This document shows positions 1-64,000 of a stretch of 64,000 nucleotides of DNA, in pieces. Position 1 is the stretch's first letter, and every line of letters begins with the position of its first letter. The position numbers were made by a program, and so were the translations under genes. The stretch covers positions 1 through 64,000 of the IMG/VR virus record IMGVR_UViG_2627853687_000001. One strand, given 5' to 3'. The DNA is from a virus (taxonomy: Duplodnaviria > Caudoviricetes). The notes below the pieces were generated by a model, which was not told where the DNA came from, made no database searches, and saw nothing but the letters and a program-made list of their open reading frames with translations.

Positions 1-982
1 GTGTGCTGTCATGGCTGAATTGCGGGCCGGGATTCTTTACGCCTTCATGGCGCTCTCTTGAACTCGCTTTTGCGCAGTAGAAAAAGCGCGCCGTGCTGCC
101 GCTGTCGGTGTACTCGGTACTCTGATGGTTGTCAGTTCCCCAGCTGGTGCCATCAACACTCGCCGCTTTACTGGTGGCGCTTCGCTTGCCCGTCTGGCTG
201 GATTCAGGAAACAGCGACAGAACCGGATCGCTGCCATCATGGATCAGGTTCGCTGGCCACCGGCCTGGCGGATTGTAGTTCTCCTGGAGCCGGTCATACT
301 TACCGTAGCTGTTAACCGTTACGGCACTCTCTGTTTTGAAATCGCCATGCTTGTTCTTGCTCTTCGATTCGCTTTCATCACCGTCACCAGCAAAAGGCAC
401 GCGACACTCTTCAACGTTAATCGCACCTATCCCGTCTTTCAGAAGGTTCGCCACAAGCGATCCCCGGAAAGGTTTACGCGCAACGGAAATCGGCTCATGC
501 GCTGGCTTTAACGCCGTTCCCCAGCCTTTCCAGCGTTTAACAGCGTTATGTTCGAAATCTGATACCTGACGGAAAATTGCTTTCCCGACGTCCATATTTT
601 TCGGGAAGCCGCTGCCGTACATCCAGGCAATAGAATCGCGGATCTCAAAACCGGCAAGGCGTATGGCCAGCGTGCCTAAGTCCTGTGTGCGGGGGCTGAA
701 AAATGCCATAAGATGTCCGCCTGGCTTAAGCACGCGCAGGCACTCTTTCCATACGGACGGCCCCGGAACAAAGCCATCCCACGATTTACCCATGAAGCCG
801 CCGCCTGAATGCTGATAATCATCGCCAGCTAACCAGTGGGACAGCACCTCGGCCATGTCAGGCTCTTTGCTGTTCATGCCATAAGGCGGATCGGTAATAA
901 CGCTGTCTACAGAGTTGTCAGGAAGGGTGCGCAGGATATCCAGGCACTTTGCGTTATGAAGTGAAACAGCCGGATAGATCAT
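1..982 (-). CDS. DNA methyltransferase (N6A/N4C, beta-class type), runs off the left edge
   Basis: Manual translation from ATG 982 (overlaps rdgC stop): MIYPAVSLHNAKCLDILRTLPDNSVDSVITDPPYG...ECLRVLKPGG...GSGFPK. DPPY catalytic motif. Absent from the ORF track, consistent with no stop in the window. Confidence 0.85.
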   Translation of the reverse strand, partial: MIYPAVSLHNAKCLDILRTLPDNSVDSVITDPPYGMNSKEPDMAEVLSHWLAGDDYQHSGGGFMGKSWDGFVPGPSVWKECLRVLKPGGHLMAFFSPRTQDLGTLAIRLAGFEIRDSIAWMYGSGFPKNMDVGKAIFRQVSDFEHNAVKRWKGWGTALKPAHEPISVARKPFRGSLVANLLKDGIGAINVEECRVPFAGDGDESESKSKNKHGDFKTESAVTVNSYGKYDRLQENYNPPGRWPANLIHDGSDPVLSLFPESSQTGKRSATSKAASVDGTSWGTDNHQSTEYTDSGSTARFFYCAKASSRERHEGVKNPGPQFSHDST

Positions 983-1887
983 CGTTTCGCCTCACCGCCC
1001 AGCGATTCTACCAGCCCGGAGAAGAAGCTGGAAAACTCGGACGCAAAGAGCATGAAATCAGCCAGCATGCGGGCGCGCTGATCCTCGCGGTCGATATCAT
1101 CATTCTGCTGTGTGAGCATGTCAGCGTACTTAATGCCCTTAATGCTCAGGTCATCAGATACGCGGCATAATATGCGCTCCTGCCAGTCCAGGCTAAGCTG
1201 CGTGACCAATTTCCCGGCTTCAATGTGCGTGCGCACTTCATCGCTCAGTAGATCCTGTTTTTTGCAGCGGATTTTGCCGCCATCTTCCAAAATTGCCGCC
1301 AGCTCGGCCTCATCGCCCAGCGCAAAACCGGCAGGCAGTTCTGCGGCGCGCAGCCATTCAGTCAGCGTCAGTTCAATGGGATCAGCGGTCATCATTGGAA
1401 TAACCGGCAGGGAGCCGATTGTTTTGCGCAGTAGTGCAAGCATGTCTTCAGCGGCTTTCGCGCTGGCCGCGTCAACGTAGATACGCCTGTTAATGCTGTC
1501 GATCCAGATATAGGACTGGGAGCGGCGCGAGAAAGCACGCGGCAGAAGCACACACAGCGCCTCATCTCTCAGGCTTACCCTTTCGTTACGGCGCACCTTA
1601 CGCGACTGCTCGCGCTCCATTTTCTCCACTTTCTCGGCAACGTAATCGTTGAGCGTGGACACGGGCATGATTTTACTTTCGGTCTGACAGCAGAGCAGGT
1701 ACTGCCCGTTCTCGGCCAGTAGCAGGCCGTCTGACGTTACGTTGATCCAGCCTGATTTAGCCATGTCCTGTGCAGCACAGGGAGAAAACGCCATAGTCTG
1801 CAGCTGCTGCTCCAGTTCCTCTGCATCGAGCGGAAGATCCCGGTTCAGGCTGTAGACCATGACGTTTTTAAAGAAGGGTGATTTCAT
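979..1887 (-). CDS. rdgC: Recombination-associated protein RdgC (P1 HrdC-like)
   Basis: FFKN.MVY start, LLPRAFS, LLRKTIGSLPV, EVRTHIEAGKLVTQLSLDWQERI, ends LGGEAKR; 302 aa. Confidence 0.93.
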   Translation of the reverse strand: MKSPFFKNVMVYSLNRDLPLDAEELEQQLQTMAFSPCAAQDMAKSGWINVTSDGLLLAENGQYLLCCQTESKIMPVSTLNDYVAEKVEKMEREQSRKVRRNERVSLRDEALCVLLPRAFSRRSQSYIWIDSINRRIYVDAASAKAAEDMLALLRKTIGSLPVIPMMTADPIELTLTEWLRAAELPAGFALGDEAELAAILEDGGKIRCKKQDLLSDEVRTHIEAGKLVTQLSLDWQERILCRVSDDLSIKGIKYADMLTQQNDDIDREDQRARMLADFMLFASEFSSFFSGLVESLGGEAKR

Positions 1888-1951
1888 TCAGGAATGTCTC
1901 AACTAAAAGAGTTAACACATTATAAATAATATTTTAGATTTAAGATAATCT

Positions 1952-2560
1952 TTACTGACTGAACGCGAATTGTGGCGCAGTGGCGCTGAAAGGTCCGCCA
2001 GACTGGAACACAATTTTTCCTCCAACTTTGATAGTCAGATCGCCACCAACGTCGATTACCAGGTTTCCCGGCCCCAGCAGGTAAATGTCCCCGCCTTCGT
2101 TCATCCCGACACGCGAACCGCTGGCCGTGTTGGCTATCTCATACCCGCCACCAGCAGACCGGATCTCCAGCAGGTTATTGCGGTGCGATACAAAATCCGT
2201 GGTCGGAGTCAGGGAAGGGCGCGCAGGCGCACCGTCAACGGCTGGTGGCTCATACCCGCCACCCTGTCCGGAGGCTTCAGGCGCGACGCTTGGGACGCCG
2301 CCCGGTGCCGACTGCGCCGCGCCGGTGATCAGCGGGCGCCGCGTATCCGGCTTCCCGCGGCCGTCTTTGTAAGGGAACTCCACCCAGACCTGATCACCCA
2401 CGATGCACGGTACAAACGTGTTGCCGATCGGCAGCTGATATTCCGCCCAGGGCAGAGTATCGGCGTCCACGTCCGCCCACTGCGGAGTAAGGCGGATCTG
2501 CGCCCGCATGTGTCCCTGCGGGTCTTTTGTCGCCGTGATAATGGCGCGCTGCTTACTCAC
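1952..2560 (-). CDS. Baseplate spike-like protein (P1 gp5-like)
   Basis: OB-fold-type N-terminus (DPQGHMRAQIR, LPWAE, VGDQVWVEF), beta-repeat C-terminus; P1 5-6-24-7-25-26 synteny. Confidence 0.7.
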   Translation of the reverse strand: MSKQRAIITATKDPQGHMRAQIRLTPQWADVDADTLPWAEYQLPIGNTFVPCIVGDQVWVEFPYKDGRGKPDTRRPLITGAAQSAPGGVPSVAPEASGQGGGYEPPAVDGAPARPSLTPTTDFVSHRNNLLEIRSAGGGYEIANTASGSRVGMNEGGDIYLLGPGNLVIDVGGDLTIKVGGKIVFQSGGPFSATAPQFAFSQ

Positions 2561-3546
2561 TTGTTGGGTACTCCTAAAATCATGCGCGTGGTATAGCCAA
2601 TGCGATCTTCGTGGTGAATGACCGCAATGGCGATAAAGTTTTTCGGTAACGTTTCGTCTACCTGGTTTTCCGCGTCATAGCGGTGGATCTGCACACCAAT
2701 AACCATGCCTGCTGTCAGGTCCGCATTGCCGCTGACTTCAATATCCAGCTTGGGGATCAGCACCCTCGCCATATTGGTCAGCGTGGCTACATCGGCGTCA
2801 GAAATGTACTTAACCGGCTTGGTGTTATCGCCCACGGCCACGTAACCCTCTGTCATGGAGTAGCCGACATACTGATAATCGCGGCTGCTGGTGGTGGCGG
2901 CGTCCTGGTTGATGTTGCTCATCTTGCTGATCGTGTATTCGGCCTGCGGGTTGTTGGCCTCATAGGTAAATGCCGCCTTTGTGCCGATCAGCTTTGCCAT
3001 GTCCTTCATGCAGAACTTCCCGCGAGCGCACCAGACCAGCGCGCCGTGATCGTCAGCAATCTGGCGCAGGACGCCGGACGGCTTCTCGCCCATATTCAGG
3101 TGATAGGTCATCGCTTTGCGGAAAGCATCAGCCTCAATCGTCATTTTGCCCGCGAACTCCGCCATGACGTCACCCGGCTGGCGGTCGGCATACAGGCGCA
3201 CGCGGGCTGATGGGGTTTTAAGACGCTTCAAATCCGCTGATACGGCTATGATCCGCACCACGTCACCGCTGGCGGGCGCCGACGTCACGAAAAACGTCTC
3301 TGTATACGCGCCGCGCTGCCCGGTCGGGTCGCCCAGCTCTGCCACCAGCACAGCGCCAAACCGTGCACCCATTTCATCCACCAGCTTTCCGGCAGGATCG
3401 TGCGCTTCCAGGACCAGCAACGGCGCAGTCAGCGACGTCTTCTCGATGTAAATCACAGACGTTATCCAGCTGCGCGGCATTTCCGCACCATTAAGCAGGA
3501 CCGACTGCAGGAAGTACTGCATAGGCTTATTCTGCTGATCAGCCAT
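2557..3546 (-). CDS. Tail/baseplate hub protein (P1 gp6-like)
   Basis: 329 aa, coupled to neighbours, gpD-like C-terminus (VSGNADLTAG...VIHH), synteny. Confidence 0.65.
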   Translation of the reverse strand: MADQQNKPMQYFLQSVLLNGAEMPRSWITSVIYIEKTSLTAPLLVLEAHDPAGKLVDEMGARFGAVLVAELGDPTGQRGAYTETFFVTSAPASGDVVRIIAVSADLKRLKTPSARVRLYADRQPGDVMAEFAGKMTIEADAFRKAMTYHLNMGEKPSGVLRQIADDHGALVWCARGKFCMKDMAKLIGTKAAFTYEANNPQAEYTISKMSNINQDAATTSSRDYQYVGYSMTEGYVAVGDNTKPVKYISDADVATLTNMARVLIPKLDIEVSGNADLTAGMVIGVQIHRYDAENQVDETLPKNFIAIAVIHHEDRIGYTTRMILGVPNK

Positions 3547-4316
3547 CAGTTGCCCCCCGGTGCCAGCTGGGTGTCATAGCGAACGTTGCGGGCATTAACC
3601 TCATGCGCGGTCAGCACATCCACCATGACAATCAGCGACGCCTGGCAGGCATAAATCCGATCCTGCGTGAACGGCGGCGACATATCGCTGAACATGATGG
3701 TTTTGGCATCCTGAATGCTGCAGTTGAGTTCTACAGGCCAGTGGACCAGCTTTTCCTGCGCGGTGAAGTTGGTGGTGAGCCTGGAGCGGAAGTTAGCGGC
3801 CAGCGTGTTGCACATCAGTGACAGCGTATCTTTGTCACTGGCAATCAGCGTGATGGAGTAATTGAGCGATGCCTGTGTAGCCTCAACCTCGGCCAGCGGC
3901 ATGTTGCCCTGTGACTCGTCGGTAATGTCGCCGTAATCACGGTCTATCTCCTGATCGTTGTTGTCGTAGGTGATATCAAACCCGCGTGACAGGTTAATCA
4001 GCGGCAGGGCGTCACGGTTTAGATCCGGCATTTCCAACGGCTTCACGCTGTGACGTCCGGCGCCCGCCACGCGAACGGCACGCAGAAAGTCCATGACGTC
4101 ATCAAACTTGCCGACGAATACGCGATCTTCCGGCTTTCGCGCCAGGAATGAGGCAAAGCGCTGCTCATGCTGGCGCGGTCCGGTCATTACGGCACTACTG
4201 AATACGTCATTCAGCGCCTTTGCTACGGCGGCATCGGCGGCGGTAAAGCCGGTACTCTCCACTTTGCCGGTGCGTGTTTTCACCCACTCGCGGGTGCGGG
4301 AAAGTAGCTGATTCAT
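3546..4316 (-). CDS. Tail/baseplate protein (P1 gp24-like)
   Basis: Size and position in the coupled operon. Confidence 0.55.
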   Translation of the reverse strand: MNQLLSRTREWVKTRTGKVESTGFTAADAAVAKALNDVFSSAVMTGPRQHEQRFASFLARKPEDRVFVGKFDDVMDFLRAVRVAGAGRHSVKPLEMPDLNRDALPLINLSRGFDITYDNNDQEIDRDYGDITDESQGNMPLAEVEATQASLNYSITLIASDKDTLSLMCNTLAANFRSRLTTNFTAQEKLVHWPVELNCSIQDAKTIMFSDMSPPFTQDRIYACQASLIVMVDVLTAHEVNARNVRYDTQLAPGGN

Positions 4317-5098
4317 TCGATACGTCCATTACTGGTGGTGTCAAAATTGCGGGCAGGTATGCAGTAGTAAAGCGATCCGACATTCTGCGTACCGAAGCCG
4401 TAAATGCGGTGAACGTACCACCAGCGGCGCGCCAGGGTGCCGCTGGCCATCTCTTCGTTCCACTCAAGAATTGAGCCAACCGGCACACCTTCTGCGGCAA
4501 TACGCAGGATCAGCACGTCATCGGTCAGTCCGTCCTGTTCGCCATCGGCATCGAGCACCTGGAAACTCTCGCGCTCATCCGGACAATCCAGCACCGTGAC
4601 AATGACCGGATCGGCGTCTTCATAGCTCAGGTTCCGCTGGTTGTTGTTAAGCTCAGTAAACGAGGGCTGTTCAAAGCCGGTCTCGTCGTCCACTTCCCCG
4701 ACGTCACGCATGTCCGGCAGGTACAGCAGCGCCTGAAACGCGCTGTAATCGCTCTCAATCGCCTTGATCCAGTCGCGGCGAACCATGTTGTTAAACGGGG
4801 CGTGACCTTTGTAGCGCGGCTTAAGTGCTGTGCTCTGTTCGCGTGCGGCGAGGGTGTCCGGGAGCGGGGCGCTCAGCGGGTCATAATCCTCACTGCTGCC
4901 GCTGTCAGCGTTATCAGGACCGCCAGCGGTATCGTCATCGGGTGACGTGGCGGCGGTCGGCGCGGCGGTGTCCAGATCGATAACAGCGCCGCTGCTATCC
5001 GGCACATCGACGGCGGGGGATTGTTGATCGCTTTCACTGCTGGTGGTCTCGTTGATCGTCGGTGGATTGTCTGCCAGAAATTCGTCGTACCGTCCCAT
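4313..5098 (-). CDS. Tail stability protein (P1 gp7-like)
   Basis: Acidic disordered N-terminus, conserved-looking C-terminus (ILEWNEE..RRWWYVHRI..YYCIP), synteny. Confidence 0.6.
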   Translation of the reverse strand: MGRYDEFLADNPPTINETTSSESDQQSPAVDVPDSSGAVIDLDTAAPTAATSPDDDTAGGPDNADSGSSEDYDPLSAPLPDTLAAREQSTALKPRYKGHAPFNNMVRRDWIKAIESDYSAFQALLYLPDMRDVGEVDDETGFEQPSFTELNNNQRNLSYEDADPVIVTVLDCPDERESFQVLDADGEQDGLTDDVLILRIAAEGVPVGSILEWNEEMASGTLARRWWYVHRIYGFGTQNVGSLYYCIPARNFDTTSNGRIE

Positions 5099-6315
5099 TA
5101 CTGATTACCTGCTTTTGTCTGGTTCTTTGCGTACTCAATAAACATCTTCTCGGCCTCGGCGCGGGGCGTGCCGCTCAGCACCAGGGCATCAATGAACGTC
5201 TGTCTCTGGATCTTCGCCTGGTCTGCCAGCTGCTGACGCAGAAGGGTATTTTTGGCCTTTTCGTCCGCCAGCTCTGCCTTCTTCTTCGCGGCGCGGGTGC
5301 GCTGCGCTGCCGTCAGCTTTTTGGCGCGGGTCAGCTGGCCACGCAGCTTGTCGATCCGCCCGTCGTCGTCGTCCAGCCGCTTAGCCAGCGCGCCCATGCG
5401 CTTCTGATACTTCTCGTGCTCACGCTTAACGGCGGCGACGTTCGTCTGTGAACTGCGATTGCGGTTGAACTTAGCCTTGTCAGCATCAGTGAAGTGCTCA
5501 GTGGTTTTGCGCGGATCGTCGCCATAGGCGTTGTTACCGGCGCTTTTATGCAGTGCCTGGCCTATGCGCACCTGCCATGAGGCGGATTGCAAGCGCGTGA
5601 AGGCGTGAATGACGTGCTTACAGGCAACGCCTTTCAGGTTCGGGTTTTTCTCTTTGGGGTAGGCGTACTCTTTTGGCGGGGCAAGGGCAAAGTTGCCTGC
5701 CGTGGCGATGTAGCGATACCAGTATTGGTGACGGCCACAATCGCAATCAAAAGAGACGCGGCCTGCGCAGAGTCGCTTAGCAATTTTGGCCGCGCTGTCT
5801 TTTGCATCGGTGACGTCCTCAATCAGCTGATCCCACTCTTCAAAGCGGAATTTAACCCGGTGATGTTTGTCCAGCGATACGGCGGACGCTTCCACGCTCA
5901 CCGTCAGCACGTTGTGTTTGAGTGTGGTAGGCGTGGCGCGCTTAATACCGGAACCGTCATCTACCCGGTTGTTTGCACGCTTTATGTCGATCTGCTGACT
6001 GCTGGCCACCAGCTGCGCATACGTGATCCCGGCCTGTGAGGAATTGAACTGCTGGCGTGCGCCGGTGCGGTTCGCTTCAAACCCTTTTAAATCCTCTTTC
6101 GTGTAGAACGTGCCGGACTTCTTTTTGCCCAGGGCAATAATGTCGTCCAGTGCCTTGTTCTTGAGGGTCAGCGGGTTGAGGGTCCGCCGCGCACTACGGC
6201 GTGATTTACGGCGGTCTTTGTCAATCTGGTCGAAGACGCGGGAGAACTCTTTGGAGGAAAGCCCTGCCGTGTCATAGCGCCCGGAACGTGTGCGGGTAAA
6301 TGGAGTATCAGCCAC
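5098..6315 (-). CDS. P1 gp25-like protein with SWIM-type Zn finger
   Basis: FDCDCGRHQYWYRY...ACKH motif; coiled-coil C-terminus; synteny. Confidence 0.7.
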   Translation of the reverse strand: MADTPFTRTRSGRYDTAGLSSKEFSRVFDQIDKDRRKSRRSARRTLNPLTLKNKALDDIIALGKKKSGTFYTKEDLKGFEANRTGARQQFNSSQAGITYAQLVASSQQIDIKRANNRVDDGSGIKRATPTTLKHNVLTVSVEASAVSLDKHHRVKFRFEEWDQLIEDVTDAKDSAAKIAKRLCAGRVSFDCDCGRHQYWYRYIATAGNFALAPPKEYAYPKEKNPNLKGVACKHVIHAFTRLQSASWQVRIGQALHKSAGNNAYGDDPRKTTEHFTDADKAKFNRNRSSQTNVAAVKREHEKYQKRMGALAKRLDDDDGRIDKLRGQLTRAKKLTAAQRTRAAKKKAELADEKAKNTLLRQQLADQAKIQRQTFIDALVLSGTPRAEAEKMFIEYAKNQTKAGNQ

Positions 6316-6640
6316 TGATTAGCTCCGGCTTGTCGCCAGCAAAGTCGCGTATTCGCCCGCGCAGCCACGCCATGTCCGGCAGGGAAATCGTCTGGCCTGC
6401 TGGCATCGGCTCCATTTCCGACTCTATCCCGCACAGCAGGCGGAATACCCAGCGCAGATCGGAGTTACCCTCATAGGCACGGTATGCCGCCAGGTCAGCC
6501 CGGTATATCTCATCAAGACGAATGGTGTAGTCGTGGTTATCTTCGTGGAATGACGCTGATCGCTTGATCACTTCCTGATGAAAGAGACTGCGAAGCACTA
6601 CGTCACTGATTGAACGATCGTCGAGGCGGTTATAACTCAC
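6308..6640 (-). CDS. Baseplate protein (P1 gp26-like)
   Basis: YTIRLDEIYRADLAAYRAYE..LRWV..ISLP LysM-like wedge pattern; synteny. Confidence 0.65.
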   Translation of the reverse strand: MSYNRLDDRSISDVVLRSLFHQEVIKRSASFHEDNHDYTIRLDEIYRADLAAYRAYEGNSDLRWVFRLLCGIESEMEPMPAGQTISLPDMAWLRGRIRDFAGDKPELISG

Positions 6641-7290
6641 AGGATACGTTCCTCATCGCTGATTCGCTTGCCGGTCAGGGACTCAGGCACGGCTTCTGCA
6701 GCTTTGATTTTCTCATAGCCGATGATGCGTTTAAGCGTGTCCATAATGGTCGGCTCCTGCTCTGCGGTCGCGGCGGTCATGGCGTTGATGTAATCCGCCG
6801 AAGCCACGTTGTTGTAGCCCACAGCGAAGCAGCACAGGATGGTCAGCACCTGCTCCGGGCGAATCTCGCGCCAGTTGATCCGATAGACCTCTTCACCGCT
6901 GGCGTTGTATTCCACCTCAACGATGGAATCAGGGAGCTCAAATGCGCCCTTGTTCTCTGCTGGCAGTGCAATGTTGTCCTGCAGCATGAGCTCGTTGTAA
7001 CGCTCAATGCCGGTGAGCACGGCAGCGCGCCCGTCACTTCCACGCGTTTTGAGAGAGATATGGTTGCCGCCTACTTCGTTTGCCACTTTGCCAGTGGCTT
7101 CATCCACTAGCACTTTAAAGCCCTGTTTGCGCAGTGCCTCAACGAAAGGGGCGAGTTTGATCAGCTGCTTTCGCATGCCCTTTGGCAGCGCCTGCGGCTT
7201 TGACATAACGAGCGTGTGATCTTCGTAAATGGCGGTGATCGCCATTGGCTGACTGGTTGAAAGGCTGATTACTGCAATTTTCTGTTTCAC
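6637..7290 (-). CDS. mat: Particle maturation protein (P1 Mat-like)
   Basis: 217 aa downstream of ref, as in P1 ref-mat order; assignment mainly by size and synteny. Confidence 0.5.
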   Translation of the reverse strand: MKQKIAVISLSTSQPMAITAIYEDHTLVMSKPQALPKGMRKQLIKLAPFVEALRKQGFKVLVDEATGKVANEVGGNHISLKTRGSDGRAAVLTGIERYNELMLQDNIALPAENKGAFELPDSIVEVEYNASGEEVYRINWREIRPEQVLTILCCFAVGYNNVASADYINAMTAATAEQEPTIMDTLKRIIGYEKIKAAEAVPESLTGKRISDEERIL

Positions 7291-7529
7291 GTCTGTATCC
7301 CTGAAAAGGCGAAAGGCCGCATATAGCGGCCTCTCTGGCTTTTAACGTTCCCAACCGCGCGTTGCAGATTAGGTAAGTTGTCAAAAATTCCATCAGGGAA
7401 CCGCTAACAGCTTGGGGCGACTGTAAGCGGTTTGTACTTTGCGTAGTTACGGGTCAAGCAGTTTTTTAGAAATAAAAAAGGCCGTTCAGTGGCGGCCTTT
7501 CAAATGGATGCTGAATAAGTCTACGAAAG

Positions 7530-8036
7530 TTATTTTTTTTCCGGTTCTGGACTTGTTTCGATTGCTTTACCCATAGCTTTTAGTCCATTTGCTATGGCTA
7601 TTAAAGCACCAGTAATATTTGCTGGCTGCGCAGACGTTATCTGATCTGCCAAAGCATCCAGTCCTTCTTTAACCTTTCCAGTAAGAAGATTCATCCTTTC
7701 TTCAGTGGTCCGTGGAGGTATAGTGAAATCGCCTTCTCTTGTGTAGTCACAATGAATAGCACCAGTAGCATTTATCAGGTCACTAAAAAAGCTCATGGCT
7801 TGAGGCAAAGTGGAAAACTTTCCGATATAAATGTCTTCGGGAGTCTGATGAGATCTACCTACGAAGAAGGCCTGAATCTGACAGGTGTACTTTCTATCAT
7901 CGAACTTATCAGCGCCTTCTACAGCTGAATTACTCTCAGAAAAACTCAGAGACGCTAAATACTTAGCATCCGAGCCACCAGGGTAAGTACCAGCAGCCCA
8001 TTTAACTCGTGCGATTAATGCCATCTTTAACTCCAT
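7530..8036 (-). CDS. Hypothetical protein (AT-rich insertion between ref and mat)
   Basis: 168-aa ORF, lower GC than flanks, bracketed by hairpins at ~7475-7501 and ~8107-8124. Confidence 0.6.
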   Translation of the reverse strand: MELKMALIARVKWAAGTYPGGSDAKYLASLSFSESNSAVEGADKFDDRKYTCQIQAFFVGRSHQTPEDIYIGKFSTLPQAMSFFSDLINATGAIHCDYTREGDFTIPPRTTEERMNLLTGKVKEGLDALADQITSAQPANITGALIAIANGLKAMGKAIETSPEPEKK

Positions 8037-8143
8037 TTAGTCGATTTTCATTAATTACATTAACCTTTTTGCAATTTATTTGTAACCGAACTGCTCACAA
8101 TAAAAAGACCGCCCAATAGCGGTCAACAGTGCTATCAGTTGAG

Positions 8144-8800
8144 TCAGCACTTCAGTAAATGCGCAATCCCCGCCAGATTGTAGGCTTTTACCATAAGCTG
8201 ATGCTCTGACCCGTTATGTCTGCCGAACTCTGCCTTGCCGCCCGTAATGCCGTCAGCATGTACCGGTACCAACCAGGGAAACTCTGCGCGGACGTGTGCC
8301 GGTGCTGCGTGCTGATGATGATGATCGCAAAGGGGAAGCTGCAGCAGATGTGCGCCGGGTTTAGTCCGTCCCTCGATATGATGCAAGCTGATCAGCAATG
8401 ACTCCTTCCCGTGCTGTAGGCAGGCAATGCAGGGCAGCTTTCCCAGTGCATCCATAACAATGCGCTCAGCTGCGCTCGGTGTGCGTCCTTTAAGGCCTCT
8501 GCCTGTCGCGCTGGCGCGTGTTTGCCGTTTCGCTGCTACTGGTGCTGGCTTTTTCTCTTTCAGACGCTCAGATGCGCTTACAGCGCGTTTTGCCGCTTTG
8601 GTTTTTTGCTGTGCAATCCACTCCGGGGAACTACGCTTTTCAATCTGTTTGGCAAGCATCCTGCTACTGTTTGCTTTCTGCTTTGCGTACTGCTGCTGGC
8701 GAAACTCCGGGTCTGCCAGTTTTGCTGCGTGTTTTTCTCGCTGGCGCTGCTGTGCTTTTGCCTGTTTTTCCCGTGCGACCTGAAAATCGGTGCTTTCCAT
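8144..8800 (-). CDS. ref: Recombination enhancement function nuclease Ref
   Basis: Basic N-terminus, GLKGRTPSAAER, LPCIAC, SLHHIEGRT, LPLCDHHHQH, VPVHADG. Confidence 0.92.
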   Translation of the reverse strand: MESTDFQVAREKQAKAQQRQREKHAAKLADPEFRQQQYAKQKANSSRMLAKQIEKRSSPEWIAQQKTKAAKRAVSASERLKEKKPAPVAAKRQTRASATGRGLKGRTPSAAERIVMDALGKLPCIACLQHGKESLLISLHHIEGRTKPGAHLLQLPLCDHHHQHAAPAHVRAEFPWLVPVHADGITGGKAEFGRHNGSEHQLMVKAYNLAGIAHLLKC

Positions 8801-8910
8801 GATTTAACCAATTCTAAAATATTTTTTAGATTGTTGATCACCTCGCGGAATCTGTAAAGCAATCCGTAATTGTCCACTGGTTATGGCACTTAGTTAATCA
8901 GCATGGCAGG

Positions 8911-8981
8911 TTATCCACTTATCCACTGGATAGATCATATAAATCGATCCTATATAGATCCTATTTAGATCAAAGAAGATC
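8911..8981 (+). promoter_or_regulatory. oriR-like origin: two DnaA-like boxes plus five GATC sites
   Basis: TTATCCACT at 8911 and 8919; GATC at 8933, 8946, 8957, 8968, 8978; same layout as P1 oriR. Confidence 0.85.
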
Positions 8982-9029
8982 ACTGTTGATGTAATCACAT
9001 GATTTTAATAACAAATAACACGTTTTATG

Positions 9030-9130
9030 TTGCTGGTTTCATGGTAGGCATTGTTGGTTTCATGGTAAATATTGCTGGTTTCATGGTGAATGTTGTTGGT
9101 TTCATGGTAGGGTGTTGCTGGTTTCATGGT
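9030..9130 (+). repeat. Five origin iterons (incC-like)
   Basis: TTGYTGGTTTCATGGT at 9030, 9051, 9072, 9093, 9115 (21-22 bp period), just upstream of repA. Confidence 0.93.
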
Positions 9131-9173
9131 AGGACAGCTAATTACCCACATTGACCGATAAAAGGTTCTTTCG

Positions 9174-10055
9174 ATGGAAAATGACGAAGAAATCAAGACG
9201 ATAGGTGATGCTCTGGTATACAGCGCTGAGCATGAAGCGAAAAGTTATACACTGACACCTACAGCTAATCGGACAGTTCAGCCGATTGCGCTGATGCGGT
9301 TGGGAGTCTTTGTGCCTGCTGTCCGTAATAAACCTCAGCGCGGTAATGCTGTCATTGATGCGTCTGAAGACTTCGGTCAGCTTGAGATAGCGAAAGCTGA
9401 GGGTTATACCAATATCATGATCAAGGGCAGCAGGCTCGATATGAGCACTGATTTCAAGACATGGATTGGTGCTATCCGGGCATTCAGCAAGTATGGCGCT
9501 GATAGCAACCGTATTAAGCTACCGTTTACCGAGTTTGCAAAGCTCTGTGGAATCGCCGTCGATGATATTAACCAGCGTTCGCGTGATCGCTTCTTCAACT
9601 CATTTCTAAGACTGGCCTCGCTTGTTGTCTCGTTCAAAAACAAAGACGGCAGTAAAGCAACCATAACGCACCTGCTTAATAGCGCCCATTTTGATACTGA
9701 GAAAGACATTATCACTCTGGAAGGGGATTCCCGGCTATGGGAGCTTTACGCCTTTGATCACAAGGTGTTACTTCAGCTAAAGGCAATCCAGGCATTGCCG
9801 CGTAAAGAGTCGGCACAGGCGCTCTACGTGTACATTGAGAGTCTGCCTACCGGCTTCCTGCAGGTGTCGTTAGAGCGTCTTCGTGATCGCCTTAACCTGA
9901 ACTCCACTATCAGTACTCAGAACAACGTTGTCCGTAAAGCCATGAAAGAGCTAGCTGACATTGGATACCTGTCGTTTACAGAAGTTAAGAAGAATGGCGT
10001 GGTCTACTTCCAGATTCACTCACGTAAGCCTGATCTTCTGCCACACAAAGAGTAA
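9174..10055 (+). CDS. repA: Plasmid replication initiator RepA (P1/IncFIB-like)
   Basis: TVQPIALMRLGVFVP, AEGYTNI.I.G.RLDMSTDFKTWIG, LPRKESAQALY.YIESLP; flanked by iterons. Confidence 0.95.
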   Translation: MENDEEIKTIGDALVYSAEHEAKSYTLTPTANRTVQPIALMRLGVFVPAVRNKPQRGNAVIDASEDFGQLEIAKAEGYTNIMIKGSRLDMSTDFKTWIGAIRAFSKYGADSNRIKLPFTEFAKLCGIAVDDINQRSRDRFFNSFLRLASLVVSFKNKDGSKATITHLLNSAHFDTEKDIITLEGDSRLWELYAFDHKVLLQLKAIQALPRKESAQALYVYIESLPTGFLQVSLERLRDRLNLNSTISTQNNVVRKAMKELADIGYLSFTEVKKNGVVYFQIHSRKPDLLPHKE

Positions 10056-10058
10056 TAA

Positions 10059-10502
10059 TTGCTGGTTTCATGGCTGATGTTGTTGGTTTCATGGAAGCGT
10101 TGCTGGAATACCGGCGATTAATGCTGGTGGCCATTCGATACAGAGTGTTTTTTGCGCGAAAGCCTCTCGTTATCATGAAACCAACAACATTTACTGTGAT
10201 TCAGCCAACCATTTTCCATGAAACCAGCAATGTTCTGTATGCACCCACATACTCTCACCATGAAACCAGCAACAACCCGCTCAGAGTAATAATGCGAGGT
10301 TATGACCCTGATGCAAGCAGTGAAATGGTGTACGTCATAGTGGGTGGTGAATGTTGCTGGTTTCATGGCAGCATTGCTGGAATACCGGCGACTGGTAACG
10401 GGGCAAGGTCATATCGTTTGTTTTTTGCCCGTTTGGAGGTCATGCCATGAAACCATCAACCATTTCTGTGATTAACTCGGCGGTTCACCATGAAACCAGC
10501 AA
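10059..10502. repeat. incA-like copy-control iteron array
   Basis: About 8 iteron copies in both orientations (10059, 10080, 10174, 10216, 10257, 10354, 10445, 10487) plus 2 variant TTGCTGGAATACCGG copies. Confidence 0.9.
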
Positions 10503-10566
10503 TGCCCAGCTACAAGTTGCAAGCTATGTTAAAAATAAAAAATAACGATATGAAGGAGTAAAGGGT

Positions 10567-11313
10567 TTGGATGTTGAAAAATTACTCGCGGGTCTTACGC
10601 TCCCATCACAATTTCTACATCATGATGTGAGCCTCACATTTGATATCATTGCATCACTCAATGCTCAAACTGATGCCTCTGTTGAAGCAGGTATAGAAAA
10701 ATACCGTTCTGAAGGACCAGAGGTAGAGCAGCATGAAATTTCTGCAGAGGATAATGCTTATTACTATATGGAGTACTATCAGGGGTTAGATAGCAGCTCT
10801 GTTGATTTAGACGATATGTTCACGTCGTACTATCCAAGTGTTATCCGTCGCTCTGTCTTTTTGACATTGTACGGCATGCTTGAGCACGATTACGAAAAAT
10901 TATGCAATGGCTTTGCTAAGAGGCATGGTGAGTCAGTCAAGCTGTCAGATCTCAAACATAGCGGTTTTGAACGTTGCGACCTTTATGCCAAAAAAGTTAT
11001 TGGCATGCGTACTTCACCATATTATGCGATGGTCAAGAAAGTGACCAGGCTACGAAATGCTTGCGCGCATAATGATGCTCGGTTTGTAGAAAATGATGAT
11101 AGGCCTATTAGTGAACTTGAGGATCTGATGCGTGCTTTTCCCGATTTATTGGTTAAAGATGGAAAGCAGATTAACTTCAAGGCTGGATCTCTTCAGGCAA
11201 TGACTAGCATTTTAAAAAACTATTTTAATGATGTTGAAGAAGCCCTAAAAGTGAAAGCACATCAGTTGCCAAACCCTTTTAGAAATTTCGCGGATGAAAA
11301 AAGCCGCCCGTAG
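10567..11313 (+). CDS. HEPN-domain protein (candidate RNase/defence effector)
   Basis: RNACAH = Rx4H HEPN motif, upstream helix with LYGMLEH; low GC; AAGGAG RBS before TTG. Confidence 0.6.
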   Translation: MDVEKLLAGLTLPSQFLHHDVSLTFDIIASLNAQTDASVEAGIEKYRSEGPEVEQHEISAEDNAYYYMEYYQGLDSSSVDLDDMFTSYYPSVIRRSVFLTLYGMLEHDYEKLCNGFAKRHGESVKLSDLKHSGFERCDLYAKKVIGMRTSPYYAMVKKVTRLRNACAHNDARFVENDDRPISELEDLMRAFPDLLVKDGKQINFKAGSLQAMTSILKNYFNDVEEALKVKAHQLPNPFRNFADEKSRP

Positions 11314-11320
11314 GCGGCTT
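11298..11320. terminator. Intrinsic terminator (U-tract on - strand)
   Basis: AAAAAGCCGCCCGTAGGCGGCTT. Confidence 0.75.
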
Positions 11321-11323
11321 AGA

Positions 11324-11455
11324 TCACTTGTAATGGATTATGGTTACAGGTGCATTGAGAATGGCATTGAATTGCCATCCACTCTCAGCACTCTGTGTAT
11401 TCCACAATGCCAAAAACAAGGTTACGGCTATGCCGTAAATCTCGCTCTTGCTCAT
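11324..11455 (-). CDS. 43-aa hydrophobic peptide, candidate type I toxin
   Basis: MSKSEIYGIAVTLFLALWNTQSAESGWQFNAILNAPVTIIHYK*; terminator immediately after the stop; 5' UTR complementary to the divergent sRNA. Confidence 0.65.
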   Translation of the reverse strand: MSKSEIYGIAVTLFLALWNTQSAESGWQFNAILNAPVTIIHYK

Positions 11456-11811
11456 TTAATGGTTCCGTTGAACCGCTGGCCTTCGGCTGGCCACATGCGC
11501 ATTAGAGAAGGCTAACGCAGATGCTTGCGATTAAAAAAATCAGGTAACTCTGACGCCGATAAATGGGCTGAGAATCCCGTCTACCTACCTACTTGCACAA
11601 TTGAAGCATTCCACCTTTTACTGGGCCTTTGCAACTTTTTTTTTCCATTAACATGGAGGTTTTTTTTTGCATTTTAATATCTATTAATATCAATCTCTTA
11701 TGTGATTTTAAATTCTTAAAACCACGCGCGCTGGTGCTTGACACTGAATGTTGGGTGGTGATATCGCATCCTTGCTCTTGAAACGGAGGCAACAAACCGT
11801 ATACTGATTTT

Positions 11812-11948
11812 GAAGGCTAACGCAGGTGTTTTTTTAGATCACACCCTTGCTGCCAGCGGAAGTTGCCTGAGAACAATTTTCGCATTCTGATTAAACGCCT
11901 GAGAACGTTTCTTCAGATTCAATCAAACCGCCTCCGGGCGGTTTTTTT
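11812..11948 (+). ncRNA. ~137-nt sRNA, candidate type I antitoxin
   Basis: TTGAAA(11778)-16 bp-TATACT(11800) promoter; terminator AAACCGCCTCCGGGCGGTTTTTTT; first 20 nt pair with 11507-11526 of the peptide mRNA. Confidence 0.7.
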
Positions 11949-12371
11949 GTGCCCGGTATCTCTACAATGTCGTGCTTACAAAATAAGCATGACATGAACC
12001 AGTTACAAATAAAAACCTTCTCTCAAGGCAGAATTGACCTTAAAAAATTTTATTTAAATAAATTTTTTTGTTAATCAACAGTTTAACTGATACAGCTTTT
12101 TTTGTTTTCATTGATTAATTGCATGTTTCTTATTCAATGCGGTGGATTTAGAAAAAAAACCTTTATCTAATCCTTATGGCCCGCAGTATAACACGGTCGG
12201 TTTTGTGAATTGTCTTGCAAATGTAAACGCGGGTTGGCCGCAACTTGCTCTGACAGATGGAGAGTGTTTAATAACTAATACGGCGTACCCGTGAAACCAG
12301 CGATACTCGCGGCATGCAGTAATCCAAGCCACCAGCATAAAAAAAGCCGCTTCGCAGCGGCCTTTAGTCGA

Positions 12372-12587
12372 TCAAATATTATTTTTTAGCAAAGCATAAA
12401 GCATAGCTCTGCTGTCAATGGTGTTTCCCTTCAGGTCTTTGCACACCCAGTTTTTGCGCTGAAATGTGATGTAGCAGTCGGTGCGGTTGATGCGCAGCGG
12501 TTCTGTCCTGCCTGCTTCTACAAATCCTTTTGCCTTCCAGATGCCGCGCATCTTATCCAATTCGATCTGCTTCAAACCTAAATTCAT
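12372..12587 (-). CDS. Hypothetical protein
   Basis: 71 aa, followed by terminator AAAAAAGCCGCTTCGCAGCGGCCTTT (~12340-12365). Confidence 0.55.
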   Translation of the reverse strand: MNLGLKQIELDKMRGIWKAKGFVEAGRTEPLRINRTDCYITFQRKNWVCKDLKGNTIDSRAMLYALLKNNI

Positions 12588-12670
12588 ATTGAGGAAATTC
12601 TTAAAAACTTTAGAGTGGACCTATTCTCTTACGAAATCAGCCACTGGTCAATTCCATACTCCTAATCTTA

Positions 12671-12690
12671 TACTGTATTTTTATACAGTA
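12671..12690 (+). promoter_or_regulatory. LexA (SOS) box
   Basis: TACTGTATTTTTATACAGTA directly upstream of the umuD RBS. Confidence 0.92.
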
Positions 12691-12706
12691 AAAAGGAGGG
12701 GCCATT

Positions 12707-13147
12707 ATGCAGGTACAAATAGTAGCAATACCAGACGAAGCCGCGCCGCGTCAGGCTTTCAGGCAGTTTCTTGAAACAGTGGCGGCGGGTTTCCCGTCTC
12801 CGGCCATTGGATATGAAGACACACCACTGGACCTGAACGAGTATTGCGTGAGGGCAAAAACAGCGACTTATTTCGTCCGTTGTGAGGGTGAGTCGATGAT
12901 CGGGGCCGGTATTTTTGACGGCGATCTGCTGGTGGTGGATAAATCGAAGGCTGCGGCAGACGGCCAGATCGTGATTGCCTCAGTGGACGGAGAGTTTACG
13001 GTAAAAAAGCTACAGCTGAGGCCGGTGCCGATGCTGCTGGCCATGAACCCACGCTATAAGCCGATCCCTGTCGAGCCTGATTGCTTAGAAATATGGGGGG
13101 TGGTGACTTACGTTATCCACCGTACTGACAATGTTCCTGCACAGTGA
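12707..13147 (+). CDS. umuD: DNA polymerase V subunit UmuD
   Basis: AAGFPSPA cleavage site, GESM Ser, FTVKKL Lys. Confidence 0.95.
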   Translation: MQVQIVAIPDEAAPRQAFRQFLETVAAGFPSPAIGYEDTPLDLNEYCVRAKTATYFVRCEGESMIGAGIFDGDLLVVDKSKAAADGQIVIASVDGEFTVKKLQLRPVPMLLAMNPRYKPIPVEPDCLEIWGVVTYVIHRTDNVPAQ

Positions 13148-14396
13148 CGTTAACGCCTTCTATGTCTCGGCGGAGCTGGCATTCAGGCCTGACCTTTACG
13201 GGCGCCCTGTCGTGGTGGCGACGAACAACGACGGCTGTATTGCGGCACTCAACCGCGAAGCTAAAGACGTGGGCCTTAAGCGGGGCGATCCATTATTTAA
13301 AATCCGCGATGCCATCCGGCGCTACGGCGTGGTGGTATTCAGCAGCAATTACACGCTGTACGACGCATTCAGTAAGCGTTTCCATACGATCGTAGGCGAG
13401 TATGTGCCTAACTTGGAAACGTACTCAATTGACGAGGTATTTGGCTCACTGGATGGCATGGAAAAGCTGGTGGACTTCCAGACCTTCGGGGAAGAGATCA
13501 GGCGTACCGTTATCCAGCACACCACGATGAAGTGCGGCATAGGGATAGCGGAGACAAAGACACTCTGTAAGGTTGCCACGCACGCAGCAAAGACCTGGCC
13601 TAAAACAGGCGGCGTAGTGGTGCTGGCCGACCCGAAACGGCGCGACAAACTGCTGTCTCTGCTGGACGTCTCAGAGACGTGGGGCGTTGGCAGAAAGATT
13701 GGTGCCAGGCTGCAGCTGATGAACATCAAGACGATGCTCGACCTTGCCCGCGCTGACACAACCATGATCCGCAAAAACTTCAACGTGATGCTGGAGCGCA
13801 CCGTGCGGGAGCTGCGCGGCGAACGCTGTTTCGAGCTCGAAGAGAACCCGCCGACCAAGCAGCAGCTGGTGGTAAGCCGTTCCTTCGGCAAACGCCTTAC
13901 CAGCCTGGATGAAGTGAGTAATGCCGTGTGCTTCTTTGCCACCAGCGCCGGTGAAAAGCTGCGCCGTGAAAAACAGTATTGCCGGAATATCACGGTATTC
14001 ATCCAGACCAGTAAACATGATCCGCGCCGACCGTATTACTCACGAGGGGCGAGCCATACGTTTACCACGGCAACACAGGATACGCGTGATCTGATTGATG
14101 CCGCCGTTCATGGCCTGAGAGCTATCTGGCGAGACGGCTACGAGTATGCAAAGGCCGGGGTGATGCTGGGGGAGTTCTGTGGCTCAGAGCAGCAGCTTAA
14201 TCTGTTTGATGAGTCTCCGCCGCGCCCCGGCAGCGATAAGCTGATGGCAGTTATGGACAGATTGAATAGCTACCAGCGCGGCACACTGTTTATTGCCGGT
14301 CAGGGCGTTAATCCGGCGTATCAAATGAAGCGGGAAATGTTATCTCCACGCTATCTGACCCGCTGGGAAGAGCTACCTGTGGTAAAGATGAAGTAA
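13131..14396 (+). CDS. umuC: DNA polymerase V subunit UmuC
   Basis: DVNAFYVS, NNDGC, YSIDE, MKREMLSPRY. Confidence 0.95.
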   Translation: MFLHSDVNAFYVSAELAFRPDLYGRPVVVATNNDGCIAALNREAKDVGLKRGDPLFKIRDAIRRYGVVVFSSNYTLYDAFSKRFHTIVGEYVPNLETYSIDEVFGSLDGMEKLVDFQTFGEEIRRTVIQHTTMKCGIGIAETKTLCKVATHAAKTWPKTGGVVVLADPKRRDKLLSLLDVSETWGVGRKIGARLQLMNIKTMLDLARADTTMIRKNFNVMLERTVRELRGERCFELEENPPTKQQLVVSRSFGKRLTSLDEVSNAVCFFATSAGEKLRREKQYCRNITVFIQTSKHDPRRPYYSRGASHTFTTATQDTRDLIDAAVHGLRAIWRDGYEYAKAGVMLGEFCGSEQQLNLFDESPPRPGSDKLMAVMDRLNSYQRGTLFIAGQGVNPAYQMKREMLSPRYLTRWEELPVVKMK

Positions 14397-14588
14397 TTTG
14401 GCATAAGTGCTGGATTTATAAGAATTTAACTTAAGTATAAATATATGCCAGTCAGTACCACTACTTTTAGTAGTGGAGCTGATCACTTGTTGATCGACCC
14501 TTAGAGTGTGCATACAATCAGAAAAAACTGAAAACGCATAAAATAATGAAATGCGTTACCTTTTTTTCTGGCTTGGAGTTGTACGGAT

Positions 14589-14735
14589 ATGACTGACACA
14601 GCAAACTTAGCATTAAACCTGATGATGATTTTCTTCGCACTGCTTGCGCTGGCAACTGTCGTGACATTGTGCGGATTGCCTGCAATATTGCGCTCATTTG
14701 ACGCAGACCTGGCAAAACTGGATTCACACCTCTGA
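14589..14735 (+). CDS. 48-aa single-TM small protein
   Basis: MTDTANLALNLMMIFFALLALATVVTLCGLPAILRSFDADLAKLDSHL*, GGAG upstream; below the ORF-track cutoff. Confidence 0.5.
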   Translation: MTDTANLALNLMMIFFALLALATVVTLCGLPAILRSFDADLAKLDSHL

Positions 14736-14905
14736 TTTACTAATCACTTTCCCGCACTGAAAGTATCTTCTCTGCCGATCGGCTGGCCGTATTTCACGCC
14801 AGCCGGTCACAGTTAAGACAAACCGCCTATATCTAAACATTAAATTTAAAAAATCTTTAGAATGTCATAAACTGTTTTCTGAAATTGACCACTGGAAAAC
14901 TTAAT

Positions 14906-15082
14906 ATGACCGGCACTGCTAAAACCCCCAATCTAAGCCAGCCGTCTCTCATCAGCGCATTACTCGCTGAAATAGCAAAACAGCGACCTCATTCCAACGT
15001 GAATAATGCGCAGTTCGCTGCCATTGTTGAGGCTGCGAACCATGTAGTTTTTACCTTCAGCCGTAATAGTGGTGATGCCTGA
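14906..15082 (+). CDS. Small hypothetical protein
   Basis: First gene of a coupled operon (stop/start overlap at 15082). Confidence 0.55.
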   Translation: MTGTAKTPNLSQPSLISALLAEIAKQRPHSNVNNAQFAAIVEAANHVVFTFSRNSGDA

Positions 15083-15726
15083 TGACAGACCGCTTTTACA
15101 TGATCTGCACCAGAGATACGGTAGGCAGTAATGCCTCTTTCTGGAGCCAGAATGGTCATGGCTACAACACCAATATCGACAAAGCACACGTCTATACCCT
15201 GGCAGAAGCACAGAGCCGCTGGAATACAGGCCGGAGTATCGATCAACCCGTTTGCGCTGACAGCGTAGATGCACTGGCCGTCATTCACGTTGACCACCAG
15301 CATGTACCAGGTCAGTCAATCATTACCCCTGATTGCAGCCGGTATGTTGCCTTTCAGAAAGGGCGCTGGGACGGCAATGACCTTTACTGGCTGAGCAACG
15401 GCGGTCTGCCGACGACCGACTTTACTCAAGCGGCCATTTTCGATAAGCCAGGCGATACGACCGATCTGGTCTGGCTACCGTTCACCACGGTTGACGCAGT
15501 AAAGCGCCGCACGTTCCCAATCGCCATGCTGGATCATCGCCGCATGGTGCAGGGTGCTGGCTTACGCGTACCGGCGCACATCAGCCGCGCACGCCGCCGC
15601 AAGCCAGGAACAGGAAAGACTCGCCATAACTGCCCGAACTGTGGACGCATTAGCTGGCAATTAAACCCATATGACTTTGAAGGCTGCGCTGACAGGCAGT
15701 GTGAAGGAGCGCGTAGGCATGGATAA
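15082..15726 (+). CDS. Phage hypothetical protein with C-terminal Cys cluster
   Basis: Internal repeat (FW..NGHGYNTNIDKAHVY / YW..NGGLPTTDFTQAAIF); CPNCG...C. Confidence 0.7.
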   Translation: MTDRFYMICTRDTVGSNASFWSQNGHGYNTNIDKAHVYTLAEAQSRWNTGRSIDQPVCADSVDALAVIHVDHQHVPGQSIITPDCSRYVAFQKGRWDGNDLYWLSNGGLPTTDFTQAAIFDKPGDTTDLVWLPFTTVDAVKRRTFPIAMLDHRRMVQGAGLRVPAHISRARRRKPGTGKTRHNCPNCGRISWQLNPYDFEGCADRQCEGARRHG

Positions 15727-16198
15727 GGCCGTATTAGACATGTGCTGCGGTCCACGCATGATGTGGTTCGATAAAGCCGATCCCCGTGTCCTGTATTCCG
15801 ATATCCGGGAAGAGACCCACCAGCTACCTGACCGGGAGCTGGTCATTAGCCCGGACGTGATTGCCGACTTTCGATCCCTACCGTTTCCGGATAACTCATT
15901 TTACGTGATTGCCTTTGATCCACCGCACCTGGAGCGGGCAGGCGAGAAGGGCTGGCAGCGCCTTAAATACGGAGTGCTTAATCGTGGAACCTGGCGCAAT
16001 GATCTGCGCGCCGGGTTTAGTGAGGCATTTCGCGTACTACGCCCAAACGGCCTGCTGATTTTTAAATGGAATGAAACGCAGATCCTGGCGCGGGACATTT
16101 TGGCACTGACTGACCAGAAACCCCTGTTTGGCCACATCAGTGGGAAGCGTGGTTTAACGCACTGGTTTACCTTTATCAAAGACGGAGAGCAGCAATGA
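15719..16198 (+). CDS. Small SAM-dependent (DNA adenine-type) methyltransferase
   Basis: VLDMCCG.RMMWFDK, IAFDPPH, EAFRVLRPNGLLIFKWNE. Confidence 0.85.
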   Translation: MDKAVLDMCCGPRMMWFDKADPRVLYSDIREETHQLPDRELVISPDVIADFRSLPFPDNSFYVIAFDPPHLERAGEKGWQRLKYGVLNRGTWRNDLRAGFSEAFRVLRPNGLLIFKWNETQILARDILALTDQKPLFGHISGKRGLTHWFTFIKDGEQQ

Positions 16199-16548
16199 AC
16201 CTGCGCAAATTATTCCGGCTCAAAGCGCCGTGCGCTAATTGCCCGTTCCTGAAAACTGGCGGCATCGAGCTGAATCCTGGACGCCTTGAGGGCATCAAAG
16301 CGCACCTGTTGCGAGACGACTTCTCATCGTTTTACTGCCACAAAACCACGCACCGCACTGGCGAAGAAGAGGACGAAGACGGCGAGGTTTATAGCCCGTC
16401 CGGTAAAGAGGCGCACTGCGCCGGTGCCGTAGCGTTTTTGCTGTCCCACGGCCGTCATAACATCGCTATGCGCCTGGCATTCATAGAAGGACATACAGCG
16501 CCTGCCGACTTTGCCTGCGCAATAAACATGATCGCTACAGAGAGCTGA
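16195..16548 (+). CDS. Cys-rich phage hypothetical protein
   Basis: PCANCPF, FYCHKT, HCAGA; good RBS. Confidence 0.7.
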   Translation: MNLRKLFRLKAPCANCPFLKTGGIELNPGRLEGIKAHLLRDDFSSFYCHKTTHRTGEEEDEDGEVYSPSGKEAHCAGAVAFLLSHGRHNIAMRLAFIEGHTAPADFACAINMIATES

Positions 16549-16678
16549 GTAAACCGCAAGAGTGATAGCGAATTGGTTTGATTGTATTGACAAGCAAATT
16601 CATGCTCTGTATATTTCACCTCATGCCGCTAATTTAGCGTCACCGCCCTGGCGGCTCCAGGCATTAAGGAACTGTGCA

Positions 16679-17359
16679 ATGAATACCTCTCCAATGACTG
16701 CCACCGCTGCGCTCCAGCACATGTCTTACACCCTGACCGGCGTAATTAAACAGAGTCAGAAGCCTGGCTTTAACGAGGCGGAAGCCTACGCAGATATCAA
16801 AACCAATTACGAGCTGGTGGCCACCAGCTGCACCGACTTGGCGACCGTTGTCTGGCTGCGTAATCACCTCTGCTTTGGTTACATTGGCGATGAACACACA
16901 TTTGAAGAGATCAACCTGGCCTACCGCGATCACATCGACTTCATTCTCAAATCAGGCTGGCGTCCAGGCGCTGCACCGGTGCACAGAATGACGCTCAGCA
17001 ATATGTTTGAGCTGGACTGGTGGAACCCTCAGCAGATCGTGGTAACTGCACACACTAAAGATATCGTTACCGGCACTGCCACCATGACCGACACAGAAGG
17101 CGAATATCAGTTCGCGTTTGAGTGGACAATGATCATGGGTGAAGAGGCCGAACAACACGATCTGCCGTTCATGGTAAACATAACGGCAGCACGGTTTACC
17201 CTGCCGTATGAGTTCAAACTGTTTGAAGATGAGGGAAGTCCGCTCGATGCGCTGACGGCGCTACAGGAACTGGATTGCGGTCTGGGCTTCTGTATTGAGT
17301 ATTTCCCTGATATTTACAAGCAATATGCTCCGACAGAAGGGGCAACTAACCGAGGCTAA
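16679..17359 (+). CDS. Hypothetical protein
   Basis: ATG 16679 with AAGGA RBS. Confidence 0.65.
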   Translation: MNTSPMTATAALQHMSYTLTGVIKQSQKPGFNEAEAYADIKTNYELVATSCTDLATVVWLRNHLCFGYIGDEHTFEEINLAYRDHIDFILKSGWRPGAAPVHRMTLSNMFELDWWNPQQIVVTAHTKDIVTGTATMTDTEGEYQFAFEWTMIMGEEAEQHDLPFMVNITAARFTLPYEFKLFEDEGSPLDALTALQELDCGLGFCIEYFPDIYKQYAPTEGATNRG

Positions 17360-17361
17360 TC

Positions 17362-17835
17362 ATGACCGATAAAGCACGCGATCCACGGGCTTTAAATTCA
17401 GTTAAAGGAGCCGCCCCTGCGACGGCTCAGATTCAGATGCGCGTCATTCCCGATGTTAAAAACCGCTATGTCGCGCAGGCGCAGCGGGAAGGGATGAAAC
17501 TGTCAGAGTGGATACAGCATCACCTCGACGCTGTTTGCCAGTCAGCCGATGAAAAATTGCGGCACTCTGGAAATTCGGCAGGGACCGATATGTGTTTCAG
17601 AATTTATAACCGTCGCGATGAGTCATGGAGGATGCAAGAAGCCAGCATAGGAAGTGTTGGCCTTAAGGTTCCCCGATATACCGGCGAAGAGTCACAGGCC
17701 GGATTCTTTTGGGCTGATGAAATTAAGCATTTAGACAAACTCGGTGCGCAGATGGCTATCCAGAGTTACGAGGAAGCTATTCCCTGCACACCAACCAGGG
17801 AAGAGATCCGCTTTCGTAACGAGTGGGATAACTAA
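17362..17835 (+). CDS. Protein with N-terminal ribbon-helix-helix-like domain
   Basis: AQIQMRVIPDVKNRYVAQAQREGMKLSEWI. Confidence 0.6.
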   Translation: MTDKARDPRALNSVKGAAPATAQIQMRVIPDVKNRYVAQAQREGMKLSEWIQHHLDAVCQSADEKLRHSGNSAGTDMCFRIYNRRDESWRMQEASIGSVGLKVPRYTGEESQAGFFWADEIKHLDKLGAQMAIQSYEEAIPCTPTREEIRFRNEWDN

Positions 17836-18175
17836 CCTGCGTGCCAGCTACAGGATACGAACACCAGTGATTAAACAGGAAATCAGGGCGCTGTTTCTGG
17901 CGCACGGCTTCGAAATGGAGCAACAGCCTGATGGCAGTACCGATTTAAACCCTGCCTGCTACAGCGTCGCTCAGGCGCTTGCAGAGCAGTTTGGCGATAT
18001 TTACGGGCAACCGGCTGGAAATGTGGAGATCGCCGCTGGTGCAGGCACAGAGGCGCGCACGATGGCGCTGTTTCACGATAAGGCGGCAAGCATTGAGTTT
18101 CCGACCTACATCATGCGCAAGCCTTCGCAAACTCCTGCACTGGCCACCAGCAAAAGTCCGGTATCCGGGCGCTGA
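17744..18175 (+). CDS. Hypothetical protein (start uncertain)
   Basis: IRALFLAHGF..QPDGSTDLNP, typical phage hypothetical; coupled to the next gene. Confidence 0.55.
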   Translation: MRRWLSRVTRKLFPAHQPGKRSAFVTSGITNLRASYRIRTPVIKQEIRALFLAHGFEMEQQPDGSTDLNPACYSVAQALAEQFGDIYGQPAGNVEIAAGAGTEARTMALFHDKAASIEFPTYIMRKPSQTPALATSKSPVSGR

Positions 18176-18537
18176 TGGACGACAGATTAAGTCAGTACGG
18201 CTGGCTCTCTTTTGAGGGCTGGCCGGACAGTGAAGTTCACGACTATCTCACGACGAAATGCGGCATCATCCACGCCCGTAAGTTACCCGATGGCAGCTGG
18301 ACAGGCCTTCTGCGCCTTCTGTACACGCTCAGCGTCTGCATGGGGATCACGCCAACGGATGTGTATCAGTATCGCTGGTGCTTCGAAGACCCGGAAGAGG
18401 CGGTGTATCTGTACAAAAATGCCATGGAAGTAGACGAGATACCGGAGCGCCGGGAGTCGCTGGTGGGCCACCGGCACACGACCGGAACCCCGCTTTATGT
18501 TGAGTTTGACCAGCTAGGTCTGCCAAAATGGCGTTGA
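18175..18537 (+). CDS. Hypothetical protein
   Basis: 120 aa, translationally coupled. Confidence 0.65.
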   Translation: MDDRLSQYGWLSFEGWPDSEVHDYLTTKCGIIHARKLPDGSWTGLLRLLYTLSVCMGITPTDVYQYRWCFEDPEEAVYLYKNAMEVDEIPERRESLVGHRHTTGTPLYVEFDQLGLPKWR

Positions 18538-18672
18538 GCGTCACAGTCATGCACATTTAAAAGTGGCATTCAACTAACGAATAAACTAATCAGAAAAATT
18601 CTATTAATCTACTGGCTCATATCTAGTTGGTAATAGATAAAATAACCAAAATATCAGCAATAAAAGGAAATT

Positions 18673-19605
18673 ATGCCTACATTATCTGAACGCAATTATG
18701 AAACCCCGAAGTCATGGGCTGAATTTGAATCAATTTGCAAAGACTCTTTTCAACTCCGTTGGTCAAACCCAGACCTTACAATGCACGGCAGGCAGGGACA
18801 GGCGCAGGACGGGGTTGATATCTACGGTAACAACTCATCTAATTTTTTTGTAGGCATTCAATGTAAAAATACAATAGATGGAATCAGTGAAAGTCTAATT
18901 GATTCTGAATGCAGCAAAGCAGAGAAATTTTCACCACTAATTAATATTCTTTACATAGCAACCACTGCTAAGCGAGATGTTCATATACAACGTTATGCGC
19001 GAAATTTGTCTGTCGATAGACGAGGTAAAGGTAAGTTTCCGGTTGAAATAGTTTTTTGGGAAGACGTTTGCTTAGACCTTGCTAGAGACCAAAGCGTGCT
19101 ACGCAAGCATTTTCCAGAGTATAATGTTAAGCCTACTAAGTCAGAACTGATGCGTGAAAAAGACTTAAGTAACCTTCAGTGCCTACTGTCTTTTTTTGAT
19201 GTAGTAAACACCCTTCAGCAATTGGAAACAGATGGGAAGTACATAGCAGAACCAATCAGAGCACAATATGAATACATTCACAATGTCATTACATCGCCTG
19301 TATTTAAATTAAATAATCCAGATATTGAACGAGATACGGCGGCTGTACTTAATGATTGGTATAAGCTAATGCTTATGCTAAATGATGCACCATATAGATA
19401 TAATGATGCTAACAGGTGTTTCATTTTCATAATGCCTGGAGACTTCTGTAGAACTCCAGAAGAGTCTGACCTTTTTGATAAAATAACAGCGCAAATGGCA
19501 GTTCTTAGAAATTCCATAGGTAATTTCTGCGATAACATAAACTCTAATTTTCATGAAATAGATTTAAACAAAACTAGCCTTCAGGCAAGAAGACTTTACG
19601 CCTGA
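18673..19605 (+). CDS. Restriction-endonuclease-like (Mrr-type PD-(D/E)xK) domain protein, candidate defence
   Basis: WAEFESIC...GRQGQAQDGVDIYG...GIQCK; low-GC stand-alone gene. Confidence 0.7.
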   Translation: MPTLSERNYETPKSWAEFESICKDSFQLRWSNPDLTMHGRQGQAQDGVDIYGNNSSNFFVGIQCKNTIDGISESLIDSECSKAEKFSPLINILYIATTAKRDVHIQRYARNLSVDRRGKGKFPVEIVFWEDVCLDLARDQSVLRKHFPEYNVKPTKSELMREKDLSNLQCLLSFFDVVNTLQQLETDGKYIAEPIRAQYEYIHNVITSPVFKLNNPDIERDTAAVLNDWYKLMLMLNDAPYRYNDANRCFIFIMPGDFCRTPEESDLFDKITAQMAVLRNSIGNFCDNINSNFHEIDLNKTSLQARRLYA

Positions 19606-19705
19606 TTCACAGAGAGTTTACTGTTCTAAATAATCTAACTTGACTGACCACCCGCTAAACAACTGATGGCCAGTTATCAATTTAAGCAATTCAGAACGAC
19701 AGAAA

Positions 19706-20149
19706 ATGGAAATCAGGATTAAATGCCCGCATTGCGGATCGGGAAGCGTCAAGAGCAGTAGGGCAGTCTATGAGCAGGGAACCTCAAACACGCGCAGCGT
19801 CAGCCACACAGGGTGGGTATCGAATCGCGGATCGGGTGGAAGTAGACGGCAGGGCAGATCAACGCGTCAGTCGGTTGCTGCTTCGCGTAATGCACCAGCT
19901 GGCGGAAAGCTGGAGGTGCTTACATTTGTCGGCTCTTTCCTCCTGTCTGCCTGGATGATACTCGATATACCGGCGACCACAGTACTGGGATCGGTAATTA
20001 CCGGAGCAGTTATCGCATTGCTGATAACAGTGCTGGTGGCTCACCTCAACCGCCATAACCGGCGCAGGGCGCGTGAGAGTTACAACAGGCAGTGGTATTG
20101 CAGTAAATGCGGCGACACGTTTTTACGCGATAACGTTGCCAGCTCATAG
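19706..20149 (+). CDS. Two-TM membrane protein with terminal CxxC pairs
   Basis: CPHC at the N-terminus, two hydrophobic helices, CSKC at the C-terminus. Confidence 0.65.
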   Translation: MEIRIKCPHCGSGSVKSSRAVYEQGTSNTRSVSHTGWVSNRGSGGSRRQGRSTRQSVAASRNAPAGGKLEVLTFVGSFLLSAWMILDIPATTVLGSVITGAVIALLITVLVAHLNRHNRRRARESYNRQWYCSKCGDTFLRDNVASS

Positions 20150-20328
20150 TCTGACGCGGCTGGTGGATGAGCTGGCAATTCCGTTCAGTACCGGTGCCAC
20201 CAGCCCGCAGAAATAACAGATCCACTAAACGCATGCGTTTCCCGCGCCTGCTGGCGGTTGCCCTAAGCCGCCAGCATCCCTAGAATGCGCGCTTCTTTAC
20301 GCTATACAGACGATTTTCAAACGGACTT

Positions 20329-21405
20329 ATGACACAACAACTTAAATCTATTCAGGCGCTTCGCGGGCTTGCCTGCCTCGCCGTCGTTACCTTTCATTTC
20401 CGCTACCAGATACAGGACCAGTACCCGGCATTAACCAAACTGCTTTCAACCGGCGTTGTTGGTGTGGATCTGTTTTTCATCCTCAGTGGCTTTGTTATCA
20501 CACTCTCTGTCTCGCGCATGGGTACTGGATTCGCTGCAGCAGGCGATTTCCTGAAGCGCCGTGCGCTGCGCCTGCTGCCTGCCTACTTCATTCTGCTGCT
20601 GATCAACTTTTTCTTAAGCGGTGGAATGGCGACGTTTCACTATGCTGAGAAGACGCAGGCGGTGATTAGCGCGGCGACGCTATCCGTTTACCTGCCGCAG
20701 CACGCGCCGTTTTACGTGGACGACAACGGGTTTATGGGCGTGCGCTGGACGCTCAACTACGAGTTTCTGTTTTACCTGATGATGGCTGTCTGCCTGCTGG
20801 TGCGCGCACGCTGGGTGGCGCTGGCCGCAATGCTGGGCGCGGTGCTTGTGGCAGTACCGATGGCAGCAGGCCACCAGCCGACGCTGCTGGTAGAAGGATA
20901 TGACCTGGGCTACGCCTACCTGAACCTGATGACGAACCCGATTATCTGGCAGTTCGCTGCAGGCGTACTGATTGGTCTGGTTTACCCACACATGGCGCGC
21001 CTGCCGGTTGCCGTGCGGGTGCCGTTCCTGCTGGCTGCAGTTGCACTGTTTGTGCAGCACATTATCAGCTACCAGCATATAGGTCATGGCATGATGGCGT
21101 CTGGTACTGTACTGGCACTGCTGCTGGCCGCTGTGGCGTTTAACGACAGCTGGTTAGGGCGCATCACGCCGCGTTGGTTGGTGTTGCTGGGGGATATTTC
21201 TTTCTCTGTATATCTGATCCATATCGTGACCAAAGCCCGGTTAGCAAAAGCATTCACGGACCAGGGCATGACGTTCTTCGTGTGTAACGTCCTGCTAGCG
21301 CTGCTGCTGGGCTGGCTCAGCTACCGTTATATTGAGCCAATCGGACAGAAGATTGCGCGCCGACACAGAGAGAAAGTGCTTCGTAACGCAAGCAACGACG
21401 CATAG
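20329..21405 (+). CDS. Acyltransferase family 3 (OafA/Oac-like O-acetyltransferase)
   Basis: IQALRGLA, GVDLFFILSGFVI, RRALRLLPAY, WTLNYEFLFY, LGDISFSVYLIH, SYRYIE. Confidence 0.9.
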   Translation: MTQQLKSIQALRGLACLAVVTFHFRYQIQDQYPALTKLLSTGVVGVDLFFILSGFVITLSVSRMGTGFAAAGDFLKRRALRLLPAYFILLLINFFLSGGMATFHYAEKTQAVISAATLSVYLPQHAPFYVDDNGFMGVRWTLNYEFLFYLMMAVCLLVRARWVALAAMLGAVLVAVPMAAGHQPTLLVEGYDLGYAYLNLMTNPIIWQFAAGVLIGLVYPHMARLPVAVRVPFLLAAVALFVQHIISYQHIGHGMMASGTVLALLLAAVAFNDSWLGRITPRWLVLLGDISFSVYLIHIVTKARLAKAFTDQGMTFFVCNVLLALLLGWLSYRYIEPIGQKIARRHREKVLRNASNDA

Positions 21406-21430
21406 CCCGCAACCCTCAACTCTCTCAACT

Positions 21431-21454
21431 AAGCCCGCATCAAGCGGGCTTTTT
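21431..21454 (+). terminator. Intrinsic terminator
   Basis: AAGCCCGCATCAAGCGGGCTTTT. Confidence 0.75.
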
Positions 21455-21679
21455 ACTGCCTTACAATCTCTTATCCAGCACTCCACCTTATATATAAAAA
21501 AAGCCTGCACAGGGCAGGCAAATCGTATCGCAGGGAATGTCCATCTTGTATGCAACAGCAGCATAGCTGTGTGCTGGTGGCAGGCTACATGGCTAACATT
21601 AGGTTTAGTTTGGGAAGCACCGTTACCAATATTACAAACCTCATATCCTGGCCGTCACACTGACTTAGAGGCCACCAGC

Positions 21680-22096
21680 ATGACCATTCCAATCGACTTA
21701 CAACCCCTTGCCGCAAATGCGGCCGCATCGTCAGAACCAGCGATCGCCGGAGAATTAATCCTGAACGCCGGCATAGCATTTTCTCTGCCAATTATTCCGG
21801 TGCCGCTGGTGGTGTCGTTTCACAGCACAGACGGCACGCGGGCGCAGCTTACAGTGAATAAGGGCAGGGTGACGTTTGAGGGCAATCCCGACGCTGCAGC
21901 GGAAATGTTTATCGAGGCGATGACACGAAAGCATGCGCAGCAATGGATCGCACAGCAGGAGCAGCTGGAGGCAGCAGAAGCACTGGTGGCGGCATACTCA
22001 CACCATAACGGCCTGATGATGCTCACACAGCGGCTGGTGGATGCAGAGAAGGAGCGCGACGCACTACATGAAGAAATTAACCAGCGTCGGGCATAA
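21680..22096 (+). CDS. Hypothetical protein (coiled-coil C-terminus)
   Basis: ATG 21680 after GAGG. Confidence 0.55.
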   Translation: MTIPIDLQPLAANAAASSEPAIAGELILNAGIAFSLPIIPVPLVVSFHSTDGTRAQLTVNKGRVTFEGNPDAAAEMFIEAMTRKHAQQWIAQQEQLEAAEALVAAYSHHNGLMMLTQRLVDAEKERDALHEEINQRRA

Positions 22097-22348
22097 GTTA
22101 ACCGGCGTGCGGTCGGGGATAAACGTTCACTATAGTTAGCAGACTTACTTTTAAGACGCTAAGCCCCTATCGTTGAGCCGATAAAAGTGGTGGATAAATA
22201 TGTACTCAATTCTACCACGCGTGATATAGTTCTAATAACTGCTGTGTTTACAGCACCAGTGAGAAACGAGCTTAGCAATGTAGCGAAGCCTTAACTAGGA
22301 GACAGAGATTGCTGCTCTCACCAGTGAATCTCAAATGAGGAATGCACA

Positions 22349-22624
22349 ATGGCCGAAGCCCAAACTATGTCGCAGAAAGTAGCGAGAGACAGTTTAGGAA
22401 ATGCTCAAAACTTCGAAGGAGGAATGTACGTTACGAAAAATGGAGTAGCAGAACTTTTTATTCAGACAGCTGCAGAACGTCAGGCTGAACTGAGAGAAAT
22501 GGCAGAAGAGAGAAACATAAACGCCCTTTTTAAGCTGGCAATGCAGGCTAGAAAGGAAATCGCAGATGGCAAAGGCATGTCTCCTGAAGAAGCACTAAGG
22601 AGGTTACGTGCCGCAAGAAAATAA
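22349..22624 (+). CDS. Type II antitoxin (Phd/YefM-like)
   Basis: MYVTKNGVAELFIQ; C-terminal EIADGKGMSPEEALRRL; upstream of a RelE-like gene. Confidence 0.7.
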   Translation: MAEAQTMSQKVARDSLGNAQNFEGGMYVTKNGVAELFIQTAAERQAELREMAEERNINALFKLAMQARKEIADGKGMSPEEALRRLRAARK

Positions 22625-22638
22625 AAGGCAGGTGTTGA

Positions 22639-22977
22639 GTGACAAGTCAGTACACAATCGAAGTATCAGAAATCGCGGTTCAGTGTCTCCAGGATATTGA
22701 GTCTTATAAAAGCGATTTCATCGGGTCGGATCGGGCAGCGGCTTTAGTTGAAAATCTGCTAAACGACTCAGTATTGAACATCATGGAAGATCCTGAAAGA
22801 TACCGCTTTAATCCTCATCTTTCAGAGCTCGGCTTAATGTTGCGTGAAAGGCTTGATGTAGAAACAGAACATCGTGTGCTTTACCATTTTGATGGTTCTC
22901 ACATTGAAATACTGCTTTTCGTGAATATGAAGCAGGATTTTCAAAAAATGCTTTACCGCTATAACATACTGAAATGA
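22639..22977 (+). CDS. Type II toxin RelE/ParE family
   Basis: YTIEVSEIAVQCLQDI...HRVLYHFD...ILLFVNMKQDF. Confidence 0.75.
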   Translation: MTSQYTIEVSEIAVQCLQDIESYKSDFIGSDRAAALVENLLNDSVLNIMEDPERYRFNPHLSELGLMLRERLDVETEHRVLYHFDGSHIEILLFVNMKQDFQKMLYRYNILK

Positions 22978-23028
22978 CACTCAATGCCCGGATATTCCGG
23001 GCTTTTTTGTGCCGTCCTGTCAGTATGA

Positions 23029-24291
23029 TCACTTTATTCTTGGGATATCTTTCAATCTCGTTGTATAGCGAGGTGATAACATTTCACGCTTCATCTGCCA
23101 CGCACTGTCATGCTCTCCCTGTCCCGCAAAGAATACCTTTCCTATTCCAGATCGATTGATAGCGTCCAGTGCTGCCATTAGCGCATCAGCATTAGCTCGC
23201 GGCTGCTGCTCACTGAACAGGTCAAACTGCGCGACGTCTGACTGGTAAAAATCCCCCAACATGACGCCTGCTTTTGCGTACCGGTAGCCGTCCCGCCAGA
23301 TGGTGTTCAGTCCACGCAGGGCAGATTCGATAATGTCCCGCGTATCGCTGGTGGGGTAATCACAGACACAGGAAGCCGTATTCGAATACTGGGGCTCGTT
23401 CGCGTGCCTGGCAGTGGTAATCGACACGCTGATATGACGGCAACGTGAGTTTTGTTCTCTCAGCTTCTCCGCCGCACGGGTGGCATACAGCACTACAGCC
23501 TGTTTCATGTCCACCAGCTCAGTGATCCTCTCGCCAAATGACCTGGAGTTGAGGATGTTCTGCTTCGGCGGCGGGGCGTCTTCCATTGCAATGCAGGATT
23601 CGCCATTCAGTTCACGCGTGGTGCGCTCAACGATAACGTCGAAATTCTTCCTGATCATGCTGATATTGCTGTCAGCCAGCTGCAGTGCCGTGTTGATCCC
23701 CAGCTGATACATGCGCTTGGTGATACGCGGTCCGATTCCCCATATATCGCTGACGTCGGTCAGGTGCAGTAGTTTGCGCTGCCGGGTCCGACTGGACAAA
23801 TCCACCACGCCCTTTGTCTGCGTCCACTTTTTCGCGGCATGGTTAGCCAGCTTGGCCAGCGTCTTGGATGGGCCAAACCCCACGCCGATTATCAGCCCGG
23901 TTTCCTTCCGGATACGCTCTCGCATCTGCTGTCCGAACGTCTCAAGCGGGATCACATTGTTGATGCCGGTGACGTCCAGAAAGGATTCATCAATGGAATA
24001 AACCTCCTGTCCTGCCGCCATTTCACCTAACAGGGCCATCATGCGGGCCGACATATCGCCGTACAGCTCGTAATTGGAACTGAACACATGCACGCCGTTC
24101 TCCGTGAAAAAGCGCTCATTCAGAAACAACGGCGCCGCCATCTTGATCCCCAGGCGCTTTGCCTCCGCTGAACGTGCGATCACACAGCCGTCATTGTTCG
24201 AAACAACGACAACCGGCTTACCCCGCAGATCGGGCCTGAATATGGTTTCACAGGAGGCGTAGAAGTTATTGGCATCAGCCAGGGCGAACAT
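23029..24291 (-). CDS. umuC: Second UmuC (Pol V catalytic subunit)
   Basis: MFALADANNFYASCE, SNNDGC, YSIDE, WQMKREMLSPRYTT. Confidence 0.95.
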   Translation of the reverse strand: MFALADANNFYASCETIFRPDLRGKPVVVVSNNDGCVIARSAEAKRLGIKMAAPLFLNERFFTENGVHVFSSNYELYGDMSARMMALLGEMAAGQEVYSIDESFLDVTGINNVIPLETFGQQMRERIRKETGLIIGVGFGPSKTLAKLANHAAKKWTQTKGVVDLSSRTRQRKLLHLTDVSDIWGIGPRITKRMYQLGINTALQLADSNISMIRKNFDVIVERTTRELNGESCIAMEDAPPPKQNILNSRSFGERITELVDMKQAVVLYATRAAEKLREQNSRCRHISVSITTARHANEPQYSNTASCVCDYPTSDTRDIIESALRGLNTIWRDGYRYAKAGVMLGDFYQSDVAQFDLFSEQQPRANADALMAALDAINRSGIGKVFFAGQGEHDSAWQMKREMLSPRYTTRLKDIPRIK

Positions 24292-24358
24292 ACCGGACTA
24301 CCTAAGTTACTGTTTAATTATGAAGTATTGGTGAGGCCTGCAAAATTATCAACATGGT

Positions 24359-24467
24359 GATTTAGTTATGCTTTTATCACTACGTGAACTGCAATTAGTT
24401 ATGCCTCCAAAACTAAATATATCACCAAATAACTAAATATCTTTACATGTCACACGAATTTAGTTAT
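24359..24467. promoter_or_regulatory. Repeated ATTTAGTTAT/ATAACTAAAT boxes, likely TA autoregulation operators
   Basis: Five related copies, including an inverted pair ATAACTAAAT (~24429) and ATTTAGTTAT (~24458), upstream of the toxin gene. Confidence 0.6.
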
Positions 24468-24516
24468 ATTTATCTCATCCCAACGGGATATGTTCTTTAA
24501 CAACATGGAGAGGCAA

Positions 24517-24792
24517 ATGCCGGAGCTTGAGTGGAAACGAAAAGCCGATAAGCAGCTGAGCCAGATTCCTGAACCGTATCGCAGTATGATACGCGACAGA
24601 ATCCGGGAACTGCGTAACTGGCCCGACGTTGAGCACCTGGTTATTGAAAAGCTGACGGACGACAAAGAGCAACGACGAAAGCTGGTGGTAGGTAACTACC
24701 GCGTACTTTGGAAAATTGTGAAAGGTCAGCCGGTAGTTATCGAGATACTGGAAGTGTTGAGACGGACAAGTAAGACATACAGCAAACGGTAA
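24517..24792 (+). CDS. Type II toxin RelE/HigB family
   Basis: LEWKRKADKQL...RKLVVGNYRVLW...EVLRRTSKTY; GGAG RBS. Confidence 0.85.
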   Translation: MPELEWKRKADKQLSQIPEPYRSMIRDRIRELRNWPDVEHLVIEKLTDDKEQRRKLVVGNYRVLWKIVKGQPVVIEILEVLRRTSKTYSKR

Positions 24793-24877
24793 AAGGACGG
24801 CGGGGAAACCCGCCTGACTGCTTCTCCATCTATGCCCGAACACTGAAACTCAAATGAAAGAGAGAGAGTGTCATAGC

Positions 24878-25246
24878 ATGAGTGCAATACAATTTATGAC
24901 GGATGCCGAAGGCAACCGCATCAGCGCCGTAATACCGATTGAGTTATTCAATAAACTGGCGGCAGAAAGCGAACTGGCTGAGTTTTTCGAGTCTGTTCCC
25001 TATGAAGCTGATGATAATGACGACGAAACAATCCCCGGTGCGGTGGTTGATATTCGTCACGAAAACAACGTGCCGCTGCACGCTGCATGGCGCTTATATC
25101 GCGGCTACTCGCAAGAGTATGTCGCCGAAGCGCTGGGTATTACCCAGGCTGGCGTCTCCAACATGGAGAAAAGAGCGAAGCCTCAAAAGGTAACGCTTGA
25201 AAAGCTGGCCCGCATCTACGACTGCCGCGTAACACAGCTGTATTAA
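24878..25246 (+). CDS. XRE-HTH antitoxin (HigA-like)
   Basis: AWRLYRGYSQEYVAEALGITQAGVSNMEK; toxin-first order. Confidence 0.85.
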   Translation: MSAIQFMTDAEGNRISAVIPIELFNKLAAESELAEFFESVPYEADDNDDETIPGAVVDIRHENNVPLHAAWRLYRGYSQEYVAEALGITQAGVSNMEKRAKPQKVTLEKLARIYDCRVTQLY

Positions 25247-25281
25247 CCACCCGCCACTAAGCCCGCCGCGTGCGGGCTTTT

Positions 25282-25659
25282 TTAATCCTGCGGCATAGCA
25301 TTAAAACCCATTCCGGCCACGTCTGTCAGGGCATAGGCCACCACACCCCATACAGGAAGCGCCTGGCTCACATCGAGCAGCGTTACTGTCTCGTCCGCGT
25401 CCAGCGCCTGCAATGCCGGTATCGGATTAAGCAGCAATCGCCTGAGCGTCAGCTCGCCGTCGAGCTCGGCAACGATAAGCTGGCCATGTGCCGGCTTAAG
25501 CGCACGGTCGATAGCCAGCACGGACCCTTTAACAATTCCCGCGTCGGGGCAGTCGCTTTCACTGCGCATGAGGTAGGTTGAGTACGGGGAAAGATGCACC
25601 AGATCGCCCAGGTTCAGGCGCGTTTCAGTGTAGTTTTGGGCCGGACTCTGAAAGGCCAT
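25282..25659 (-). CDS. humD: UmuD'-like protein (P1 HumD-like, no leader, catalytic residues absent)
   Basis: Starts MAFQSPA (equivalent to post-cleavage GFPSPA) after GGAG; GxSM replaced by ESDC, VKKL by LRRL. Confidence 0.75.
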   Translation of the reverse strand: MAFQSPAQNYTETRLNLGDLVHLSPYSTYLMRSESDCPDAGIVKGSVLAIDRALKPAHGQLIVAELDGELTLRRLLLNPIPALQALDADETVTLLDVSQALPVWGVVAYALTDVAGMGFNAMPQD

Positions 25660-25796
25660 GAATTGCTCCATTCTTAACAGCTTTTCAGCCTTATGAGATG
25701 AACCTGATAGCGACTAGGTGTCCGTCGCGCAGGCGCAATTAATACTCCAGATATCAGTATACGTCGCTATCCTTACATCAACAGAAGGAGGTACCT

Positions 25797-26477
25797 ATGT
25801 GTGGAAGATTTGCGCAGTACAGCAGCCGCGATGATTATTTTGATGCACTCGGCCTGACCCCCGACGAAATCACATTCGATCCGGCACCTGTCGGGCGCTT
25901 TAACGTAGCACCAGGCACTAAAGTATTACTGCTAAACGAACAGGAAGATTCGCTGCGCCTCGATCCGGTGTACTGGGGCTACGGACCGGAATGGTGGGAT
26001 AAGCAGCCACTTATCAACGCGCGCGGTGAGACAGCTGCAAGCGGACGCATGTTTAAGCCTCTATGGAATCATGGCCGCGCTATCGTGCCTGCTGATGGCT
26101 GGTTCGAATGGCAGAAAGAAGGTGGTGAGAAGCAGCCATTCTTCATCTTTCACAAAAAAAAGGAGCCGCTTTTCTTCGCCGCCATCGGCAGACAGCCTTA
26201 CGGTCAGGACCACGGCAAAGAGGGGTTCGTAATTGTCACATCAGCCAGCAATCAGGGCATGGTCGATATACATGACAGGCGACCGCTGGTGATTACGCCT
26301 GATGCCGTTCGTGAGTGGCTCAGCAATGAAACGTCCCCAGCGCGTGCGGAAGAAATTGCCCATGATGCTGCCGTTCCGGAAAAAGCATTTACCTGGCATC
26401 CTGTCAGTAAAAAAGTAGGCAATATTCATCACCAGGGAAGTGAGCTCATCGGGGCTTTAACCGCAGATAAAGATTAA
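25797..26477 (+). CDS. yedK: SOS response-associated peptidase (SRAP/YedK, abasic-site protector)
   Basis: MCGRF N-terminus, INARGET, ADGWFEW, IHDRRP. Confidence 0.92.
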   Translation: MCGRFAQYSSRDDYFDALGLTPDEITFDPAPVGRFNVAPGTKVLLLNEQEDSLRLDPVYWGYGPEWWDKQPLINARGETAASGRMFKPLWNHGRAIVPADGWFEWQKEGGEKQPFFIFHKKKEPLFFAAIGRQPYGQDHGKEGFVIVTSASNQGMVDIHDRRPLVITPDAVREWLSNETSPARAEEIAHDAAVPEKAFTWHPVSKKVGNIHHQGSELIGALTADKD

Positions 26478-26637
26478 TGCCCTTACCGTTCACAAAAATC
26501 TATATGGGTATCTCTCCGCCGGGTATCGCTTCCGGATTGCGCTTCTAACGCAACGCGGTGTGGCAATATGCCTCATAAAGTTTTAATTCTTTGGGGCCGA
26601 TATTGGGGTTAAGTGTTTCCCCTCTCTGGATAGGCTA

Positions 26638-27387
26638 ATGAAAATTATAATTTTAGGTGCATTGGTAAGTTTTGCGTCCTTAACGGCGCATGCTCAAGAT
26701 GATGAATATCCGATGACTGATATCTGCCGTGCAACCTTGAACGATATGCTGAAGCGCGATATTTCAACTATGAACTCAACACTGCTGGCGGATGGTTCCG
26801 CACGAGTCAAGTACACGCGCCCACAGGACGGCCAGAAATTTTCCTACCGCTGCCGTTCCGTTGATGGCCACATTGGCATCCTGGATGAATCTCTTACTGG
26901 GCCTCGCTGGTATGGCGAATTACCAGAAGATATACAGAGAATGTACGTGGTAAAGGATAATTCTCTAATCATCCGCTCCATCTACCGGGGGGATGTGTCT
27001 GAAACATTTTTTTCGCACGCTGACTTTTCTAATAAGCCAGAAAACTACAAAGATGAGACTCCAGTACTTACACAGTACGGTACATCAATTGCGAAAACCT
27101 TTGGCAATGGCAAAGTTAAACTGACTAAGGCTTATCACGTTGTGAGCAAGCCTCTAAATACCTATCGAATCGACTTTGACACATCTTCGAAGCGATTATT
27201 AACCCAGCCAGGCGCTGAAGATGATAATGCCATTTTTGACGAAAACACGAAAAAAACAGAAACGTGGGAGGCTGCATTTTGTACGAATGATTTGAAAAAA
27301 ATCATGACGGAAAAGGGCATGGATATGGTAACTGGTGTTCTTTTAAACAACGGACAGACACACTCAATAGCTCCGTGCTTTAAGTGA
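26638..27387 (+). CDS. Secreted/periplasmic hypothetical protein
   Basis: Signal peptide MKIIILGALVSFASLTAHA; terminator at ~27397-27423. Confidence 0.7.
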   Translation: MKIIILGALVSFASLTAHAQDDEYPMTDICRATLNDMLKRDISTMNSTLLADGSARVKYTRPQDGQKFSYRCRSVDGHIGILDESLTGPRWYGELPEDIQRMYVVKDNSLIIRSIYRGDVSETFFSHADFSNKPENYKDETPVLTQYGTSIAKTFGNGKVKLTKAYHVVSKPLNTYRIDFDTSSKRLLTQPGAEDDNAIFDENTKKTETWEAAFCTNDLKKIMTEKGMDMVTGVLLNNGQTHSIAPCFK

Positions 27388-27555
27388 CCTGAAAGCAAAA
27401 AAAAGCCCCTGTTAGGGGGCTTTGGAGCAAAGGCTAATGGCAACACAGGCTAAGAAATGCACCAACAAATTAGAAAACCCTTAGAATATATTAAGCTATT
27501 TAGCCACCAGCCCGATACACCTGCGCCCGATAATTCCGGCAGGCCTTAACGCCTT

Positions 27556-28353
27556 TTATTCCGCTTTCTGCGGCTCATGCGCTGGCGCTGCGGCCACCAG
27601 CTCCGGCTCAGGCTGTGGGGTGTCGGTTTTCGCCTTTGCCAGCAGGATAGTGCGCAGCAACTCCGCCTTTTCGATGGCTTCTTTCACCATATCCGCATCC
27701 AATCCGACAACCGCGTACTTATCCAGGCCTTCCATACGGAACAGGTTCGTTTCAGGTGCCACTTCCTTCAGGGTTTTCTCATTCTCTGCCGTAATGTAGA
27801 TCAGCTGCGGCTCGGCCTCTGCGCCGTCCGGGATGAACACATAAGCACGCTGGCCCACGCCTAATGCCTGGAGGAAAAGCAGGCAGACCGCCAGTGGGAG
27901 CGAAGTTTGCGACACACTGACAGGTTGCAGCCTGCCGGTGAGGATGCCGCCGTGCAATTTTACGTTATAAGGCATGTACGGGCTGATTGTCTCCACACGC
28001 CACAAGCCCGTAAGAGAACCGTCTACAAATGCCTCGCCGGTAACGTTCATCGAAATCTGACGCATGAGCAGCTGCGCAAAGCTCTTATCCTGTGCTGGAG
28101 CCAGCGGCAGCGCGCCAGTTTTCTCGTTGATAGCTTTTACTGCCTCCTGGCGGCTGGCTTCATCCTCTGGCAGTTCCTGGCTGTGAATCAGCCAGTAGCG
28201 CTCATTTTTGTTACCCCATACAGTGACGCCTTCGATTTCCTGCGGCTCAAACCCCAGCGCGGCCACAAGTGCGGCTTCCAGGTCTTCCGGGCGGATCTCG
28301 CCTTTCTCGTTAAGCTCGATCGTCGTGGTTTTGCTGATGATGTACTTGGTCAT
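27556..28353 (-). CDS. Hypothetical protein
   Basis: 265 aa in an operon with dut. Confidence 0.7.
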   Translation of the reverse strand: MTKYIISKTTTIELNEKGEIRPEDLEAALVAALGFEPQEIEGVTVWGNKNERYWLIHSQELPEDEASRQEAVKAINEKTGALPLAPAQDKSFAQLLMRQISMNVTGEAFVDGSLTGLWRVETISPYMPYNVKLHGGILTGRLQPVSVSQTSLPLAVCLLFLQALGVGQRAYVFIPDGAEAEPQLIYITAENEKTLKEVAPETNLFRMEGLDKYAVVGLDADMVKEAIEKAELLRTILLAKAKTDTPQPEPELVAAAPAHEPQKAE

Positions 28354-28362
28354 GATCGGGCC

Positions 28363-28974
28363 TTATTTGCTGGTGGTCTTTTTGGTCACGGTCGCGGTGC
28401 TGGTAGTCTCGGTCGCTGCTGGCTCTTCTGCCGGTGCTGCGTCTACCGGCGCGGGCTCCTGCGAATCTGCCGGGGTGGCCATAGTCGCGTCTTCAGTAGG
28501 GGCCGGATCGGTCTGTACCGCTGTGGTAGAGCCAAAGCCGCCATCGCCGCGATTGGTCTCGGACAGGGTATCGACTTCTTTCCAGGTGACAGACTCCACT
28601 TTCTCAATCATCGCCTGCGCAATGACCATGCCTGCTTTCGGCTCAATGAACTGGCCACCTTCATCAGCAATCATGCGCAGTCTGATCTCGCCACGGTAAT
28701 CACTGTCGATAATGGCCACATTGTTAGCCAGGCGCAGGAAGTTATCCGCCGCCAGCCCGGAACGGGGATAAATCTTCATGCAGTAGCCTGGCGGGATCTC
28801 CACGGCCAGCCCGGTAGTGATCCACCATGCACGCGGCTGGCGGGCCGCGCCTGGCGTCTGTACAACGGTGAGTTTCACATCCAGCGCGGTGATATCCCAC
28901 GCTGCAGCGCCGTCCGAACCACGGAACGGCAGAACGGCGTCTGGTGTGAGGCGTTTGATCTTAACTTGTGGCAT
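28363..28974 (-). CDS. dut: Trimeric dUTPase with low-complexity C-terminal tail
   Basis: AAAWDI, PRSGLA, IIDSDYRGEI, IAQ, RGDGGFGST. Confidence 0.93.
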   Translation of the reverse strand: MPQVKIKRLTPDAVLPFRGSDGAAAWDITALDVKLTVVQTPGAARQPRAWWITTGLAVEIPPGYCMKIYPRSGLAADNFLRLANNVAIIDSDYRGEIRLRMIADEGGQFIEPKAGMVIAQAMIEKVESVTWKEVDTLSETNRGDGGFGSTTAVQTDPAPTEDATMATPADSQEPAPVDAAPAEEPAATETTSTATVTKKTTSK

Positions 28975-29452
28975 GACTTAACTCCGGTGATTTAAAGGTG
29001 TAGTGGCGGCGTTTACGAACAGAGTCCTCATACAGTGGGACGTCTGTGTACTCCACCAGCCCGCGTGCAATGAGTTTCTTAACGGACTGCAGGAAAAGGG
29101 AATGGCTTACGTCAAACTCCTGACGCACGTTTCTGGCGGTGATGAACCGGCGCTTGTCGAGCAGCATCAGAATGTACTCTTCAATCTTCCCCATCTTCAG
29201 GGGTGTCAGGCTGGTGGCATACGCGGCAGACACGGCCAGGGTGTATTCGTTATCAATGGATCGCGCAATCAGCCCGTTTTTTTGCAGGTCCAGCAGCGTT
29301 CCCCGGATAACGTGCGTTGACGTGTCGGGCAGGGCGCGGGTAAAGCGACGGCGCGTGGCGATACGCTCATCCTTCAGCAGCAGCAGCACGGCTGAGGCCG
29401 TTTCCGGATAGCGTGCGCGGAAAATTTTAAGTTTTGGTAAAAGGCGCTTCAA
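28961..29452 (-). CDS. Tandem winged-helix-like DNA-binding protein
   Basis: LLDLQKNGLI and SVKKLIARGLV wHTH-type ends. Confidence 0.55.
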   Translation of the reverse strand: MKRLLPKLKIFRARYPETASAVLLLLKDERIATRRRFTRALPDTSTHVIRGTLLDLQKNGLIARSIDNEYTLAVSAAYATSLTPLKMGKIEEYILMLLDKRRFITARNVRQEFDVSHSLFLQSVKKLIARGLVEYTDVPLYEDSVRKRRHYTFKSPELSHATS

Positions 29453-29563
29453 AGTTCTGTTATCCTTGCCAGTGGTTTATTTCGGATACCTACATCCAGT
29501 GGTTAACGTTTGAACCTGATTGATTGAACGGAATAAGGGAGCCAGCGATGGTTCCCTTTTTCT

Positions 29564-30022
29564 TTAGTCCTGCGTCCACTTCTGGCCCGTATCCACGCAC
29601 ACCACGCCGTGACACACGCGCCCCTGATCCAGCCTGAAAGCCATGCCCCCTAGCTTGCTGCGCCTGCGGCAGAACTGTGCGCCAGACAGATAGGCGTGCG
29701 GTACGCCGGAATCAATCGCGCCTTCCTCTGTACACTGGCCGTCTTCTGCGTCGGCATAGCCACGCGCAAACTCGCTCAGCACTTCGCGCCGGTCCTCAAA
29801 GCGGATGATCTCGCCGTGGTCCTGGTCGCGTGCGTACTCGATCGCGCCGTACTTAACGAGCGATGCAATGGTTTTGGGGTGCCTGAATATTTCTTCGCCC
29901 CAGTACTGGCCGGTGCAGGAATCAACGTAAGAGCCGCTGGAATAGGTGCCGATAGGGTTAGAGATGTCGTGTGCCATAGCCACTGCCACGAAGAAGTTAA
30001 CGACGTTGCCGGTAACAGACAT
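29564..30022 (-). CDS. Hypothetical protein
   Basis: 152 aa, coupled to the upstream ORF. Confidence 0.65.
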   Translation of the reverse strand: MSVTGNVVNFFVAVAMAHDISNPIGTYSSGSYVDSCTGQYWGEEIFRHPKTIASLVKYGAIEYARDQDHGEIIRFEDRREVLSEFARGYADAEDGQCTEEGAIDSGVPHAYLSGAQFCRRRSKLGGMAFRLDQGRVCHGVVCVDTGQKWTQD

Positions 30023-30354
30023 TATTTCCCCATAAAGAGCCGTTCCCGGCTGCTGAAGGTGTTTGTTTCCTGCCGGGTGAATACGTTGTCCACCAGCCCG
30101 ACAAATGTGGCAAATTCACTTCTGTAATACTCCAGTAGCTTATTTGCGGCGCGTTCGGTGAGGTATTCCACGTAGTACCAGGCACTGTATTGGTCGATCC
30201 TGGGTTTTTCGAGGGTCAGCAATGGGACAGATTCTGACAGCGTAGAAACGCCATACTCCACCAGCGCCACGCCGTCGCGCTCGATGGCGGTAAAGGTCAG
30301 CTGGTGGCCGTCAATGATGAATGTGCGTGTCAGTAAGATTTGTTGTCTGGCCAT
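30022..30354 (-). CDS. Hypothetical protein
   Basis: 110 aa downstream of cre. Confidence 0.6.
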   Translation of the reverse strand: MARQQILLTRTFIIDGHQLTFTAIERDGVALVEYGVSTLSESVPLLTLEKPRIDQYSAWYYVEYLTERAANKLLEYYRSEFATFVGLVDNVFTRQETNTFSSRERLFMGK

Positions 30355-30447
30355 CGGTATTCGCAGGATGCGGGATGGCCTGAATTGTGGGGGATAAAAG
30401 CTACCGTTACAATTATTATTTCTTTAGATTTCGATAAACTTAATTCT

Positions 30448-31479
30448 CTATTCTCCGTCCAGTATTCCCGACATTTTGCCTTTCTGGCTTTCAGAGCGAC
30501 GCAGGTAGCGCATAACGGTTTTTGGGTCCTGCCATGTGCCTTCCTGCATGATCTGCGTAATTGTGGCGTCGCGTTCTGCCATATCCATCGCCGCACCTAC
30601 GCGGGCGCTGTGACCGGACCATTTCGCATAACGGCCTTTATTGTCCTGTACCGGCTCTTTACCCAGCAGATCCCAGGCGTCTTTGAATATCTTCTCAGTT
30701 GCCGGTGCTGACATAGGCTTTTCAGACACGCCAGCCGTGTTGTTGTGCCGGACCGGCCCAAAAACCATCGCGTCAGGATGATGAATCAGCCCGGATAGCT
30801 CCAGCCAGTGCAGCAGGTGACCGGCAGCGGCGCGGCTGAGGTGCTTAATCACGCCAGCCGCCGTGACCATCGTCTTTGTGTGAGACAGGTTAATGATCAC
30901 ATGGCCACTGTCGCTGATATCCAGATCGCGCACCCGGATTCGGCTGAGCTCGGACATACGGCACAGGGTGTTGTAGGCGACAAACAGGAATGCCAGGTTG
31001 CGCTGATCGGTCAGCCGTTCGGACCGGCCCATCAGGTGCGACAGTAGCTGCAGGTCTGGCAGTCGGAACGGCACAGCCTGGCCGGTGCGCTCACCCTGCA
31101 GAACGGCTTCACGCCGGATGCGTTTCAGGGAGCGTTTCAGGTCCACGCTTCCCCTGAGTTCAGGGAGTCCACTTTCCCGGCACAGCATGTTCATCATGGC
31201 GTAATGCTTGTCGATGGTGCTGGATGCCAGGCCGCTTTCTGCCATGTCGAGGAAGTATTCCCGCGCCAGATCCGGGTCGATCGGCAGATACCCAACGTCA
31301 CGCTCATTACACCAGAAGGCCCAGCGGCGGATGACAGATAAAAGGTCGCGGAAAGTATTCTCGGAATAAGCGGCCTTATCTGCGATGAATCTCCGCAGGT
31401 TATTAGCAATGTCTTCCGGCGTTAATTGAGTTAATTCTGCCGGGAGAGCGCCGGTTTTTATTTGAGCCAGATGTTTCAT
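30448..31479 (-). CDS. cre: Cre-family tyrosine recombinase (Cre/Dre/Panto-like)
   Basis: 343 aa; YSENT, GERTGQAVPF, AYNTLCRMSELSRIRV, HTKT, WSGHSARVGAAMDMA, VMRYLR. Confidence 0.95.
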   Translation of the reverse strand: MKHLAQIKTGALPAELTQLTPEDIANNLRRFIADKAAYSENTFRDLLSVIRRWAFWCNERDVGYLPIDPDLAREYFLDMAESGLASSTIDKHYAMMNMLCRESGLPELRGSVDLKRSLKRIRREAVLQGERTGQAVPFRLPDLQLLSHLMGRSERLTDQRNLAFLFVAYNTLCRMSELSRIRVRDLDISDSGHVIINLSHTKTMVTAAGVIKHLSRAAAGHLLHWLELSGLIHHPDAMVFGPVRHNNTAGVSEKPMSAPATEKIFKDAWDLLGKEPVQDNKGRYAKWSGHSARVGAAMDMAERDATITQIMQEGTWQDPKTVMRYLRRSESQKGKMSGILDGE

Positions 31480-31669
31480 TTATATATTCCATCCCAAATC
31501 AGAGAGACAACGCTACGCGAAATCTACGAAAACAGCAGGGGTGTCATGCGTCAGATTTCACGTAGCGACGCCTGATGCAAAACCGCTCACAAAGCACTCA
31601 GTTTGCCAGCGGTTCCGCTTACCTGATCATTTGATCATCAAACACTGATCAAGCATACATGAAACAGGG

Positions 31670-31703
31670 GTAACTTTATATAAGGCTTATTATTTAAAGT
31701 TTC
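31670..31703. other. lox-type recombination site (rox/pox-like)
   Basis: GTAACTTTATATA-AGGCTTAT-TATTTAAAGTTTC: 13-8-13 imperfect inverted repeat ~190 bp upstream of cre. Confidence 0.85.
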
Positions 31704-32088
31704 CTTTTTCGGCACATTTTGCCCGATGCCTGCTTTAGAGAGTAGCTAAATCGAAAAATTTGCAAATTCGTTACGTTATTGTTCGTGATCGCCAGGGTGC
31801 CTTCATATATGATCATTTGGCATTCATTTGATTGCTTTCCGAAACTGTTATCACTGGAAACCTTCGGGTGGCACTCGTAGTGCCGGGTAACAGACACACA
31901 CTTTTTGCACACAGTTTCATTAGCGAGCCTGTACAGCAGAAATATCTGACAGATGCCAAATGCAGACTATTCTTATTATTGCAATTCTAAGGAGAGTTAA
32001 TTTTACATGGCTACTGTTTCTGTCTATATTCGCCTGCATTAAGTCCAGAGAGACTTGTACCGCTCATTAATATTTTTGGAATACAATT

Positions 32089-33168
32089 ATGCCTAACTTC
32101 AGCGATGTAGAATTTGAGAAGCGTTATAAACATTTTCTACAGGTACAAAAAGAGTGGCTGACTCTCATCACGGACAACCAGATTTTTAGCGATAGAAACT
32201 CCCTGGGTGAAGAATGCCGCCCGATTGGCTTTATCACTGACAAGAAAGCCTTTAAGCGTGCCGAGCACCTGCTGGCTGACTGGCAGAGCTTTGCAGACCT
32301 GGCAGAAGAAAAGCGCAAAGAGCGCTCTATCGCGATCACCACGAACCTCTATCTGCCGGTTCCTGTACTGATCACCAATCCAAAGCACGTCACTATTAAC
32401 CGCTTCCGTGCAACGGCCACCGCGAACCACACCCGCGAAGATATCCTTAAGCGTTATGAGAAGCAGATAAACAAGCTGCGTAAAGTTCCTTTTGCTGCCG
32501 GTGCAATCATGTCGCTGGAAGATGAAATGAAAGGGATTGAAGCTGCAGCGCCAGGCGCAATGTACCGCGCACGCACTAGCAACTATTCTGATATCCAAGT
32601 AACAGCGCGCTATACCGATGATAAGAAAGATGAAGGTGAATCTTTCCGCTATGGCGCACATGGGATGCTGATTTACGGCGACAAGCTGGATAAAGAGCGC
32701 GATATCAAGCTGAACGTTACGAGTAACGGTAATTACACGTCGCCATACGATGCTATCTCACCCGTACCATGTTCAATCCTGCCTAATGCCAAGCTGTACA
32801 CCATGGAAGACGTGGAATATAGCAAGGTGCTGGCCGCGCAGCGTTCCTCAGTGGCGTACACCGTAAACACACGCCGTGCTCAGTTTGAGAACAGGGCAAA
32901 GGCTAAGATTGCGAAGGCAAAAGACGCAGCGGAAGCGCGTCTGTTTAAAGCTGAAATCGAAGAAAACCGCGATTTGCTGGAGAAGCTGGAAGCCTACGAC
33001 TGGGCGCTCCTGGATAAGAAGGTAGCCGCTGGTGATACAGAACAGTTGACGATGCCTGAAATCCGTAAGCGTTACGGCGGAGAAGAGCCTCGCGCCGGAA
33101 AGAATATGCGTAACATGTACAGCCTGCTGCGTGAACTGGAAAGTAACCTGAAAAATCAGGACAAATAA
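32089..33168 (+). CDS. c1: Primary repressor, P1 C1-like
   Basis: CRPIGF, LYLPVPVL, YRARTSNYSD, SPYDAISPVPC..LPNAKLY resemble P1 C1; divergent from cre and convergent with pacB as in P1. Confidence 0.8.
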   Translation: MPNFSDVEFEKRYKHFLQVQKEWLTLITDNQIFSDRNSLGEECRPIGFITDKKAFKRAEHLLADWQSFADLAEEKRKERSIAITTNLYLPVPVLITNPKHVTINRFRATATANHTREDILKRYEKQINKLRKVPFAAGAIMSLEDEMKGIEAAAPGAMYRARTSNYSDIQVTARYTDDKKDEGESFRYGAHGMLIYGDKLDKERDIKLNVTSNGNYTSPYDAISPVPCSILPNAKLYTMEDVEYSKVLAAQRSSVAYTVNTRRAQFENRAKAKIAKAKDAAEARLFKAEIEENRDLLEKLEAYDWALLDKKVAAGDTEQLTMPEIRKRYGGEEPRAGKNMRNMYSLLRELESNLKNQDK

Positions 33169-33197
33169 TCAGTATTCTGCCACCAGCAGGGAAAACA

Positions 33198-33221
33198 GAA
33201 GGGCGCACAAGCGCCCTTTTT
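33198..33221 (+). terminator. Intrinsic terminator after c1
   Basis: AAGGGCGCACAAGCGCCCTTTTTT. Confidence 0.75.
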
Positions 33222-33291
33222 TATAGCTATTAATCAACCTGCCTGTGTCTTTCTTATCCGTTTACTGACTATAGTGGTTATCTGCTGGTGG

Positions 33292-34803
33292 TCAGGTCAG
33301 CAACGCATCCAGCTCTGACAGTTCATCCAGCTTGCTCTGTGTGAAATCGGCCATATCTTCGCTCAGTTCGGCCTCAGCCGGACGGTAGCCAATCAGGAAA
33401 ATGAAGCAGTAAGTATCCCAGCGGTCAGGCGACTTGATGTTAAGTTTCTGGCGCATCTGTGGCTTAGGCACCATCATGATCCGCCCCATTTCATCCATAA
33501 AGTACGGAATCTTTGAGGCCTGCTCTGCCGTGTGCTGTGAGATATCTATGCGCATCCTGCCCGACCGGATCGCATCAGCGGCCATGATGTTCGACCAGGC
33601 GCGCTGGTTCTTGAATCGCTCCCTCACCTTCTTACTGAATGGCGGCTGGCCCCAGCGGATGCTGACAGCGTTAACGCCCCTGCGCTCCAGCTGCTTAAGC
33701 GTACCCGAACCCACGCCGTCACCATCGACCGCAATGGTAATGCCCGGATAGCGCTCCTGCGTGCATTCATTGGCGATGTAGTCACCGAATGAGATCGGGT
33801 CCATCGTACCGGGCATTTCCACCAGCTTAAACGACACGACACGGCGCGCATCACCGTACCCGGATACTTTACAGATGTTGAGTATCGACTTATCACGCCC
33901 GTTACCGACGTCAGCGGTAGCAACCCAGCCCCAGCCCTTCTCCAGAAACACTTTGCGGCGTGCTGCGCGATCGCACTCGTCACGCCCCAGCAGATAGCCG
34001 CTGACGTTGCGCGGGAAGCGGCCCAGCACCTTCACCATGTATTCCAGTGAGTCGCGGCCCCCGTACTCCACCAGCTTTTCACGGATGAATTTCAGGGTAA
34101 CGTGCGGCGCTTCCTCGGAATTGAGGACAATGGCATTCCAGAAGCCGTTAGGGTTATCCGCGTGTCTGGCTAACGAATGGTGCGAGTCATAGAAGTAACC
34201 ACTGGGGCGAGTAGGCTGCGACATCATCAGCATGCGGTTATCTTCTTCTGTCAGCGCACCACGCATGATTGCGATCGCTTTGTCAGAGATACCCGACGCC
34301 TCATCAAGGATCAGCAGAATGTGCGCGGCGTGCTCACCGGCAAGCGCTTCCTCGTTACCCAGGCGATAGCCCTTACACAGCACCTCCCATATACCCTTAC
34401 GCGACTTCTCATAAAACATCGTGTCAGTCAGGGTGAAGTAGTTTTGTAGCCACGGGTGACGTCTGGAGGCGTTCGCCCAGTAGGTTTTGACGTACTTGAA
34501 TACGCCGGTCTTAACCTGCCCGATTTTGTTGGCCACGATGATTACACGGGCATCCGGATACATGAGCATGTAGATAAGCAGCATCATGGCCGTAAGGGAT
34601 GATTTACCGGTACCGTGTCCGGACGTCACTGTAGTCTGACTCCCCGTCTCCTGTACGGAGTTCATGATCTCTTCCTGCTGCCAGGTGGGGATCATGCCAA
34701 ATAGCTCAACGACGGCCAGCGCCCAGTTGTAGCGGTAGCGGATAACCATATCCCGCCAGCGCAGGTCAGTGGTGACGCTCTTTATGCGCTTCTGGCCACC
34801 CAT
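33292..34803 (-). CDS. pacB: Terminase large subunit PacB
   Basis: VTSGHGTGKS Walker A, LILDEASG Walker B, ADVGNGRD, SPDRWD nuclease motifs. Confidence 0.93.
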   Translation of the reverse strand: MGGQKRIKSVTTDLRWRDMVIRYRYNWALAVVELFGMIPTWQQEEIMNSVQETGSQTTVTSGHGTGKSSLTAMMLLIYMLMYPDARVIIVANKIGQVKTGVFKYVKTYWANASRRHPWLQNYFTLTDTMFYEKSRKGIWEVLCKGYRLGNEEALAGEHAAHILLILDEASGISDKAIAIMRGALTEEDNRMLMMSQPTRPSGYFYDSHHSLARHADNPNGFWNAIVLNSEEAPHVTLKFIREKLVEYGGRDSLEYMVKVLGRFPRNVSGYLLGRDECDRAARRKVFLEKGWGWVATADVGNGRDKSILNICKVSGYGDARRVVSFKLVEMPGTMDPISFGDYIANECTQERYPGITIAVDGDGVGSGTLKQLERRGVNAVSIRWGQPPFSKKVRERFKNQRAWSNIMAADAIRSGRMRIDISQHTAEQASKIPYFMDEMGRIMMVPKPQMRQKLNIKSPDRWDTYCFIFLIGYRPAEAELSEDMADFTQSKLDELSELDALLT

Positions 34804-36080
34804 CAGGCTTCGTCCTCGCCCGGTATAACGTCTATCTCAGGCGGCATGTCGTCTATGTCGTCGCCGTACAGCTCCGCCGTGGCCATGTAGTCAAAGTTGC
34901 CGTTGAGATTACCCTCGCCCGCTGTTTCGCCGGCGCGGTTCTCTCCGTCTGCCTGGACGTCACCAAATCCGCCGCCATCAACCAGCGCTGCCACTTCCGC
35001 ACGGCGCGACTCAACAAACGCCGCGCTATTGGCCTGCTGTTCCCGGAACTTACGCGCATCCCGGTCCAGTTCGTCCTCAGTGACCGCGCCGCGCTCATCA
35101 ACTGGCGGTTCGGCGTTCTTGAGCTCGTTCTCAAGGCGTCTGGATAGTGACTCTGGCAGTTTGATACCGTGCCGCTCGATGTACTCCGCCGTCTCCAGTA
35201 AATCCCAGTCCTTTTCCTCGCGCAGCTGATAGGCACGGCTGATCACCTCACCGGCGTTATGAGTCAGCGCATGCTTCTCATTGTCTCGCCGGTTCTTATC
35301 GGTGCCGCTGGCGATCGCCGCTACCCGTGTGGCGTGGTCATTGACGAGATAGCCGACCTCGATCATCAGCTTTGTCATTTTCAGGATGGGATGTGGTCCG
35401 CCGCCGCCTTCGTCATCATCCTTTTTGCCGCCGTTCTTCAGGTTGTCGGCTTCCAGCTCAAACAGTTCGACCGCACGCGCCGTGGTGCGCTTCAGCAGGT
35501 CCATGTGGGCCAGTGAGTCAAACAGCACTGTCATGGCGCTGGCTTCGACACCCTCGCCCAGCACCTCTAAAGCCGCTTCATAATCCTGCGGCCGCGGGTA
35601 GCCACGCCGGTTGGCGACCAGCTTAGTCTCGTTACCTTCCTCAAAGGGTTTACCCTCCCCGCGGGGCTTCGGGGTGTGCTTCGGGCGCCCGGAATCTTGA
35701 ACACTGTCATTTATGATCTTTTTGGCGTGTGAAGCATTGGGCTTTTTCTTCGCGCCAGGCTGCGCTGCTGTCTCTTCGCGTGGTTCCAGTACCCCCTCTA
35801 AAGCCGTGCTGTGCCTGAGTTTTCGCCCGTTTTGGCGGATGATCAGGTCTTCTTTTCTGGTGTGACCATTCTGATGATCAGAAGCGTGATCACTCAAATG
35901 ATCATGATTGTGATCACCAGCCTGATCACGCATTGCGGCCAGCGCTTTGCCGTTCAGCTCCCGGCGTGCGGTGTTAAACGGCAGACCGTAGTGCTCACAG
36001 TACTCTTTGACGGTTATCCCGCTCTGCGCCTTCTGCTCGATGAAGGCTTTTCTGTGGTCATCCCAGTTAACTTTGGACAT
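34803..36080 (-). CDS. pacA: Terminase small subunit PacA
   Basis: N-terminal HTH (GITVKEYCEHYGLPFNTARREL), DH repeats encoded by pac, coupled to pacB. Confidence 0.88.
   Translation of the reverse strand: MSKVNWDDHRKAFIEQKAQSGITVKEYCEHYGLPFNTARRELNGKALAAMRDQAGDHNHDHLSDHASDHQNGHTRKEDLIIRQNGRKLRHSTALEGVLEPREETAAQPGAKKKPNASHAKKIINDSVQDSGRPKHTPKPRGEGKPFEEGNETKLVANRRGYPRPQDYEAALEVLGEGVEASAMTVLFDSLAHMDLLKRTTARAVELFELEADNLKNGGKKDDDEGGGGPHPILKMTKLMIEVGYLVNDHATRVAAIASGTDKNRRDNEKHALTHNAGEVISRAYQLREEKDWDLLETAEYIERHGIKLPESLSRRLENELKNAEPPVDERGAVTEDELDRDARKFREQQANSAAFVESRRAEVAALVDGGGFGDVQADGENRAGETAGEGNLNGNFDYMATAELYGDDIDDMPPEIDVIPGEDEA
35840..35928. repeat. pac site: TGATCA hexamer array inside pacA
   Basis: TGATCA at 35840, 35875, 35887, 35899, 35911, 35923 (12-bp period); P1 pac is a Dam-dependent hexamer array in pacA. 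Confidence 0.85.
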
Positions 36081-36265
36081 GGTTTATCGTTCAAAAGAGG
36101 CCAATAAACCGGGATGGTATGGAGTCTGTAATTTGCAGTGATCACAATAATGATCAGGTACTACACAAACGCGCTGGAAAGTTACCGTTTAAGTGTCATT
36201 TTTTTAAAATTAGTGATACTTTTAAACCTCAATCAAAGTACGAAATAAACCACTGGATAATTTAA

Positions 36266-37390
36266 ATGACTAATAAAAAAGCTGTTTTAGTAGCTGTAGA
36301 TGCGGGTTCAGGTAACGTTACGATTGCCTATGAGGAAAACGGCCAATGGCTTTCCCTCATTACCCCTTCATTGGTCCATGAGGGCCACCAGCAGTCCTAC
36401 TCAAACCATGCGTCAGCTACCTGGTTTACCGAAAATGATAATGGGAACGAAGCAGCCTATACCGTCGTTAAAAAGGGCTTTACTGACCTGTACGACACCT
36501 GCGACCCGGACTACCAGATTTCCGCCCCACACCGTGTGCTGGTTCATGAATGCCTGAAACGTGCTGGCATCGTGGATTGCGACGTCATCCTGGGTGAAAC
36601 CCTGCCAATCGGGCAGTTCTACAGCGGCACCGGCGTTATCAATCAGGACCGTATCAACCGCAAAGTTGAAAGCCTGAAAAAGCCTGTGCGCAACTACAGC
36701 GGCGACGTCGCGCCAGCGCGTATAAGACACGTTGAAGTCTTCCCGGAAGCCGTACCGGCGATTCTGGCCGCACAGACAGAGTTTCCTGATCTGGAGCAGG
36801 CACAGACCATTCTCGTGATTGATATCGGCCGATTCACCTGTGATATCGCTATCGTGGATGAAGAGCTGGTGCCAATTAAAAAGGCCAGCTTTGAGCACGG
36901 CATTCAGAAGATGATCAACCGCGTTCTGGTGCTGCTGCAGGAGTTTGAAAAGACTTCCGGGCGCTCATTCAACGCAGAAGAAATCCCGGTTGGCATCGTG
37001 GACGACATTATCCGTCAGGGCTATATCGGTTCACGTATGGAAGCCGCTAAAGACAAGCGTATCGACGTAACCAGCGTTATCGATCAGGCAGCGGGGGAAC
37101 TGGCGTCAGAAATCTGGCGTGACGTGCGTTCTTTACTGCGCAACGTAATTGCCCTTGATGCTGTTCTGGTTGTTGGTGGCGGTGCTAACTATCTGGCTGG
37201 CCGTCAGGCAGGCCTGAGCGACCATACAGCTGATTGGCACGATATGGTCATCATCCCGGCACAGCCAGAGCTTTCCATTGCGCGTGGCGTATTCATGGCG
37301 CTTATGTCGTCAGAGGATGAGCTGCGCGAAACGATCAAAGAGACGGCAAAAGTAAGCGACATTAAAAGCCGCGCCAGCGATAAAGGTTAA
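36266..37390 (+). CDS. parM: Actin-like partition ATPase ParM/StbA
   Basis: VAVDAGSGNV, VFPEAVPA, LVIDIGRFTCD, LVVGGGA. Confidence 0.88.
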   Translation: MTNKKAVLVAVDAGSGNVTIAYEENGQWLSLITPSLVHEGHQQSYSNHASATWFTENDNGNEAAYTVVKKGFTDLYDTCDPDYQISAPHRVLVHECLKRAGIVDCDVILGETLPIGQFYSGTGVINQDRINRKVESLKKPVRNYSGDVAPARIRHVEVFPEAVPAILAAQTEFPDLEQAQTILVIDIGRFTCDIAIVDEELVPIKKASFEHGIQKMINRVLVLLQEFEKTSGRSFNAEEIPVGIVDDIIRQGYIGSRMEAAKDKRIDVTSVIDQAAGELASEIWRDVRSLLRNVIALDAVLVVGGGANYLAGRQAGLSDHTADWHDMVIIPAQPELSIARGVFMALMSSEDELRETIKETAKVSDIKSRASDKG

Positions 37391-37392
37391 CT

Positions 37393-37926
37393 ATGAGTCA
37401 GGTATTAAGATTAAGTGGGCTGGAGGACGACGGGTTACTCACCGGCGCTGCTCTGGCTGAATATAACCGGTTGCAGACCAACGCGGCCAAGCGTAGCTAT
37501 CTGGTGCGCCTGGTGCGCAGTGGCTACGCGCTGGATGAAATGGGCCTGAGTCCCGTCATCGAGCTGTTGCAGACAACGGATGGCAAGAAGTTCCTGAAAA
37601 TGTCTGAGCGTGAGCGCCTGCAGCGTCTGCTTACCATGATTAGCGCCCTCCTGGGTGAAAGCGCTGGCGTGCCGGTTGCTGCTGCCCCACCAGCGACAGA
37701 AAAGGCTATGCCGGAGTCCGTCGAGCCACCAGCGGCAGAATCTGCGCCAGTGGAACCCGTCGCTGCAGCTGAGCCTGCACAGCCAGTCGCTACGTCTGCC
37801 CGGAGTTCATCTGAGTCTCTGGAAGATGATGATAGGCCACAGGCATGGGGCAATCCGGCTATGGCTAACGCAGGCAAGGCACGCAGCCTGCTTAACGCTA
37901 ACAAAAAGAACGTCGGACAGTCCTGA
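37393..37926 (+). CDS. Putative ParR-like adaptor
   Basis: Directly after parM; RSYLVRLVRSGYAL, disordered C-terminus. Confidence 0.6.
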   Translation: MSQVLRLSGLEDDGLLTGAALAEYNRLQTNAAKRSYLVRLVRSGYALDEMGLSPVIELLQTTDGKKFLKMSERERLQRLLTMISALLGESAGVPVAAAPPATEKAMPESVEPPAAESAPVEPVAAAEPAQPVATSARSSSESLEDDDRPQAWGNPAMANAGKARSLLNANKKNVGQS

Positions 37927-37942
37927 TTACCCTCAGCCCCGT

Positions 37943-38350
37943 TCACATGAGCGGGGCATTTTCGATTCTTCCCCTTCTGCACATATCCATCAGTTCCCTT
38001 GCCAGCGCGCATACTGACAGCTGTTCCAGTTCCTTTTTTTGGAGAACCATCTTCGTGGCGCTTTCCACGCACAGCGATTCGTAATTCAGATCCTTTCTTC
38101 CGCGCACCTTGAAGATATAGCCGTTCATGGCCTCCAGGCGATACTGCCGGGGATAGGCGTCAGGGTGAACCCGGCACTGTGCGAACGGGGAACGGACAAA
38201 AGAGCGCAGGATATTGGAGATAATGCCGGTATTCACCACTAAGTGCGGGTATTCCGTTTCCACCAGCCTGGTAACTTCGGCCACTGTCATGTAGTCCCGC
38301 CTGCGTATTAACAGATCGGCCACCTCTATACTGCTCACCTTTTTGTCCAT
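37943..38350 (-). CDS. lpa: Late promoter activator Lpa
   Basis: SSIEVADLLIR...EYPHL...YPRQYRL...LARELM resembles P1 Lpa; upstream of pacA. Confidence 0.75.
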   Translation of the reverse strand: MDKKVSSIEVADLLIRRRDYMTVAEVTRLVETEYPHLVVNTGIISNILRSFVRSPFAQCRVHPDAYPRQYRLEAMNGYIFKVRGRKDLNYESLCVESATKMVLQKKELEQLSVCALARELMDMCRRGRIENAPLM

Positions 38351-38748
38351 GTACTGCTCCGCTTGAATTAACTACAAGCAATTCTAAGGATTGTATAATT
38401 CGAGCAAGTGCGAACGGCGTAAATATCGCCATTATTAGGAGGTATGAGCGGGTATTCAGGACAAATCCGTGTGCAAAAAGTGTTTAGCTAAACTGGTTGG
38501 TGGCTTTATCCGGGAGAGAAGATTGTAGCGCTGGCAGTATCTGGCAGTGGTTGCGGCGGTGAATGTCAGTACCATTGATTAATATATCTTCTGGCCGGGC
38601 ATGGGCGCGAATCCAGATGCTTTACTTAGAGTTTCAATCAAATCAGGCGGGCTGATAGTGCCGGATGAGGGTTTTCACCCGGCAGGAGCTGAATCAGGCA
38701 GTCAGTGGATGCTTTTCAGGCAGTGGCTTACCACACTGGACCATAAAG

Positions 38749-39099
38749 TTACCATGTCACGTGCGAGCGTCTGAATAATGCCGTCGTAGTGCTGTTTTGG
38801 CGCAGCTTCCCCGTCGTCACCCACGAAAACCAGCCCCATAGCCGTACACCTTTGGTGATATCCACGCTGTAAGCAAATCTGGGAGTTGATTCGAAGTGCG
38901 CCACCAGCTGTTCTGCACGCCATGCGAAGCACACGCCACAGATTTTGCTGAGCTCAAGCGTCACTGTGCCGCCAACGAGCATAGTTGAGGTTTCGGAACC
39001 TGCGCAGGAATTACTGTGTTTGCATGAGATTGACGTGATTTTGCAGTTATCAGCACGCCAGGCCAGCTGAGCCAGCCAGATAATTTTCTGCATTTCCAT
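38749..39099 (-). CDS. Hypothetical protein
   Basis: Coupled to the upstream ORF. Confidence 0.45.
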   Translation of the reverse strand: MEMQKIIWLAQLAWRADNCKITSISCKHSNSCAGSETSTMLVGGTVTLELSKICGVCFAWRAEQLVAHFESTPRFAYSVDITKGVRLWGWFSWVTTGKLRQNSTTTALFRRSHVTW

Positions 39100-39683
39100 T
39101 ACACCAGCTTCCAGTCGTTTGCGAGAATATCGGTAGAAGCCGGCGCCCAGTCAGAGACGGTCAGCTGTTCTGCATCAATGAGTAGCAGCTGGGGCATCTG
39201 CGTGACAGTAGCCTCCGGGTTGCAGTCAAAGTAACGAGCCGGTACGCCGTACATGTCTGTCCCGTTCAGTGTGGCGCGCATCATGCCTCTGCTGAGGCGC
39301 AGATATACACCCTTCCCCCACGCTGCCCGCGCTACCTTGCAGCCCTCTGACAGCCATAACTGCGCCACGGCCAACGGTGCGTGCTCCTGCCTGAAATTCA
39401 GTTCGCCGGTATTAATCATCGCTTCGTTGCGCAAGATCAGATCGTTGAGCTTAATCAGCGCAACACAGGCGGCGTGGTTCAGTGTTTCGCCATGACCGGT
39501 CATTGTCAGGCCGCTTTTACTAATAATGGCTGCATAACCGTCATTTTTGGTCTCAGACGTATCTGTAATGGTATATCCGAGGCGTTCAATCACGGCCAGG
39601 AGTGCCATGTAGTCGCCTGCATAGTCGGCTTCTGCATCTGCAATCATGCCGATGGTTGCGTTTAACTGTTGAGCGGTCATCAT
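39099..39683 (-). CDS. DUF2829/Tad2-like domain protein with N-terminal extension
   Basis: GCKVARAAWGKGVYL...WAPASTDILANDWKLV. Confidence 0.75.
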   Translation of the reverse strand: MMTAQQLNATIGMIADAEADYAGDYMALLAVIERLGYTITDTSETKNDGYAAIISKSGLTMTGHGETLNHAACVALIKLNDLILRNEAMINTGELNFRQEHAPLAVAQLWLSEGCKVARAAWGKGVYLRLSRGMMRATLNGTDMYGVPARYFDCNPEATVTQMPQLLLIDAEQLTVSDWAPASTDILANDWKLV

Positions 39684-39685
39684 TA

Positions 39686-39973
39686 TCAGTAGTCTCGTTT
39701 CTGTTTGCGCTTCTGCGCTGCCTGTCTTTGTTTCTTCACGCCTGCATTGTTTGTGGCCAAACGACGTATTCCCTGTTCGATCTCTTCCTGCACGGTTGGC
39801 CGGGTCTCCTCCACCACCAGCGTTCTGACCTGCGGGACGGGAAAGGTTGGCGGACGACGGGCAATCCAGCTGAGGCTTCCCATAATTGCCCCCATCAGTG
39901 CGATCTTCTTCATGCGTTTTCTCTTCCTGCAGGCGTGCAGAATCCCCGGCAGGCGCCGGTGATTAAATTTCAC
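39686..39973 (-). CDS. Small basic hypothetical protein
   Basis: 95 aa, K/R-rich C-terminus. Confidence 0.5.
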   Translation of the reverse strand: MKFNHRRLPGILHACRKRKRMKKIALMGAIMGSLSWIARRPPTFPVPQVRTLVVEETRPTVQEEIEQGIRRLATNNAGVKKQRQAAQKRKQKRDY

Positions 39974-40052
39974 CTGGTTAAATCCGGCGTGGGATACGCG
40001 CGGCGGTAATCTGATGCCTGTACCGGCGCATGGCCGGGTGGCTGTAATGGCA

Positions 40053-40153
40053 TTGTGCTGTCCGGATTCGAACCGGCTACCGTCCGTTTGTCCCCATCAG
40101 GCCTAACGGCTATTACATGGAACGGCGGTTGCTTCCGTTAAGCGACAACACAA
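40053..40153 (-). ncRNA. tRNA-like RNA module E1
   Basis: Closing stem TTGTGTTGTC/GACAGCACAA, D-like arm GCTTAACGGAAGC, T arm CCGG-TTCGAAT-CCGG, expanded central arm. Confidence 0.6.
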
Positions 40154-40385
40154 CGGTAAAAGCACATTGCAGGCGCTCTTACCTGTTGTCCTGTATCAGC
40201 CCGCCACCAGCTGCGCGATAAGCCACTTATGACCGGCAAACAGTCCGGCATTAAGCAGGCAGTGAAACATGACAAACTGCATGGCTCTGATGATCTTTGT
40301 GTAGGTGCTGTCACTCATGCGCTCTGCGTCCGGATAAACTGACTGTCTGACACTGATAATGCCTGACATATCAGGTATAGCGTTA

Positions 40386-40525
40386 GTGGTGGCCGGTGCC
40401 ATATCCGGCAAGTAACCCCTCAAGTGACTGGTCAACCTGGTTACTGGCGGCTTTAACCCCTGTGTACGCGACTGAAGAAGCGGGGGCCAGTCTTGCGATC
40501 GCAGCAGCAACTGCGAATGCACCAC
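40386..40525 (-). ncRNA. tRNA-like RNA module E2
   Basis: GTGGTG...CACCAC closing stem, TCGCAG/CTGCGA arm, GCCGG-ATATGGCA-CCGGC T-like arm. Confidence 0.55.
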
Positions 40526-40602
40526 AACGGATAGAGCACTGACCATTCCTAGTCCAATGGCGCTCTGCGCAAAGCATCAATGCTCTTTCCTGTTAGTGTG
40601 CC

Positions 40603-40731
40603 TTATTTGCGGCGCTGCTTCTTCCTGCCGCCGCTTACCGCCTTGATGAATGTCTCGATGGCATAGATGGCCACCAGCGCATAAATCACGGTGAGAAACG
40701 GGTGCTCTGCAGCAAACTCTGATAACGACAT
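40603..40731 (-). CDS. 42-aa single-TM peptide within the RNA array
   Basis: MSLSEFAAEHPFLTVIYALVAIYAIETFIKAVSGGRKKQRRK*, AGGA RBS. Confidence 0.6.
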   Translation of the reverse strand: MSLSEFAAEHPFLTVIYALVAIYAIETFIKAVSGGRKKQRRK

Positions 40732-40786
40732 ATCGCGTCCTGTCGTGGGAAATGAGGTTGTTGTGATCGTTTTCCGTTAGCGCGAT

Positions 40787-40925
40787 TGTTCCATGAGGCG
40801 GGACTTAAACCCGCTTTGCTTTCGCAGCCCATCGCTGACCGCCTGTGTTGATTCACAGACAAGGCTTTCGCCCCGTGGATTCCAGATCCACAACTCCTAC
40901 GGTGTGTGAAAGCGATCACCACAAC
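40787..40925 (-). ncRNA. Structured RNA module E3
   Basis: GGC-GAAA-GCC and GC-GAAA-GC tetraloops, CTGTG/CACAG and GTGGA/TCCAC stems, T-like arm GCGGG-TTTAAGT-CCCGC. Confidence 0.5.
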
Positions 40926-41104
40926 GGTCGAGAACACTGAGCAACCACGCGCCAGTTGTTATTTCAGTCACCTGCCAGTGTCCTCGCCGTTATGGGCTGG
41001 ACTTTCCCAGCAGTCACGGCGTGTTGAGGTCTGCCGATACCCTGCCCCGCCACCAGCCAAATTAGCCAGTAAACAGGGCATCGCCTGGTGTTGACGTGTA
41101 ATGC

Positions 41105-41222
41105 ATGGGGGGCTGGTGCCACCAGCTGTCCGATACGGAATCTACGGACGGGTCATGTAAAGGAATTTGCAAAGCGTCAGGTAACTGTTCCGTCCCACGT
41201 GCGCACAGCCGCATTCCCCCAT
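41105..41222 (-). ncRNA. tRNA-like RNA module E4
   Basis: ATGGGGG/CCCCCAT closing stem, GCTGG-TGGCA-CCAGC T-like arm; preceded by a perfect 17-bp stem at 41221-41297. Confidence 0.55.
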
Positions 41223-41471
41223 TTGTGAGCGCGCTGACAGAGGTAATCTTTCGCCAAACGCCAGTAAAACGACAGAAGCATCAGCGCGCTCACAAATAGT
41301 GATCCCTTACGAGGATCAGGCGGGAACATGTTTAAGCCTCATGGGGCGTTCTATGCGCGGGATTAGTCCATCAACCGCGTTCACTGCCATGACAGGAGGG
41401 GCTACTTGCCGTTCACCCTACTCATAACACACCCGGAAAAAGCTAATAACCGGGTGCGGCCCGTTACGAAC

Positions 41472-41535
41472 TGGTGCAGGTTGGCGGAATTGAACCGCCG
41501 ACAATGGAACACTCTACCGACTGAGCTAAACCTGC
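41472..41535 (-). tRNA. tRNA-like gene lacking the anticodon arm (64 nt, CCA end)
   Basis: GCAGGTT-TA-GCTCAGTCGGTAGAGT-GTTCCATTGTC-GGCGG TTCAATT CCGCC-AACCTGC-A-CCA. Confidence 0.75.
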
Positions 41536-41970
41536 TGAATAATTGCCGGTGCATACCCGGCGCGGACACTTAGGTATCTGGTCAACCTGCCCGCTTGCGG
41601 TAACAAATAGGTGTGGAGGCACCTGCCAGATTTGCATTGCGTTTGCCTCGCTGCCGAAGCGTTTCCCCGTTTCAGCCGTCAGCACACCTTGATGCGCTCA
41701 CGGCTGAGCCTGGAAAAAAGGCCCGGAAACTACCGGGCATAAAATCCTACACACACAGCAAAGCCTACTCTGGAATAGACTTTGATTTGTGAAAAAATGC
41801 GGATTAAACAGACAGTTATGCCTAACCCGCCAAATGCCTATCATGATTTTGTATAGAGCCGAGATGCCCTTGTCAGCGGGGAGAAATGTACACAAAATGG
41901 AGTTATGAAGCAATGAAAATCTAAGAGTTTTCTTAGATTTTCAAAGCAAAAGAAGGGAGGTATGTGAGAG

Positions 41971-43260
41971 TTAGCGGCGCTTTACTTTCGGGTTTGTAAT
42001 GTTCTCAATATCGCCGTTGGCTTTCGCCCATTTTATACACCAGCTGTTCACGGCAGCGCGGATCTCCATCACAGAAGCCTCGCTTAACCCCTTCACTTTC
42101 GCCAGCTCAGCAGGGAGCTCGCCACCAGCATCGGCAACCGTCTCATATCCGGCCTTAGTCAGTGCGTTAAGGGCGCGTGTCGGTATGACCAGCTCGGAGA
42201 CCGGCGAGGCTTTGCCGTCCAGAATGCGCTGGTGGAGACGTGGGAAATCCTGCGCTATGCGCTTCATGATGCGTGCGTGGAGCTCGTCGTTAACAGCGGT
42301 ATCCCACATCGGCTCAAGTTCAGGCAGCAGACGGAATACCGGATTGCCCCATATACCTGGCACTACATCCATTGCAAGCATCATCGCGGTGCGGATCTGG
42401 AAATGGAAATCAGCCATTTCAATAGAGACGTCGCGGATGCCGTGGAAGACGCTCAGACCAAAGTGGAAGTTGTAGATGTAGCAGCCCACGTCACCGGAGC
42501 CGTCCGGCAGCTGAAGCAGGAACTGCTGCACGTCTTCCCGGCCATCGTGGAAATCGACACGCTCTTTCAGGTGGTTATATAGCGCGGTTGTCTTAAGCAG
42601 GTCGTTAGCCGTCTCTGCGCGCAGGCGACGCTCATCGCCTACAACCTTATCCGCAATGTTCAGTTTGCTCTGTAAGTCCTGGCGTTTAACGCTTTCCTTT
42701 TTGCGGTCAGCGCGCATCTGCGAAATGGTTTTGTCCCGCTCGTTCAGGTCAGTTGCCAGGCGTTCAGGGTGCTTACGGCGGTACTGCGTGTGCTCCTGAT
42801 TCAGCGTGGCCAGCGCCAGCTGCGCGGTCGTCAGGGCGGACTCCATATTCTGTAGCTTCGTTTCCGCTCTGATTGCCCGGTTCTCTGCTTCCAGCACGCT
42901 TTCTTTTGCCGCGTCTCTGGCTTCTTCAATGGCGTTCTGCGCATCGAGACGGATTTTCGTTATTTCGTTGTGGAGTGCGGACTGCGCGGCCAGCTGCTGC
43001 TGTACCTGCTCCAGCGCCTCGAACATCAGATTGTAGGTATCCGCTTCATAATTGAGGCGCAAACCGATATCGATCTGGATCTGCTCCAGCGCGTTAGTGC
43101 AGTTATCAAGAAGGCGCAGCTCCAGGTCATCGAGCGTCAGGCGTTTACGGACGGAATTAAGCTGGCCGTAGGCGGTGACAAAGGCCTGGTGAAGTACATC
43201 GTCATCAACGTTGCATTCAGGGAGATTTTGCAGCTGCTGGAGTGGAGCGAGAGTTGTCAT
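41971..43260 (-). CDS. pmgS: P1 PmgS-like coiled-coil protein with alpha-CTD-like HhH C-terminus
   Basis: RKRLTLDDL..RLLDN..NYEADTYN resembles PmgS; C-terminal LVIPTRALNALTKAGYETV..LAKVKGLSEASVMEI. Confidence 0.7.
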   Translation of the reverse strand: MTTLAPLQQLQNLPECNVDDDVLHQAFVTAYGQLNSVRKRLTLDDLELRLLDNCTNALEQIQIDIGLRLNYEADTYNLMFEALEQVQQQLAAQSALHNEITKIRLDAQNAIEEARDAAKESVLEAENRAIRAETKLQNMESALTTAQLALATLNQEHTQYRRKHPERLATDLNERDKTISQMRADRKKESVKRQDLQSKLNIADKVVGDERRLRAETANDLLKTTALYNHLKERVDFHDGREDVQQFLLQLPDGSGDVGCYIYNFHFGLSVFHGIRDVSIEMADFHFQIRTAMMLAMDVVPGIWGNPVFRLLPELEPMWDTAVNDELHARIMKRIAQDFPRLHQRILDGKASPVSELVIPTRALNALTKAGYETVADAGGELPAELAKVKGLSEASVMEIRAAVNSWCIKWAKANGDIENITNPKVKRR

Positions 43261-43401
43261 AGTGAGAATCAGATCCGCGTTTGAATTGCGGCGGATGATA
43301 ACTCGAAATTAACCACTGTCTAAGACTTTTCTTAGATTTCATTGAATGATTGAGGGAGGATAGCTGGTGGCATTGTCCCGGACTCCGCCACCAGCAGAGG
43401 A

Positions 43402-43698
43402 TTAGAACAGTTTTAACGCCGCTATGACTAGGGCGGCTACAGTGACAATCATCACAACATTCAACAGTACAGACGGCACTTTGATCTCGCCGGTCTCATA
43501 CTCTGCCTGCGTCATGCGGCCCAGGTAACTGTGCGAGACCAGCACTGCGTTTTCGTCAAAGCTCAGCGTAACCCGGACATTCTCCAGCACCTGACGGGAT
43601 ACCTGTCGCGTGGCCAGCTGGACCACACCGGATCGCATTTTGCCGTTGTCGCCCATGTAACAGACCGAATGGTAATGAAATGGCTTATTCAGGCCCAT
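43402..43698 (-). CDS. Hypothetical protein with C-terminal TM anchor
   Basis: SHSYLGRMTQAEYE; hydrophobic C-terminus. Confidence 0.65.
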   Translation of the reverse strand: MGLNKPFHYHSVCYMGDNGKMRSGVVQLATRQVSRQVLENVRVTLSFDENAVLVSHSYLGRMTQAEYETGEIKVPSVLLNVVMIVTVAALVIAALKLF

Positions 43699-44216
43699 CA
43701 GCTGATAACTACCCAGTCACAGACGCGCATATCTTCAATGCTCATATCATGCATTTCTGTAGTGCCGTCCGGATGAGTCAGTTCCAGCACGTCACAGCCT
43801 TCATGCTCCTGCTCCAGCGACACAAAATAACCCGGCTTCCACGCTTCACGACGCATCAGCAAAGCCGGATCTTCTTTCATTTTCAGCAAGGCCTGGTCAT
43901 AGCTGCACGCAATGGCACCGATACCAATTTTGCTCAAAGATTCGATCTGTGCCGTAGTCATGCGTCCGCGTCCTTCTGTTAATGATTTTCTCAAGATGTA
44001 GCTAATCCCCTTCACGCCGCCGAAATAGTTCAGCTGGCGGTTGCTCATGCCGCTGCGCGTCATAAGCTCCTGCTTAGGTACTTTAAAAATGCCGACTTCC
44101 ATAGCCATGTCGGCAAAAACCGAAAGCCCCCGGCCTAAGCTGTCGCGCGTTTTATTGCGGCGCGCATACTGCTCAAACGTGGGGCATCCGGTAAAAAATT
44201 GCGCATCAAAAAGCAC
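43698..44216 (-). CDS. Protein with C-terminal DUF2829/Tad2-like domain
   Basis: SYDQALLKMK...MRREAWKPGYFV...MSIEDMRVCDWVVI. Confidence 0.6.
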   Translation of the reverse strand: MLFDAQFFTGCPTFEQYARRNKTRDSLGRGLSVFADMAMEVGIFKVPKQELMTRSGMSNRQLNYFGGVKGISYILRKSLTEGRGRMTTAQIESLSKIGIGAIACSYDQALLKMKEDPALLMRREAWKPGYFVSLEQEHEGCDVLELTHPDGTTEMHDMSIEDMRVCDWVVIS

Positions 44217-44807
44217 TTATTCGCTCCAGAAACCGTCGTTCTCATGCGCTGGCATTGCTTCACCGGCTGTGAGAATTGCGTACTGCTCCATCACGCTGAT
44301 CGTATCTTCAGGTGAAAATGATAAAAGAACGTAATACCCCTGCTCCTTAAGGCGACGCATCCACGTCACCTGATGCTCTGAAGGCATACGCTTACCGTGT
44401 TTCTGCTCTACCCGCATTCCGTGATAGATGCCTGCCGGTATTTCCAGGGACATATCCGGAACGCCCCGCTTTGCGCCCTCAGCCTCAATTGCTGCGGCGG
44501 TCGCCTTTAGGCGAAATCCTCCGTTAGGTACGGCATACAGATGGTCATAAATAACCCTGTTGTGACGGTGAAAATGGTCAAAGATTCGAACCTGATCGTA
44601 GTGCTCTTGCCTGCCTTTGCGCAGATCGGGTTTTTTGACGAGAGCGGCCAGCGCTTTTGCGTGAACCGATATTTCAGTAACTGCTGCTAACCAGGCCGAC
44701 GCTTTGCCGGATTTTACCGACGCTCCACCAGCAGATTTATCAGCTACTTTTGGACGGGTTTTTTGGTTTTTCTTGTAGGAGTGCAACCACTCTTCACTGA
44801 AGCGCAT
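44217..44807 (-). CDS. VRR-NUC domain nuclease (P1 PmgM-like)
   Basis: YAVPNGG.R, EGAKRGVPDM, VEQK, SEHQVTWMRRLKEQGY. Confidence 0.85.
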   Translation of the reverse strand: MRFSEEWLHSYKKNQKTRPKVADKSAGGASVKSGKASAWLAAVTEISVHAKALAALVKKPDLRKGRQEHYDQVRIFDHFHRHNRVIYDHLYAVPNGGFRLKATAAAIEAEGAKRGVPDMSLEIPAGIYHGMRVEQKHGKRMPSEHQVTWMRRLKEQGYYVLLSFSPEDTISVMEQYAILTAGEAMPAHENDGFWSE

Positions 44808-44943
44808 ATCCGGATTTGCCAACCGATGATTAAATAGTCTAAAAGGTGGATCTGCGTTGGGGGGTATTTTTAACGCTGAGACGGGAAAAAACAAGCCTGT
44901 AATCTACATCTTTCAAAGATAGTGATTACAGGCAGTTATCAGT

Positions 44944-45108
44944 TTACTGGTGCGCCATCCACATAAACATCAGGGTATAGACAAGACCGGTTGTGGACAG
45001 ACCGAGTACAACGAATTTGCCGATCATATTAGGAATCGTTGTGGCTTCAGCTACTGGAGCCTTGTTTGGAGTGGTATTAACAAAATCACGCTGCGCAAAA
45101 TTAATCAT
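44944..45108 (-). CDS. 54-aa small protein with C-terminal TM
   Basis: MINFAQRDFVNTTPNKAPVAEATTIPNMIGKFVVLGLSTTGLVYTLMFMWMAHQ*; downstream of the 45225 promoter. Confidence 0.55.
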   Translation of the reverse strand: MINFAQRDFVNTTPNKAPVAEATTIPNMIGKFVVLGLSTTGLVYTLMFMWMAHQ

Positions 45109-45224
45109 GGTATATTCTCTTTGTTAGGTGCAGGGGTGTACGTCGCCAAACTGAACCCCTGCAAAGTGAAAGCCCGGCCATATGGTCGGGCTTTTTCTTT
45201 GTCGCCGCCTTGGCTGCTTAATGC

Positions 45225-45253
45225 AATCTAAGGGTTTTCTAATTTACCGTCAA
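45225..45253 (-). promoter_or_regulatory. Sigma70 promoter overlapped by the recurring operator motif
   Basis: TTGACG-gtaaattagaaaaccct(17)-TAGATT on the - strand. Confidence 0.75.
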
Positions 45254-45259
45254 CAAGAT

Positions 45260-45544
45260 TCATGACTTTTTGTCACTTTTCACCTGCAACAAGGCTCCAG
45301 ATGCAGTTTTCAGGCGCTCAAGTGCATCCTGCAGGGCGAAAATCCAGCTGGTTTTATCCAGTTCCCGTACCCGCTTGACCCTCTCCTTTGTGTAGGGATT
45401 AATGACCCATACCCATGTTTCATTGTCCTTGCGATCGCGCATCGTGAATACCCCAGTCGGGGGGTAAAAATTCAGCTCCGCGCAATTGGCATAGGCATAG
45501 GCTTCCAGTTCCTCCAGCTTGAGGTATTTGTTTTCTCGCGGCAC
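45260..45544 (-). CDS. Small protein at the P1 lxc position (possible C1 corepressor)
   Basis: darB-ulx-(lxc) synteny; weak similarity only. Confidence 0.45.
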   Translation of the reverse strand: MPRENKYLKLEELEAYAYANCAELNFYPPTGVFTMRDRKDNETWVWVINPYTKERVKRVRELDKTSWIFALQDALERLKTASGALLQVKSDKKS

Positions 45545-45552
45545 GGTGTCTC

Positions 45553-45981
45553 CTAATATCTTCTTTTTTCTATGGATTCATCATAGCTGACGTACAGATA
45601 AGGTTCAGTATCATCCGCCGACGGCACAACAGGAAGCAGATGGTAAGCACTGAATACTGCATCGTTCTCAGTGCGCTCGTCAGCATACAGATGAGCAGCA
45701 ATGATCGTGAGGGCAGGACGTGAAAGCGAGTATATTTCAGCAATATCACTTTCAACTACCTGCCCGAATTTAGTAGTAGCACGTTCCAGCAACAACGTTT
45801 TAATCGCAGGCCACCATGGACCGAAAGCCCGGTATGCGAGTCTCGCACTGCTAACGCGCTTTACTAAATTTTCCAGATAGTTTACTGAAAACGCTTCCTC
45901 GGTTCGCCCGTCCAGTGCCAGAGGTAGCAGGCTCTCGATGTAGGTTTCAGTCGGTTTAATGGTATCAATCAGTGTGGTCAT
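45553..45981 (-). CDS. ulx: Ulx (DarB packaging helper)
   Basis: DTIKP..TY, YRAFGPWWPAIKTLLLER, RPALTIIAAHLY, SAYHLLPV match P1 Ulx. Confidence 0.85.
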   Translation of the reverse strand: MTTLIDTIKPTETYIESLLPLALDGRTEEAFSVNYLENLVKRVSSARLAYRAFGPWWPAIKTLLLERATTKFGQVVESDIAEIYSLSRPALTIIAAHLYADERTENDAVFSAYHLLPVVPSADDTEPYLYVSYDESIEKRRY

Positions 45982-46011
45982 ATTAGACGGCCCTTTCGGG
46001 CCGCTCCTGAA

Positions 46012-49000
46012 TTATGCGTTTACAATATCGCTGCGTAATGCATCGAGATCATGGGAAGATGGGATAAGCCAGGCGGCTTGTGTGAACTCGTTTCCGGCTA
46101 CCGGATCTTCTTCAAAGTTCCAGAATTTCGCGCCGTATTTCTCTTTGATGAGGTCACGCACGGCTTTACGCTTGAGTACCGGCGTGTCGCTGGTATCCGT
46201 CAGCACGTAGGCACCACCAGCCGGGAAGTCGATTTTAAAGGTGCGGTTCCTCCACTTGCGTGAAGCCACCAGCTCCTGCTCGTTTTTCATGACCTGGAAG
46301 CCATCGGACTGCTTCTGTACCTGTGCGGTGCGCACGGTCGTTGCCGCTGCCGCTGCAAGTCTTTGAGCCTCATCACGGCGGGCCTTCACAGCATCAGGTG
46401 ACAGCTTGCCGGTAATCATCCCTTTGTAGTCATCCCACGTTACGGCGTAATCCCGGTATCCGCCTTTCTCGATCTGCTCCAGCCACGCATAAACCTCATT
46501 TAACCGGCTCATAACGGCGGAGGATGAGGTAAATGTTTCGGCACTGATCGCTGCTTCATCGAGCGCGCCCAGTGAAACGCCGGCACGCAGATAAACTGCA
46601 GCAGGCGATTCGGTAATGGTGGCCGGTCGAGTAATGTCAGATTGCGCATCAAATTTCGACTTCACCAGCAGCAATGCAATCCCTGCCTGGCTGTCACGCT
46701 CGCTCATCTGGCGGAACTGCTGCAGCGCGGCGGCGGCATACTGCTCTGTCAGTGACCTGATTGCCTGCATCTTGCCGTCGGCCATCTCGTTACGCAGCTG
46801 GTCGAATATCACTTCATACTCATTACGGTTGGAGAAACCTTCCATGCCGTTACGGAACTGGCGAACACTGATCGAGTTGCTCCAGTAGTAACGGTCCTGC
46901 CCTGCGCCCAGGAAAGCGGCGTGTGCTTCTTCATCCGTTGCGCCGGTCATCGTCCGCTTTCTGGAGTCGTTTGCTTCAAACTCAGCCACCAGCCGCTTAA
47001 AGACTTTGACCACTTCCGCCATGCCCGCCTGCTTCCCGTAAGCCTGCAATGCCGTGTCGTAGTTGCGGCCAAACATCGCCTTGAAGAAGCCTTGCGCGCT
47101 GTAGATGTTGTTATCCACGCTGTACTGATAAAGCTCGCGCTTCAGCTGCTCGTCGCTGTGGTCCGGATACAGCCACGCTTCAGCCGGTCGCTCTTCGCTG
47201 GCGCTGATCGTGCCGCTGAGGTAAGCCAGTTTCAGCCTGCCGTCGCTGTCACGGTACAGCCATCCGTCTGTGCGCACATTCAGGACGCCCGCGTGAATGG
47301 CCGCGTAGAAGTCAGCACGGCTCAGCCCGTCCGCCAGGTCTATCGGATCGATGCCCTTCGCTGCTGTCTGGAGCGCTTTTGCCTGGTCACTGGTGATATC
47401 CACGCGGTCGCCCACCAGCGCAGACGGCATTTCAGCAAAGCCACCGACATTCGGACCGGTATAGCAGCGCAGCGGCTTGTGGATCAGCTCAACCTCAACT
47501 GTATTTTTCTCCGGGAAGAATTTGCGAATCTGGAATACGCCCTTTTCTTCGCGGTCATCGTTGAGCCAGATTTCATAAGTCGCGCCAATTCGCAGCAGCT
47601 GGCCATCAGGCAGTTTCATGTACTGCTCCGGGGCGCGCAGCACGTCCGGATCGACTTCCAGTGCGCCGGACTTGATTGCGCGCTCTACTTCCCCGCGGGA
47701 GCGCTTGATGGTGCTGGCCGCACTTTTGGAGCGAGTCAGCGCCTTGCGTGCGCCGCCCAGCTCCTGCTCCAGCTTCTTCTGCTTCGCCAGGCCATCACGG
47801 AGTGCAGCACGCGCTACGCGACGGTCCTGACCGCGCCACTGATCCGCTGACCGTTTGCCATACTTCTCAACTTCGAGGTTATAGGCGGCTTCAGCTTCGG
47901 TGACGTCCTCGCGATAGCCATCAATCTCGCCGTTGATCGCATCAAAGGCAGCAGACAGCTTGGTAATGTTGTCTTCAAGCACTTCAACGGGTGTAGCAGC
48001 CGCAACGCTTGCCTTCAGGTAGATGTCCAGCGCGGCAGCGGCTTCACGCTCGGCCTGCTGGCGGTCCGCTTCACGCTTCGCTTTCAGCTGTGCATCCACG
48101 CGGGCGCGGCGCTCTTCCGGGTTAGCGGCCAGCAGCAGGCTCTGCTCTTCTTTGGACTCAACATCACCGTTTTTAATGCTGGAAACGTCAGATTTCATGA
48201 CGTCGTTGATCCAGTTTTTCTTGCGCTGCAGCGTCTCCAGGCGGAACTCGTCAAATGACCCTTTGCCACAGTAGTAATGCACGCGCATGGTGTCGCGCTC
48301 GGAGCCCACGCGGGCGCCGCGTCCGTTACGCTGGTCGATACTGGCTGGCGTCCAGGGGAGTGTCAGATGGTGCGTATCAGCGGTGCCTTTGTGCAGGTTA
48401 ATCCCCACTTCGGCCTTTTTGTTGCAGATGATGATTGGCGTACGGCCTTCGTTGTAGTCGGCGGCGATCCCTTCCATCCCGGCCAGCGAGGCGTCACTCA
48501 TTGCGGCCTGATAATCCTCATAGCGCGCCAGTTCTTCGTAGTACTTATCCCATGCGCCGTCCTTAAAACTGCCGTCCGCTTTTTCCACCGGCTCAACCGG
48601 TTTCTTCACGGGTTTAACCTTCACGCCGGACGCTTTACTGACTGTCGTGGCATTGATAATGCCTACCTGCTGCTCTGTCAGGCCCAGGGCGCTGGCGATA
48701 ATGCGGCGCAGCTTGTTATGCTGGGACTTCTCATCCATGAAAATGATCTGCTTACCGTCCGGCAGGCCTGCCTTCAGGTTCTCAATCAGCGCGGCATACT
48801 TTGGCGGTACCGGGTGAGAGACATTTTGCATACTGATACCGGCAGCAGCGATTGCGTCCAGTACCTGCTGTTCCAGCGTGTCGCTCACCACTAGCTCCAC
48901 GACGCCGCCGCGATCCTTCAGCGTGGTTTTGACTACCTTGCTGGTGCGCGTATCGGTAAGGCCGGTTTCCGCATCCTCAGTGGTCTCTTCATCATCACCG

Positions 49001-52000
49001 GCAAGAAGCTGGCCACCGGCCTCACCCGGCAGCGCACGCGCCACCTGTTTCGCCAGCTCTACGTCCTCTTCACGGAAGCGGAACGTGATAGCGGAGCGGT
49101 ACAGGTCCGGATCTATAACCACCTTATCCATGTCGCGGATAACAGAGAAAATGAAATCGTCTTCGTTTTGCACAATGGAAATATGGCCATCGCCATTGTC
49201 CTGTACGATTTCCTTTTGCCCAATACGGCTGGCGCGCACGCGGAGCTCTTCATAAAGCTCCTTCTGGTCCCGCGTCATTGGCACGCCAACGGTTTTCTCG
49301 TCGAGGCCTGGGATCTTCACGCTGTCTTTCACGTCAGCAGCAGATTTAAGCGTCGTCCAGCGATGGAAGATGCCGCGCAGACCATCAAGGTTTTTGAAGC
49401 CCACCAGCCCCTGCTTGTCTTCCAGTTCGCCTGAAATCTTCTGGACAGTAACGGTGTCGGTTTCACCGAATACGCGTACAAAGTCATCCGGCGTCAGTAT
49501 CCCCATCGCCTTCCACTCATCCAGCGACACGACGTGTGACAGCATGTTAAAGGCGTCAATCGGGGAGTTAACCAGCGGCGTTGCGGTCAGCATAACGACG
49601 CCGCGGCCGTTGTACTTTTTCATCATGTACTGGCTTTTTACGGCCATATCGCGGGCAATCTTTGAGACAGACGGATTAGGCAGGTAGGCCAGCTGGCCTG
49701 CTTCGCGTCCGGCGCTGTGCGAGTTGCGGTAGTTATGCCCTTCGTCTGCGATCACGCTGTCAAAGTGCATATCCTCAAAGTAAGGGATCTGGCTCTTTTT
49801 CTTCGTGCCGGTATCTGCTGCTTTATCGCGGAGTTTGTTACGGGACGTGGCGGCGCGGTGCGTGGACTTCATCAGATCCGTGCGGCCATTTTCAATCTGG
49901 TTGAAGACCGCCTGGTTGGAGTTTTCCTCAATCGTCTCCGGACGCATTGGGATATCGCCAAACTGCTCTTTAGTCATTATCACGGCGCGGTAGTTGGATA
50001 CCGGGATCATGTTCATGCGCTCAAGCACAGTTGCGGCCGCGGACTCTTTCACCACGTTACGCATCACCGGCTGGCCGTCTTTGTCCAGTTTCGGCTCATT
50101 GTTCTCATCGCGCTCTTGGGCCTGCATGATCTGGCCATCTTCGCCGCGCACTTCATCCAGCCCGACAAACAGCATGTTCTGGAAGGCTTCGGCACTGTAG
50201 AAACTCTGCGCTTCGTGATACCAGTTCTGGAGGACGGCTTTCGGCACGACGTAGACGGTTCGCTTACTGCGCCCTACCTCGTAGTTGTAGGCTTCCAGCG
50301 CCAGCGCCGTCGTGGTTTTACCCAGGCCTGTGCCAAAGCCCATGATGCCGCGGCCGTCTTCTGACAGGCGCCGGACTTCGGCATTCTGATAGCTAAGCGG
50401 GAGACGTTTGCCGCTGATCTGCTGCAGTTGCAGCGAAGAAGAAGAATGCTCAAACGGAACGTAGCCGTTAAAGGCGTCGTTGTAATCACTGACAACGTTT
50501 TCAACGTCCGGATGCGTGCGAAGCCAGTCATTGAAATGCGACTCCAGCTCACTGATTCGCTTCAGGTACACATTGGCGTTTACCCCGCGTGGCTTCACGC
50601 CGTTGAGGTAATTTTCCAGCTGGTTGTAGAAGCCATCTTTGTAGCTGGCGCGCTTGAACTCGGTCACGCCGCCTTTACTGGTGACAGATCGAACCTGATA
50701 GCCAGAGAAAACGCCGTCCTTGCCCGCATAGTTGTCTTCTGCGGTCAGATAGCCATTGTCGTTTGCCAGATCCTGCGTGTATTTGAAGTCATCAAAACCC
50801 TGCTCGATCAGGAACTCTTTGATCAGGCGACGGTCCAGCCAGCGGGCATTGAGGTTTACCGTAATGTCTTCAACCGGCGTGTGCTTGCGCTTCTCGTTAA
50901 TGGCTTCCAGCTGGCGGACATAGTTCGCCTTTACCGGGCCATCCGGCGCATCATCAATTAGCCCCGCCAGGCGGGAGACTTTGCCGCGCACGTTGCCGCT
51001 GGTGGCGCGTGCCAGCGGCATGATGTTGCCGTTGCCATCGAGGGCGATCTCCGGGAACGTCGCCAGGTGCGCCAGCAGCGCGTCGTCATCTTCCGGCAGT
51101 TGGCTGGTAAACGCGGCACGGAAAGCGGCCAGCGCAACCGGGACCATATCAACATCGCTGAAAAGGTGTGATACCACCTGCTCCGGGCTGGCGAAATCGA
51201 CTGCCACGGCTTCGCTGCGGTCGATGGTGCCGTTCAGCAGCGCGGACAAATCGCCGTCACGGCTCACGTTAGCCTGAAAACTCAGCCATCCTTTCGCGCT
51301 GGCGTCAGACAGCCCCGCCAGTTTCAGGCCTTTCGGCGTGCCGTACTGGCCCAATTCTTCGCTCACCAGACGGGCAGCGTCGGCAATGATGCCGCTGGCG
51401 TCGCCGCCCAGCATCTGCGTATTCAGCGCGTCATTGATACGCAAACCGATGATCGAGGCACGCATAACGCGCCAGCGGTGGCCCGGTTTCTGCTGCATGG
51501 CGAAACGGATCGCAGCATGGGTGCGATCGTCAAACAGCTGTGGGTATTCGACGCTGGCGGCGTACAATTCGCGGCTATCGAGCGACAGCATGCCGTTAAT
51601 GGTGCGCGTTTTTGTCTGAAGATCGCCAAACGTGGCCGCGCCGAAACGCTTCGCATCAATCCCGCTCGATGCCGTGGTGGCGTCTTTGATAAACCGGGTG
51701 CCGTCATAGGTGTGCCAGACGCCAGCCATGAGGCGCTTATCACCTTCAACTGGCGACTGCCAGACGGCGGCAGGCGTACCCAGCCGATCCCAGTCAATGC
51801 GGCTGTCAAAGCGGCGTGACAGCGCGGCCTTCATTGCCTCATTGGTCAGCTGGCCATCTTTTTTAACCACCAGAATATTATTGAAGTCAGATCGCTCGGT
51901 TTCACCGTGAACAAAGCGACGGCCTTCAGTTTCAAACCACTTGCCCCGGATGAACGTTGGCCACAGGATGTTTGCCGCCTCAAGAGACTGATCATCGCTG

Positions 52001-52881
52001 TCATGCACCAGCTGAGTCAGCGCCTCGGTATGCTTGCGCAGTACCCACACATCCACCACCGTTGCGGTACCGCTTTCGGCAAACGTGCCGGACGGCATGC
52101 GGTGCGCGCCTAGGAACTCCGCCACGCGGGAGACGCGATCGCGCAACTTCTTGTTGTTGCCGCCGCCGTCGGTCATGCCGTTAGGAACCACCAGCACCAC
52201 CAGCCCGCCGAATTTCACCTTGTCGATGGTGCGCATCACAAAGTAATGGCCAACGTTGGTTTCATCGCGGTAAGCCGGGTCGAGCTCGGCAAAGCCTGTG
52301 CGCGAGTCGCCAAACGGTACGTTACCTACGGCATGGTCATAGCTGTTATCCGGCACGGATGCTGCCAGCTTCTCAAATGCGCCCAGGCGAACATCGTCCT
52401 CCGGGTGCAGCAGCTGGTTGATACGTCCGGACGTGTCAGAAATCTCTGCTGACGTCATCATAGCGCCAGCCGGTTTTGTCTCCTGAAAAACGCCGGTACC
52501 GGCTGACGGCTCCAACATGTGACCGCTGGTTATGCCGTAATCGGAAAACAGATCCCAGATGCCTTCCGCCATGAATGGCGGCGTGTAGTATTCGTACTGA
52601 CTGCCGCCGCTTCCTTCCAGACCGCCCTCACCACTGTAGCCCGCCAGTATCCGGCGCTGTTCATCAGTCAGTTTGTTGCCGTTGAAGCCCTGCGGCAGAG
52701 AGTTAAGCAGTGCGATCGCATTGTCGTTTGCGCTCCGGCGCTCACGCTGCAGGCTCACGCCTTCACGCTTGGTCACGCCAAACGCGACTACGGTCCGCTG
52801 TTTGTGCAGGCGCATGACCAGCCGGATCAGTTCTTCAATCGATCCCGCCTCCTGCAGCGCCCTGTTTGCTGGATTTTCCAC
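46012..52881 (-). CDS. darB: DarB antirestriction protein (N6-MTase + SNF2-like helicase)
   Basis: 2289 aa; YEYYTP, LEPSAGTG, GNVPF; GTGLGKT, IADEGHNY, LTATPLVNS, QRNGRGAR. Confidence 0.95.
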   Translation of the reverse strand: MENPANRALQEAGSIEELIRLVMRLHKQRTVVAFGVTKREGVSLQRERRSANDNAIALLNSLPQGFNGNKLTDEQRRILAGYSGEGGLEGSGGSQYEYYTPPFMAEGIWDLFSDYGITSGHMLEPSAGTGVFQETKPAGAMMTSAEISDTSGRINQLLHPEDDVRLGAFEKLAASVPDNSYDHAVGNVPFGDSRTGFAELDPAYRDETNVGHYFVMRTIDKVKFGGLVVLVVPNGMTDGGGNNKKLRDRVSRVAEFLGAHRMPSGTFAESGTATVVDVWVLRKHTEALTQLVHDSDDQSLEAANILWPTFIRGKWFETEGRRFVHGETERSDFNNILVVKKDGQLTNEAMKAALSRRFDSRIDWDRLGTPAAVWQSPVEGDKRLMAGVWHTYDGTRFIKDATTASSGIDAKRFGAATFGDLQTKTRTINGMLSLDSRELYAASVEYPQLFDDRTHAAIRFAMQQKPGHRWRVMRASIIGLRINDALNTQMLGGDASGIIADAARLVSEELGQYGTPKGLKLAGLSDASAKGWLSFQANVSRDGDLSALLNGTIDRSEAVAVDFASPEQVVSHLFSDVDMVPVALAAFRAAFTSQLPEDDDALLAHLATFPEIALDGNGNIMPLARATSGNVRGKVSRLAGLIDDAPDGPVKANYVRQLEAINEKRKHTPVEDITVNLNARWLDRRLIKEFLIEQGFDDFKYTQDLANDNGYLTAEDNYAGKDGVFSGYQVRSVTSKGGVTEFKRASYKDGFYNQLENYLNGVKPRGVNANVYLKRISELESHFNDWLRTHPDVENVVSDYNDAFNGYVPFEHSSSSLQLQQISGKRLPLSYQNAEVRRLSEDGRGIMGFGTGLGKTTTALALEAYNYEVGRSKRTVYVVPKAVLQNWYHEAQSFYSAEAFQNMLFVGLDEVRGEDGQIMQAQERDENNEPKLDKDGQPVMRNVVKESAAATVLERMNMIPVSNYRAVIMTKEQFGDIPMRPETIEENSNQAVFNQIENGRTDLMKSTHRAATSRNKLRDKAADTGTKKKSQIPYFEDMHFDSVIADEGHNYRNSHSAGREAGQLAYLPNPSVSKIARDMAVKSQYMMKKYNGRGVVMLTATPLVNSPIDAFNMLSHVVSLDEWKAMGILTPDDFVRVFGETDTVTVQKISGELEDKQGLVGFKNLDGLRGIFHRWTTLKSAADVKDSVKIPGLDEKTVGVPMTRDQKELYEELRVRASRIGQKEIVQDNGDGHISIVQNEDDFIFSVIRDMDKVVIDPDLYRSAITFRFREEDVELAKQVARALPGEAGGQLLAGDDEETTEDAETGLTDTRTSKVVKTTLKDRGGVVELVVSDTLEQQVLDAIAAAGISMQNVSHPVPPKYAALIENLKAGLPDGKQIIFMDEKSQHNKLRRIIASALGLTEQQVGIINATTVSKASGVKVKPVKKPVEPVEKADGSFKDGAWDKYYEELARYEDYQAAMSDASLAGMEGIAADYNEGRTPIIICNKKAEVGINLHKGTADTHHLTLPWTPASIDQRNGRGARVGSERDTMRVHYYCGKGSFDEFRLETLQRKKNWINDVMKSDVSSIKNGDVESKEEQSLLLAANPEERRARVDAQLKAKREADRQQAEREAAAALDIYLKASVAAATPVEVLEDNITKLSAAFDAINGEIDGYREDVTEAEAAYNLEVEKYGKRSADQWRGQDRRVARAALRDGLAKQKKLEQELGGARKALTRSKSAASTIKRSRGEVERAIKSGALEVDPDVLRAPEQYMKLPDGQLLRIGATYEIWLNDDREEKGVFQIRKFFPEKNTVEVELIHKPLRCYTGPNVGGFAEMPSALVGDRVDITSDQAKALQTAAKGIDPIDLADGLSRADFYAAIHAGVLNVRTDGWLYRDSDGRLKLAYLSGTISASEERPAEAWLYPDHSDEQLKRELYQYSVDNNIYSAQGFFKAMFGRNYDTALQAYGKQAGMAEVVKVFKRLVAEFEANDSRKRTMTGATDEEAHAAFLGAGQDRYYWSNSISVRQFRNGMEGFSNRNEYEVIFDQLRNEMADGKMQAIRSLTEQYAAAALQQFRQMSERDSQAGIALLLVKSKFDAQSDITRPATITESPAAVYLRAGVSLGALDEAAISAETFTSSSAVMSRLNEVYAWLEQIEKGGYRDYAVTWDDYKGMITGKLSPDAVKARRDEAQRLAAAAATTVRTAQVQKQSDGFQVMKNEQELVASRKWRNRTFKIDFPAGGAYVLTDTSDTPVLKRKAVRDLIKEKYGAKFWNFEEDPVAGNEFTQAAWLIPSSHDLDALRSDIVNA

Positions 52882-52960
52882 TGTGTAACTTTCCCTCAGA
52901 TTGCATAAAGCGAATATGCTTTATTATATTCTAAGGGTTTATTAAATATGGGGTATAACT

Positions 52961-54658
52961 TTGGCTACTAAAAAAAAGGCATCGTCTGTTTTAGGAGCAC
53001 TTAGGCAGGCATTCCGGGGCGCGACGACAGAAGCACCGCAAAGCCTGGCATGGACTAACGGGCAAAACGTGGTTGTCTCTCGCTCCGGGCTGGCGGCGAT
53101 GGCATACAACGAGGGAAAGGCGGGGGAAATGACCTCTGCCGGTGACAGTCTTTACCTGGGCGCGGAGTTGCCGCTGGACCGGCTGCAGCGCTATGCGATT
53201 CTGGAGGAAATGGCTAACAGCCCGACGTGCTCAGCCGCGCTGAATATCCACATTGGCCACGCACTCGCGCCGGACAAAAAAACCGGCCTGGCGTTCTCTA
53301 TCGTGCCGGTTGATCCGTCCGACGCAGAGGGCGCGGCACGGGCCAAAGAGCTACAGGACGATCTTGGCGCAATGATTAATCGGCATCTGCCGTCGCTGGC
53401 TATGACCATGGCGATTTTCGGCGTCTCTTATGTCCGCCCCTATGCCCGAACCGGCAAGGGGATCACCAGTCTGGAAAACAGCTATTACTCGTTGCCCTAC
53501 TTCATTCAGGAGTTTTATAAAGGTGATCAGCTGGTGGGCTTTGGCGGAGATTATGTGCTGTCACCTGACACCCATACCCGCACGCTGTCTACGCCGTGGT
53601 CCCTGGTCCCGATGAAAAATCCGTACTGGACGCCCACGCGCAACGTTCAGCCGGTGACGTCCGGGAATCGCGGTTACTCTTTGCTGTCGGAGGAAGAAGA
53701 TAAGGAAGTTTCGGAGACGCAGAACTACGGCACCAGCTTCCTGGCGCATGCCTATGAACCCTTCCTGAATCTGGTCGGCGCGCTGAATGCCCTGAAGGCA
53801 ACGCGCTACAACGCAGCCAAAATTGACCGCCTGATTGCCCTTACGACTAACTCACTCGATCCGGTTGTGGGCGCGAACTACACCCGCACTGTGTCGCAGA
53901 CGCTCAAGCGCCACGGCGAAGCGCTCCAGAAAAAAGCGGTGAACGGTAACACCATGCCTACCGTGATGAACCATGTGATCCCGGTGATGGGTGATGGCAA
54001 GAACGGGATTACGATTGATACGCAGTCGATACCCGCCGACATTAGCGGCATTGAGGACGTCATGTTTCACCTGCGCCAGCTTTGTGCCGCGCTCGGTATC
54101 GACTCAACTATGCTGGGCTGGGCCGATCAGATGGCAGGCGGACTGGGTGAAGGCGGCTGGATTCAGACGGCCATTCAGGCGGCACTCCGTGCGCAGTGGC
54201 TGCGACAGGGTGCGCAGGAGATGATTTACCGACTGATCGACATTCACCTGGCGTTCAAATACGGCAAGGTGTACCCGGTCAATGACCGCCCCTATGTTGT
54301 GCAGTTCAACTCAATGAATACCGCCATTCAGGAAGAAGAAAGCCGCGAAATGGACGCCCGCGCCAACTTCATTACTCTGATGGTGCAGGTTATGGACGCC
54401 TTGCAGGCCAACAATAAGCTGGCGGAGAACGACACGTTTATGCGCTACCTGTTCGGCGATCAGCTTAAGATGGACGGCAGTACGCTCGACAAGATGCTGG
54501 CGGAGTTTGAGAAAAGCCGGAAGAAGGCGGATGCGCAGGAGGATGAAGGCGGCGGCGGCATGATGAACGAATCCGCCCCAGATGGGACCGATCCGGCCAG
54601 CTGGACACACGCAGAGCTGGTGGCGTTTGCGCGCTATGTGACGGCACCCGGTAACTGA
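52961..54658 (+). CDS. prt: Portal protein Prt
   Basis: 565 aa, divergent from darB as in P1; RLQRYAILEEMA, IDTQSIPADISGIED, GGLGEGG. Confidence 0.85.
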   Translation: MATKKKASSVLGALRQAFRGATTEAPQSLAWTNGQNVVVSRSGLAAMAYNEGKAGEMTSAGDSLYLGAELPLDRLQRYAILEEMANSPTCSAALNIHIGHALAPDKKTGLAFSIVPVDPSDAEGAARAKELQDDLGAMINRHLPSLAMTMAIFGVSYVRPYARTGKGITSLENSYYSLPYFIQEFYKGDQLVGFGGDYVLSPDTHTRTLSTPWSLVPMKNPYWTPTRNVQPVTSGNRGYSLLSEEEDKEVSETQNYGTSFLAHAYEPFLNLVGALNALKATRYNAAKIDRLIALTTNSLDPVVGANYTRTVSQTLKRHGEALQKKAVNGNTMPTVMNHVIPVMGDGKNGITIDTQSIPADISGIEDVMFHLRQLCAALGIDSTMLGWADQMAGGLGEGGWIQTAIQAALRAQWLRQGAQEMIYRLIDIHLAFKYGKVYPVNDRPYVVQFNSMNTAIQEEESREMDARANFITLMVQVMDALQANNKLAENDTFMRYLFGDQLKMDGSTLDKMLAEFEKSRKKADAQEDEGGGGMMNESAPDGTDPASWTHAELVAFARYVTAPGN

Positions 54659-54819
54659 CTGTAGGTAAAAAAAAGACCGCACACCACATCCAGGGGGGGT
54701 TGTGCGGTTGATAAACGCCTTATCAATGCGGATACATTCGGGATGAAAATAGAGAGGTATTGATGTTGCCATTAACTTCGCTGGCAGAGAACGATGGATA
54801 CCAGTGAAACTAATCCTTA

Positions 54820-55128
54820 TCAGCTTATTTTCTTTTCCGGCTTCGTGGCCTGTTTTGATAAAAGAAACACGTCTGATCTATTCGCCATTATATCGGGCTT
54901 ATTGGCACAGAGAGGACATGCCCTGACACCCGTGTAATTTATCCTTGCTACGCTAAGCACCTGATTTAACGTGTAGCAGCTGCTGATAAAAGCACGGTCC
55001 CATTCAGCGGGCAGCTGCGGACAGTCAAGCCGGTGCAACAGTAACCCGCTGTTAGCGTGGTCATTAACGTATAATTTCATGGCCTTATACATGCCATATC
55101 CTATTGCTGTGTGTGACAAAATCACCAT
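54820..55128 (-). CDS. Hypothetical protein (H/C metal-binding-like)
   Basis: LLHRLDCPQLP...ACPLC. Confidence 0.55.
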   Translation of the reverse strand: MVILSHTAIGYGMYKAMKLYVNDHANSGLLLHRLDCPQLPAEWDRAFISSCYTLNQVLSVARINYTGVRACPLCANKPDIMANRSDVFLLSKQATKPEKKIS

Positions 55129-55691
55129 TTAAAATATGAGCCAGTTCCGACTGTCCTTAGCCTGAATTAGCAGCTTCCGAGTCTATGCGAAATTTATATA
55201 ACTGCCTTTTTCACATTAGCTCATCTGCGTTAACAAAAGTTACCACTTTCCTTTTAATTTAAAAAACATTTTTTGACGGGCTATATATTTGCATTGACCT
55301 AGCGAAAGTTATTTCGCAATTGAATGAAAGTCATTAATAGTCGCTAAAGTGCTGATATTCGGCTTGCACTGATCAAATATGTCGCAATATCAGAAAATCC
55401 GTTCGGAATTGTTACGCGTAAAAAAAACCATACAAACCTGAGTAAATTCGACGTTTGTTTGTAGACAAAAAATCTTCAACAAAAAATATGACAATATAAA
55501 CGATAAGTTTATCTAATTTACTGAATAATTTTTTCAGCGAAATACATATAACGGCAATAATACATAAGCGTAATTATTAGGCATGATTACAAATGATTAA
55601 TCTCAGGCACAAAAAACCGCACGCGGTTAAACCTGCATGCGGTTATATTCCGGCTGCGTTTAACGGCTTTGCGCTGCCGTATCAGATGCAA

Positions 55692-56171
55692 CTAATTAGG
55701 CCAGTCATAAACAAAGTGCTGCACGGCCACGGCTTTCAGACCACTTTTAATTTTAACGACCTGCTGCGGTCCGGGCTGCTGCTCAGCAATGGCAAGTTTC
55801 ATTATGGCTGCGGCAGGCTTAACGGCTGGCATCTTATCTGATTCACATTTTCGTGCCGCTATCGCCGGCGCTTTCTTTACTGTGGGCGCAGGCCTCTTTG
55901 CCTGTTCGGCAACGGGCTTATTGCTGAGGTTTGCAAACTGCTCTTCACGGGCATCAGTCTTTTCGGGGTTTTGTTTTTGCAAACAGACCGGACAGCGCTC
56001 TGTATTTTTATGATGCACAACAGCTACGGTCATTGCCTGCTGAGACGTATACAGGGTGCCGATAAATATCCGGCTTTCAGGGGACTTCGGGAGCAGATGA
56101 CAGCTTTCGCGGTGCAGCAGCGTGCCACTTTCATAATGAAATGCGACATAATATTTCTTTGCTTTTAACAT
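55692..56171 (-). CDS. Hypothetical protein, paralogous motif to 54820..55128
   Basis: LLHRESCHLLP...FIGTLYT...RCPVC. Confidence 0.6.
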   Translation of the reverse strand: MLKAKKYYVAFHYESGTLLHRESCHLLPKSPESRIFIGTLYTSQQAMTVAVVHHKNTERCPVCLQKQNPEKTDAREEQFANLSNKPVAEQAKRPAPTVKKAPAIAARKCESDKMPAVKPAAAIMKLAIAEQQPGPQQVVKIKSGLKAVAVQHFVYDWPN

Positions 56172-56397
56172 GCTAATTCCTTGAGCAGTATTAACCCTGC
56201 ATAAACGGGTGAAAGATAATGATATTGATTCTTATTATTGTGTTTTATTTACAGGCATGAGCTAACTGTATATTCAGCCTGGTACTGAAATATACTTGCC
56301 CGAAAGAGACGCCCCGATACACAGCGCTAATTAAACTAAATTAACCGCAGGAACCTGAGTCAGCTCTAATTTGTTTTACTAAGGAAAATTAACCGCC

Positions 56398-56655
56398 TCA
56401 GTGTAGCAGAGAAATTACCTGCCAGTCTGAGGAAAGAATATCGTCAGGCGTGGGATCGTAAAAGAATAGCGCGCCGGATTCGCCCATGATGACAAATATC
56501 ATCTGTCTGTCAGCGTCGTTTTGGGTAAATACGTGAACGGGAGTGCGGCCCCATTTTGCACGACGGCAGATAGCACTTTCAGTCTGACTGATGGCAGTCA
56601 TAGCGCGGTCAAAACGTAATGTCGCCGGGGATGGCGTGTCGGGGGTATCAGTCAT
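56398..56655 (-). CDS. Stand-alone DUF2829/Tad2-like protein
   Basis: FDRAM...CRRAKWG...YDPTPDDILSSDWQVI; AAGGAG RBS. Confidence 0.7.
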   Translation of the reverse strand: MTDTPDTPSPATLRFDRAMTAISQTESAICRRAKWGRTPVHVFTQNDADRQMIFVIMGESGALFFYDPTPDDILSSDWQVISLLH

Positions 56656-56709
56656 GAAATGCTCCTTGTGCGAAAAGAAGCGTCACTACAGGAGGTTCCA
56701 ATCTCCGGG

Positions 56710-56788
56710 TGGTGACGTTGACAGGGTTGGAACTACCGGTGCACAAGAAAACCGGCCTACCCGAAGGTAGCCCCACCAACGCCACCAT
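56710..56788 (-). ncRNA. c4: c4 antisense RNA
   Basis: Three-stem junction: TGGTGGCGTTGGTGGGG/CCCTGTCAACGTCACCA, CTACC-TTCG-GGTAG, CCGG-loop a'-CCGG, b' GTTCCAA; flanked by a1b1 and a2b2 targets. Confidence 0.85.
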
Positions 56789-57085
56789 AGATACGCCCGG
56801 AATAATCCGGACGTGGTAGCGCCGAAGGCACTATGTGCCAGTTCTCATGCTTTTACAGGGTTCCAAGCCTGGCCGCTGAATCTCTTCTGCGGCGCGCACA
56901 CTATATCTGCCGTGCTGATAAATTCAATATGTCTCATGTGAAATTAACCACTGGTCATTAGATCCAGACGAGATTAAAGAATCGCTAACCCCATAAATTA
57001 CAACCTTTCTACCATCCCACCGTGCAGGCAATCGCCAGCGCTGCCGCCGCTTTTCGGGGCATCCCAACGAATTTAAGAGGAAGTT

Positions 57086-58087
57086 ATGGAAGCACTCCGC
57101 ACGGTAACGGATCGTTTTTCCCTGATTGATAAAATCCGCCGCTTTACTCCACAGAATGACCGCAATTACCTGCTGCGATCGGTGCGCGAAACGTTCGCCA
57201 GCCCGGAAACTCAGGAGCGCATTCAGCTGGGGGAAATGTTCGGCTATTACGGCCACGGACGTCGCGCCGCATATTACGCGAAGACCGGACGGCTAAACCT
57301 GCCGGAATTTGCAGTCGTCATGATTGACGGTAAGCCGGTCACGCTGGAAAACGTACCATCAAACCGCACGCTGGAGGCCAGCGTGGATGATAACGGCATC
57401 GTGACTCACATTCAGGAGATTCTGGACACCGAGCCCGGCAACATCGTTGACGGCATGAACCGTTCCCGCGCTGGTGGCTGGTCATGGGCGACTGGCGGCG
57501 ACGATAACGCCATTTCAAAAGTGACAAGCTTTCACGGCTTCGACTATGTGACCAATCCAAACTATATCAGCCAGGATCACCCCGCTCTGCTGCTGGAATC
57601 GGCCAATGAACGTGCCGACGCAATGCATGCGGGGCTAATGGAAAAGGGGTATTCAGAAAATCAGGCGGCTGACATTATCCAGCACTTTGAAACCCTGCGT
57701 AGCCAGACGGCCATGCTGGAATCGGCGGATTCTTCGCTGCTGGAATCGGCGCTCCACATCGAGCACGGCAAGCGTCTGGAGCTGGAGGAACGTCTGCGCA
57801 GCGTGCAACTGATGATCGAGAGTGCAGGCACCGTGGCAAAGGCGCGACGTCGGATTATGAAGGATGCTCTGGCTAACATGCCGCTGTTTTTAAGTAAAGC
57901 CCAGCAGACGGCATTATGCCGTATGGACACGCCTGAAGACGCGCAGATTGTCGCTGCAATGTTGGAATCAATCGGCACAAATGCGACGGCAACACTGCCA
58001 ATCGGATCAGCCCACCAGCACACATTACCGCAAACGCGCCCGCCAGCTGTGGACTCAACACCACTGCTATGGATTAACCCAAAATAA
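57086..58087 (+). CDS. pro: Head processing protease Pro
   Basis: GEMFGYYGHGRR, GGWSWATGG, FHGFDYVTNPNY; follows prt. Confidence 0.85.
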   Translation: MEALRTVTDRFSLIDKIRRFTPQNDRNYLLRSVRETFASPETQERIQLGEMFGYYGHGRRAAYYAKTGRLNLPEFAVVMIDGKPVTLENVPSNRTLEASVDDNGIVTHIQEILDTEPGNIVDGMNRSRAGGWSWATGGDDNAISKVTSFHGFDYVTNPNYISQDHPALLLESANERADAMHAGLMEKGYSENQAADIIQHFETLRSQTAMLESADSSLLESALHIEHGKRLELEERLRSVQLMIESAGTVAKARRRIMKDALANMPLFLSKAQQTALCRMDTPEDAQIVAAMLESIGTNATATLPIGSAHQHTLPQTRPPAVDSTPLLWINPK

Positions 58088-58164
58088 TTAGGCAGGAAGA
58101 AAATCGTGCCCTGAAAACTGGGGCACGTTTTAGTCAAAACTAAAAATTAGGAAAAAACTGAGTG

Positions 58165-58193
58165 TTGATCCTTTTTCGGATCGCGTTTATCAT
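58165..58193 (+). promoter_or_regulatory. Sigma70 promoter for repL containing two GATC sites
   Basis: TTGATC-17 bp-TATCAT. Confidence 0.6.
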
Positions 58194-58436
58194 CCGCGCT
58201 CAAATTCAGTTTGACGACTGAATGAGAAGACGAAAAAAAATCGCCTGTTGACGCAGACGATTTTTAAACAACTTTGTGTGGTCTTCGACAACCACACCGG
58301 CGTTGTGCCGTTCAACTTCTTTGGTCGGAAGTTGCCCTTAATTCCCCGTAGCAAGGTACCCCTAGCAAGGAACCGAAATGATTAGAGCCACAAAAACAAA
58401 AGTGACAACAATCACCGACTGGAAGGAACCAAAAGC

Positions 58437-59330
58437 GTGTCTATAGTAGCTAATAGCGCCGATCCCGGCAACACTTTTCCCGCATATCGCTCAAATAACG
58501 AGCACAGATCTATCCGAATTTCCGGCTTCAATCTCACTCACATAATCGAACTTTCCCCACTACCAAAATCACTTACACGCGTTTTGAAATTTGCCTGCAA
58601 CCTGGCTGGTTCAACATCTGACTTCATCATCGTTAAGTCACTCAGAAATCTGGCTGAAGATGCGGGGTGCAGTATCTCTACCGTTCAGCGCGCTTATCGC
58701 TTAGCCGTCAAGCTGGGTATCCTCAGCTATGAAGAACAGCGAGACGCTAAAAATCATAGCGTCAGCAAGCCCAGTAAATACAAATTCACCAGCAAAGCGC
58801 TGTCGTTTGTTCGTGCAAGTCTGGATGCACTGAAAGAAGCCAATCTGGAGCCTTCCGGACGTCAAACTATTGTCAGGAAAGTTGTTGCTAAAGTATTCTT
58901 TAAAAACGATTTTTTTCACGTCATCCCTAGTCAAAATGAACAGGCCACCCCTGGTCAAAGTGACCAACAAGAAGTAAGAGATCACTCCAGTAAAAGAAAA
59001 ATATTAAATGTGGAACCATCAAATTCTGACACGCTGGAAATGACTACAGACAAGCCTGAGACGTCAGCACCTGCTAAAAAGTTTGGTTTTTATCAGAATA
59101 CACAGAAGCAATTGGCAGCCGCATCGTCAGCTGCACAGAGCGAACGTCGCGCAGAAGAATTTCAGCGCAAAGGCGGAATACTGCATGAAGCGTATCAGGC
59201 GTTGAAGTCCAGTTTTAAAACTAAGTCCACTGGTGATCGAAGCCCAAAAAGCCGCCGCTATGTTGACTCGTTAAGCGGCGACTACTCAAACGTTGACTAT
59301 GCGATCCCTGAAGGCTGGCGCGGCTGTTAG
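58437..59330 (+). CDS. repL: Lytic replication initiator RepL
   Basis: NLAGSTSDFII.K..R.LAEDAGCSISTVQRAYR.AVKLGIL HTH; ends YAIPEGWRG like P1 RepL. Confidence 0.85.
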   Translation: MSIVANSADPGNTFPAYRSNNEHRSIRISGFNLTHIIELSPLPKSLTRVLKFACNLAGSTSDFIIVKSLRNLAEDAGCSISTVQRAYRLAVKLGILSYEEQRDAKNHSVSKPSKYKFTSKALSFVRASLDALKEANLEPSGRQTIVRKVVAKVFFKNDFFHVIPSQNEQATPGQSDQQEVRDHSSKRKILNVEPSNSDTLEMTTDKPETSAPAKKFGFYQNTQKQLAAASSAAQSERRAEEFQRKGGILHEAYQALKSSFKTKSTGDRSPKSRRYVDSLSGDYSNVDYAIPEGWRGC

Positions 59331-59818
59331 TCGGTAATTACACCTCCGGCTTTCTGGTAGGCATTGAGTAGCGTCTCAATGGCATGCGTTTTCTGACCAT
59401 ACGGCGATCCGGTCAGTGAGGCCCAGATATCGTTAGTTTTACCAATTGCCGTGCGGATACGTCCGGCCAGTACGTCAGCATAAGCACCCTGCTCTTTCAG
59501 CAGCTGATCGAGTAAGCGCTCTTGTGAGGCAGGACTAAAATCAGGCAAGTTCAGCTGTTTTTTGTAGGCAGGCCAGTAGCGGTAAAGCTGCTGATAACGA
59601 CCCGCTGCGGTGGATGCCAGGCCATGGTTGTTAAGCTCTTTTGCACGGCGATGTGTAAACGGGTGATCGCTGAAGTCGGTAAAGACTTCGCCCTGCTTTT
59701 CGCCCAGCCCTGTCACAATGACGTCATAGCCATTCATGCGGGTTAACGGGTGTGTGCTTGTGCCTTCGGAAAAGGCCAGCATGTCGCCAAAGGCTATACG
59801 ATTTGGGGATTGATCCAT
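59327..59818 (-). CDS. Endolysin, lambda R-type lytic transglycosylase
   Basis: AFSEGT, GYDVIV, FTDFSDHP, STAAGRYQ, LPDFSPASQ, IWASL.GSPYGQ. Confidence 0.9.
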   Translation of the reverse strand: MDQSPNRIAFGDMLAFSEGTSTHPLTRMNGYDVIVTGLGEKQGEVFTDFSDHPFTHRRAKELNNHGLASTAAGRYQQLYRYWPAYKKQLNLPDFSPASQERLLDQLLKEQGAYADVLAGRIRTAIGKTNDIWASLTGSPYGQKTHAIETLLNAYQKAGGVITD

Positions 59819-59913
59819 GGTGGTTCCGCTCTCTGTGTTGATGAAGAGCCGGACTGTATGAAGTTTGTAATTTGCAGTGGTTGAAAAAAAGACCGCATTG
59901 CGCGGCAATCGTA

Positions 59914-61238
59914 TGTTGGCTCATAGCGGACATTAAGCAACTACCGTCCGCTATGTGCCAGAAGTGGAAGTTGCTAACCTTCTATTGGTAAGCATAAAAA
60001 ATACCTGCCTTCCGAGGAGGAGGGCAGGTATAAAACGCGATGGTAGCGTATTGTGCTGTTATATAGTTTTCGATGTTGTGAGGAAGACGCCTGGCAATCC
60101 CGTCAGACATCCTCCCGTCACTGAGCGGTAGGAGCGCTCACCTATGACACAACACTATCTATATTAATTACTTAAGAGTCAGTCGCAAGCGTAAGCGGTA
60201 AATTGATTAAAACCCGACGGAAAAAAACTGGCGAGGGACCGACATGTACCGCGCCCATCTCTGCAGGCTTAGTGATGGGTGATTCGAAAAGGTCCGGCAT
60301 ATCTGCTTTGTGCCAGAAGCGGACGTTAACTTTGTTCAATGTATCACTCCTGAAATTGGACAGAACAATTTTCAACCACACGTGTTTCTGTTTTCCGTTC
60401 AGAGTGGAAAAATCATTGCATATTAATGGGGTGTGTTTATTTTTGGTGCTTAAATCAACAGCATATATGGCTCTTTAATGATGCAAGTGATACTTGTTCG
60501 ACACGCTGAAACAGAGTGGAATGTTAAGGGCATTATTCAGGGACATTGTGATAGCGCATTGACTCGTCGGGGGGAGCGCCAAACATCAGCCTTACTGGCA
60601 GCGTTTTCAGCGAGTGATTACCATATAGAATGTGTTTACGCTTCTACACTTGCCCGAGCCTGGCACATGGGGCAGAGCCTGGCGGAGAACTTTGGTTGCT
60701 CACTGATAGCTGAGCCGGCTCTGAAAGAACAGTCATTTGGTCAGTTTGAAGGCATGACAACCGTACAACTCCTGCAGCACAATCCGGACGCAGCAAAGGC
60801 GTTATTCAAACTTGATGCAGAGTATTGTCCGCCAGGGGGTGAGTCTCTCTCACTTGCATCGCAGCGAATTATGCATTTTTTATCCAATCTGGAAAAAAAC
60901 CCACATCGTCAAACAATTTGTATTGTGTCTCACGGGCGGGTCATTCAGGGCGTGCTTGCGATTCTAAAAAGTGGAGCTGTGGATGATTTTCACAGGTATG
61001 CACAACCCAACGCGAGTTACTCCGTTTTTGACCTGATTAATGGAAGATGTGTCGCTCTCAGGTGGGGAATTGCTACACATTTACGTCTGCTGGATTAGCC
61101 GTTACCTTTCAGTCATTCAAAGCTATCATGATTTAAGCACAGGGTCCGCTCTTCGCTCAAAGCAGACGGTCAAATTTAATGATGTGATGCCAGTAAAACC
61201 GTCAGCTCAAGTCTGATCTGACGCATTATGAGCCATCA
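59914..61238. mobile_element. Cassette-like insertion carrying palindromic GTCCGCT..GCCAnAAGCGGAC repeats
   Basis: Related units at 59918-59972, 60301-60327, 61144-61167; terminal IR TGTTGGCTCATA/TATGAGCCATCA. Confidence 0.5.
60478..61098 (+). CDS. Histidine phosphatase (phosphoglycerate mutase family)
   Basis: LVRHAETEWN, STLARA, LKEQSFGQFEG, PGGES, IVSHG. Confidence 0.9.
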   Translation: MMQVILVRHAETEWNVKGIIQGHCDSALTRRGERQTSALLAAFSASDYHIECVYASTLARAWHMGQSLAENFGCSLIAEPALKEQSFGQFEGMTTVQLLQHNPDAAKALFKLDAEYCPPGGESLSLASQRIMHFLSNLEKNPHRQTICIVSHGRVIQGVLAILKSGAVDDFHRYAQPNASYSVFDLINGRCVALRWGIATHLRLLD

Positions 61239-61242
61239 AAAA

Positions 61243-62619
61243 TTAGGCCTGTACAGGAGTGCTGACAGACTCGAACATGGCAAAGTTCAGGCCTTTTCCT
61301 TCACCAAATTCCTCTTCGATCTCCCCGGATACGGCGGTCAGGACGTCTGTCAGCGTCAGCTCACCGCCACCGAACATATCCCCCAGCGCCTGCTGCTGGT
61401 GTAACAACTCGTCGTTGATCATCTGCGCCATCTTTTTAAACGCGGCCCCGATACGTTTTGCGCTGCGGTTGTTTGCCACGATAAACAGCGCCAGCGCTTC
61501 GGCCTCTTTGCTGGATTCTTCAAATAATCCCTGCTGCGCCAGTACTTCCTGTATGGCCTGTCCGCTGTCTTTAGCCTGGCGAACCAGCTTGATAGCATCC
61601 TGCAACGCGGCGATTGCCTGCTGATCGAGACCATCAACCGACTGCACACCATCCACCAGCCCGGTGACGGCCTGCCGGTGAACGTCGCCGGATAGCATCT
61701 GCATCTGTGCAAACTCGCTTGCCGCCGTGTTGAGCGCTGTTAGGATATTGCGCATTTCCGGGTCCGGCTCTTCGGATACCAGCTTAACCAGCCGTTCGTC
61801 TTTGTAGGCACGGGCAAAGATCGCATTCTGCATGCGGTCAATCAGCTGCTTCGTCGGGCGCCCGTCTTCGGTCAGTAGGCCTGCGGTCGCTGTGTCGCCA
61901 ATCTCTTTCATGAATGCCCGGATAAAGCCGTCGTTTGAGCGTGCCAGAAGGTTGCCGTCGTCGGACGGATTGAAGATGGCCATCAGACGCTCATCGAGCA
62001 TTTCGGCATCGACAAAGGCCTTCTCACTCGCCGCCATTTCCTGCAAATCGGAGAGGTTGGAGTCTTTCGCAAACTGCGCACGGTCAACGTCGGTAATGCG
62101 CTCACGCACCAGTACCGGCATATCCATCTGCGCGATATCCGACGCTTTAAGGCCGAAATCTTTTGCGTGCTCAATCAGATACTGGCGGTACTCGTCGGCC
62201 TGCCCCTGCTCATAGGCGCGGGTGATCCCCATCGAGCGCCCGTTACCCGACTCAACCACGTTATCTGCGCCCACGATTGGCGCGCCGTGGCTGCTCATGC
62301 CTGAATCAGTCAGCTTTGCCGGTCGGAGGTTGCCCGCGATTTTAGATACCTGCACTTTACTGGTCAGGCGCGTGCGGTCGCGTGGCTGCAACTCAGCCGG
62401 GAAAAGCGGGTTTATTGTGCCGTCGAGGTTGTTAGAAATAATCAGGTGGCGCGCATCAACCACCTTAAACGCCGTCTTTACCTCCTGCCCTTTGCCGGTA
62501 ACGACATATGACGATCGCCCCGTTGTGGTCTGTGCTTTACGCAGTGAGCCCACCAGCCCGATCAGGGCAAATATGCTGCCAGCGTCGCTCAGCAGATTTC
62601 GTAATTTCTCGTTAAGCAT
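61243..62619 (-). CDS. ddrB: DdrB-like protein (ParB-superfamily domain)
   Basis: ELQPRDR, GAPIVGADNVVESGNGR; darA-ddrA-ddrB order. Confidence 0.75.
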   Translation of the reverse strand: MLNEKLRNLLSDAGSIFALIGLVGSLRKAQTTTGRSSYVVTGKGQEVKTAFKVVDARHLIISNNLDGTINPLFPAELQPRDRTRLTSKVQVSKIAGNLRPAKLTDSGMSSHGAPIVGADNVVESGNGRSMGITRAYEQGQADEYRQYLIEHAKDFGLKASDIAQMDMPVLVRERITDVDRAQFAKDSNLSDLQEMAASEKAFVDAEMLDERLMAIFNPSDDGNLLARSNDGFIRAFMKEIGDTATAGLLTEDGRPTKQLIDRMQNAIFARAYKDERLVKLVSEEPDPEMRNILTALNTAASEFAQMQMLSGDVHRQAVTGLVDGVQSVDGLDQQAIAALQDAIKLVRQAKDSGQAIQEVLAQQGLFEESSKEAEALALFIVANNRSAKRIGAAFKKMAQMINDELLHQQQALGDMFGGGELTLTDVLTAVSGEIEEEFGEGKGLNFAMFESVSTPVQA

Positions 62620-62662
62620 TTTGTTCCCAGGAATAAAAACCCCGCCGAAACGGGGTTGATGT

Positions 62663-63058
62663 TTAAGCAGCGAGGCCGCTGGCGGCTATCCAGCTGGCGG
62701 TCTGTTGTCTCGCGTCGTCGAGCTCCAGATAAACGCCGATGTAGTCACCGACACGGCGCAGCGTCTCAACAAAATCCAGTTGCGCCTGGCTGATGAACTT
62801 ACCGGCCAGAAAGTCAGTAACAACTTCGGGAACGGGCTGATCTTCCTTCACGGGTTCCGGCTGTGGCTCAGTGACCGGCGCGGGTGCCGGTTCGCTGGTG
62901 GCGGGTGCTGGCGCAACGCCATAACCCAGCTGGAGCATGATCGCCTCCATCTGGTCATTGAGATCCAGAAGGTCCAGCCCCTTAACAGTCGGGGCTTTGA
63001 TAATCAGCTCGTCCAGCTGGTCGGCTAAATCCAGCTTTTGCAGTGCGGTTAAGGTCAT
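62663..63058 (-). CDS. ddrA: DdrA
   Basis: MTLTALQKLDLADQLDELI...IMLQLGYG...DFLAGKF...QTASWIAA matches P1 DdrA. Confidence 0.8.
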   Translation of the reverse strand: MTLTALQKLDLADQLDELIIKAPTVKGLDLLDLNDQMEAIMLQLGYGVAPAPATSEPAPAPVTEPQPEPVKEDQPVPEVVTDFLAGKFISQAQLDFVETLRRVGDYIGVYLELDDARQQTASWIAASGLAA

Positions 63059-64000
63059 GCGGCCACCCCGTTACGCTGCACGGCCACCAGCAGATCGCTA
63101 AGATGCTGCACGGCGTCATTGACCAGCGATTCGTTTTCATCGAATACACCCGCGGCCGTCAGTGCGGCAATGGCCTCACGGACCTGGGTACGGCCAGCAC
63201 GGATCACGTCCATATCGTCGGTATCGAGCGAAGTCAGCCCCTGAAGGTAATCAATCGCCTTCTGCGCCTGGGTGTCTGCTTCCGGCACTGGCTCAGGCTG
63301 CGGTTCTGGTTGTGGCTCTGGCTGCGGGGCTGGCTCTGGCTCAGAGGTGCTTAGTTCCTCCACCAGCGGAATACGCTTGCCGGTGATCATCGCGGCTTCT
63401 ACAGCCTTCAGATAATCAGGGCTTTGATTAACCTCCACATAGTCCGCCGCTTGCTTCATCTGATCACTGCCATAACCCAGCGCTTCGGCCCAGGCATTTA
63501 CCAAGTCTGACGCCCAGCCTACAAGATCGCCCAAGCGTTTCGCCGCCATCCAGAACGGGTCTATGTTTTCACGATCGTCAGTCACGTCGGTCTCCTCCTG
63601 CTTTGGTTCACCTGCTGCAAGGATCTGCAATCTGGCGTTAATGGCCTGATTGAAATAGGTCAGGTCTTCACCTTCCGGGTAGGCCACGCCAGTCAGGTTT
63701 TTACGGGCAACCATGCGCACCTGTTTTGCGTAGGTGTCCGGGTCTTCTGAGAACATTTCCAGATACTGTGCGGCGTAATCGCTCATCTTGTCGGCCACGT
63801 TTACGGCCAGCGCATCGAGATCCGCATGCGTAGGGATCAGCTTCAGCTCAAAGTCAGCAATCTCTTTGTCAGTAAGCGGACGGTCGTAGGAAATAATGCC
63901 GTTACGCGCAACGCCGCTGTATGGCAGGCCTTCTGCTGGCTGGTCTGCAACGGAAGCATATTCAGGCGGTACCGCGCCGATACCCACTGGCCGGTTTACC
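63055..64000 (-). CDS. darA: DarA antirestriction/internal head protein, 3' part (runs off the right edge)
   Basis: RPVGIGAVP..RNGIISYDRPLT; ends KAIDYL..VREAIAAL.AAG.FDENESLVN.AVQHLSDLLVAVQRNGVAA like P1 DarA. Confidence 0.85.
   Translation of the reverse strand, partial: VNRPVGIGAVPPEYASVADQPAEGLPYSGVARNGIISYDRPLTDKEIADFELKLIPTHADLDALAVNVADKMSDYAAQYLEMFSEDPDTYAKQVRMVARKNLTGVAYPEGEDLTYFNQAINARLQILAAGEPKQEETDVTDDRENIDPFWMAAKRLGDLVGWASDLVNAWAEALGYGSDQMKQAADYVEVNQSPDYLKAVEAAMITGKRIPLVEELSTSEPEPAPQPEPQPEPQPEPVPEADTQAQKAIDYLQGLTSLDTDDMDVIRAGRTQVREAIAALTAAGVFDENESLVNDAVQHLSDLLVAVQRNGVAA

Follow-up and report, generated by a model that had tools for sequence, protein, structure and literature searches.

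The locus and its genomic setting

The window (the whole stretch of DNA that was analysed) covers the initial 64 kb of a virus record of 92,860 bp that is rated complete. The nearest relatives of the record are 87–95-kb non-mobilizable Pantoea plasmids with ParM, Lpa, VRR-NUC, and PmgS-like genes, and a 429-aa protein encoded upstream of the element described here matches the PmgS-like protein of Escherichia phage D6. For these reasons, the record is regarded as a D6/P1-like phage-plasmid (Pantoea, 92.9 kb). The window also encodes a C4 antisense RNA, which is the immunity RNA of P1/P7-type phages. The features discussed below are collected in Table 1.

Some 1.2 kb with no annotated gene separates the PmgS-like gene from the ORF of a 42-aa membrane protein, one of the tiny membrane proteins of the leader, and the element lies in this gap. 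It is surrounded by hairpins. The leader hairpin has a counterpart ahead of trnA in both P1 and D6, and the trailer hairpin shows compensatory changes in relatives (CCTGG/CCAGG in loci L019, L028, and L029); the latter may serve in processing or as a weak terminator. When positions 40500–42000 were scanned permissively for other Rfam families, only weak matches at chance level appeared (Plastid-ycf2 on the opposite strand, 26.8 bits vs 65.7; RyhB, 17.5 vs 55), and the DicF model was not reported at the conserved core. In the rest of the virus record beyond the window, ARAGORN and Rfam found no further tRNA or Rfam family, and the element is the sole tRNA-like gene in the 92,860 bp.

Other structured features are present in the conserved block. 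Downstream of the element, there is a perfect 17-bp inverted repeat, ATTTGTGAGCGCGCTGA (41221–41237 / 41281–41297), with arms that are 43 nt apart. Positions 40770–40960 of the minus strand form a strongly folded multi-branch region that is closed by a long stem and holds a T-arm-like hairpin, GCGGG-TTTAAGT-CCCGC (about 40798–40814). The sequence CAGTGTTCTC..GTTGTGGTG of this region is also found in D6, in the interval from trnT to tRNA-Ser, and the region could possibly be another degenerate tRNA-like RNA.

Table 1. Features of the window around the element and elsewhere, with positions in the window.
Feature	Position	Strand	Basis or remark
64-nt RNA gene without anticodon arm (allele A), tRNA-Thr-derived by alignment	41535 to 41472	minus	anatomy, Rfam, fold, tRNA-Thr alignment
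Allele A acceptor stem	41535–41529 / 41482–41476	minus	
Allele A D arm	41526–41511	minus	
Allele A linker	41510–41500	minus	
Allele A T arm	41499–41483	minus	
Allele A discriminator	41475	minus	
Allele A CCA, encoded	41474–41472	minus	
PmgS-like head-morphogenesis protein, 429 aa	41971..43260	minus	relatives' annotation: RNA polymerase alpha C-terminal domain
Perfect 13-bp inverted repeat overlapping promoter-like TTGAAA-15-TAGATT	41914..41943	promoter-like on minus	just past the PmgS-like stop
Intrinsic-terminator-like hairpin, then T run	41799..41830	minus	upstream of the element
Second intrinsic-terminator-like hairpin, GCCCGG-TAGTTT-CCGGGC, then T run	41721..41738	minus	
Non-coding hairpin-rich block, about 1 kb around the element	40780..41740	minus	conservation among 19 relatives
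Conserved core CAGGTTGACCAGATACCTAAGTG	41567..41589	minus	homologous to the 'dicF-like' region of the P1 ban-operon leader
Leader hairpin GCCGG-GTATGCA-CCGGC	41545..41561	minus	10 nt before the element; invariant in all relatives
Trailer hairpin CACCCGG-13 nt-CCGGGTG	41430..41456	minus	16 nt past the CCA
Small hydrophobic protein ORF, 42 aa, basic tail	40603–40731	minus	hypothetical in pEuc3
C4 antisense RNA	56705–56792	minus	Rfam, 84.2 bits

Anatomy and fold of the element

The element has the upper half of a tRNA in full. In the RNA sense, its acceptor stem consists of GCAGGUU and AACCUGC (GCAGGTT / AACCTGC in the DNA), and all seven pairs are formed. U8 and A9 stand between this stem and the D stem, GCUC/GAGU (GCTC/GAGT), which contains a G10-U25 wobble and encloses the loop AGTCGGTA (AGUCGGUA as RNA). 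The T arm is GGCGG-UUCAAUU-CCGCC (GGCGG-TTCAATT-CCGCC), and A73 is the discriminator. The D arm is joined to the T arm by just 11 nt, GTTCCATTGTC (GUUCCAUUGUC as RNA), where about 23 nt would be expected. The preliminary description had reported a perfect acceptor stem, D and T arms, discriminator A, an encoded CCA, an 11-nt join, and no anticodon arm at 41472–41535. Every one of these details was recovered; the strand had to be corrected, as the gene is on the minus strand.

The Rfam tRNA model (RF00005) scores the element at 49 bits against a gathering score of 29, with an E value of 1.9e-7 for the window. Its alignment matches all tRNA parts except the anticodon arm, where 15 model positions are reduced to 3 nt. 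The 7-bp acceptor stem, the D arm with G18 and G19, the T arm with a TTCRA loop, and the discriminator are all present, and the anticodon stem (5 bp, 7-nt loop, U33, and anticodon) is absent. ARAGORN, which had been proposed as a check, called no tRNA anywhere in the 64-kb window, the element included. The minimum-energy fold consists precisely of the acceptor, D, and T helices (−21.7 kcal/mol, z −3.13), and none of 200 shuffled sequences folded as well. An assembly error was considered and rejected, as the same or a near-identical sequence occurs in independent complete plasmids and in many metagenome contigs. The element is a real, inherited gene, and an artefact is excluded.

Ancestry and synteny with P1 and D6

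When phage records were searched in distant mode with the 64 nt, 12 records were returned, all with stretches of 76 nt, and six of them are annotated as tRNA-Thr. Aligned with the tRNA-Thr(UGU) genes of D6 and two Klebsiella phages, the element has one 12-nt gap. Missing are the loop of the anticodon arm and the 3' strand of its stem, of which the 5' strand is still recognisable (TTCC vs CTTC in tRNA-Thr). Pair 3:70 covaries between the element and the phage tRNA-Thr genes (C-G, A-U, and U-A). Judged by these alignments, the element is a tRNA-Thr(UGU) gene minus 12 nt. Since the anticodon loop is among the nucleotides that are gone, the element is unable to read codons.

The surroundings of the element were compared with P1, for which the facts were taken from the GenBank annotation, and with D6. 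The order in the P1 record is Pban/Obanab, the dicF-like region, trnA, trnT, tciABC, trnI, and ban, and the ban-operon promoters P1ban/P2ban are annotated under the divalent C1 operator. In D6, the interval from the pmgS-like gene to tciA holds tRNA-Asn, tRNA-Thr, and tRNA-Ser, all on the same strand. The leader in the window aligns with the dicF-like core of P1 (CAGGTTGACCA...CCTAAGTG) and also with the hairpin that precedes trnA in P1 and D6. Three properties by which orthology with trnT was judged, namely position, leader, and tRNA-Thr genes as the closest sequences, were all found in the element. Its location and strand, taken relative to the pmgS-like gene, leader hairpin, dicF-like core, and tci genes, agree with those of trnT in P1 and D6, and within the gene, the GCNGGTT acceptor pattern, the D arm, a TGTC variable loop, the T arm, and ACCA are common to all. 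The element differs in lacking the 12 nt with the anticodon; at its locus, the neighbouring trnA (tRNA-Asn) is gone, as is a stretch of about 0.5 kb that would separate the dicF-like core from the tRNA. By synteny, the element occupies the place of trnT in the local counterpart of the leader of the P1 ban operon. With the locus as query, neither near nor distant DNA searches of the phage collection gave a match, and nor did a near-mode search of E. coli genomes.

In D6 (L030:8100–8190) and P1 (L263:17503 onward), trnT is followed directly by a long hairpin, GGTAAGGGTA...TACCCTTACC, which encloses the T-arm-like GGGTTCGAATCCC. This is an unannotated further tRNA-like fragment.

A single deletion accounts for the anatomy of the element, and from this follows one alternative: it may be an inert relic of a tRNA-Thr that was useless in Pantoea hosts, was disabled by one 12-nt deletion, and is otherwise intact through low divergence. 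We regard this reading as rather unlikely, and the evidence on it is taken up with the relatives, the substitutions, and the viral look-alikes below.

Relatives and the two alleles

Related loci were collected by exact-word scans with the flanks and from plasmid matches, which yielded 25 besides the window; scans of genomes and metagenomes added 11 further loci (six with allele A and five with allele B), several of which are contigs already in the viral collection. Thirteen of the 25 carry allele A (seven distinct sequences, including that of the window), and 12 carry allele B, which is 73 nt long (also seven distinct sequences). Thus, all 36 loci with the same flanks have one allele or the other, and a full-length tRNA was found in none of them. 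A full-length tRNA in close relatives had been named beforehand as the finding that would overturn the description of the element, and one or the other of the two armless alleles proved to be kept throughout; at the syntenic site, full-length tRNAs occur only in distant relatives (P1, D6, and an E. coli D6-like plasmid).

The flanks of the two alleles are the same: the shared sequence runs up to ATTCA 5' of the element and resumes at GTTCGTAAC 3' of it. In allele B, the acceptor stem is GCAUGGG/CCCAUGC and is accompanied by a D arm of the class II type, a T arm, and ACCA; a canonical anticodon arm is lacking. The bodies of A and B are different, yet the first three acceptor pairs and A73 are common to both. 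The only full-length relative of allele B is an 86-nt tRNA at the syntenic site of the 91-kb E. coli D6-like plasmid, which is called tRNA-Arg by PGAP and Val by ARAGORN and has the acceptor stem and D arm of allele B. Relative to this tRNA, allele B is missing 12–15 nt that cover the anticodon loop in either plausible alignment, with exact borders that are uncertain. Since A and B are each without the anticodon region of a different tRNA, two tRNA frames have acquired the lesion at a single locus. Moreover, allele B is found in L003-type flanks in L020, and allele A is found in mixed flanks in L028 and L075. Each allele therefore occurs in more than one flank background and has persisted through recombination. 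Both observations weigh against an inert relic: two different tRNA frames at one site have each lost the anticodon region and nothing else, and neither allele has been lost in 36 related loci despite recombination into different flanks.

Two further explanations of the element can be considered. The first is that the element acts in trans as a tRNA mimic. The functional product would be a mature, CCA-ended 64-nt RNA, uncleavable at an anticodon and unusable in translation, that ties up a host factor recognising the upper half of a tRNA; EF-Tu, a synthetase, an enzyme that modifies 3' ends, and a defence nuclease or toxin directed at tRNAs are examples. Two alleles in near-identical flanks are what would be expected under diversifying selection, and all elements of the upper half of a mature tRNA are kept, including the discriminator and the encoded CCA. 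On the other hand, the common GCA/TGC ends of the alleles may just mark recombination junctions, no tRNA-targeting system or partner gene adjoins the element in annotated relatives, and no such decoy was found described in open-access papers and preprints. Anticodon nucleases generally need the anticodon loop for recognition, which also counts against a mimic. We consider this explanation unlikely. The second is that the sequence serves as DNA, as a recombination or integration target for mobile elements. The sharp borders of the A/B cassette swap at the acceptor ends would fit such a target, and mobile elements commonly integrate at tRNA genes. However, neither an integrase nor an insertion lies next to the element in any annotated relative, and changes that preserve pairing suggest a constraint on the RNA, so that a role at the DNA level is very improbable.

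Several candidates that emerged from the searches were rejected. ARAGORN calls allele B a tRNA-Phe in two of three P. agglomerans plasmids (L002 and L005), with the anticodon at position 28; that reading would require absence of the D arm, a stem of 4 bp, and an A where U33 belongs, and the Rfam tRNA model stays below threshold for it on L002. Eight loci (L026 with its relatives L251, L260, and L261, and also L246, L247, L248, and L257) have only the 20-nt hairpin word in common and are unrelated chance matches; the genome and metagenome scans gave seven chance matches. Odd tRNA-like genes accompany allele A in plasmids of the PSNIH1 type (L003:3662–3748 and L003:1769–1876, both on the minus strand, and likewise in L006). 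They score 50 and 46 bits in Rfam, their anticodon arms are longer by 9 and 35 nt, and ARAGORN names one of them tRNA-Stop(UUA). At the locus, L006 (CP060164.1) equals the Pantoea sp. PSNIH1 plasmid in identity, coverage, and element, and it is filed as Acinetobacter venetianus, which indicates either a wide host range or a wrong host label.

Conservation and selection on the fold

Among the allele A sequences, standard pairs occupy 98.2% of pair cells, as compared with 34–42% in controls with slid partners. One acceptor pair of allele A is altered on both sides, from U-A to C-G, in two distinct sequences, and a T-stem pair of allele B is changed from C-G to U-A in L029. The window and the L003 form differ at seven positions. 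All 16 pairs survive that number of changes by chance in 7% of simulations (p about 0.07), and in 3.5% when ACCA must survive as well.

Weakening changes are also present. They occur in four of the seven distinct allele A sequences (T-stem mismatches in L018 and L019, G19C in L024, and CCA to TCA in L028/L075) and in allele B (a T-stem mismatch in L014 and a D-loop G to T in L021). Block 41740–40780 is mostly 0.85–0.99 identical per 30-nt bin among 19 relatives, as against 0.80–0.89 in adjacent coding sequence, and the element is no better conserved than its flanks. It is in fact the least conserved 30-nt bin of the block because of the A/B allele swap. These data speak for a relic, as little time would have elapsed at such identity, the substitutions are merely marginally non-random, and weakening variants are tolerated in both alleles. 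The earlier argument that preserved stems speak against random decay is therefore weaker than it seems: the stems are kept, but the whole block has diverged little and the p value is about 0.07. Direct evidence of selection on the fold is weak, and the case for selection as a whole is moderate. The main argument for a function is not conservation; it is that the anticodon region, and nothing else, has been lost repeatedly and that both alleles have been retained.

Transcription signals around the element

No sigma-70-like promoter was found between the upstream terminator-like hairpins and the element by a promoter tool and a looser script, and co-transcription with the neighbours is therefore inferred. 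The lack of an own promoter is in line with an inert relic and counts against a trans-acting mimic, for which the hairpins close behind the element, as at the end of a small-RNA gene, are a favourable sign. A candidate upstream promoter overlaps the inverted repeat at 41914–41943. The arms of this repeat are conserved and its spacer is variable. The script finds it in nine of 13 loci; in a tenth (L014) it is cut by the extract, and it is absent from three L003-type loci. A related half-site lies at 38624–38636, upstream of lpa; four matches were obtained where 1.05 were expected, and one of 100 shuffles reached four. The repeat may be a repressor operator with an early promoter, like Obanab/Pban of P1, and it could equally be the terminator of the PmgS-like gene. 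As two terminator-like hairpins stand between this candidate promoter and the element, read-through is an assumption. The first of them, at 41799..41830, is possibly the end of a small RNA.

Five public runs that are labelled RNA (X1–X5) contain the stretch. X1 and X4 each have a single 98,191-nt contig that spans all of it, and such whole-plasmid contigs demonstrate DNA, not transcription; the runs behave like DNA libraries or have heavy DNA carry-over. The plasmid from X1/X4 is 97% identical (53 differences over 1701 nt), and among the differences listed, none falls inside the 64 nt.

Armless tRNA look-alikes in other viral contigs

IMG/VR viral contigs were searched with the motif GCTCAGTNGGNAGAG-N{6,20}-GGTTCRANTCC, which is a D arm followed by a T arm. 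In a normal tRNA, 27 nt are found at the N position of the motif. The search found 103 viral-contig stretches. Outside the Pantoea family, 95 loci could be scored: the acceptor stem pairs at 7/7 in the canonical register in 65 loci, at 6/7 in 11, and at fewer positions in 19. The 65 look-alikes with a perfect acceptor comprise 56 distinct sequences and 50 distinct acceptor strands (among L031–L127, e.g., L040, L060, L082, and L103). ARAGORN called a tRNA in none of the 65, and armless tRNA genes are missed by standard tRNA finders. An encoded CCA is present in just four. Ordinary tRNA genes lie within 1 kb of 22 look-alikes, always on the same strand, and the other 43 have no tRNA within that distance.

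The spacing between the D and T arms is 12 nt in 36 cases, 13 nt in 17, 14 nt in 8, 15 nt in 7, 16–18 nt in 7, 19–20 nt in 19, 21 nt in 3, and 22 nt in 8, and a second spacing scan gave at least 43 cases at 23 nt. Spacings of 12–13 nt account for 53 of 96 matches, with troughs at 16–18 and 21 nt. The peak followed by a trough indicates that complete removal of the arm is a distinct mode. No smooth decay series is seen, which is a further point against relics. Large families of 70–73-nt tRNA-like genes, in which the anticodon region is 3–5 nt short, were also noticed (L129–L241, e.g., L135, L141, and L164); their spacing is 22–24 nt, e.g., GCAGACG...ACCGCACCAGGAGGTATG...ACCA, and many come from one metagenome project.

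In T7-like contigs, the look-alike is located 46 nt past the major capsid gene (six loci) or between the scaffold and capsid genes (three loci), and in nine other loci, the large terminase gene is 0.25–1.6 kb away. The intercistronic siting in unrelated T7-like contigs counts for a role in RNA processing. The occurrence of armless look-alikes in many unrelated phages, most of them without a tRNA nearby, would also be consistent with trans-acting mimics. In the strongest form of that idea, the look-alikes are widespread selected phage small RNAs, uncleavable and non-decoding mimics of the tRNA upper half that act in trans by occupying defence enzymes directed at tRNAs or other host factors, and the A/B pair, with both alleles kept in recombining plasmids, is the trace of an arms race. 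We find this form quite unlikely. Genomically encoded armless tRNA look-alikes in phages were not described in the open-access papers and preprints that were searched. With 65 well-formed look-alikes and 50 acceptor stems from one narrow motif, phages may have a considerable class of non-coding RNAs that has gone unrecognised.

A proposed processing module in an early-operon leader

The reading that we favour, with somewhat less than even confidence, is that the element is a non-decoding processing module recognised by RNase P. For RNase P, the acceptor/T-arm helix and the D/T elbow are needed, and in enterobacteria RCCA at the end is needed as well. The element keeps each of these parts; only the decoding part, which is dispensable for processing, is gone, and a processing role is therefore the likeliest. 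A processing signal was one of the options in the preliminary description, beside a decoy and a sponge, and it is the one that the context favours, through the trnT position in a ban-leader homologue and the lack of an own promoter.

This reading starts from what was observed (the anatomy, ancestry, and synteny of the element, its persistence among relatives, and the existence of a second such allele) and adds the following steps. The element would be transcribed within the polycistronic, hairpin-rich leader RNA of an early operon, where it would have been kept as a tRNA-shaped module directly 3' of the dicF-like core and the leader hairpin. Host RNase P would recognise the elbow of the acceptor, T, and D arms together with RCCA and would cut at the 5' end of the element. 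The cut at 41535 would also make the 3' end of an upstream dicF-like small RNA; in P1, the dicF-like RNA has a terminator hairpin of its own, at which it ends. Ordinary trimming of tRNA 3' ends, here at the CCA, would then release the downstream RNA. The decoding part would thus have been removed and everything that the processing enzymes require retained, presumably to the benefit of the phage.

The C4 precursor of P1/P7 is an RNase P substrate (Hartmann 1995, cited in the available text of PMC11143913 and PMC5499578) and a C4 RNA is encoded in the window, so this phage family already relies on RNase P. Two further points stand against a processing module. A pure cutting signal has no obvious need of two maintained alleles, and RNase P of the E. 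coli type can cut simpler hairpins, as noted in the available part of PMC5499578. The most economical reading is that a familiar type of device, the tRNA-shaped processing signal, is present in a context for which it is undescribed.

If this is true, temperate enterobacterial phages reuse former tRNA genes as RNA punctuation in regulatory leaders. The same reuse is known in plant mitochondria (t-elements) and mammalian nuclei (mascRNA), and no description in phages was found in the literature searched. Should the RNA instead target tRNA-binding host factors in trans, phages would have a counter-measure of a new kind. The Pantoea locus is well suited to tests because it offers cultured carriers, two natural alleles, and full-length counterparts in P1 and D6.

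Comparison with known tRNA-like RNAs

Three known RNAs were examined and set aside. The module of YrlA, a bacterial Y RNA, is a tRNA-like domain that is closed at the acceptor end and joined to the Ro-binding stem. The acceptor ends of the element are free, and the window has no YrlA match. The tRNA-like domain of tmRNA is processed by RNase P; including its domain-only mitochondrial form, it is, like the element, an upper-half mimic without an anticodon and with a CCA end. However, it has the G3:U70 alanine identity pair and no D stem, whereas the element has A3-U70 and a normal 4-bp D arm, and neither ARAGORN nor Rfam reported a tmRNA. The M3 RNA of phage phi80 was rejected as a precedent, since it is a hairpin-type RNase P substrate without a T loop, according to the available text of PMC5499578.

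A tRNA-like upper half without a functional anticodon arm, the mark of t-elements and of mascRNA-type RNAs, is found in the element. The t-elements of plant mitochondria, as the available part of PMC5499578 describes for Arabidopsis nad6, are degenerate tRNAs that serve in cis as signals for RNase P and/or RNase Z at mRNA ends, and the nad6 t-element is an acceptor/T-arm mimic that is also without an anticodon arm. They are organellar and usually more degenerate, whereas the element belongs to a phage and its cleavage is only proposed.

The original report of mascRNA is said to be that of Wilusz in 2008. In the available text of PMC8457004 and PMC4824109, mascRNA is a tRNA-like module of about 60 nt in the long non-coding RNA MALAT1, with a similar tRNA-like RNA in MEN-beta, and the RNase P cut at its 5' end makes the mature 3' end of the upstream RNA. 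It is mammalian and nuclear, it has no recognisable tRNA-gene ancestor of known identity, and its CCA is added, whereas the CCA of the element is encoded.

Follow-up and report, generated by a model that had tools for sequence, protein, structure and literature searches.

A c4-type antisense RNA switch in front of a predicted Tad2-fold gene in a P1-related Pantoea phage-plasmid

A Pantoea phage-plasmid related to P1 carries a complete c4 antisense RNA switch in which the target that covers a ribosome-binding site belongs not to icd or ant, but to an 85-aa open reading frame (ORF) with a predicted Tad2 fold. The window is the whole stretch of this genome that was analysed, 64,000 nucleotides long, of which the c4-ORF locus takes up about 530 bp. 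RNA control of the translation of the ORF is well supported by sequence comparison, and the locus is best seen as the P1 immunity-I (immI) slot reduced to c4 and a Tad2-fold gene, not as a foreign insertion. About an even probability is given to the further reading in which this reduced, P1- and D6-like switch governs a single Tad2-fold protein acting as an anti-defence sponge. Sponges of this kind and the c4 switch are each known, and the link between them appears to be new. The sequence itself provides the RNA and the geometry of its pairing, the co-variation, a predicted fold and the signs of purifying selection. On re-reading the sequence, all the elements that a first-pass annotation had listed were found again in their places on the minus strand; they are given here together with the related features, in their order on that strand and under the P1 names of the sites:

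56938-56954, minus strand: putative operator of a C1-like repressor, CCAGTGGTTAATTTC, 10 bp upstream of the -35 hexamer
56900-56927, minus strand: sigma-70-like promoter of the c4 operon, TTGAAT-16-TATAGT, with 9 of 12 consensus matches
56860-56866, minus strand: a1, upstream target TTGGAAC, complementary to the 3' single strand of c4
56842-56850, minus strand: b1, upstream target GCATGAGAA, complementary to the hairpin loop of c4
56705-56792, minus strand: c4 antisense RNA (extent of the Rfam match to RF01695, model positions 1-87 of 87)
56740-56751, minus strand: b', recognition loop of c4, UUUUCUUGUGCA, two positions of which co-vary with b2
56727-56733, minus strand: a', single-stranded element GUUCCAA of c4
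56695-56701, minus strand: a2, downstream target TTGGAAC, 3 nt past the Rfam match
56662-56671, minus strand: b2, downstream target GCACAAGGAG, containing the Shine-Dalgarno sequence AAGGAG of the 85-aa ORF
56398-56655, minus strand: 85-aa ORF with a predicted Tad2 fold, the only protein gene directly behind c4

The claim of a complete c4 switch is borne out by the Rfam C4 model, which is covered in full and scores 84.2 bits here against a gathering score of 45 (E 4e-15), and by the complementarity of both pairs of sites. The RNA belongs to the same family as P1 c4, which itself scores 68.8 bits, and it is the single C4 match in the entire 92,860-bp genome. The mature RNA is probably a few nucleotides shorter than the Rfam match at each end, by comparison with the 77-nt RNA of P1. 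The RNA aligns to the C4 consensus structure, in which a long closing stem surrounds two hairpins, leaving one large loop and a 3' single strand free. Each of the two a sites is a perfect complement of a' (7/7), while b1 forms nine pairs with the loop, two of them G-U (RNAduplex, -10.9 kcal/mol), and b2 forms 9-10 pairs with it at -13.8 kcal/mol (z -5.3 versus shuffled targets), the duplex ending 5 nt before the AUG. More precisely, GCACAAGGA at 56671-56663 overlaps AAGGAG (56667-56662), at a distance of 6 nt from the ATG at 56655. The heptamer TTGGAAC occurs four times in the 64 kb, where 7.8 occurrences would be expected for the window as a whole; the c4 locus has three of them, i.e., both targets and the complement inside c4, and no second cluster of TTGGAAC targets was found within the window. 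The sites described by the first-pass annotation are thus real, but its lettering was inverted: its a sites are the b sites of P1 and its b sites the a sites, since P1 is annotated with b' for the loop and a' for the 3' strand.

In P1 and P7, immI is arranged in the order Oc4 - P51a/b - a1/b1 - c4 - a2/b2 - icd - ant1/ant2; P1 c4 is cut from the leader as an RNA of about 77 nt that acts in trans as a repressor, and Rho-dependent coupling is also a feature of this operon. The Pantoea sites follow each other as in P1 (a1-b1-c4-a2-b2-ORF), with gaps of 9 versus 7 nt between a1 and b1, 23 versus 22 nt between a2 and b2, and 7 versus 10 nt between b2 and the ATG, and in both cases b2 lies on the ribosome-binding site of the first ORF. 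The two loci differ in what follows, icd and ant being found behind c4 in P1 and only the Tad2-like ORF in the Pantoea element. Searches of the 92.9-kb genome by tblastn gave no homologue of icd, ant, ant1, kilA or coi, and domain searches found no ANT, Rha or Bro-N antirepressor domain in it, in agreement with the earlier statement that the covered ribosome-binding site is that of the Tad2-like ORF and not of icd/ant.

The proposed action of the RNA on the ORF was examined in relatives of the locus. The search for loci made use of an alignment of five sequences, because one of 12 sequences was too diverse. Of 39 homologue loci examined, many of them redundant, 38 have a C4 RNA some 50 nt upstream of the ORF; pairing was compared in 39 sequences, the window and 38 loci. 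Alleles that are only 31-38% identical in protein retain a leader and c4 that are 84-88% identical. Among 17 distinct sequences, the three c4 helices are paired in 99.7-100% of cells with nearly all pairs invariant, and give no co-variation support because they hardly vary; a1 is likewise invariant (100% paired with a') and a2 is paired with a' in 98.3% of cells. In the b'/b2 helix, two of the nine pairs have changed compensatorily on both sides. The fraction of paired cells is 98.7%; sliding the partners by 1-3 columns gives 32-50% for the whole structure. There are at least four variants of the loop, and each is matched by its b2. In the type II relatives, b1 is GUACGAGGAG and pairs with their own loop (type II) at -19.2 to -19.3 kcal/mol. 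This loop binds its own b2 at -18.2 kcal/mol, but a type I b2 only at -7.5 to -8.6 kcal/mol. Counted in fixed alignment columns, pairing in the b1 helix is 81%, with no excess over controls, because in type II the b1 site is displaced by roughly one column; b1 and b' were accordingly judged by per-sequence duplex energies, which replaced the fixed-column count.

The pairing also keeps its position relative to the start codon. Twelve distinct loop/target combinations, accounting for 34 of the 39 sequences, have duplex energies of -13.4 to -18.3 kcal/mol (z from -3.5 to -7.1), and in all 12, whose ORFs are intact, the duplex ends 5-8 nt before the AUG. The remaining three combinations (five loci) have broken ORFs, with a frameshift or a stop near codon 10, and an internal ATG was used to score them; c4 is retained in each of these five sequences. 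The two exceptions to the matching of loop and target fit the switch model: L038, the sole distinct upstream sequence whose loop does not fit b2, has a frameshifted ORF, and L033, whose b1 is mismatched to the loop, has a nonsense codon at codon 10.

Both hexamers of the promoter are invariant among the 17 distinct relatives; a scan for the promoter consensus overall gives five sites versus 4.6 in shuffles, i.e., no excess. For the operator, an initial k-mer scan was mostly noise, and the single motif AGTGGTnnATTnC was then tested cleanly against shuffles, with six sites in the 92.9-kb genome versus 0.21 expected. All six are preceded by CC, and the motif, 13-15 nt long and also written CCAGTGGTnnATTTC, is a candidate operator for a C1-like repressor. 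A C1 homologue (21% identity, E 2e-9) is encoded at 32116-32826, and the placement of the motif beside the c4 promoter resembles that of Oc4 in P1. The motif was also considered as a late-promoter box, a reading that was dropped because the late promoters of P1 have AAGTGACT-type boxes, which are dissimilar. Regarding transcripts, a phyllosphere metatranscriptome contains two 151-nt contigs of depth 2 over 56609-56885, which could be DNA, and another RNA run contains only short diverged pieces, in the region of a 159-aa ORF. Two RNA-seq runs with the same species label had no reads at the locus and are uninformative as a test.

The DUF2829/Tad2-like identity proposed for the ORF holds, narrowly at the level of sequence and more clearly at that of the predicted structure. 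The Pfam family PF11195 (Tad2-like) is matched at 27.6 bits versus a cut-off of 25 (E 4.4e-6), a narrow pass in which residues 15-81 align with profile positions 3-73. The AlphaFold (AF2) model of the ORF (pLDDT 88.8, pTM 0.75) predicts the Tad2 fold, with an N-terminal helix, an antiparallel sheet and a short C-terminal helix. Compared with the PDB by Foldseek, this model gives 13 matches at E <= 0.001, all of them Tad2 structures with a probability of 1.00; every match listed up to E 0.02 is Tad2 and the next is at E 0.23. The structures concerned are those of SPO1 Tad2, ModTad2, SptTad2 and HgmTad2/AcrIIA7 (TM 0.61-0.76). A single-sequence search of the PDB with the ORF found no Tad2 and only chance ankyrin matches, and a profile of the ORF finds Tad2 weakly (E 0.013-0.055; hhalign probability 72%). 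The profile search of 1.84 billion representatives gave 22 proteins at E <= 0.001, nine of which were set aside as long proteins with short repeated stretches; homologues bear the NCBI name 'Thoeris anti-defense Tad2 family protein'. The median dN/dS over 52 pairs is 0.13 (0.07-0.22), and by this sequence measure the ORF is under purifying selection. Similarity to P1 Icd is limited to a BLASTP match with E 0.089 over 14 residues, and tblastn of Icd against the genome gave no match; the ORF is unrelated to Icd.

Sequence identity between the ORF and known Tad2 proteins (SPO1 gp34.65, ModTad2, SptTad2 and HgmTad2/AcrIIA7, of Pfam PF11195) is 11-20%. Shared features are the N-terminal helix, R..W, P-S/T-x-x-D and the terminal DW. 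The ORF differs from Tad2 by the absence of the 16-residue beta2-beta3 loop with helix alpha2 (an hhalign gap opposite SPO1 43-58), a helix that, according to the Yirmiya preprint, forms the V-shaped dimer of the tetramer. The ligand contacts of SPO1 Tad2 that were compared are W25, N26, I63, T65, D67, H71, W73, S76, T78 and D79. About five of the ten are kept or conservatively replaced in an alignment whose probability is only 72% (W35, I56, Y66, T69 and D72 of the ORF), and at that same 72%, N26, T65, D67, H71 and T78 are changed to G36, G58, S60, F64 and D71. The equivalents of W25, D79, S76 and I63 are kept and that of W73 is Tyr or Phe; across the subfamily, the pocket's key Trp and Asp vary little or not at all. 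The missing alpha2 dimer loop and the change of half of the SPO1 contacts are nonetheless observations that speak against a sponge. A similar compact Tad2-like domain (hhalign 87%) is present at the end of a 172-aa protein outside c4 control, and two further PF11195 domains are encoded in the same genome (43.5 and 25.3 bits). PADLOC gave no match for the 85-aa ORF, the 159-aa ORF, a 102-aa ORF or the two other Tad2-like proteins, NCBIfam (release 20 for the ORF) gave none for the 85-aa ORF or its neighbours, and an Atlas search with the 159-aa ORF returned only unnamed clusters, below 0.9.

The surroundings of the locus help to define its origin. The P1 c4 locus lies between sim and kilA-repL, whereas in the Pantoea element it lies between prt and pro and adjoins a repL homologue on the opposite strand. 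The block had been described as inserted between prt and pro, and the position is correct: P1 prt (17312-19021) overlaps pro (19014-20033), and their homologues are 2.4 kb apart here. A foreign insertion is however not the best description, because in phage D6 (MF356679) the c4 operon directly adjoins repL and pro and ends in a module similar to the ORF. D6 has two c4-icd-antirepressor operons, orf19-orf18-orf17 at 19789-21049 and orf83-orf82 at 74022-75320, each of which ends in a compact module with weak similarity to the ORF family (hhalign 58% and 71%, E about 1e-4 and 4e-5) and shares with it the motifs 'CRR..W' and, at the end, 'DW.V'. This module is either fused to the C-terminus of an antirepressor-type protein with a Rha domain or encoded by the next, overlapping gene of 65 aa. 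In D6 it is preceded by icd and the Rha-domain protein, while in the Pantoea element it follows c4 immediately and by itself; the modules of D6 fall below the PF11195 threshold and the Pantoea ORF above it. The Tad2-fold module may thus be an old part of this type of c4 operon, and here its only remaining protein.

For the processing of the RNA, the timing of expression, the binding of a ligand and the anti-defence role, we infer the following, with about even confidence in the whole. A single promoter (56927-56900) would give rise to a transcript with the decoys a1/b1, c4, the targets a2/b2 and the ORF, from which c4 would be excised as in P1. The loop b' would then pair with b2 and the 3' strand a' with a2, and c4 would block translation of the ORF because b2 is its ribosome-binding site. 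Lysogens would keep the protein off through the c4 that has accumulated and, probably, through the C1-like repressor at the site next to the promoter, and incoming relatives with the same loop type would also be silenced by the resident c4. The protein would be made only when c4 is absent or outrun, i.e., upon entry into a naive cell, and the burst at infection, earlier termed an RNA timer, is suggested by analogy with P1. Most likely, the Tad2-fold protein would bind a nucleotide-type host immune signal as Tad2 does, and its silencing in the lysogen would spare the host's own signalling defences or avoid tripping those that detect sponges. Anti-CRISPR operons are shut down by Aca repressors, which are DNA-binding proteins acting on transcription. 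As in these operons, an anti-defence gene would act early and then, or in the lysogen, be held off by a regulator of the same operon; unlike Aca, this regulator would be a processed antisense RNA acting on a ribosome-binding site. A cost of constitutive sponge expression follows from the co-expression of Tad2 homologues with Panoptes, upon which fewer colonies were formed, according to a review (PMC13712596). The canonical sponge function may already be covered in this genome, since it encodes the two other PF11195 domains.

A reading that is possible, if doubtful, is that the Tad2-fold protein is the immI effector itself, an antirepressor or its essential cofactor that inactivates the C1-like repressor. 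Here, c4 would do what it does in P1, namely prevent induction in lysogens, and the fold would have been taken over either to bind a protein or to serve as a ligand-gated switch. The ORF indeed occupies the icd/ant position with a P1-like geometry and an operator-like motif by the promoter, and the genome encodes a C1 homologue, yet no recognisable antirepressor by tblastn or domain searches. Both D6 c4-icd operons encode Rha-domain proteins of the antirepressor type with the weakly similar module, and this homologous slot points to a role in the lysis-lysogeny decision; the Tad2-like module is however not specific to immunity operons, because it also ends the 172-aa protein outside c4 control. 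The loss of about half of the Tad2 ligand contacts and of the dimer loop would be in keeping with an antirepressor, but the conservation of the key Trp and Asp of the pocket throughout the subfamily would not. The classes of loop/target specificity recall the heteroimmunity of P1 and P7, but are also expected if c4 of a resident prophage shuts off the anti-defence gene of relatives entering the cell. We know of no antirepressor with a Tad2 fold, and a literature search gave no relevant report, judged by title, that pairs DUF2829 with an antirepressor. A further, unlikely reading is an antirepressor gated by a host immune nucleotide, in which binding of a signal of the Thoeris, CBASS or Pycsar type would lead the protein to inactivate the C1-like repressor. 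If this were true, the lysis-lysogeny switch would read the immune alarm of the host, and c4 would silence the sensor in stable lysogens.

Quite improbable is a module akin to type I toxin-antitoxin (TA) systems or to Icd, whose protein would harm or arrest the host with c4 as the RNA antidote, thereby stabilising the plasmid prophage or slowing division at infection, for instance via a block of cell division. Antisense control of translation is a hallmark of type I TA systems, the ORF occupies the position of P1 icd, which encodes a cell-division inhibitor, and RefSeq labels the homologues on pEuc3 and two from P. agglomerans as 'MW1434 family type I TA system toxin'. This label is countered by the current NCBIfam, which gives no match, and by NCBI now naming homologues as Tad2 family; in the literature searched, MW1434 is listed as a predicted type I toxin and no test of it was found. 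The negligible match to Icd argues against this reading as well, as does the model, which predicts a soluble alpha/beta protein without the hydrophobic helix typical of type I toxins, and the five of 39 sequences in which c4 is retained beside a broken ORF make a poor fit to an addiction module. Finally, it is very unlikely that the complementarity to the ribosome-binding site is inherited scaffolding, with c4 acting elsewhere or nowhere and the ORF expressed independently, for although the c4 region is mostly just conserved with few varying pairs, this reading is opposed by the compensatory changes at two b'/b2 pairs with at least four matched loop/b2 variants, by the presence of C4 upstream of the ORF in 38 of 39 loci despite divergence of the ORF to 31% identity, and by the single C4 of the genome with no other TTGGAAC cluster in the window.

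If the protein is a sponge, an anti-defence gene would be held off by a processed antisense RNA with matched specificity classes, through which a resident prophage could switch off the counter-defence of relatives entering the cell; if it is an antirepressor, the Tad2 fold would stand at the heart of a lysis-lysogeny switch, as a new kind of antirepressor. A literature search covering few subscription journals gave no report linking Tad2-type sponges with the c4 switch, nor, among the matches listed, one of a phage Tad2 under antisense-RNA control. The natural loop and target variants are ready-made swap controls, and the small locus is directly testable with reporter fusions.

As for hosts and relatives, genes for CD-NTases are found in 5 of 75 genomes of Pantoea species, and likewise genes for ThsB-TIR proteins (5/75); their occurrence in the host genus speaks for a sponge, and the sparseness of such signal-based defences there weighs against one. 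A near-identity search of phages with the locus gave no match, and neither did tblastn of the 85-aa ORF against 50,697 phage records, while a search for distant phages found only C4-like stretches, in phiP27 and one Citrobacter phage. Relatives of the locus carry variable cargo in the slot downstream of the ORF, such as a PtuA-like Septu ATPase.

The 85-aa Tad2-like (DUF2829-like) ORF lies behind a complete c4 antisense switch, as the first-pass annotation had claimed, with promoter-like sequence, target sites and c4 RNA all on the minus strand. In the naming used for P1 (b', c4 hairpin loop; a', c4 3' single strand; a1/b1 and a2/b2, upstream and downstream targets), the locus comprises:

56927..56900, minus strand: promoter-like TTGAAT-16-TATAGT, both hexamers unchanged in 17 distinct relatives
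56866-56860, minus strand: a1, TTGGAAC
56850-56842, minus strand: b1, GCATGAGAA
56792..56705, minus strand: c4 RNA, full-model Rfam C4 match (84.2 bits, threshold 45)
56701-56695, minus strand: a2, TTGGAAC
56671-56662, minus strand: b2, GCACAAGGAG, including the Shine-Dalgarno AAGGAG, 6 nt 5' of the ATG
56655..56398, minus strand: the 85-aa ORF

This is the only Rfam C4 copy in the whole genome, and three of the four TTGGAAC copies in the 64 kb are found here. While the elements annotated in the first pass stand, their a and b labels are the reverse of those in P1, which names the hairpin loop b'. The site order a1-b1-c4-a2-b2-ORF is common to the P1 record and this locus, with gaps of 9, 23 and 7 nt here versus 7, 22 and 10 nt in P1. 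A 46-aa ORF over the c4 RNA (window 56648-56788, minus strand; 4026-4166 in the homologue record L003, CP060164, where it is called an 'ash family protein') is in all likelihood an artefact of gene calling across an RNA gene. In addition, one copy of the asymmetric motif CCAGTGGTnnATTTC, present six times in the genome versus 0.21 expected, precedes the c4 promoter by 10 bp, in the position that Oc4 has in P1. This motif is probably the operator of a putative C1-like repressor (c1 homologue at 32116-32826).

Genome positions 14893 (-), 29471 (+), 36254 (-), 43317 (-), 56952 (-) and 85977 (-): motif CCAGTGGTnnATT(T/A)C

Pairing of c4 with the RBS was followed in 33 upstream regions (the window, 29 homologous loci and three plasmids), corresponding to 17 distinct sequences. 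In their alignment, the nine pairs of the b'/b2 helix, between loop and RBS, are 98.7% paired, and two of them have changed on both sides, in five sequences each; when partners are slid by 1-3 columns as a control, whole-structure pairing falls to 32-50%. Two loop classes are present: UUUUCUUGUGC(A/G), with GCACA(A/G)GGAG as its partner b2, and UCUCCUCGUACG, for which both b2 and b1 are GUACGAGGAG. Duplexes between loop and cognate site reach -13.4 to -14.1 kcal/mol in type I and -18.2 to -18.3 in type II, as compared to -7.5 to -8.6 kcal/mol when a type II loop meets a type I site and -11.5 for the converse. The more distant alleles L042, L062 and L063 bring additional loop variants, and in each case a matching b2 overlies the allele's own Shine-Dalgarno. 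On this comparative evidence, the loop/RBS pairing exceeds chance. The c4 helices hardly vary and therefore bring no co-variation support of their own, and the fixed-column pairing count of b1 was not above controls in the 17-sequence alignment. From the sequence, it is highly probable that c4 base-pairs with the ORF's RBS to block translation, in the manner of c4 acting on icd in P1 (P1 record annotation; PMC8201110 and PMC8546580). Presumably, c4 would be excised from the leader, and the ORF would be expressed in the interval before c4 accumulates.

The predicted Tad2-like identity of the ORF product is supported by both Pfam (PF11195, 27.6 bits for a cut-off of 25) and structural modeling. 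The AlphaFold model (pLDDT 88.8) displays a helix at 10-24, five strands and a short helix at 70-73; all 13 Foldseek PDB matches at E <= 0.001 are Tad2 structures (probability 1.00, TM 0.61-0.76), as is every listed match up to E 0.02 (SPO1, Myroides, SptTad2, HgmTad2/AcrIIA7), the next being at E 0.23. A word-based search gave nine homologue clusters, all of 85- or 67-aa proteins; five have source names, all Pantoea, and three of these are a 'Thoeris anti-defense Tad2 family protein'. As a profile search of 1.84 billion representatives returned only 22 proteins, the ORF product belongs to a small, divergent subfamily, with A18, C30, R31, R32, W35, H41, G61, P68, D77 and W78 invariant in the 22-sequence alignment. 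The assignment has limits: in an alignment to SPO1 Tad2 (hhalign, probability 72%), W25, I63, W73, S76 and D79 correspond to W35, I56, Y66, T69 and D72 of the ORF, N26, T65, D67, H71 and T78 are replaced by G, G, S, F and D, and the beta2-beta3 loop with helix alpha2 falls in a 16-residue gap. The Yirmiya preprint, from which the SPO1 ligand-contact residues were taken, attributes the V-shaped dimer of the Tad2 tetramer to this loop. PF11195 domains are absent from P1, while D6 has two, far from c4, and the present genome two besides the ORF, also distant from c4:

window 39099-39683, minus strand: 194-aa protein, C-terminal PF11195 (43.5 bits)
window 43698-44216, minus strand: 172-aa protein, C-terminal PF11195 (25.3 bits)

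The tail of the 172-aa protein is a compact form, as near to the ORF family as anything compared (hhalign 87%).

Of the 39 homologue loci examined, 38 have an Rfam C4 match some 50 nt ahead of the ORF (20/20, 15/16 and 3/3 by set); many of these loci are redundant (15 distinct loop/target combinations in 39 sequences). The remaining locus is a weak homologue, matching at 35% in an Anaerolineales contig. Leader and c4 are 84-97% identical while protein identity goes down to 31-38%, and the ORF is therefore the fast-moving part of a fixed cassette. It is under purifying selection (median dN/dS 0.13, 52 pairs). Relative to locus L011, the ORF has a dS of 0.71, far more synonymous divergence than the adjacent leader and c4, which are 97% identical (window 56398-56930); this suggests either that cassettes have been exchanged at the RBS or that the RNA region is very strongly constrained. 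Five of the 39 sequences have a broken N-terminus: L026, L027 and L038 are frameshifted near codon 10, and L032 and L033 carry a stop at that codon. In all five, the Tad2 domain can still be read from an internal Met. Gene decay and pairing decay go together: the frameshifted L038 is the only distinct sequence with a loop that fails to fit b2, and L033, with its stop codon, the only one with a b1 that does not match the loop. L038 and L033 also look recombinant around c4.

Homologues of P1 genes, identified by tblastn with 52 P1 proteins, share 21-53% identity with them and include cre, ref, mat, ulx, darB, prt, pro, repL and repA, as well as hrdC, dmt, lpa, pacA/B, c1, gp23, bplB, darA and others; icd, ant1, kilA, coi, lxc, parA/B, ban, lyz and phd/doc gave none in the genome. 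The closest annotated records are non-mobilizable plasmids of 87-95 kb, five of them from Pantoea, such as pEuc3 (87% identity across the locus). With these homologues and nearest records, the window, which covers the initial 64 kb of a 92,860-bp virus record, is best described as a distant P1/D6-type phage-plasmid of Pantoea. Another of the six nearest records is labeled Acinetobacter venetianus (L003, CP060164); it equals L002 (Pantoea sp. PSNIH1, CP009882) in match span and identity to the window, and the two have their c4 loop/target combination and their replicon cluster in common. This host label may reflect mis-assignment or contamination. The window also carries a tRNA gene (41475-41535, minus strand; Rfam 49 bits), whose variable and anticodon region is unusually short in the alignment.

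Two paralogous ORFs separate the Tad2-like ORF from prt:

window 55692-56171, minus strand: 159-aa ORF
window 54820-55128, minus strand: 102-aa ORF

They are 36% identical over 94 residues (E 3e-16), with a common N-terminal domain ending in CPxC, and have no match in Pfam, PHROG, NCBIfam or PADLOC. Their presence varies, since L004 lacks both and L001 and L002 have one each. In L042 (2862-4397, plus strand) and L063 (1455-2891, plus strand), the next same-strand gene downstream of the divergent Tad2-like allele encodes a 511-aa PtuA-like (Septu/PDC-M01A) ATPase (PADLOC E 2e-172), and the variable slot behind the c4-controlled gene therefore holds a defence-type gene in these relatives.

As to function, a nucleotide-signal sponge is the favoured reading, in view of the predicted Tad2 fold, a Trp/Asp core that is kept, fast turnover of alleles and, close by in relatives, variable defence-type cargo. 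Silencing such a sponge in lysogens would make sense, since Tad2 homologues trigger Panoptes, as stated in the available text of PMC13712596. In the host genus Pantoea, CD-NTase and ThsB-TIR genes are each found in only five of 75 species genomes. The main rival, that the Tad2-fold module is an antirepressor of the C1-like repressor or part of one, is less likely and is to be weighed together with the organization of D6. There, icd and a Rha-domain antirepressor-type gene lie behind each of two full C4 RNAs, and a third, sub-threshold C4 match (40.2 bits) lies near the second copy. Alignment to the ORF-family profile is moderate for D6 orf17 and for the C-terminal 64 residues of orf82 (hhalign 58% and 71%), with CRR..W and DW.V motifs in common. 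Compared to D6, the Pantoea phages look like a minimal form in which only the module follows c4. The whole genome yielded no Ant, Rha or Bro-N domain, in agreement with the first-pass claim that icd/ant are missing behind c4. The loop/target classes fit sponge and antirepressor alike, because c4 from a resident element would silence any gene that an incoming relative carries behind the matching loop type. An Icd-like protein without Tad2 fold, the case raised against the first-pass reading, fails on the lack of similarity to P1 Icd (protein comparison; tblastn of Icd on the genome). The RefSeq label of ORF homologues, 'MW1434 family type I TA system toxin', is an outdated prediction.

A preprint on phage-plasmids reports DefenseFinder 'Tad2 AcrIIA7' in 93% of D6-type and 56% of P1-type elements, and its available part does not mention antisense control. 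Among the matches listed, no literature links Tad2/DUF2829 proteins or anti-defence sponges to control by c4 or another antisense RNA; c4 switch and Tad2-fold gene are known separately, and their combination appears new.

Finally, the block between prt and pro had been seen as an insertion. However, one D6 c4 copy directly adjoins repL and pro, and pro is here similarly flanked by the c4 block and a repL homologue (58437-59330, 30% identity); the locus is therefore the immunity-I neighbourhood of the lineage rather than a random insertion. Another C4 arrangement is found in phage phiP27 (L041), where a C4 RNA (84 bits, 2523-2610) directly adjoins an isrK-family RNA (63 bits, 2635-2711), both on the minus strand and next to two Ant genes; a CDS annotated as 'transcriptional regulator' covers the two RNAs.
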